Shown here piece by piece: positions 1-64,000 of a stretch of 64,000 nt of DNA. The stretch is taken from contig NC_092391.1 of assembly GCF_030028105.1 (NCBI RefSeq), positions 25,145,223 through 25,209,222 of the forward strand, given 5' to 3'. The notes beneath the pieces were generated by a model that did no database searches, was not told where the DNA came from, and saw nothing but the letters and a program-made list of their open reading frames with translations. A program made the translations under genes and the position numbers. Numbering within the stretch: the first letter of the stretch is position 1; the number at the start of each line of letters is the position of its first letter. The DNA is from Mobula birostris (taxonomy: Eukaryota).

Positions 1-300
1 TGCCGGCCAATGCTTGTGGACAACGGCTCTCTTGAAAGTGAGCACCTGGAAACGATAGCCCTGTGGGTTCTGAAAGAGTTGCACTGGAACCCTGTGCTCT
101 CCGATCAATGTGCCGTTCTTCAGAGCCAAAGCCAAGGGACTAGCCACGAATTTAAGGTCCCGACTGGCAGCTACCTCGTAACCGCACGACCTGCAGAGCA
201 AGAGCTCGTCTTTGGAGTCCTCTTCCTTCCCTTCGCTGACGTTGTGGCCGCTCACGGCAGAGGCCGACACCAGCAGCAGTGGCACCAGCATCAGCCACAT
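1..300 (-). CDS. Secreted cereblon-like CULT-domain protein, first coding exon (partial, runs off the window start)
   Basis: Manual translation from ATG at 300: MWLMLVPLLLVSASAVSGHNVSEGKEEDSKDELLLCRSCGYEVAASRDLKFVASPLALALKNGTLIGEHRVPVQLFQNPQGYRFQVLTFKRAVVHKHWPA, 100 codons with no stop. Hydrophobic signal peptide, LLCxxCG zinc knuckle and NPxGxxF motif of the CULT family. Polypyrimidine+AG acceptor at 331-330, so the exon starts at 329. Confidence 0.85.
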   Translation of the reverse strand, partial: MWLMLVPLLLVSASAVSGHNVSEGKEEDSKDELLLCRSCGYEVAASRDLKFVASPLALALKNGTLIGEHRVPVQLFQNPQGYRFQVLTFKRAVVHKHWPA

Positions 301-1666
301 CCTACAGGCCGCTTCCCACCTCGGCCCACCTAATGGGGGAAAAAAAACAGTAAATGCTGCCACAAGAAAATCCTTCTTTCTAAGATAAATATTTTGAATC
401 GCCTTCGCAGCAAATTATTTAAAGTTTCCCTAGGACCTACGTTGCAGCAAATAGTTTTAATTCTCCTCCCACTAACTGTAGCCTTTTTACAACTTACATT
501 TAAGTGTCCTAAAGCGAAAACACATCGCATTTTAAAAGCCTCAGACAATTACCTCCTCCACCCTCTACTGGTTGGAGGATTCCAATCCACCTACTGCTTT
601 TGGGATAAAATCACATGGCAATAATTATATCACTCTTTCCAAGGTTGTATATGTTGTTTTCTTTGAACAGTTCAAGAGAAACAGGCATTCATATGGAGCT
701 TTTTTTTTACAGCCACTAGCAGTTCTATCTTGCAGTTTGCAGCCAATTAACTGCTTTCATAACTTAGAAAACGGGCGCCCATTTTGCACACATCAAGGTT
801 GCATAAACAGTATAATAATATCAAAAATATATTTTATCATGATTTCAGCTGAGAGATAAAGGACAGAGGAAAAAACTGCCTTGGCCTTCTTCAGAAATAT
901 TGCTCCTGTATCTAAAACAGAGTTGGGACAAGAGAACAGAAGAAATAGAAGCAGAAGAACTTTATCCCTCTCCCACTCCCACAAGCCTTCCTTGGCATTG
1001 AAGATGTGGGTTCTTCTTCAATGCCAGAGACATTTTCCAGCACTACACCTATATTCCTTCCTGTTCCTTTGATTTATCGATCACTGTTTTGAATGAACAT
1101 AATGACCGAACATCCAGAGAATTCACCGTTGCACTTAAAGGAAGTAATTTCTTAGTCTTAGATGAACTACTCCTTAAATTCATATTTTGTCCCCTGGTCC
1201 CAGACTATTTACTCAGGAAAAAAAATCCTCCCTGCATCTAGTCTGGCAAGACGTTTTGTGAGAGGTTTGTAAGTCAAGAAACTCACAAGTACGGTGAATG
1301 TCAAGCAGTTAAAAGGCTGTGGTCATTCTGTGGCTCCTGTTGACTGGGATTCGACAGGTTGTGTGTGAGGTATTACATAAGAAGAGGTTAACACATTGAT
1401 TGTATTGACATTGATTTTCCTTTCTGTTGAGATTTTGGATATAATAGAGCAGCTTTGTCCAACAGTCATCCGTACCAGTCATGGCAAAGATATTATAAAC
1501 ATATTTATACTTCTTGCTTGGATAATGTTAGAACCTAACAGGTGTCAGTACTTGAACTGAGGAGCTCACACCATGAACTCCCTAATGAAAGGTGCTGGTT
1601 ATTACAAAACCATACTTGCAGCATTTAAGTTCCTGGGAATTAACATATCATATGACCTATCCTGGG

Positions 1667-4412
1667 AATCTTTAAGCAGATGAAGGTACACCACCATGGC
1701 CAGGAGAGAGTGAGGAGGGAAGAACTCCAAGACAGACTAACACACTGGGGTATAAAACTTCCTCTGCCCAGTGTCTCCTTAGCAAGTGTACAGTTGGTGG
1801 AGAACAAGATTGAGGACATAAGGGCAAGATTGCTGCATCAGAAGGAAATGAGGGATTGCTGCGTTCTGCATCTCATGCAGACATGGCTAACTCTGGACAT
1901 ACTGGATTTGGAGATCAGACCCGAGGACTTCTCGATACACAGGATGGATTGGACTGTTGATTCAGGGAAGGCAAAAGCTGGGGGCCTGTGTTTCATGATA
2001 AATTCTTTCTGGTGCTTGAACATAGCAGTTTTGTCACACTCTTGTTCCTCCAACCTGGAACGTATAATAGTGGCCAATTGCTCTACTTATCAAGAGAGTT
2101 CTCCTCCGTGATCCTGACCACATTTACAGTAGGAAACCCAACTGTTTGATCTCTAGACTGCATTTTGGGAAACCTGATCTCTTGGCTGTCTCCCTCCTTC
2201 CTGCATACTGGCAGAGGCTAAACAGCAAGGTTTCAGAAGTAAGGAAGCAAAAAGATGGTTGCAGGAGGCAACCACAGGATTGCTTCAAGTTGGTGAATGG
2301 GGCCAGAAACTCGTGTGGATCTGAATAAATACGCCATGGTTGTCTCAGACCTTATTAAGGCAGTCATAGACAAGTGGGTCTGCACAAAATTATTCAGAGC
2401 CTTCCCCAACCAGAAACCCTTGATGAATCATGAGATCCACAGTCTGCTGAGGGCCAGATCAGTGGGATTCAGGTCTGGCAACCAAATAAAATACAAGAAG
2501 TCCAGGTACAATCTCCAGAAAGCCATCTTGCATGCGAAGTAGCAATTCCAGACCAAATTTGAATTACTGAAGGATGCTTGACAGCTGTGGCAGGGTTTGA
2601 ATGCTAACACCTCCGACAAAGTGAAACTGAGCGACATAGGTGACAACAATGTTTCACTCCCACATACACTCAATTCCTTTTATGCTCACTTTGACAGTCA
2701 AAATATGGAGGCACCTTCACAAACTCCCACAACCCCCTGTGATTTCAGTCTCCAAGAATGATGTGAGAGCATCCTTCAGGAGAGTAACCCTCAGAAAGGA
2801 TCTGGCCCAGATGGGGCACCTGGCCAAGTACTGAAGACCTGTGCTGATCAGCTGGCTGCATTTTCACTGATAAATTTAACCTCTCACTTCAGCAGTCTGA
2901 GGTACCCACCTGCTCCAAGCTCCCTTCAGTTATACTGGTGCCTAAGAAATACGTGGTAACCTGCCTCAGTGACTATCATCCAGTGGCACTTACATCCACT
3001 GTGATGAAGTGCTTTGAGAGGTTAATGATGAAACATAGCAACTCCTGCCTGAGAAGTGACCTGGGATTGTTCCAATTTGCCTACCAGCACAACAGATCCA
3101 TAGCAGATGCCATTTGATTGGCTCTTCATTCAACACTGGACAGTTAAGATACATACATCAGGACGCTCTTCATTGATTACAGTTCAGCATTCAATACTAT
3201 CATCCACTCAAAATTAATCAATAAGCTTCAAGGCCTAGGCCTCAATACCTTCTTGGCAACTGGGTCCTCGATTTCCTCATTTGCAGACCACGGTCAGTTC
3301 AGGTTGGCAACATGATCTCCTTCAGAATCTCTATTAGCACAGGTGCACCACAAGGCTGCTCTACTCACTTTATACTGTGAGGCTAAGCACAGCTCCAATG
3401 CCATATTTAAGTTTGCTGACAACACCACTGTCATTGGTGATGATGAATCAGCATACTGTATAGGAGGGAGAATGAAAATCTGACTGAGTGGTGCCACAAC
3501 AACAACCTCTTACTGAAGGATGTAAGAAATAAAGTCAATTCAATTCAATTCAGTTTAATTCAATTCAGCGTCAGCAAGATTATTGACTTCAGGAGGAGGA
3601 AACCGAAGGTCCATGAGTCAGTCCTCATCAGGGAATCAGAGGTGGAGAGGGTCAGCAACTTTAAATTCCTCAGTGTTATCATTTCCATGAACTGTACTGG
3701 GTCCAGCACATAAGTGCCATTACAAAGAATGCACAGCAGCTCCTCTACTTTCCTTCAAGTTTGCAAAGATTTGGCATGTCATCTAAAACTTTTACAAACT
3801 TCTATAGATGTACGATGGAGAATATATTGATTGGCTGCATCATGGCCTGGTATGGAAACACCAATGCCTCTGAAAGGAAAAGCCTACAAAAAATAGTGGA
3901 TACAGCCCAGTCCATCACTGGTAAAGCCCTCCCCACCATTGAGTACATCTACATGGAGCATCCATCATCAAGGGACCCAGCATCCAGGCCATGCTCTCTT
4001 TTCACTGCTGCCATTGGGATAGAGGTACAGGAGCTTCAGGATACACACCACCAAGTTCGGGAACAGTTATTATCCCTCAAACATCAGGCTCTTTTACCAG
4101 AGGGGACAACTTCAATCACCCCGTCATTGAACTGTTCCCACAACCTATGAACTCACTTTCAATGAATCTTCATCTCATGTTCTTGATATTTATCGCTTAT
4201 TTATTTACTTACTTATTATTCTTTTTTTCTTTCTTTTTGTATTTGCAGTTTGTTGTCTTTTGAACATTGGTTGTTTTTCCGTGTTGTTGGGTACGTACTT
4301 TCATTGATTCTGTTGCGTTTCTTGGACTTACTGTGAATGCCCACAAGAAAATAAATCTCAGGTTGTATTTGGTGACATATATGTGCTTTGATAACAAATT
4401 TACTTTGAACTT
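1667..4412 (+). mobile_element. Degraded Rex1/Babar-clade LINE (APE and RT remnants)
   Basis: Frameshifted remnants IHRMDWTVDSGKAKAGGLCFMINSFWC, FPNQKPLMN, DYHPVALTSTVMKCFERL, FQFAYQHNRS and KFADNTTV; typical 3' tail ending ...aaatttactttgaactt. Confidence 0.88.
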
Positions 4413-5208
4413 TGGGCATAGATGCAATTCAATGGAAGGCATGCCAGTATCTTTACTTAGAAGATTAAGGATGTTTGGCATGTCACCGAACATTAGCAAA
4501 TGTCTATGTAATCTTTAAAGTATCCTGACTGGTTGCATCATGTTCTGGTATAGAAATTCAAACTCACAGGAATGTAGGATGCTGCAAAGAGCAGTAGTCA
4601 CAGCCCAATACTGCATTGTCACCCACTATCAGAAGTATCTACATGAAGTACTGCATTAAGAAGGCCACATCTATCAACAAAGATCTCTTCCATCCAGGCA
4701 ATGTCATCTTCTCACAGCTACCATCAGGCAGGATGTACAGAAGCCAGAAGTCTCAGGTTCAAGAACATCTACTTTCCTTCAACTTGAAGCAACTCATACA
4801 ACCCTAATCACTACCTCAGAATAGCAACTCTACAATGGACTTGGGTGATTTTTTGTTATCTGATTGTTTTTTTTCTTGTATTCTTCTTCTTGGGCCTTCA
4901 GCTCGCAGTGGAGCATATGTCATCGATGACCTCAAGTCTCCATTATCCTCTGTTCTTAGCCAGTTTCTCAGTGGTGGACCAGGAGTGCCCCATCGTCTAA
5001 TTCCTTCAGCCTCGACGTCACTCTTCCATGTTTTCTATTGATGTTCATTTTTCCTCTTTGCCTGGGGAATTTTTCTTGTATAATTTATGTTTTTCCTTGT
5101 GAATGTTGTGCCTCTGATCCTATAAGACTAATACAGCTGCAAGTAAGTTTTCAGTGCAGTCGTGATACATTTACTTGTACATATTACAAGACACTCAACT
5201 TTGACTTT
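4413..5208 (+). mobile_element. Older Rex1/Babar-like LINE 3' fragment (its 5' piece lies at ~1620-1666), interrupted by younger insertions
   Basis: KFLGINISYDLSW at 1627-1665 resumes after 4412 (LRRLRMFGMS, HPGNVIFSQLPSGRMYRS); tail ...actttgacttt near 5200. Confidence 0.65.
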
Positions 5209-6158
5209 CTCAGGACCTTGTTGGAGTTACCATTCTCTACTCTGTTCTTGCCAATTACATCTTGCCAGAATGTTGCAACTTTTCCAATCCTTGAAAGTAA
5301 AATCTGCCCTTGGGGCTTCCCCCCACCCCCCCCAAGGTCAGAATGGAAGTCCTCTTTGGCTTCATTTTTAATTTTAGGGGTTGGAGCATTGCACTGATGA
5401 TCATTGTGCTTTGGTTCCATGTAGGTTTGAGTGAAAGGGTCATGAAACACTCACTTATCTCGCAGGATACTTTGCTCTGTTGCAGTGTAGTCCATTGTTG
5501 ATTATAGATCCCATGAAGACATTTGCCTTTCCAAAAGGTGTACTCAACACCTTATTCTGTGAACTGGCCACCACCACCACCCTTTCTCGTTTCACTCAGG
5601 GTGGTGATATCAATGTCATATTTCTGAGTTCTCAAGCTACGGTTATGGTAACAAGAGTTCTGACATTTCAGATCCCAAATGTGATATAGGAAAATTACCT
5701 GTACATGATTATTTCCTTTTTCCTTAGCCGTGGCTTCCTCTCTAAGATAGTTGATGGATTTTCAACCGTATCTTCTCTCAGTACCCTTATGTTTCCTGCA
5801 GGATTCCCAAGTCAACTCTCCCATCTCCACAAACTACTCCCCTTTTTAAGACACTGTTCCATGTAATATTGGCACATATAGTAACTACATTTATTGTGCC
5901 TTTCCTTCCCATTACCTGGGAATTCAAATTCAATGTCCTTGAATGTAAAGTGAAAATTTGTCCGTATTCCTTAAAATTTACGGTGTCATATTCGCTACCA
6001 CAATGTGGTCTCTTTTTCATTGGAGATACCAAACACAGATTGGGTGACCTGTTTTATACACCCCCCCCCCCATACAGTCCCCAAGGTGATACTGGGACCT
6101 TCAGGAACTACCCTGCTCCCAATTTGACTTCTTTGTATTTGACCTTCAACAGCTCTAG

Positions 6159-6233
6159 CAGGGGTTCCAAACATTTTTTAACGCCATGGACCATAAACTG
6201 AGGGGTCCGTGGACACCAGGTTGAGAACCCCTG
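6159..6233. mobile_element. hAT-Charlie-type mini-MITE (75 bp)
   Basis: TIRs CAGGGGTTC...GAACCCCTG; 8-bp TSD agctctag / agccctag (7/8). Confidence 0.8.
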
Positions 6234-6351
6234 AGCCCTAGGGTCTTAATATTGAGCATTGTGCCAAGACAGTACTTAGTTTCAATATTTTTTTTTCCTT
6301 TTCTCTCCCCTTTCTGTTTTTTTTTAAACTGTGCCTTGACAACTTTGGTCT

Positions 6352-6421
6352 GCATCTATCACAAATATTTCCTCCATTTTCACTACGCATCTATCACAAA
6401 TATTTCCTCCATTTTCACTAC
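6352..6421. repeat. Perfect 35-bp tandem duplication
   Basis: gcatctatcacaaatatttcctccattttcactac twice (6352-6386, 6387-6421). Confidence 0.95.
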
Positions 6422-6629
6422 TCCTCCCCCATTCAAAATTTAAAGTCCGCTATGGGTTATCCTCAGTTTTTGATTCTGATGGAAGGTCTTTGCCCAAAAA
6501 ACGTTGACTGTCTCCTCACGGATGTTGCCTGACCTGTTGAATACCTCTAGCCTCTTCTCGTTCTTATGGTATAATTTTGTCTCCTCTGTATGTCCTTAAA
6601 GTTTTAAAAGAAAACACATTTTGACCATC

Positions 6630-6959
6630 CCAATGGTGCCAATCCCACCACTCGATATATTGCGTCAGTCTGGCGAACGCGATGCGATCGGCGGTACGTT
6701 TTATGCCGCCTTCTGTAAATCTGATTGGTCGGGGTCAAGATGACTGACACCATCACGGGACTAAGTTGTCCAATGAGCGGACAAAGCGTGGATGCCCCTG
6801 TTTAAATCTGGGCGGGACTGGCTAGGCGGTTAGCGGGCTCTGGGTTTTAAAAACGTTTATCAAAAAAAAAATTAGCTGGTTGGTATGTGAATAAATGAAC
6901 GCCTGAAGGGGGAAAATTATGTAAGAAGCAGCTGGATAACAGACAGTACCTGAGGCACG

Positions 6960-6960
<1 letters not shown>
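6630..6960 (+). promoter_or_regulatory. CpG-rich PKN3 promoter
   Basis: Local CpG enrichment, CCAAT boxes in both orientations (ATTGG ~6724, CCAAT ~6770), GC box GGGCGG ~6810 and TGCGTCA ~6661, immediately upstream of the first coding exon. Confidence 0.7.
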
Positions 6961-43481
<36,521 letters not shown>

Positions 43482-46400
43482 TTTTGTGGGCTTCATATTC
43501 TGATGTGATACCTCGTAAGAATGCAGAGTGCTATTTATTGGACAAACTGAGAAACTGCTAAGAAGTTTGAAACCTCTGGTAGTTTCTAGACTGATTTCAA
43601 TATGAATATTTAGTTTCCAAGAACCCTGATCATCTGTTTCTTGTGAATGTAATTTCCTGTCCAAAAACCTGCACATCATGGAAAATGTCTGCACTCTATT
43701 AGAATAGTGAAGAATACCATTACAAAGGGAATTAACAGGTCGATTTAATATCAAGATGAATTGTCCACAATTTTGTTTCTTTTATCTGAGCAATAGGTAG
43801 TTAGTTGCATAATTCCCACTTCCTACTTCTCACCTGCTCTTTCTCATCACCACCCACTCCTAACACGTACTACCACATACAACCCTGCCATCCTTGCTCC
43901 TCTCCGATCACGATGCTCTACATCTTTCGTTCTTTTAATTTTCCCTTGCCATGTAAATGCAGGCAAATTTGAATGTCAATGGGGAGCATTTAGAACTTCT
44001 AACAATGAAATGTTACTGTTTGTTTTGGTGGATAGATGGTAATCATGAGCAGCACTTTAATTTGCTCCACTTCACACCCTGAAATATTGTGTTCTCTTGT
44101 CTTATTTCACTTGATGATGGCTCTGGATATATTTAAGTAGCCTTTTTAATATAGCTTTTTTTCTGCTTGTATTTTTTTGTTGAGCAGAGAGGATTACTAG
44201 GAAACCTGCATCCTAAAACTACAATGATAAGTTAATTATCAAAAATGTGACCATCGCACTCTGACTTGGCTTTATTTCTGTTTTTGGCCTGTTACTACAT
44301 TTGTAGAATTAGGTCCAGGTTATGATACTTCGGGTTACTTCAGAGTATGTTCATGTGCATGTTGTATTTATTGGGAAGGCAAGGTTTTTTAAACAATTGC
44401 ACTTTAAATGTGGATTGAAACATTTTTCTCTGTTGCTATTTGAACAAATTAAAAGTGAGTGTAGAGGGTAAGTGCCTAATGACAGGGATGACAATCTTGC
44501 ACTTCCAGCTTGTATCAATATTTTCAAATCTCTATGCTTCAGAGGTTAGTAACATACCAGGAACACAAAATTGAAATCTGAGCAGATTCATTCTCTTGTC
44601 TGCTTTTAAATATTCTCATTGGCAAAGACAAGGGAACAGCTGCATTCCTGACCTCTTAGTCGTGTAGTTAGAGGAATGGAACTATTAAAAGCATATCATT
44701 ATGAAATCCAGGATAACTGCTTTATTTTGAAGACCTCTATCTATTTTCTTAAATGTATAATGTTGATTTTTTAAAAAATGCATAAACACTATGGAGATTA
44801 ACTTTATTTATATGGAGCAGATACTGTTCCTATTTATTGATATAACTTATGGCTTGTATTTTGATAAATTCAGAAGAGAGGGAAAAAAGATGATTTGAGT
44901 GATAGCATTCAAGTGATTCTTGAATCTATTCCAATTCCTCTTGAAATTGGTGGGCAGGGAACATCTAGCTGACCCTTTGAGCCTGCCCAGATGTCAAAAG
45001 TGTTAGAAATTACTCAATTAAAAAAAAATACTCCCACTACTTGACAGCCTCCAGCTTTAGCATGACGCTGTATTTGTAACCATTTTAGATACTAGACGTT
45101 CCTAATCTCACTTTTGATCTCATGCCAAAGCTAGGTATCAGTGGCTTCTACTTGTATATGCTCTTCCATTCTCAAGAATCCATCTGGGCTCTTTTTGCCT
45201 TATTATCTAAGATTGTTGGCAAGAGATAGTAATCATCAGAATTTACTTGGGCTCAAATTGCCTATTCACAAAAGAATCACTTTTCCTTTCTTACTGTATT
45301 ACTATCATTGACATCTGCCAGTTACTGAAGGCAGTATTAACTAACTTTGTGAATGAAACAGAAAAATCAAACAACTTTGAAACAAAATAAAGATTTAAAC
45401 TATTTTAATCAATATATTTTTCCAAGTGCTGATGATTTGAGGCACAGAACAGATTCTAATCCAAAATTAAGCTGAATATTTTAATGAAATTGGTCTGTTC
45501 AGAAACCTTTTAAGAAAATTATTAAAGTATCAAGTTGTGGAAAATGTACAGTAACATACTATTATTTAATGGTAAAGACTTATAAATTCCCAGTACAGTC
45601 CAGCTGTCTAAATTCAATGTAGATTAAATTCCTGCTCTCTGCCAGATTACTATAACCTGTTTTGCCAGTTATATGCTCCATTTTTCAGTATATCAAACAT
45701 GCCTCAATCTTGATGGATGCGATTTAATTACAGGCATTGAAATACAATTCCCCTGCTCTTGTAGCAGAATTAAAGTATATTTGGAGATTATATTGTTAAA
45801 TCAACAGAAGAAATAAAACAGTTATATGGAACACGAGATTAAATCAGTACCAAAATTCTGTGCATTACTTGCATTTCTGTCTGTGGAGGCAATAAGTAAT
45901 GCTGCTTCTCAGTGGCAATTTGCCCCCAGTTGCATTTCAGTTTCCTCTGTGAACCTTGGTCTTCCATCTGTACAATTTTACAGGAGGCTTGCTTTCTTGT
46001 ACATAAAATTTGTATTTGCACTAAAATGTTTATATTCATTACTTCTGGCGAAAAGCAGTCACCATCACCCTGGTATCTGATATCAGATGATAAATCTGAT
46101 CAATTGTGCTTGAAATTTTGCAGTGCATATTGTAGGTCTAAAGACATCACAAGTAGTTTGGGACTCGGCTGTGCAGAAACTTGACACATATAATCTTGTT
46201 GCAGAAGTTTATTCTGTTGGGGCAGATGTGACCAATGTTAATGCTGTAGGATTGGGATAAATTGGTTAGGTTGAATAGTGCTCAGAGCTAGAAGGTTTTG
46301 GATTGCAATCACAGCCAAGATCATTCAGTTACTTGTACTTTGCACTCCATGGCAGCAGTAACTGCATGATTGGTTTGGTACGTGTGCAGAATTTCTTGGA

Positions 46401-47919
46401 TGACCAGCATTCTCAATAGGAATTAGTGTTTGGACTAGCTACAGATGAGAACACAATCTTCATAAATAAATAATTCCTTTTTCTCCCCCCTTTCCACTTA
46501 TGATGGTTGAAATTATTTTAAGAAAAACTTTCATTTACATTTCTCTATTCATGACAAGCTATACCGCAAAGAAGTACATTAGAAGTATGGCCACTGTTGC
46601 ATTGTAAGAAACAAGATGATTGATTCCACAAATGGCCATGCAACAATACTGGGATTATATTTTGTTCATAATTGGTTCAGATGTGATGTGCTGGCTTTCT
46701 GATCACCGCGCGCCCCCCCCCCCCCCATGCTCTTTCGATTTATTGCCGTTGTTTCTTGCATCCTCTTGGGGATGGAACATTAATTTTGCATTTCATCATG
46801 CAGTATATAATTATAAGTATTGCACTGAAGTGTAAGACTTTATACGTCCATTATTTAGGATGTGGGCATTGCCAGCAAGGTCTGCATTTATCGACCTTTC
46901 TTGGCAGCTCTGAACTTCTGTAATCTCTCAAAATGAAAATACTCCCATAGTACTGTGAGGTAGTTTGTTTCAGGACTTGTACTGAACCACAATGAAGGAA
47001 TATTTCACAATCTTAACGATCATTGACTTGGGGGGGGGGGCGGGCTTGGTATCTGCTACCTCTACCAAATGAAACCGTTGCTGATGAAAGTTCTGATTTC
47101 TGATAATGTGCAGAATTTGAATACTGATGCTGTCCAGAAGAATTTGGTACACCTAGGTAAATATATTTACAGGAATTTTGTAAACTTAATATTGGGTAGT
47201 AAGCATCATTGGAATATTTTATGAAAAGGTTTTTTTGCTAAAATTGAATGTTCTTAACATTGTAAATATTTATATATTAATACAGTAATCCTTGCTGGAA
47301 TAAAAATGATTCAATGCAGATACAATCTAAATTTTAGATATGGACTGCAAAATTATCCATTAGAAAATTGGTGATAAGTTATTGTTTCAATATATCCATA
47401 TTGAAGTATCAAAAATATTATTGTATTAATGTGTTTTGTTAAAATAAGGATCAGTATACTTTAACATTAATAATTGATCTTAAACAGTGATAAGTATCCA
47501 GAACCCACAATCAGAATTCTAATTTAAATTTTTCTTCTCTTATTCCTTCTCAATATCTATTCAGAATGGTACTGAGCGACTTTTGACCATGGAAAACTAC
47601 TTCAGTTCCTTCAAACCCACCACCATCACCCCATTACCTCACCCCCAATTGATTAGAGCCACAATTAAAACTCGGATTTGGGATGGAGTAGAAAGAGGAA
47701 AGAACTTGCATACCACTTCCATAATGGCTGTACCAACTTATCTTGCCTCCCTTTTGCCCTCTATCTCCCATTTGCCTCTGGCAGTTAAGGAGAAAATCTC
47801 TCACACGAAGCACTTTGTTTTTGATAAATAATGTTCACATTTTCTTCAGACTCAATCTCAGTGAGGCAGAAAACCAAAATGAATAGAGTAGAGATCACAC
47901 ATTTACGAAAACCCACTCT

Positions 47920-48235
47920 CTAAACCTGCTCATTGTCCTCTCGAAAATAAACCTTTTCCCATGTAACTGTCTTACACACGCAAAAAAACATCCACAAATT
48001 CCTAAGAATGCCCTCATCAAAAGGGTTTTCCTCTGAGCTGCAGTGTTTCAGGTAAGAGATACGATGGCGGGACATGAATTCCCAAGTTGTGGTGTTGTTG
48101 GACACTAGATACAAGTGTGATACCAACAACAGCATAACCACCACGGTGAAAATGATGATAATGATGAATGCCAGCAGCAGGAACATGTTGACACGGAGCC
48201 AGTCTTTCCATCTGGGTTCAGTACAAAATCCAGAC
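47920..48235 (-). CDS. ZDHHC12: ZDHHC12 exon 5
   Basis: TM helix, TTxE and NPFDxG motifs, TAG stop. Confidence 0.93.
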
Positions 48236-51200
48236 CTGCAAGTAACAGCAAAAATTTACAGTACAGTAAATAGCTTTCTGGTCAGAGGCAAGAGTGCATC
48301 TATTCTACTATAAAACCCATGTGGTAGAATTCACACTGATCCTTACCACGCAATGTGGAAAGCCCACATCAGGGCAGTCAGTTGTGTTGTCAGATAGAGC
48401 ATAAAGAAGCGATGATTTCTCTCCCCCACACAATTCTCAATCCATGGACAGTGATGGTCATATCGCCGCACGCAGTGTTGACAGGACTGGCAATGTTTAG
48501 ACCTCATGGGCTGCTGCTGAAATGGAGGAAACTCATTAGAATTTATCTTCTAATCAAATACAGTGCAGTAAATAGTCAAGGCTAGTTTAAAATGGAATTT
48601 TGATTAGTCAGTCTTCTGCCTCTTTTTGGTAAATGAACAAGCAAGAAATTAAATTCCACAGTACCAACCTAGAAGTTAGCCAGACTTACAAAATTAAAAG
48701 TAAATACTAAAAATTTGAAATAAAGTATTATGGATTCATAGCTAGTCAATTAGTACCCAAGTAAAAACAAAGATTGATGATACATAGGCTCAAAAGGCTT
48801 CTAATTTAACATCAATGTATATTTAACTGCTGTTTCCAGTAACTCACCTTAGCCACAGGAGTTTCCAAGTGGATGGAATAAAGAAAAATTGATAGTAATG
48901 ATTGTATTATAAATAAAGGCATCCGTTAGTCTTGCGAGACCATGGATCTGCACCTGGAAAGTCTTCACTCTCCAGGGTACAGGCCTGGGCAAGGTTGTAT
49001 GGAGGACCAGCAGTTGCCCATGCTGCAAGTCTCCCCTCTCCACGACACCAATGTTGTTCAAGGGAAGGGCATTAGGACCCATACAGCTTGGCACCAGTGT
49101 CGTCGCAGAACAATGTGTGATTAAGTGCCTTGCTCAAGGACACAACACGTTGCCTTGGCTGGGGCTCGAACTCACGACCTTCAGGTTGCTAGTCCAATGC
49201 CTTAACCACTTGGCCACGTGCCCACAACAATAATAATAATAATAATTGCATTAAAACCTACTAATACAACTTAGTGCCAAGAAATACAGAGCATTCCTTA
49301 CTGTTTGGGGTGCAGTCTTTCAAATGTTAAAGTGAGGCCCTGGTATGTCTAAAAGATGAATATAAAGGATCTTGGCAAAACTCTGAAGAAGAGCAGAAAG
49401 ATTCTGTTTGGCGTCCTCCCCAATATTTTTTGCTCAACAGCATCGCTAAAAGCTGATTATCTGATCATTTCCTTCCCTACTTTATTTTCATTTTAGTACA
49501 TGGGTGTCAATGACCTGGTTAGCACCTCACTGCTTATCCCTAATTTTCATAGCAAATCATAGTCTGTGAAAGGCTTTTGGAATTCTGCAATGATAAATGT
49601 TTGTATTGTTAAGAATTTAAATCTATTTCCAAAATTGAAATTCCCACCTGGACCATGCAGTATCCGCAGCGCCTCAGTCTCTGGGCTTTCTGTATCACAG
49701 GCACCATCAGCTCCAGCTCCTTCTCCTTCTCATCCCAAACACACTGATTTGATCGAGGTACCTGTGTTTGCAAGGAACCAACAAAATCCTCAGGAACTGA
49801 AAATTTCAATTCAAGTAAAATAAAGAGCACAATATTTCAGAAAGTCCTTATTTTAATCAAAAGGGTGAATATTATTGACTTCAACCAAATTAAATCTGGG
49901 TAGTTTTAAAGGTGAAAGGAACAAAAGACTACCCTGATAGGTTTAGATAAAAAGAGTGGGAGAAATCTCATGTAAAGCAAAGTGATCAACACAGAAGAAT
50001 AGTACCAATAGCCCATTTCTGCGTTATAGCTTTTACAAAGTGCTAACAACCATGTTATGGTGATGTTGAATTCCTGGGAAATGGTCGATATCACAACTTT
50101 CTGCAATGCAAAGCAAGGTTATTGGCACATACCTCAAAAACACAACTTGAAAAATAAATAGTGTTTATTTATTTACTTCCAACCCCACCCCCCCATCCCA
50201 CCACAAATTCAACAAGAACAAATTTAACTTTGTATCTCAATTCCTTGTGTAGTGATCTGTGAATTTTGTAAGGGCGAATTTCTGTTGCCTGAGCAGCCAG
50301 TACATGGGGTAACCTATAATTTCAGGTATGAAGCAATACTGTTCCTACAGGATAATAATTTTAGCTGCTCTCGTGGAGGAATAATCACCTCAGCTACGTG
50401 CTGCAGTTTGTGCCAGATAGAGATTGATTTACCTTTAGTTCATCATCAAATGTGACGTATCCTGGGTCCATGAGGGAAGTGCTGAAGTACAGTAACATTG
50501 AACAGAGAACCAGCAGGAGAAACGTGATTGGTTGTAGGAACTCACCACGCTCTTCGCTCTGCCTCAGATCTATAATTAACAATCAGAATGAATTGTATTT
50601 ATTGAGCAACAAATATAAGATGGATAAAAATTATTCACAGTTGGACATCTTAAACAGTTTCTTGTAACTAAGAACGACGTGCTCCCATTCGAGTTCTGTA
50701 GGTTTTATTGGCGAAGGAGGCCAATATGGCACCCACATGCCAAAAGCTGCTAAAAGTGGTTGCAGCCCAGTGGGTAATTTGGGAAGTGGTGTACATCTTC
50801 CATTATTTACACTGGGCTTCTGCATGTTACAGAAGGATTTTCCCTGTCATTATAAATGCTCCTTCTCTTCTTCAAGTGGCCGTGGGCCAGAGTTTTCTAC
50901 AATCTGGGGAGAAATTAAATCTTTTCAGAGACTTTAAGAACACCTTCGAATTTTTTTTTGTCGGAGTCTAGTTCAGGTTTCTGGTGTCAGGGAAGCAATA
51001 GTGGAGTCAGCTTAGTGTAATTCGAGCTTTAATGCTAGGATTGACACAGGAGAGGACACTAATGTTGGTCAATGTACTGTTGATGGATTCAGAGAGCTTT
51101 GTAAAGACAGCAGGTGGCATTTGAAGAGTCTGCTAGAGGTTGTATGTGTCTCAGATGCACACAGGAGAGCGGAGAACAATGTTTATATGTGGACCCTGAG

Positions 51201-54101
51201 CTACATGCTGAAGGTTTTATCACAAATGCTCTTTCCTCAGATGGCTAAAGGCTACACTGGCAGAGGAAGATAATGGTAGCAGACATCCCACCTCTTCCGG
51301 AAGTTCCGGGAGTCTCCCGCATATTGATAGTGGCTCCCTGATGCCTGGAAATTATACACAATGTCCCGTAAATCGATTTTTTTTGAGAGGGAGAGCGAGC
51401 ATCCTGATTGGACTCTCTTTGTGCTAAGTAGACCTATCAATTTTCTCTGTGGGCGGGCTTTACAGTCGACCTCAAAAATAATGACAGTGTTGCTCGCTGC
51501 ACTGTTTGCATCAGCGACTTTTCTATTGCCTATAGTGTGTTAAAATGTAAAAGACATGTTGAGGTGAGTTTAACAGGTGTCATTCGTTCATTAGCGTAGC
51601 TAATGTTATTTAAACTAGCTGGCCAGCTGCTAAGGAGCTACTCTATTGATGTCCTATGTGATGACGCCAAACTCCCTATAGACTTGCTTAAAGTTGTAAT
51701 AATAAACATGATAATATAATATAAGTACATATTTTAATGTCACATTTTCTGCATATACCCAACTTGGTTTACAGATTAGACAAAATCACTAAACAAAGTA
51801 TTACATACACCCTTGGAGGTCAACCGGGGTGGGGGGTGATATGGGGTTGCGGCGGAAGGGGCTGCTACCTCCCTGAAATGAGTTTTTGTAGGGTGGGATG
51901 TCTGTGGTAGATTTCATCATTTTTATCTGAGATTATTCCTGAACAAAATTTACATGAATAACTTTGGCTCTGCAATCAAAAATTTTCTAAATTTACAGAT
52001 GATACCATCTGAAGACATTGGTTGTGAAGTTCAACACAGGTAGATGAAAGGTAGGAGAAAAAGGGTGGGGGGTGTACTTATTTAAATTGCAATGTAACTA
52101 GAGTTGCAATGATTTAACACCACTCTTGTATGTTGGCCCCAGCCATCAGTAGCAAATGCCACACAGATCTCCCCCACAAGAAAGAATAAACAGAATGGTG
52201 TCTTTTGAGAAAAGACTGAGAGTTCATCTAATGGTAGTTTTTAAAATTATGAAAGGAGCTTACAGACAGAATATTTCCATGTGTTGACTATATAAATATC
52301 TCATTGGTACCATCAGGGAGGAGGTACAGGTGCTTGAACACACGCACTCAACGTTTTAGGAACAGCTTCCTCCCCTCTGCCATCAGATTTCTGAATGGAC
52401 AGTGAACACTACCTCGCTATTTTTTTGCTCTTTCTGCACTACTTACTGATTTTTATTTTATATACAGTGTATGTATTTCTTATTGTAATTTATCACTTTT
52501 TGTGTACTGTATCACTGCCCCAAAACAATAAATTTCATGGCATATGCCAGTGATATCAAACCTGATTCTGATTCTGAACTCACTGCTAGAGGAAATGGTT
52601 GAACAAAGATGCATTCAAGAGGAGGCTGGACAAGCATGATGGAGAAGAGAACAGTGAGTTGCACCAATAGATTTTGCCAGGGGAAAATGGAAGGAGGTTC
52701 ATGTGGTGCGCAAATAATACCTGTATGAACAGAATGGATTGCTTTTATTTTATATAGGTAATAATATAATACTATGTACAGATCCCACTTAAACACAAAC
52801 TTTCCATTCTTTCAGAATAATGTCACCCGGCACCTTTTAATCAGGGAAAGATTTTTTTTAAGATGCAAACAAGCATGTGACAAGCCTTCTGAATTTCTTT
52901 TGTGAAATAAGGCAGTTTCAAAAATATGTTAAAATATAGTGCAGATATTTCCACTTCTTGAGTGCTCGAAATTGGCAGTAGTAGGGCAGGAGGAGCTGGC
53001 TGTGAGGGTACAGGAAGCGATGATTGGTTTATAAATTCAAAAGGAGCTGTAATGAAATTTACAGCTGGCTACAGCAAGTAGAGGAGGAGGGTCTACCTGT
53101 CACGTCACGAAGGCAGGATACAGGATGGGAGGCGAGATCACAATTCAGGAGGCAGTCGATTGGTAAGAAAGACCAGAATGAGGATTTCCTTTACAACTAT
53201 GGTTTAAGCTAAATTAAAGACAAGGTGATCAGTAGAGTCGAGGCACAAGTCTGAAGCAACAAACAAAATGCGAGATGGTCTTGTTTATTGATCAGTTGAT
53301 TGATTAGTATTCTTTAATTTGGTAACTATGATCTTATATTAAAAGGCAATTATTTTATTCTTGGATTAAAGGACTTTTTAAAAGTTAAAGGTATTGCAGG
53401 ATAGTTCAGTCTTAGGTTGCTTCTCAGCAACATGTACGAATTCACAGGGACATCTGTGGGGAGTTTCATGTCAGGTTTTGGAGCCCAAGCACCAGCAGAA
53501 GGGACAAAGATGCATCGAGGAGTCATGTGGAAAGCAAATTTTTAAGAGGCATGGACGAGAGCAGAGAAAATTTACCAGGATCTACTATATTATCAAACTG
53601 AAAAAGGAACTCAGTATATTAGGCAGCGTCTGTAGAGGGAAATGGACAGTCGAATTTCAGGTTGAGACCTTTCATCTGGACTCGTCCAGCAGTTTGTTTT
53701 TACTTTGTTCCAGTATCTGCAGCTACTCGTGTCTTCAAACTGACTGGGGTTCTCCTGGTGGGGAGTTACAATGAAGAGAGACCGAACAGGCTGTGTGGAG
53801 GGGGCCGAGAAGAAACCCAGTGAAGGTACACAAAAGTTTATGAAGTACAGAGAGGGTCAATTTAGAGTAGAGTTTTTCTTCAATCTGTTCGTTCACAAGC
53901 CGCCGCGTTTAGTGCATCCACAAGTTTTACATTTACACAGCGCGGTTATCTGTGAAGTTCCCCCCCCCCCACACACCTGTGGTACGACCTAATGATGACC
54001 TCACCCGTGTTGTACAGGAAGAGAACCAACGTCACCGCCCATGTCAGCGCCGCGTGAAGGGCCCGTACCAGGAAGCCGGCGGAGAGAACCTTCCGGAACA
54101 T
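47920..54101 (-). CDS. ZDHHC12: Palmitoyltransferase ZDHHC12, 5 coding exons, 276 aa
   Basis: complement join(54005..54101,50433..50569,49648..49761,48347..48513,47920..48235) = 831 nt. [32 protein letters not shown]...[50 protein letters not shown]. Confidence 0.95.
48347..48513 (-). CDS. ZDHHC12: ZDHHC12 exon 4 (DHHC motif)
   Basis: [37 protein letters not shown]; the acceptor could also be at 48516 or 48510. Confidence 0.92.
48911..49223 (-). mobile_element. tRNA-derived SINE with probable RTE-type tail
   Basis: Reverse strand A box TGGCCAAGTGG and B box GAGTTCGAGCC; imperfect flanking direct repeats taatgattgtatta / taataattgcatta. Confidence 0.8.
49325..49475 (+). mobile_element. Ancient Deu-domain-like SINE remnant (related pieces at ~55660-55840 +, ~55980-56230 -, ~63320-63500 -)
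   Basis: Shared core gaagaagagcag...ccaatattt(a)tccctca...gattatctg; family assignment is from memory of the consensus. Confidence 0.5.
49648..49761 (-). CDS. ZDHHC12: ZDHHC12 exon 3
   Basis: ...[12 protein letters not shown]; cag| ... |gtggga. Confidence 0.88.
50433..50569 (-). CDS. ZDHHC12: ZDHHC12 exon 2
   Basis: [14 protein letters not shown]...[10 protein letters not shown]. Confidence 0.93.
51280..51904. mobile_element. Non-autonomous DNA transposon, 13-bp perfect TIR, 6-bp TSD
   Basis: CAGACATCCCACC ... GGTGGGATGTCTG, flanked by tggtag at 51274-79 and 51905-10. Confidence 0.85.
52300..52578 (+). mobile_element. Rex1/Babar-like LINE 3' fragment
   Basis: PSGRRYR...[15 protein letters not shown]; tail aaacctgattctgattctga. 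Confidence 0.75.
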
Positions 54102-54430
54102 TCCCGACTAAATGTCGGCTATCCACTCACCGGCCCTCTGCTTACGCTACCGCATCGTCTCGGCGCCGCGATCCCCCCTCACACTCTGCATTAGCGGAGA
54201 AAGGGTCGGGGATAAAGCAGGGAAAAAATAACTAGAACGGAAGCTGCGAACAGCCCTGCTGAGGGGAGGACTCGATCTTTTGACAGTCTCCCAGGGAGAC
54301 AGTAAGACGGCTTCTTATTGGTGCGGATGACAGGCTGGTTGGAGGTAAAACCAGTACCGGACTCTGCTCCTCCCGATCACCGGATCTTCAGTATCGTTCA
54401 ACGCAAGTGTTGGGAGCGTAAGTAAATTAT
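53890..54430. promoter_or_regulatory. ZDHHC12 CpG-island promoter with palindromic RFX X-box-like site
   Basis: High CpG density; GTCTCCCAGGGAGAC at 54286-54300; ATTGG at ~54317. Confidence 0.65.
54005..54101 (-). CDS. ZDHHC12: ZDHHC12 exon 1
   Basis: [32 protein letters not shown], donor G|gtgagg, in a CpG-rich island. Confidence 0.92.
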
Positions 54431-56476
54431 GAGGCGAAGGTACAGTAGTATGAAAGGTTTGACAGAGACAGTGCCACAAAAAGAAACTAGAAAGATTTTC
54501 AGTAGAACTGTACCGAGGGTCTGAAATATGTTTACATAAATACGCTCCAAGTCTCAGATACTGTATGCATTAAACGAGACTGGCGTAATGGACCACGTCT
54601 GACTGATGTTTTTGGCAATTACCACTTAGCTTAAAAAGGGAATGGGTTCAAAGTATGTGAAGGTACATATTTTGTCAGGCAAGGAGGTATAAGGATGGAA
54701 TTGGTTGAACATATTTGCAGTGGCTATATCTCTGGAGAATCTCTTTGGAGTTAGGTAGTACAGATGTTTAAAATACTCATGGATTTTTTCCTCAGGCAAT
54801 TAATTGGATATTGAAATGCAAATTGGTGACTGCATAAAAGCTGTGAAGTAGTGATGATGATTCAAATAGCTCAATAAAAATTTTGATTACGTAAAAGGAT
54901 AGGAAGGGATGTTTTTGAAGTGTGTTTCAGAGAACTTTCTTGACCAGAGGAGACAAAAGAACTGATTTACTACACGTTGAGACATGCAACACAGCGCCGG
55001 CCACAAAATCTACCCCTCTCCCAGCTGAGCAGCCACCCTTTTCTCTGGAATCATCAGAATCTCAGGACATTAATGGGTTCACAGAGAATCTAGTGATGAC
55101 TTGTATATGAATAATGCAGTATGAAACTTTGTTAATAGTTATGAGAACTTTGTATATTGTTTATTGCTGTATTACAAATGCATATTCATTTTACAAAGTC
55201 TGCTAATAAAAATAATTTTAAGTATTTGGTTATAGTTTTTATCATCTAAGAGCATTTTTCTGTCATAAGATGCAGATTGTTAATTTACATCAAAATACCC
55301 TACAAATTAAATGCTATTTTATGATCCACCCAAACTGATCAATTTAGCTGAAATATAATGCAAGATATCCTCCTGGTAAAACTTTTTTTTTGTGAGAAAA
55401 GGAGGCATTCATACATTGGTGAACAAAAACTGTTATGTTCAGGATATATGTTCGGTACAGAACAGTATAATTTGACATATTATTATAATTATTCTGATTA
55501 TTTTCACTCCCCCCAAACACACATTAATCCAATTTGTCCAACTTCTGTTGTATGCTATAGCCTTTTCCCTTTCCAAGTATTTATTGAATCTCCTAGCAGC
55601 GCCATTTCAGACAATCAAACTATAAAGAGCAAGACTTCAATGTGCTACTGAGGAAGTATTGATCTACTGGCTGAGCTGTCTCTTAAACAGAGGCCCCATC
55701 TACCCTGTCATGTCAATGTAGAAGAGTCTGAGTCCAGGGTATTATTTTGAATAGGAGGAAGAGTAATACCCCATTGTTGTAGCTAATATTTTATCCCTCA
55801 AAACCAAAATGAATTGTCAAGTTATTATATTGTTTTTGAGAGAGAGAAAAATAAAAGCAGACATTTCCAGCACTATCTTGGTTCCTTTTCCAATTTCTTC
55901 GGTCTCCACCTTGAATATCTCACCTTGCAGAGTCAATCACAGTTCCTAATTTTTTTTGGATTATAGTCTCTGTAAAGTATGAAATGTAGCAGCTAATTTG
56001 TGCACAGCCAAGATCCACATGAGCAATCTGATAATGACAAAATTTTAAAAAATTTTGCTGGTTGAGGGATGAATGTTGGCCAAGATACTGCAGAGAATTC
56101 CTCAGTTTTTTTCCTTAGAAGTAAAGTTTAATGTCTCTAAAAGACAGTGAGTGCCTCTAACCATGGTACAGTTCTTCATTATAGGACCAAGAATGATAGC
56201 TTGGATCTAGGTTTGCATTTGAATCAGTGACCTGACAGGGATTATGGCTGACCCTTATTACAACACAACCAAAATGAGAATGTACAGTAACTTGATGTTG
56301 GAGGTATTGAGTCAGTTACAAAAAGGAAACCCTTTAGAACAATGAGTCTGGAAAGTTTGGAACAGTTAATGAGCAGGAATGTGTTGGGGTGCCTTAGATT
56401 CCACCCCTGCAATCCCTTCGCCCTACTTCCAGACCGTAGACAGTAGGGGGAGATGGTGGTTGAAGATTTCAGGCTT

Positions 56477-56641
56477 TTACCAAGCGCATGACATCTCAGA
56501 TGCAGCATCACTGTTTCTCCGGGTTCTCGCTGGGGACCACCCTATTTCTGAGCGTGTGTCATCTGCGTTTGTTGACTTTGGCCAACGATTGTAGCGCTTG
56601 GTGGATTGTTTATTATTCCAAATCCGAGGTTTTGTGTTCAT
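56477..56641 (-). CDS. Uncharacterised gene, coding exon 3
   Basis: tgtatttcag| 54 codons plus TAA; CpGs retained relative to the flanking intron. Confidence 0.62.
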   Translation of the reverse strand: MNTKPRIWNNKQSTKRYNRWPKSTNADDTRSEIGWSPARTRRNSDAASEMSCAW

Positions 56642-59600
56642 CTGAAATACAATATTACATTAAAAACACTTACACTCCAAGGAAACTTATAAGATGCAGT
56701 CTACTTTGTGACCATAATAACTCTACTGTTCACGTTATACATGCCACACGTCCGCAATGGGGTTGCATTTTTAAGTAGAAAGACAAGTGGGCATTATGAT
56801 GGCCTTGAATATGCTTTCCCACTTAATAAGATCCTCCTGATCCTGTGCCTGACTTCTACATTCCTGCTTAATGCCCATATCCAGTGATTCCCCTTAGGAG
56901 TCTAAGCACCCAGTGATCAAGCAGCTGAGCATTCACACTCATCCAAGAGGAGAGTTCCACAGATTTGCAATCCTCTGAGTAAAGTAGTTTCTCCTCTTCC
57001 TGAGTCTAACTGGTTGACCCATATTCCAAAACTACGCTCCCTGTTTCTAGATGTCACGCAGACTCAATACCTAACCCATCAAGCCCCAGAGAAGTATTAT
57101 ATTTCAATGAAGTCACATCACATTATAGAAAATTCCAGTGACTGCATTATACATACTTAAGATCTAAAAGATACTGTAGGTATTCTGATGTAGTTCAGAC
57201 TTGCTGTGAAGGTATAAGGATTACATTTCTAGGTGGCAGATTTTATCACGTTAACCTCCACTCCCCCCCCGCCTAAAAGTGACACACAACATTCTGTAAT
57301 AGGAGTAAGAGACAAATAGATCGAATATCTCTATATGAATTATGCTAAATGGCGTTTCTATCTTTGTCTACAGAAACACCTGGAGCTTTCTATATAAGCT
57401 TATATGAAAATATTCTATGTAATATTAAAAACGAACAGTTCATGATGTTAACTGTAGATCTGTTAGTGAGGTAGTTCCTCCCGCCCCAGAAGCCTTTGAG
57501 ATTTCTGCAATCCTTCAATTCCAGTCTCTTTCTTTGATCCGTACAGTGTAAGCTATGAAACTTGTCCCCTAATCTCTCTGCCTTAAAGATACTCCATAAA
57601 ACAAAGATCTGACCTAGCTTCAGTCACCCGTCTACTTATATTCTTAGATAGCTTACTGTAAAATTTTTAGGGGACTGAGAAAAGAAATACAAGTTGTAGG
57701 TTGTCTCCATGATCTGCACTACGTCACATTGTGGGAATAGAATGTGATTGGGAGGATAGGCTAAACAAAGTATTTTATAACTTGTACCTCAACTCAAGAC
57801 ATCACAATTTCCTCTAACCTGTATAAACACTGCTGTGTTCATTTGGAGTGTCTCCATTCGTTCGTTCATTCTTGCCAGCCAGTCCCCATGGTCCATGATC
57901 AGTAGCTTCAGGTCATCATTGGATTCCTGGATAAAATCAAAGCCAGTCTCGCTGCTGGGAGATGTGGCCTGAATTGCAGGAACACACAGAACAAGAGTTT
58001 CAAACATAGTGAAGCAAAGTAAAATTTGTCCCTCAACTCTACCACAACAATTTTAGTAGCTGGAGCATCATTCTTAGAGGCTGCAATTCAGCAAAATTAT
58101 CTCCAAGCCCATGAAATAATTTAGAGCGAATCAATGGATTGTCTGTGTTATTTGTCCGAATGGTGGTACGGATGCCGATTCAGCAACACTCAGAAAAGAA
58201 TTGGATCAATAGGAGAAAAGTAAAAGCATCCTCCACCATGTAAAAAAGACCAGGAGTGTGGGAGCTAACGGGATGACTTCCATACAGTTGGCACGGACAA
58301 AGTGAGCAGAATGGAATGCTTCTATACAACAACATGTTACGACTCTAGTCCAATTACTTTCAATACAATGCATGCCTTGTCCCTGTTAGGCTCCCACTTG
58401 AAATCATGCACAGAGAGAGAGAGAGAGAGAGAGGCAGTATATCACCAGATAATGCTTTATTTACTGAAGCTGTTTCAGGGATTAATATTAGTCAAGATCC
58501 CAATGACAGCTCCACTGTGCTTCAAAGTTCAAAGTACATTTTATTATCAGAGTGTGTATATATATCACCACATATAACCCTGAGGTTCATTTCCTTGTGG
58601 GCATACTAAAATCTATTGACGGTAACTACGAGGGGTGATTGATCAGTTCGTGGCCTAAGGTAGAAGATGAGTTATTAACTTCAAACTTCCTGCATTTTCA
58701 CTCAAAGAGTTGAACTGCACGTGCATGTAACGAGAGCCGTACAGCTCATCTCCTTCTACCTTAGGCCACGAACTTATCAATCACCCCTGCTATGGACCAC
58801 CTGGAGGTTCAAGGTGCTCTCATTACATGCACGTGCAGTTCAACACTTTGAGTGATAATGCAGAAAGTTTGAAGTTAATAACTCATCTCCTTCTACCTCA
58901 GGCCACAAAGTTATCAATTACCCCTGCTGTGGACCACTTCTACAAAGAAGGGATCTGTATGCTCCATGACCGCTGGACTAAGTGTGTACATGTAGGAGGG
59001 GACTATGTTGAAAAATAAATGTGCTAGGTTTTCTAAAATTGACTTCTTCTACCTTAGGCCACGAACTTATCTATCACCCCTCATAAAATGAGATCAGTGA
59101 AAGATCAATTGGAATGCAGAAGACAACAAACTGTGAATGTAAATATATGAGTAAATAAATAGCAATAAATAACAAGAACATGAAATAACAAGATAAAGAG
59201 AATTAAAGTGAGAGCGTTGGTTGTGGGAACATCTCAATGGATGGGCAAGGGAGCGTAGTTATTCTCCTTTGTTCAAGAGCCTTACAGTTGTGGGTACTAA
59301 CTGTTCTTGAACCTGATGGTGCGAGTCTTGAGGCACTCATACTTTCTACCTGAAGGCAGCAGTGAGAAAAGAGCTTGGCCTGGGTGGTGAGGATCTCTGA
59401 TGATGGATGCTGCTTTTCTATGACAGCATTTCATGTAGATGTGCTCAATGGTTGGGAGGGCTTTACCCATGATGTACTGGGCCGAATCCACTACCTTTTA
59501 TTGGATTTTCCATTCAAATGCATTGGTGTTTCTATACGAAGCCATGATGCAGCCAGACTAATGCAGTGTATCCTTTGCTTCCACCTGAAAAGGCACTTCA

Positions 59601-60308
59601 GCTTAATGCTTTACTGAAAATGGGAAGCGTAGGAGGATCTCAGCTTAATGTCATTTTGAAGAATGGGGGATTGATCTGGGTTTGTACTGGTGTATTGAAG
59701 GCCCTGGGGAGGGGCTTGAACCCCAGATATACTGACTTGAGTAAGTATGCAACTGATGCTAAATTGACCCCAACTTCAGTTATTCCTACCCAACTAGAGG
59801 AGAAGAGTAGTGACAATATGTCCCCTAGCTATATTAACATCTCTCAATAGAGGAAGGAATCAAATTCATACTTTTGGAATGGTGTGATGGATTTTGACCT
59901 CCCCTACCACAGGAGTGTAGCAAACCGTGGTAAGTAATTGAAAGGAAAATAAAGTACTGTATTGACTGGCTGGTGGCGTAGTGGCATCAGCGCCGGACTT
60001 CGGAGCGAAGGCTCCTGAGTTCAAATGCAGCCGGCTCCCTTGCACGCTTTCCATCCGTGCTGGGTTGAGCGTTGAGCTCAGAATAATACATTGAGCGTAA
60101 AAATAAGAAAGCCTGCTAAAAAAACCTGTCATGACGGCGTCCCGATGACTCCACCCTAAGGGCTTTCTTCAAATAAAATACGTGTTACCTCAGCGATGGA
60201 AAGTCTCAAGTGCTCCAGTTTGTCAATTTGAATCCTTAGGCGATCCTCCAGATCTTTCATCAGAGCCAAGTTTTCATCAGTCTTCAGATTTTCTCTCTGT
60301 GACATCAT
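56477..60308 (-). CDS. Uncharacterised 144-aa protein, three coding exons
   Basis: complement join(60189..60308,57819..57968,56477..56641), all phase 0 with canonical GT-AG. MMSQRENLKTDENLALMKDLEDRLRIQIDKLEHLRLSIAE|ATSPSSETGFDFIQESNDDLKLLIMDHGDWLARMNERMETLQMNTAVFIQ|MNTKPRIWNNKQSTKRYNRWPKSTNADDTRSEIGWSPARTRRNSDAASEMSCAW*. Confidence 0.7.
57819..57968 (-). CDS. Uncharacterised gene, coding exon 2
   Basis: ttcctgcaattcag| 150 nt open |gttaga. Confidence 0.7.
58520..59560 (-). mobile_element. Rex1/Babar LINE 3' fragment interrupted by a mariner derivative
   Basis: DSAQYIMGKALPTIEHIY...RDPHHPGQALFSLLPSGRKY; matches 3900-4410. Confidence 0.85.
58629..59083 (+). mobile_element. Mariner-derived non-autonomous element
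   Basis: TA-CGAGGGGTGATTGATCAGTTCGTGGCCTAAGGTAGAAG TIR and its reverse complement ending ...CCCCTCA-TA; retains the transposase C-terminus FYKEGICMLHDRWTKCVHVGGDYVEK*. Confidence 0.88.
59964..60170 (+). mobile_element. tRNA-derived SINE
   Basis: A box TGGCGTAGTGG and B box GAGTTCAAAT; flanking aaataaagtac / aaataaaatac. Confidence 0.75.
60189..60308 (-). CDS. Uncharacterised gene, coding exon 1
   Basis: Acceptor ttacttag at 60334-33, ATG at 60308, donor GAG|gtaaca; heptad-like Leu/Ile pattern. Confidence 0.68.
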
Positions 60309-60369
60309 GATGACCCTGCTATGGGCTATAATCTAAGTAATTAGATTTTATGTTGGATTAGCTACAATT

Positions 60370-60990
60370 AGTTCAAATAAGTTTTTGATTCAAAGGCCAC
60401 TCCATTTTCCTCATCAGAACTTTTAATCAGATCTATTCCATATTTATCACCTCTGTTCTCAATACCTTGCCTCCTACCTAGTACAAAGATAGGGTTCTCC
60501 TCTTTAATGTTTCATGGATCATCCTCTATAATTTGAGCTATCTTCTCTCCTGTCTACGCTATCCAAAAGAGGCTGTTCCTCCACAATGCTCTGGCTCAAC
60601 TCCAAACCTGCTTCTGCTCCAGAGCATCCTGTCTTTTTACATCTTCCCTTCCGCCATTCAGGGATCCAAACAGGAACTAGCGGGGGTGGGGGGGGGGGTG
60701 TTGCTGTGGTCGGCATGGACCAGGTGAAGTAATAGCCCAATAATACCTCTTCCAGTTTAGTATGTTGCATTTGGTATTCACAGTGCAGCCTTCTCTACCG
60801 AAGGCCACAGAGTAGTGAGGTCATGTATCATAGAAACACATTCTTCAGTTCCATGCTGACCTTCAGTCACCCACTTACAGTAATCTTACGAGTCCTGACG
60901 AAGGGTCTCCGCTCGAAATGTCGAGTGTACCTCTTCCTATAGATGCTGCCTGGCCTGCTGCGTTCACCAGCACTTTTTGTGTGTGTTACT
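60370..60990 (+). mobile_element. Penelope remnant plus pLTR with hammerhead-like core (60892-60925)
   Basis: SSSLVCCIWYSQCSLLY resembles a decayed GIY-YIG N-terminal part; gtc-CTGACGA-agggtctccgctc-GAAA-tgtcgag followed by the shared gatgctgcctggcctgctgcgttcaccagca. Confidence 0.65.
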
Positions 60991-61379
60991 CCCATTATAT
61001 TCTCCCCCCCCCCCCATTCCCATCAGCTCATAGATTCTACTCTTCAACTACACTAGGGACAATTTACAATGGAAAATTAATCTTCCAGTCAGCATCTTGG
61101 ATCAGGTCACTAGGTCTTTGAGGAGAGAAAGAGGAGTTTTAGATCTTGGAGCGGACTCACAGCTGGAGGCTGGAGGGAATTTTCTGGTTACAGTTATTTG
61201 AACGTTGGAAACATTAAAAACACTGAATACAATTGTTGGTAGAAATACATAATAAAAACCGATAATGTTGTAAATTCTTGGCTTTAGTGGAAAGAGAATT
61301 AGAGTTCACATTTAAGGCGAAGCGCCTTTTACATTCAAACACAGCCTGATCTACTAAGTATTTACAGCATTTTCCGTTT

Positions 61380-61690
61380 ACTTCACCCGAATGAAAGTCG
61401 CGTTGACAAGTCTTTTACCTTATGTTTTCCAGGCAGAAAACTTCAACAACACACTCACCTGCTGGGGAAAGGAAAGGGGACTATTCTTCTAAAAGAACTA
61501 GCTACAAGATGTAGTCCTGGGTTTATTTGACCGCCTGTCTTTAACTTGTTCGCTGCTATTACTGCAAGTTGGGTCTCCTCGGGGAATGTGAAGAATTCTG
61601 CCTCGATTGGTATCAGAAAAGAGCCGGGTTGGATTCTCGGAACCGGATTGAAATGTTTCGACAGGTGATCGGGATATAATTCTGAATCGA
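61380..61690. promoter_or_regulatory. Putative promoter and non-coding first exon of the uncharacterised gene
   Basis: CpG-enriched patch; strong - strand donor CAG|gtgagt at 61459/61458 with an in-frame stop upstream. Confidence 0.5.
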
Positions 61691-62329
61691 CTTTAAAAAA
61701 ATGATTAGATTGCTGTCAATATAAACGTTGTAAGTACCAGACCAGATTAATTGGGGTTATGGTTGCTTCAGTGATATAAAATCCCTCCAGAACTCCCCCT
61801 AAATTCTGTAAACTTCTTAGGACCGACAAACCATCAGTTCAGGCCTTGAGCAGACACCATTATTAGGAACAGTACGTTTTCCTGGACCTAAACCTGGGAA
61901 TTCCCTCCCTTACTTCTTATGTCTCTTACTTTCTTCTTCTCTCTTTCCCCACCCAATTTCTTTTATAACACTGATTTAGATCATGCACTTTATCAAGATT
62001 TCAGTCTATCCTTTGTATCTTCCTTGATTCTGTATCATATTTTTGAGTAAGCTCGTGTGCAGCATCTGAGAAAGTGTTACTACTGAACCATTACATTAAA
62101 GCCGATGTTGAATAGCTATTTCGTAATAGCTGAGTATTACGGAATGTTAACATTTACTGAATCCTCATCATACCTCATTTTACCTGTATGTTGATTAGAA
62201 CATATACCTTGTCCGAGGTCGATGGGGCAGGTTCTGGCCCATTGCAATTAAAATTATATTCATTACCACAAGGAAAGCACTTTAGATCAATTTAAGTACC
62301 AGCGGTCAGTGTTGAAAACTCTGTTATTC

Positions 62330-63258
62330 ATTATGGATGCAAATAATTTGGATGTGGCACATTTAGCAAGTTTGTTGATGATATTAAATCAGGGGGTGGT
62401 TGATAGTGAAACAGGTTACAGTGAATTGCAAAGAGATCTTGATAAGTTCAGGGGATGGGCAAATGGATTTCAACTGAGATAACTGTGAGGCGGTGCCTTT
62501 TGGACATTCACCTATACAGTGACTAGCAGGGCACTGCCAAGTGCTGTGGAACAGCAGGGCCTGGGAGTACAAGTGTGCAGTTCTCTGAAAGCAGGCGTGC
62601 AAGCTGACAGGATGTTGAAGAAAGCACTGAACATACTGGACTACATCAGTCAGGGCATCTGTTCCGGAATTGGGACATTATATTGCAGTTATACAAGTCA
62701 TTGGTGAGCCTACACTTGGACACCTGTGTACAGTTTTGGTTGCCCTGTTATAGGAAAGACATTGTCAAGCTGGAGAGGGTGCAGAAGAGATTTTCCAAGG
62801 TGTCACCTGGACTAGGGGGCCTGAGATATAGGGAGAGATTGACTAGGCTGGATCATTATTCCCTGGAATGCAAGAAAATGAGGGACACCCTCATAGAAGT
62901 ATATACAATCATGAGGGGTATGGAGAAGGTGGGAGGTCATAGTCCTTTCCCTAGCATTGGGGAGTCCAAAACTAGAGAACACAGATACAAAAGTAAGAGC
63001 GGAGAGACTTAAAAAGACAGTCGAGAGCTAATGAATTTACACAGAGTACCTGGAATGAGCTGTAAGGTGGTGGTTGAGATAGGTACAATATAAGAGGTAT
63101 TTGGAAGCATATGTGGAGGGGAGGGGCCAAGTTCAAGCAACAGGGACTAGCAGGGAGGTTGCTGTGGTCAGTATGGACCAGTTGGGCTGAAGGGCCTGTT
63201 TCCATGCTGTATAGCTCTATGACATGATGACTCTATGATACGATGACACGATGACTCT
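62330..63258 (+). mobile_element. CR1 LINE 3' fragment with (atgactct)-type tail
   Basis: LYKSLVSLHLDTCVQFWLPCYRKDIVKLERVQKRFSK...; short tandem tail at ~63215-63258. Confidence 0.88.
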
Positions 63259-63747
63259 CCAAGTACCCTTGAAACCTACTCATCATTACTGTCTTCCCTA
63301 CAGCATAACAAGCAAAAAACAAACAAATTTCTACTACTCCTGGTGTTGCTTGAGTGATAAATATTGGCTGGATCATTAAGAAAAATTAACTGCACTTTTT
63401 GAATTATTGTCATTTATTTTTATAAACATTAGTCTCCTTGGGCAAGAGAAATGTAAAGATGACACCATTAACAGCACCACATCTCCTTACGGTCTGCTGT
63501 CCAAGAATATATACTTAGTTGGCAAGGATGAATGTACAACTGTTTTAGGATACTGATATTCCACTCTATAAGCAACCATAAAACTCAGATCAACAAAGAC
63601 ATACACAAACATTCTAACATCCACCTAATAATCTAAATCTGTAGGTTTTTTTTCCAGTTCATTCTACAACTACCAAAGGTTAAAATTCAGTGGTTTTCAA
63701 AATTGCTGAAGTCTAGTTTTGTGTTGTTTCATTTATATCTGTCTGAC

Positions 63748-64000
63748 ACAAGACCATAAGACACAGGAGCAGAATTAGGCCATTTGGTCCATCGAGTCTG
63801 CTCTGCCATTTCATCATGGCTTATTTATTATCTCTCTCAGGCCCATTCTCCTGCCTTCTCCCCATATCCTTTGAAGCTTATACTAATCAAGAACCTATCA
63901 ACCTCCACTTTAAACATACCAAAAGACTTAGCTGCCACAGCCGTCTGTGGCAATGATCACATCACCGTCTCTTCATCTCTATTCTAAAGGGATGTCCTTT
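63748..64000 (-). mobile_element. CR1 LINE 3' end (partial)
   Basis: caagaccataagacacaggagcagaattaggccatt is the reverse complement of the tail seen at 9610-9655. Confidence 0.8.

Follow-up and report, generated by a model that had tools for sequence, protein, structure and literature searches.

A ray member of the stand-alone secreted CULT (cereblon-like) protein family and candidate ligands of its tryptophan pocket

The first 329 nucleotides of the window, by which we mean the whole stretch of 64,000 nucleotides analysed, carry the main coding exon of a minus-strand gene which is almost certainly the ray orthologue of the animal stand-alone secreted CULT (cereblon-like) protein. The gene is spliced and transcribed, and one-to-one orthologues occur in sharks, rays, bony fishes and invertebrates. 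Judged from sequence and from the model of a close relative, the product is a beta-tent CULT domain with two CxxC motifs, an NPxG hairpin and a W/W/W cage and with no LON domain. Furthermore, we strongly infer from sequence that it is imported through a predicted signal peptide and N-glycosylated. The preferred reading, at a probability of roughly 0.45, is that the protein would recognise cyclic-imide damage marks in the secretory pathway and do so independently of CRL4. As annotation the gene is ordinary, since it adds one more species to a published family and its protein is already deposited.

Gene structure, start codon and transcription

From the ATG at 300–298 the minus-strand frame stays open to position 1, which is exactly 100 codons. 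An earlier note, made from the letters alone, had described this frame with a leader, a CRSC zinc knuckle, an NPQGYRF motif and the sequons NVS and NGT, and each was found where it had been placed. The conserved start codon and the predicted signal peptide occupy 247–300 on the minus strand; the leader (300–247) is hydrophobic, with a best nine-residue Kyte-Doolittle mean (KD9) of 3.08 that agrees with the signal peptide fusion proposed earlier, and cleavage is likely after VSG. Directly past this predicted site lies the sequon NVS (235–243), shared by 13 of the 15 listed chondrichthyan orthologues. Further along the same strand are the first zinc knuckle (184–195), whose C55 and C58 are invariant in an alignment of 83 sequences (A5), the family-wide N-glycosylation sequon (109–117), which is NGT in this ray and NDT in most relatives, and the NPxG hairpin motif NPQGYRF (49–69), which aligns with NPHGYVH of cereblon and NPAGMIF of the bacterial protein MsCI4.

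On the acceptor side, a polypyrimidine tract and an AG ending at 330 precede the exon, which begins at 329. The deposited gene model places a GT-AG intron of 168 nucleotides at 330–497 (minus strand), with a GTAAGT donor at 497, and joins 525–498 to 329–1 to give residues 1–119 of P0179, the window's own deposited full-length protein. The upstream mini-exon (498–530, minus strand), which showed no cover among the RNA-like contigs listed, has an in-frame ATG at 525 and an out-of-frame ATG at 530. Its segment 525–498 supplies the first ten residues of P0179, and ATG 525 gives this protein a 19-residue N-terminal extension relative to ATG 300. All 15 listed shark and ray orthologues begin at the methionine matching ATG 300 (MW in 14, MMW in one), so that ATG 300 is probably the working start. 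The ATG at 530 opens an upstream frame of 23 codons (530–291, minus strand) which runs across the intron and ends over the conserved ATG 300; it could damp translation of the spliced form. At its other end the exon should extend past position 1 by about 25 codons, to HLG, since P0003, P0014 and P0015 end in HLGK and P0008 diverges after HLG.

Splicing, and an end that lies outside the window, explain why the ORF track does not show the gene. The surprise in the earlier note is overstated, as the family described in 2015 has a zebrafish member, shark and ray orthologues are annotated and P0179 is deposited. The plus-strand ORF at 10–333, which had been called an antisense shadow, is best regarded as one: the exon, with which it shares register, is free of TTA, CTA and TCA codons, and the ORF has no Pfam match. 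An open antisense frame arose in 361 of 20,000 synonymous shuffles and is thus uncommon; with no other support, this ORF was rejected as a gene.

Read cover over positions 1–12,000 comes from one DNA run and from three RNA-like runs, which are three samples of a single study and whose RNA status is guessed; for this stretch the listing had no run recorded as RNA. Three RNA-like contigs span 1–329, 1–305 and 1–468 with 0 differences from the exon. One starts exactly at 329, one at 305 and one is unspliced to 468, and two RNA-like contigs reach at least 640 nucleotides beyond position 1. The splice join 498/329 is absent from the contig joints listed, a listing which leaves out a further 1072 joints. 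RNA-like depth is 68–211 in the bin 1–400 and 0 in unique intron bins such as 1201–1600 and 5201–6000, where the DNA run shows a depth of 11–15. This cover supports transcription, while strand, start and level cannot be read from contigs.

The window is eukaryotic (GC 0.32–0.45, CpG observed/expected 0.28), and its matches place it in a batoid fish. In the rest of it, a PKN-family kinase gene with HR1 and kinase exons lies on the plus strand at about 6960–41460. Its Pfam matches are HR1 (E 2e-12, 10789–10968) and Pkinase (E 5.5e-14, 40459–40641), a motif scan also supports it, and the three RNA-like runs hardly cover, or do not cover, the HR1 exon near 10.8 kb. This gene diverges from the secreted CULT gene, in opposite orientation, and its putative first exon has an ATG at 6960 and a donor after 6981. 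The stretch ahead of this exon (6640–7000) is promoter-like, CpG-rich (6501–7000) and has CCAAT and GC boxes. A CpG promoter common to both genes was considered and rejected, as the upstream CULT exon lies near 500, about 6.4 kb from the putative PKN start. Between the two genes, 1650–4800 and 8540–8760 hold high-copy repeats, with decayed, LINE-like frames and a short element in great abundance; DNA depth there goes up to about 1.9 million. Positions 6352–6421 form a perfect 35-bp tandem duplication, and over 6243–6597 a divergent second haplotype or copy is visible in the DNA run.

The full-length protein, its fold and its pocket

P0179 has 194 residues and is 100% identical to the exon fragment over 109 residues. 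Beyond position 1 the protein is read from this deposited record and not from the DNA: it continues with DEQFSWFPGYSW, CPRC and HLGWSF, ends in a C-terminal tail and contains FSWFPGYSW. The WFPG cage and second CxxC that had been anticipated past the window edge are both there (SWFPGYSW, CPRC), with no early stop. The first CxxC and NPQG lie inside the window, and the second CxxC and the cage tryptophans W125, W131 and W145 lie beyond it.

A search with the exon fragment gave 18 candidates, among them eight chondrichthyan homologues at E 1.7e-45 to 4.8e-29, which puts the frame well outside what chance would give. The names on its matches are ‘protein cereblon’, ‘CULT domain-containing’ and si:ch211-51h9.7, the last of which we take to be zebrafish NP_001121712.1. 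Over about 100 residues the window protein is 86% identical to that of Pristis (sawfish) and 87% to that of Rhinoraja. The 109-residue fragment alone had no match in Pfam or among PDB sequences. Full-length P0179 matched 46 distinct cereblon or MsCI4 entries among PDB sequences (best E 1.5e-11), and the profile hit expected earlier was thus obtained for cereblon in PDB; in Pfam only Yippee-Mis18 appeared, below threshold (E 9e-4; score 19.8 bits, cut-off 26.6). Membership of the Yippee/Mis18 family (PF03226) was rejected on this score and on structural Z values of 9.0–9.7, against 13.7–15.2 for CULT. Pfam found no LON domain in P0179, and 194 residues are too short to house one; in the insect cereblon P0025 the LON_substr_bdg domain is detected at E 1.7e-7. 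The LON domain of cereblon is its dock on DDB1. Given the missing LON domain and the predicted secretory location, P0179 should be unable to act as a CRL4 receptor, in line with the CRL4 independence proposed earlier.

The folded model is that of the Pristis orthologue P0012 (86% identical), predicted by AlphaFold with 81 sequences, and not of P0179 itself. Its pLDDT is 87.4, with low values in the leader and the last 15 residues. The best fold match is the bacterial stand-alone CULT protein MsCI4 (4V2Y; Z 15.2, rmsd 2.6, 104 aligned residues, 34% identity). Superposition on the human CRBN thalidomide-binding domain, which had been suggested as a check, gave Z 14.8 over 106 residues with 32% identity (7BQU), and the CULT assignment was thereby borne out. 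The next families in the structure search were Mis18 and YPEL5 (Z 9.0–9.7), and the Foldseek matches listed are all MsCI4 or CRBN. The C-terminal domains of RIG-I, LGP2 and MDA5 have the same fold (Z 6.0–6.5). A homodimer prediction for residues 48–194 returned no answer (score 0.00), which weighs neither for nor against a dimer.

The alignment shows the cage tryptophans conserved, together with Asn-Pro of the hairpin and the His and Phe that follow the second CxxC. On the rim, Phe stands for two His of human CRBN (presumably H357 and H378) and Gln for a Glu (presumably E377); MsCI4 also has Phe at both His positions. The window protein therefore shares the thalidomide-binding fold and cage motifs of cereblon, the CRL4 substrate receptor, whereas it lacks the LON domain and has a hydrophobic leader, sequons and an extra C-terminal tail. 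MsCI4, in contrast, has no signal peptide, sequon or C-terminal tail. This conserved tail, in which P189 is nearly invariant (A5), has low pLDDT. The animal secreted CULT group (PMC4287342) has the same signal sequence and single CULT domain with a W/W/W cage, two CxxC motifs and NPxG; the architecture of the window protein does not differ from it, with no other domain, and the protein clusters with named fish and invertebrate members.

Conservation and range of the family

A search of 1.84 billion representatives returned 1348 matches, of which 150 are listed. The family set comprises 133 of these with lengths of 100–300, after 15 were left out for length and P0025 and P0009 were excluded. 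The WWW cage is present in 113 of the 133 listed representatives and the four cysteines in 114, with fragments scored as misses. Of the 103 with at least 20 residues ahead of the first cysteine, 89 have a hydrophobic leader (KD9 of 2.0 or higher). In the column of the NGT sequon, 101 of 102 Asn have Ser or Thr at +2, against 80 of 727 other Asn in the same set, a count which treats related sequences as independent and is inflated by relatedness. Among the 103 sequons in this column, 17 different residues occupy the middle position, and the third is Thr in 81 and Ser in 22. All 60 homologues scored in a fish-dominated set have the sequon; it is absent from the C. elegans member.

As read from these sequences, the pattern is that expected from selection for glycosylation and is the best evidence here for a predicted secretory location, although the Asn sits within a predicted strand of the P0012 model and could be structural. 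This conservation across the family is an addition to the 2015 description. With the hydrophobicity and the orthologue starts, the conserved sequons support an N-terminal secretion signal, and entry into the secretory pathway is very probable. A KDEL-type end is absent from P0179 and a retention-like end occurs in only one of the 133 listed representatives, so that ER residence is unsupported.

Some records depart from this layout. Three carpet sharks (P0009, P0023, P0024) have an annotated short isoform of 111–112 residues which diverges just past the NPxG hairpin and lacks the cage. In the insect match P0025 and in P0174 (Heliothis virescens cereblon), part of the CULT domain is repeated identically about 22 times, which is probably an artefact of assembly or annotation; P0025, with its 22 repeats, was rejected as a family member because it is a LON-bearing cereblon with identical repeats. 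P0087 has a short repeat resembling theirs. The unnamed P0070 (476 residues) joins a CARD (E 9e-8) to two tandem secreted-type CULT copies without a leader, a RIG-I-like layout of CARD plus beta-tent known from this single record. It may be a gene-model fusion, and an ESM Atlas search with it gave no usable match. Among structural neighbours in the ESM Atlas is, at TM 0.75, a mainly oomycete cluster of 80 members (372 residues) with PRKCSH/MRH in 96%. It specifies as MRH the carbohydrate-binding domain in the oomycete fusion of signal peptide, CULT and carbohydrate-binding domain reported in PMC4287342. The secreted CULT domain is shared with oomycetes, whereas the animal protein lacks the MRH/PRKCSH domain, and a scan of 48 representatives that are longer or more distant gave no PRKCSH domain.

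The tree has 33 rows, with P0110 and P0155 left out, and is rooted at midpoint only. The window protein is sister to Pristis (99/91), within chondrichthyans (97/98) and a vertebrate group of 16 rows (100/99), which agrees with the vertebrate member of a stand-alone secreted clade foreseen in the earlier note. A 95/90 branch splits all secreted-type rows from two LON-bearing insect-type cereblons and six short leaderless proteins. Divergent members are found in the frogs Ascaphus and Discoglossus and the turtle Platysternon (P0029, P0283 and P0044; group 98/96), on longer branches; the turtle protein is deposited as ‘urocortin-3-like’. In these tetrapod members the NPxG Asn is replaced by Asp or Glu, and in both frogs His by Arg. 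As assigned from sequence, they extend the published range, which was ‘not beyond fishes’. No named bird or mammal is among the matches of the word-based homologue searches; as such searches are not exhaustive, loss in most tetrapods is likely rather than proven. This result and the loss of the NPxG Asn suggest that the function is dispensable in tetrapods.

What the pocket may read

Lupas et al. (2015, PMC4287342) described the secreted CULT family, including zebrafish NP_001121712.1, and argued that the ligand is small, widespread and found outside the cell too, rather than a linear motif. In the literature searched, which was mostly without subscription journals and supplements, we found no functional study of the group beyond that description and no measured ligand, location or partner for any member. 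The excerpted text of PMC4449219 covers the cage, the role of NPxG and uridine binding by MsCI4. According to literature abstracts, CRBN recognises C-terminal cyclic imides. Such imides form non-enzymatically at pH 7.4, are present on long-lived proteins and hydrolyse spontaneously, as stated in the part of PMC11725857 available.

On these grounds the following mechanism can be proposed. By prediction, the protein is a small zinc protein that is N-glycosylated in the secretory pathway. Its intact three-tryptophan pocket would likely bind cyclic-imide ends on damaged proteins, without a ubiquitin ligase of its own. By homology, with Phe at two rim positions as in MsCI4, of which crystal structures with thalidomide and deoxyuridine exist, the ring could be of the glutarimide, succinimide or uracil type, and imide-type binding in vitro is to be expected with good confidence. 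More speculatively, the physiological ligand would be the C-terminal cyclic imide left by backbone cleavage at Asn or Gln, and the conserved C-terminal tail would pass the bound protein on, for clearance, to a lectin or a receptor. Imide reading is the simplest view of a pocket whose conservation reaches from bacteria to humans and which selects imide-like rings. However, Lupas et al. prefer a widespread small ligand, the clearance step needs a partner as there is no effector domain, spontaneous hydrolysis of imides (PMC11725857, in part) lessens the need for a reader, and the missing retention signal and the apparent loss in most tetrapods also count against a damage reader.

In a possible though doubtful alternative, the protein would be secreted into plasma, mucus or saliva and there carry or sense a small metabolite (uridine, uracil, dihydrouracil or a lactam). 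The affinity of MsCI4 for uridine is comparable to that for thalidomide in the excerpt of PMC4449219, and MsCI4 was crystallised with deoxyuridine and valerolactam (4V31, 5OHB). The absence of a retention signal and the ligand favoured by the family paper, present also outside the cell, point the same way, and Lupas et al. cite a sand-fly salivary homologue; the available part of PMC2714351 lists a conserved secreted 17.2-kDa sand-fly protein of unknown function, but does not establish that this transcript is the CULT homologue or that it is present in the proteome. A literature listing gives MRH as a module of the ER lectins OS-9 and XTP3-B. The oomycete MRH fusion suggests a glycoprotein client and by analogy hints at glycoprotein quality control; it and the tail, which is conserved and poorly ordered, point to partners that are proteins or glycoproteins and lead us to favour C-terminal imides on damaged secreted proteins over a free metabolite.

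An uncleaved signal anchor from the upstream ATG 525, or a partner, might instead hold the protein in the membrane or the ER in a structural or chaperone role, with the pocket ligand secondary. P0179 does have its 19 extra, basic N-terminal residues ahead of the hydrophobic segment, and several teleost orthologues also have long leaders, but the uniform chondrichthyan starts, the uncovered upstream exon and the widely kept cage, which points to selection on ligand binding, make this improbable. An innate-immune pattern or danger sensor, marking microbial or damage-derived ring ligands with a pocket as in the RIG-I C-terminal domain, is likewise improbable: the shared fold and the CARD of P0070, which falls among secreted-type rows in the tree, speak for it, whereas P0070 is a single long-branch record, perhaps a fusion artefact, and the vertebrate tree is conserved and follows species. 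Many immune sensors are not conserved along the species tree. Finally, the name ‘protein cereblon’ given automatically to many orthologues could suggest a retrocopy, a decayed cereblon paralogue or a chance frame; introns, intact orthologues from corals to coelacanth, a tree position apart from LON-bearing cereblon and transcription rule this out for practical purposes, and the name is a misleading label.

In its most specific form, which we regard as unlikely, the damage-reader interpretation makes the protein a counterpart of cereblon in the lumen, which would read C-terminal cyclic imides in the ER or outside the cell and, coupled through its tail to MRH-domain lectins, send chemically broken glycoproteins to ERAD or the lysosome. 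This quality-control branch would have persisted from corals to fishes and have been lost, or be in decay, in tetrapods. If this were true, zebrafish would have a second thalidomide-binding protein. The gene itself is of interest only as a way into an unstudied family. Should the pocket bind imides, a second thalidomide- and uridine-binding protein, apparently absent from mammals, would be present in fish and invertebrate models, with consequences for teratogenicity work in zebrafish; the secretory pathway would also gain a reader of a damage mark that has so far been linked to cytosolic cereblon.
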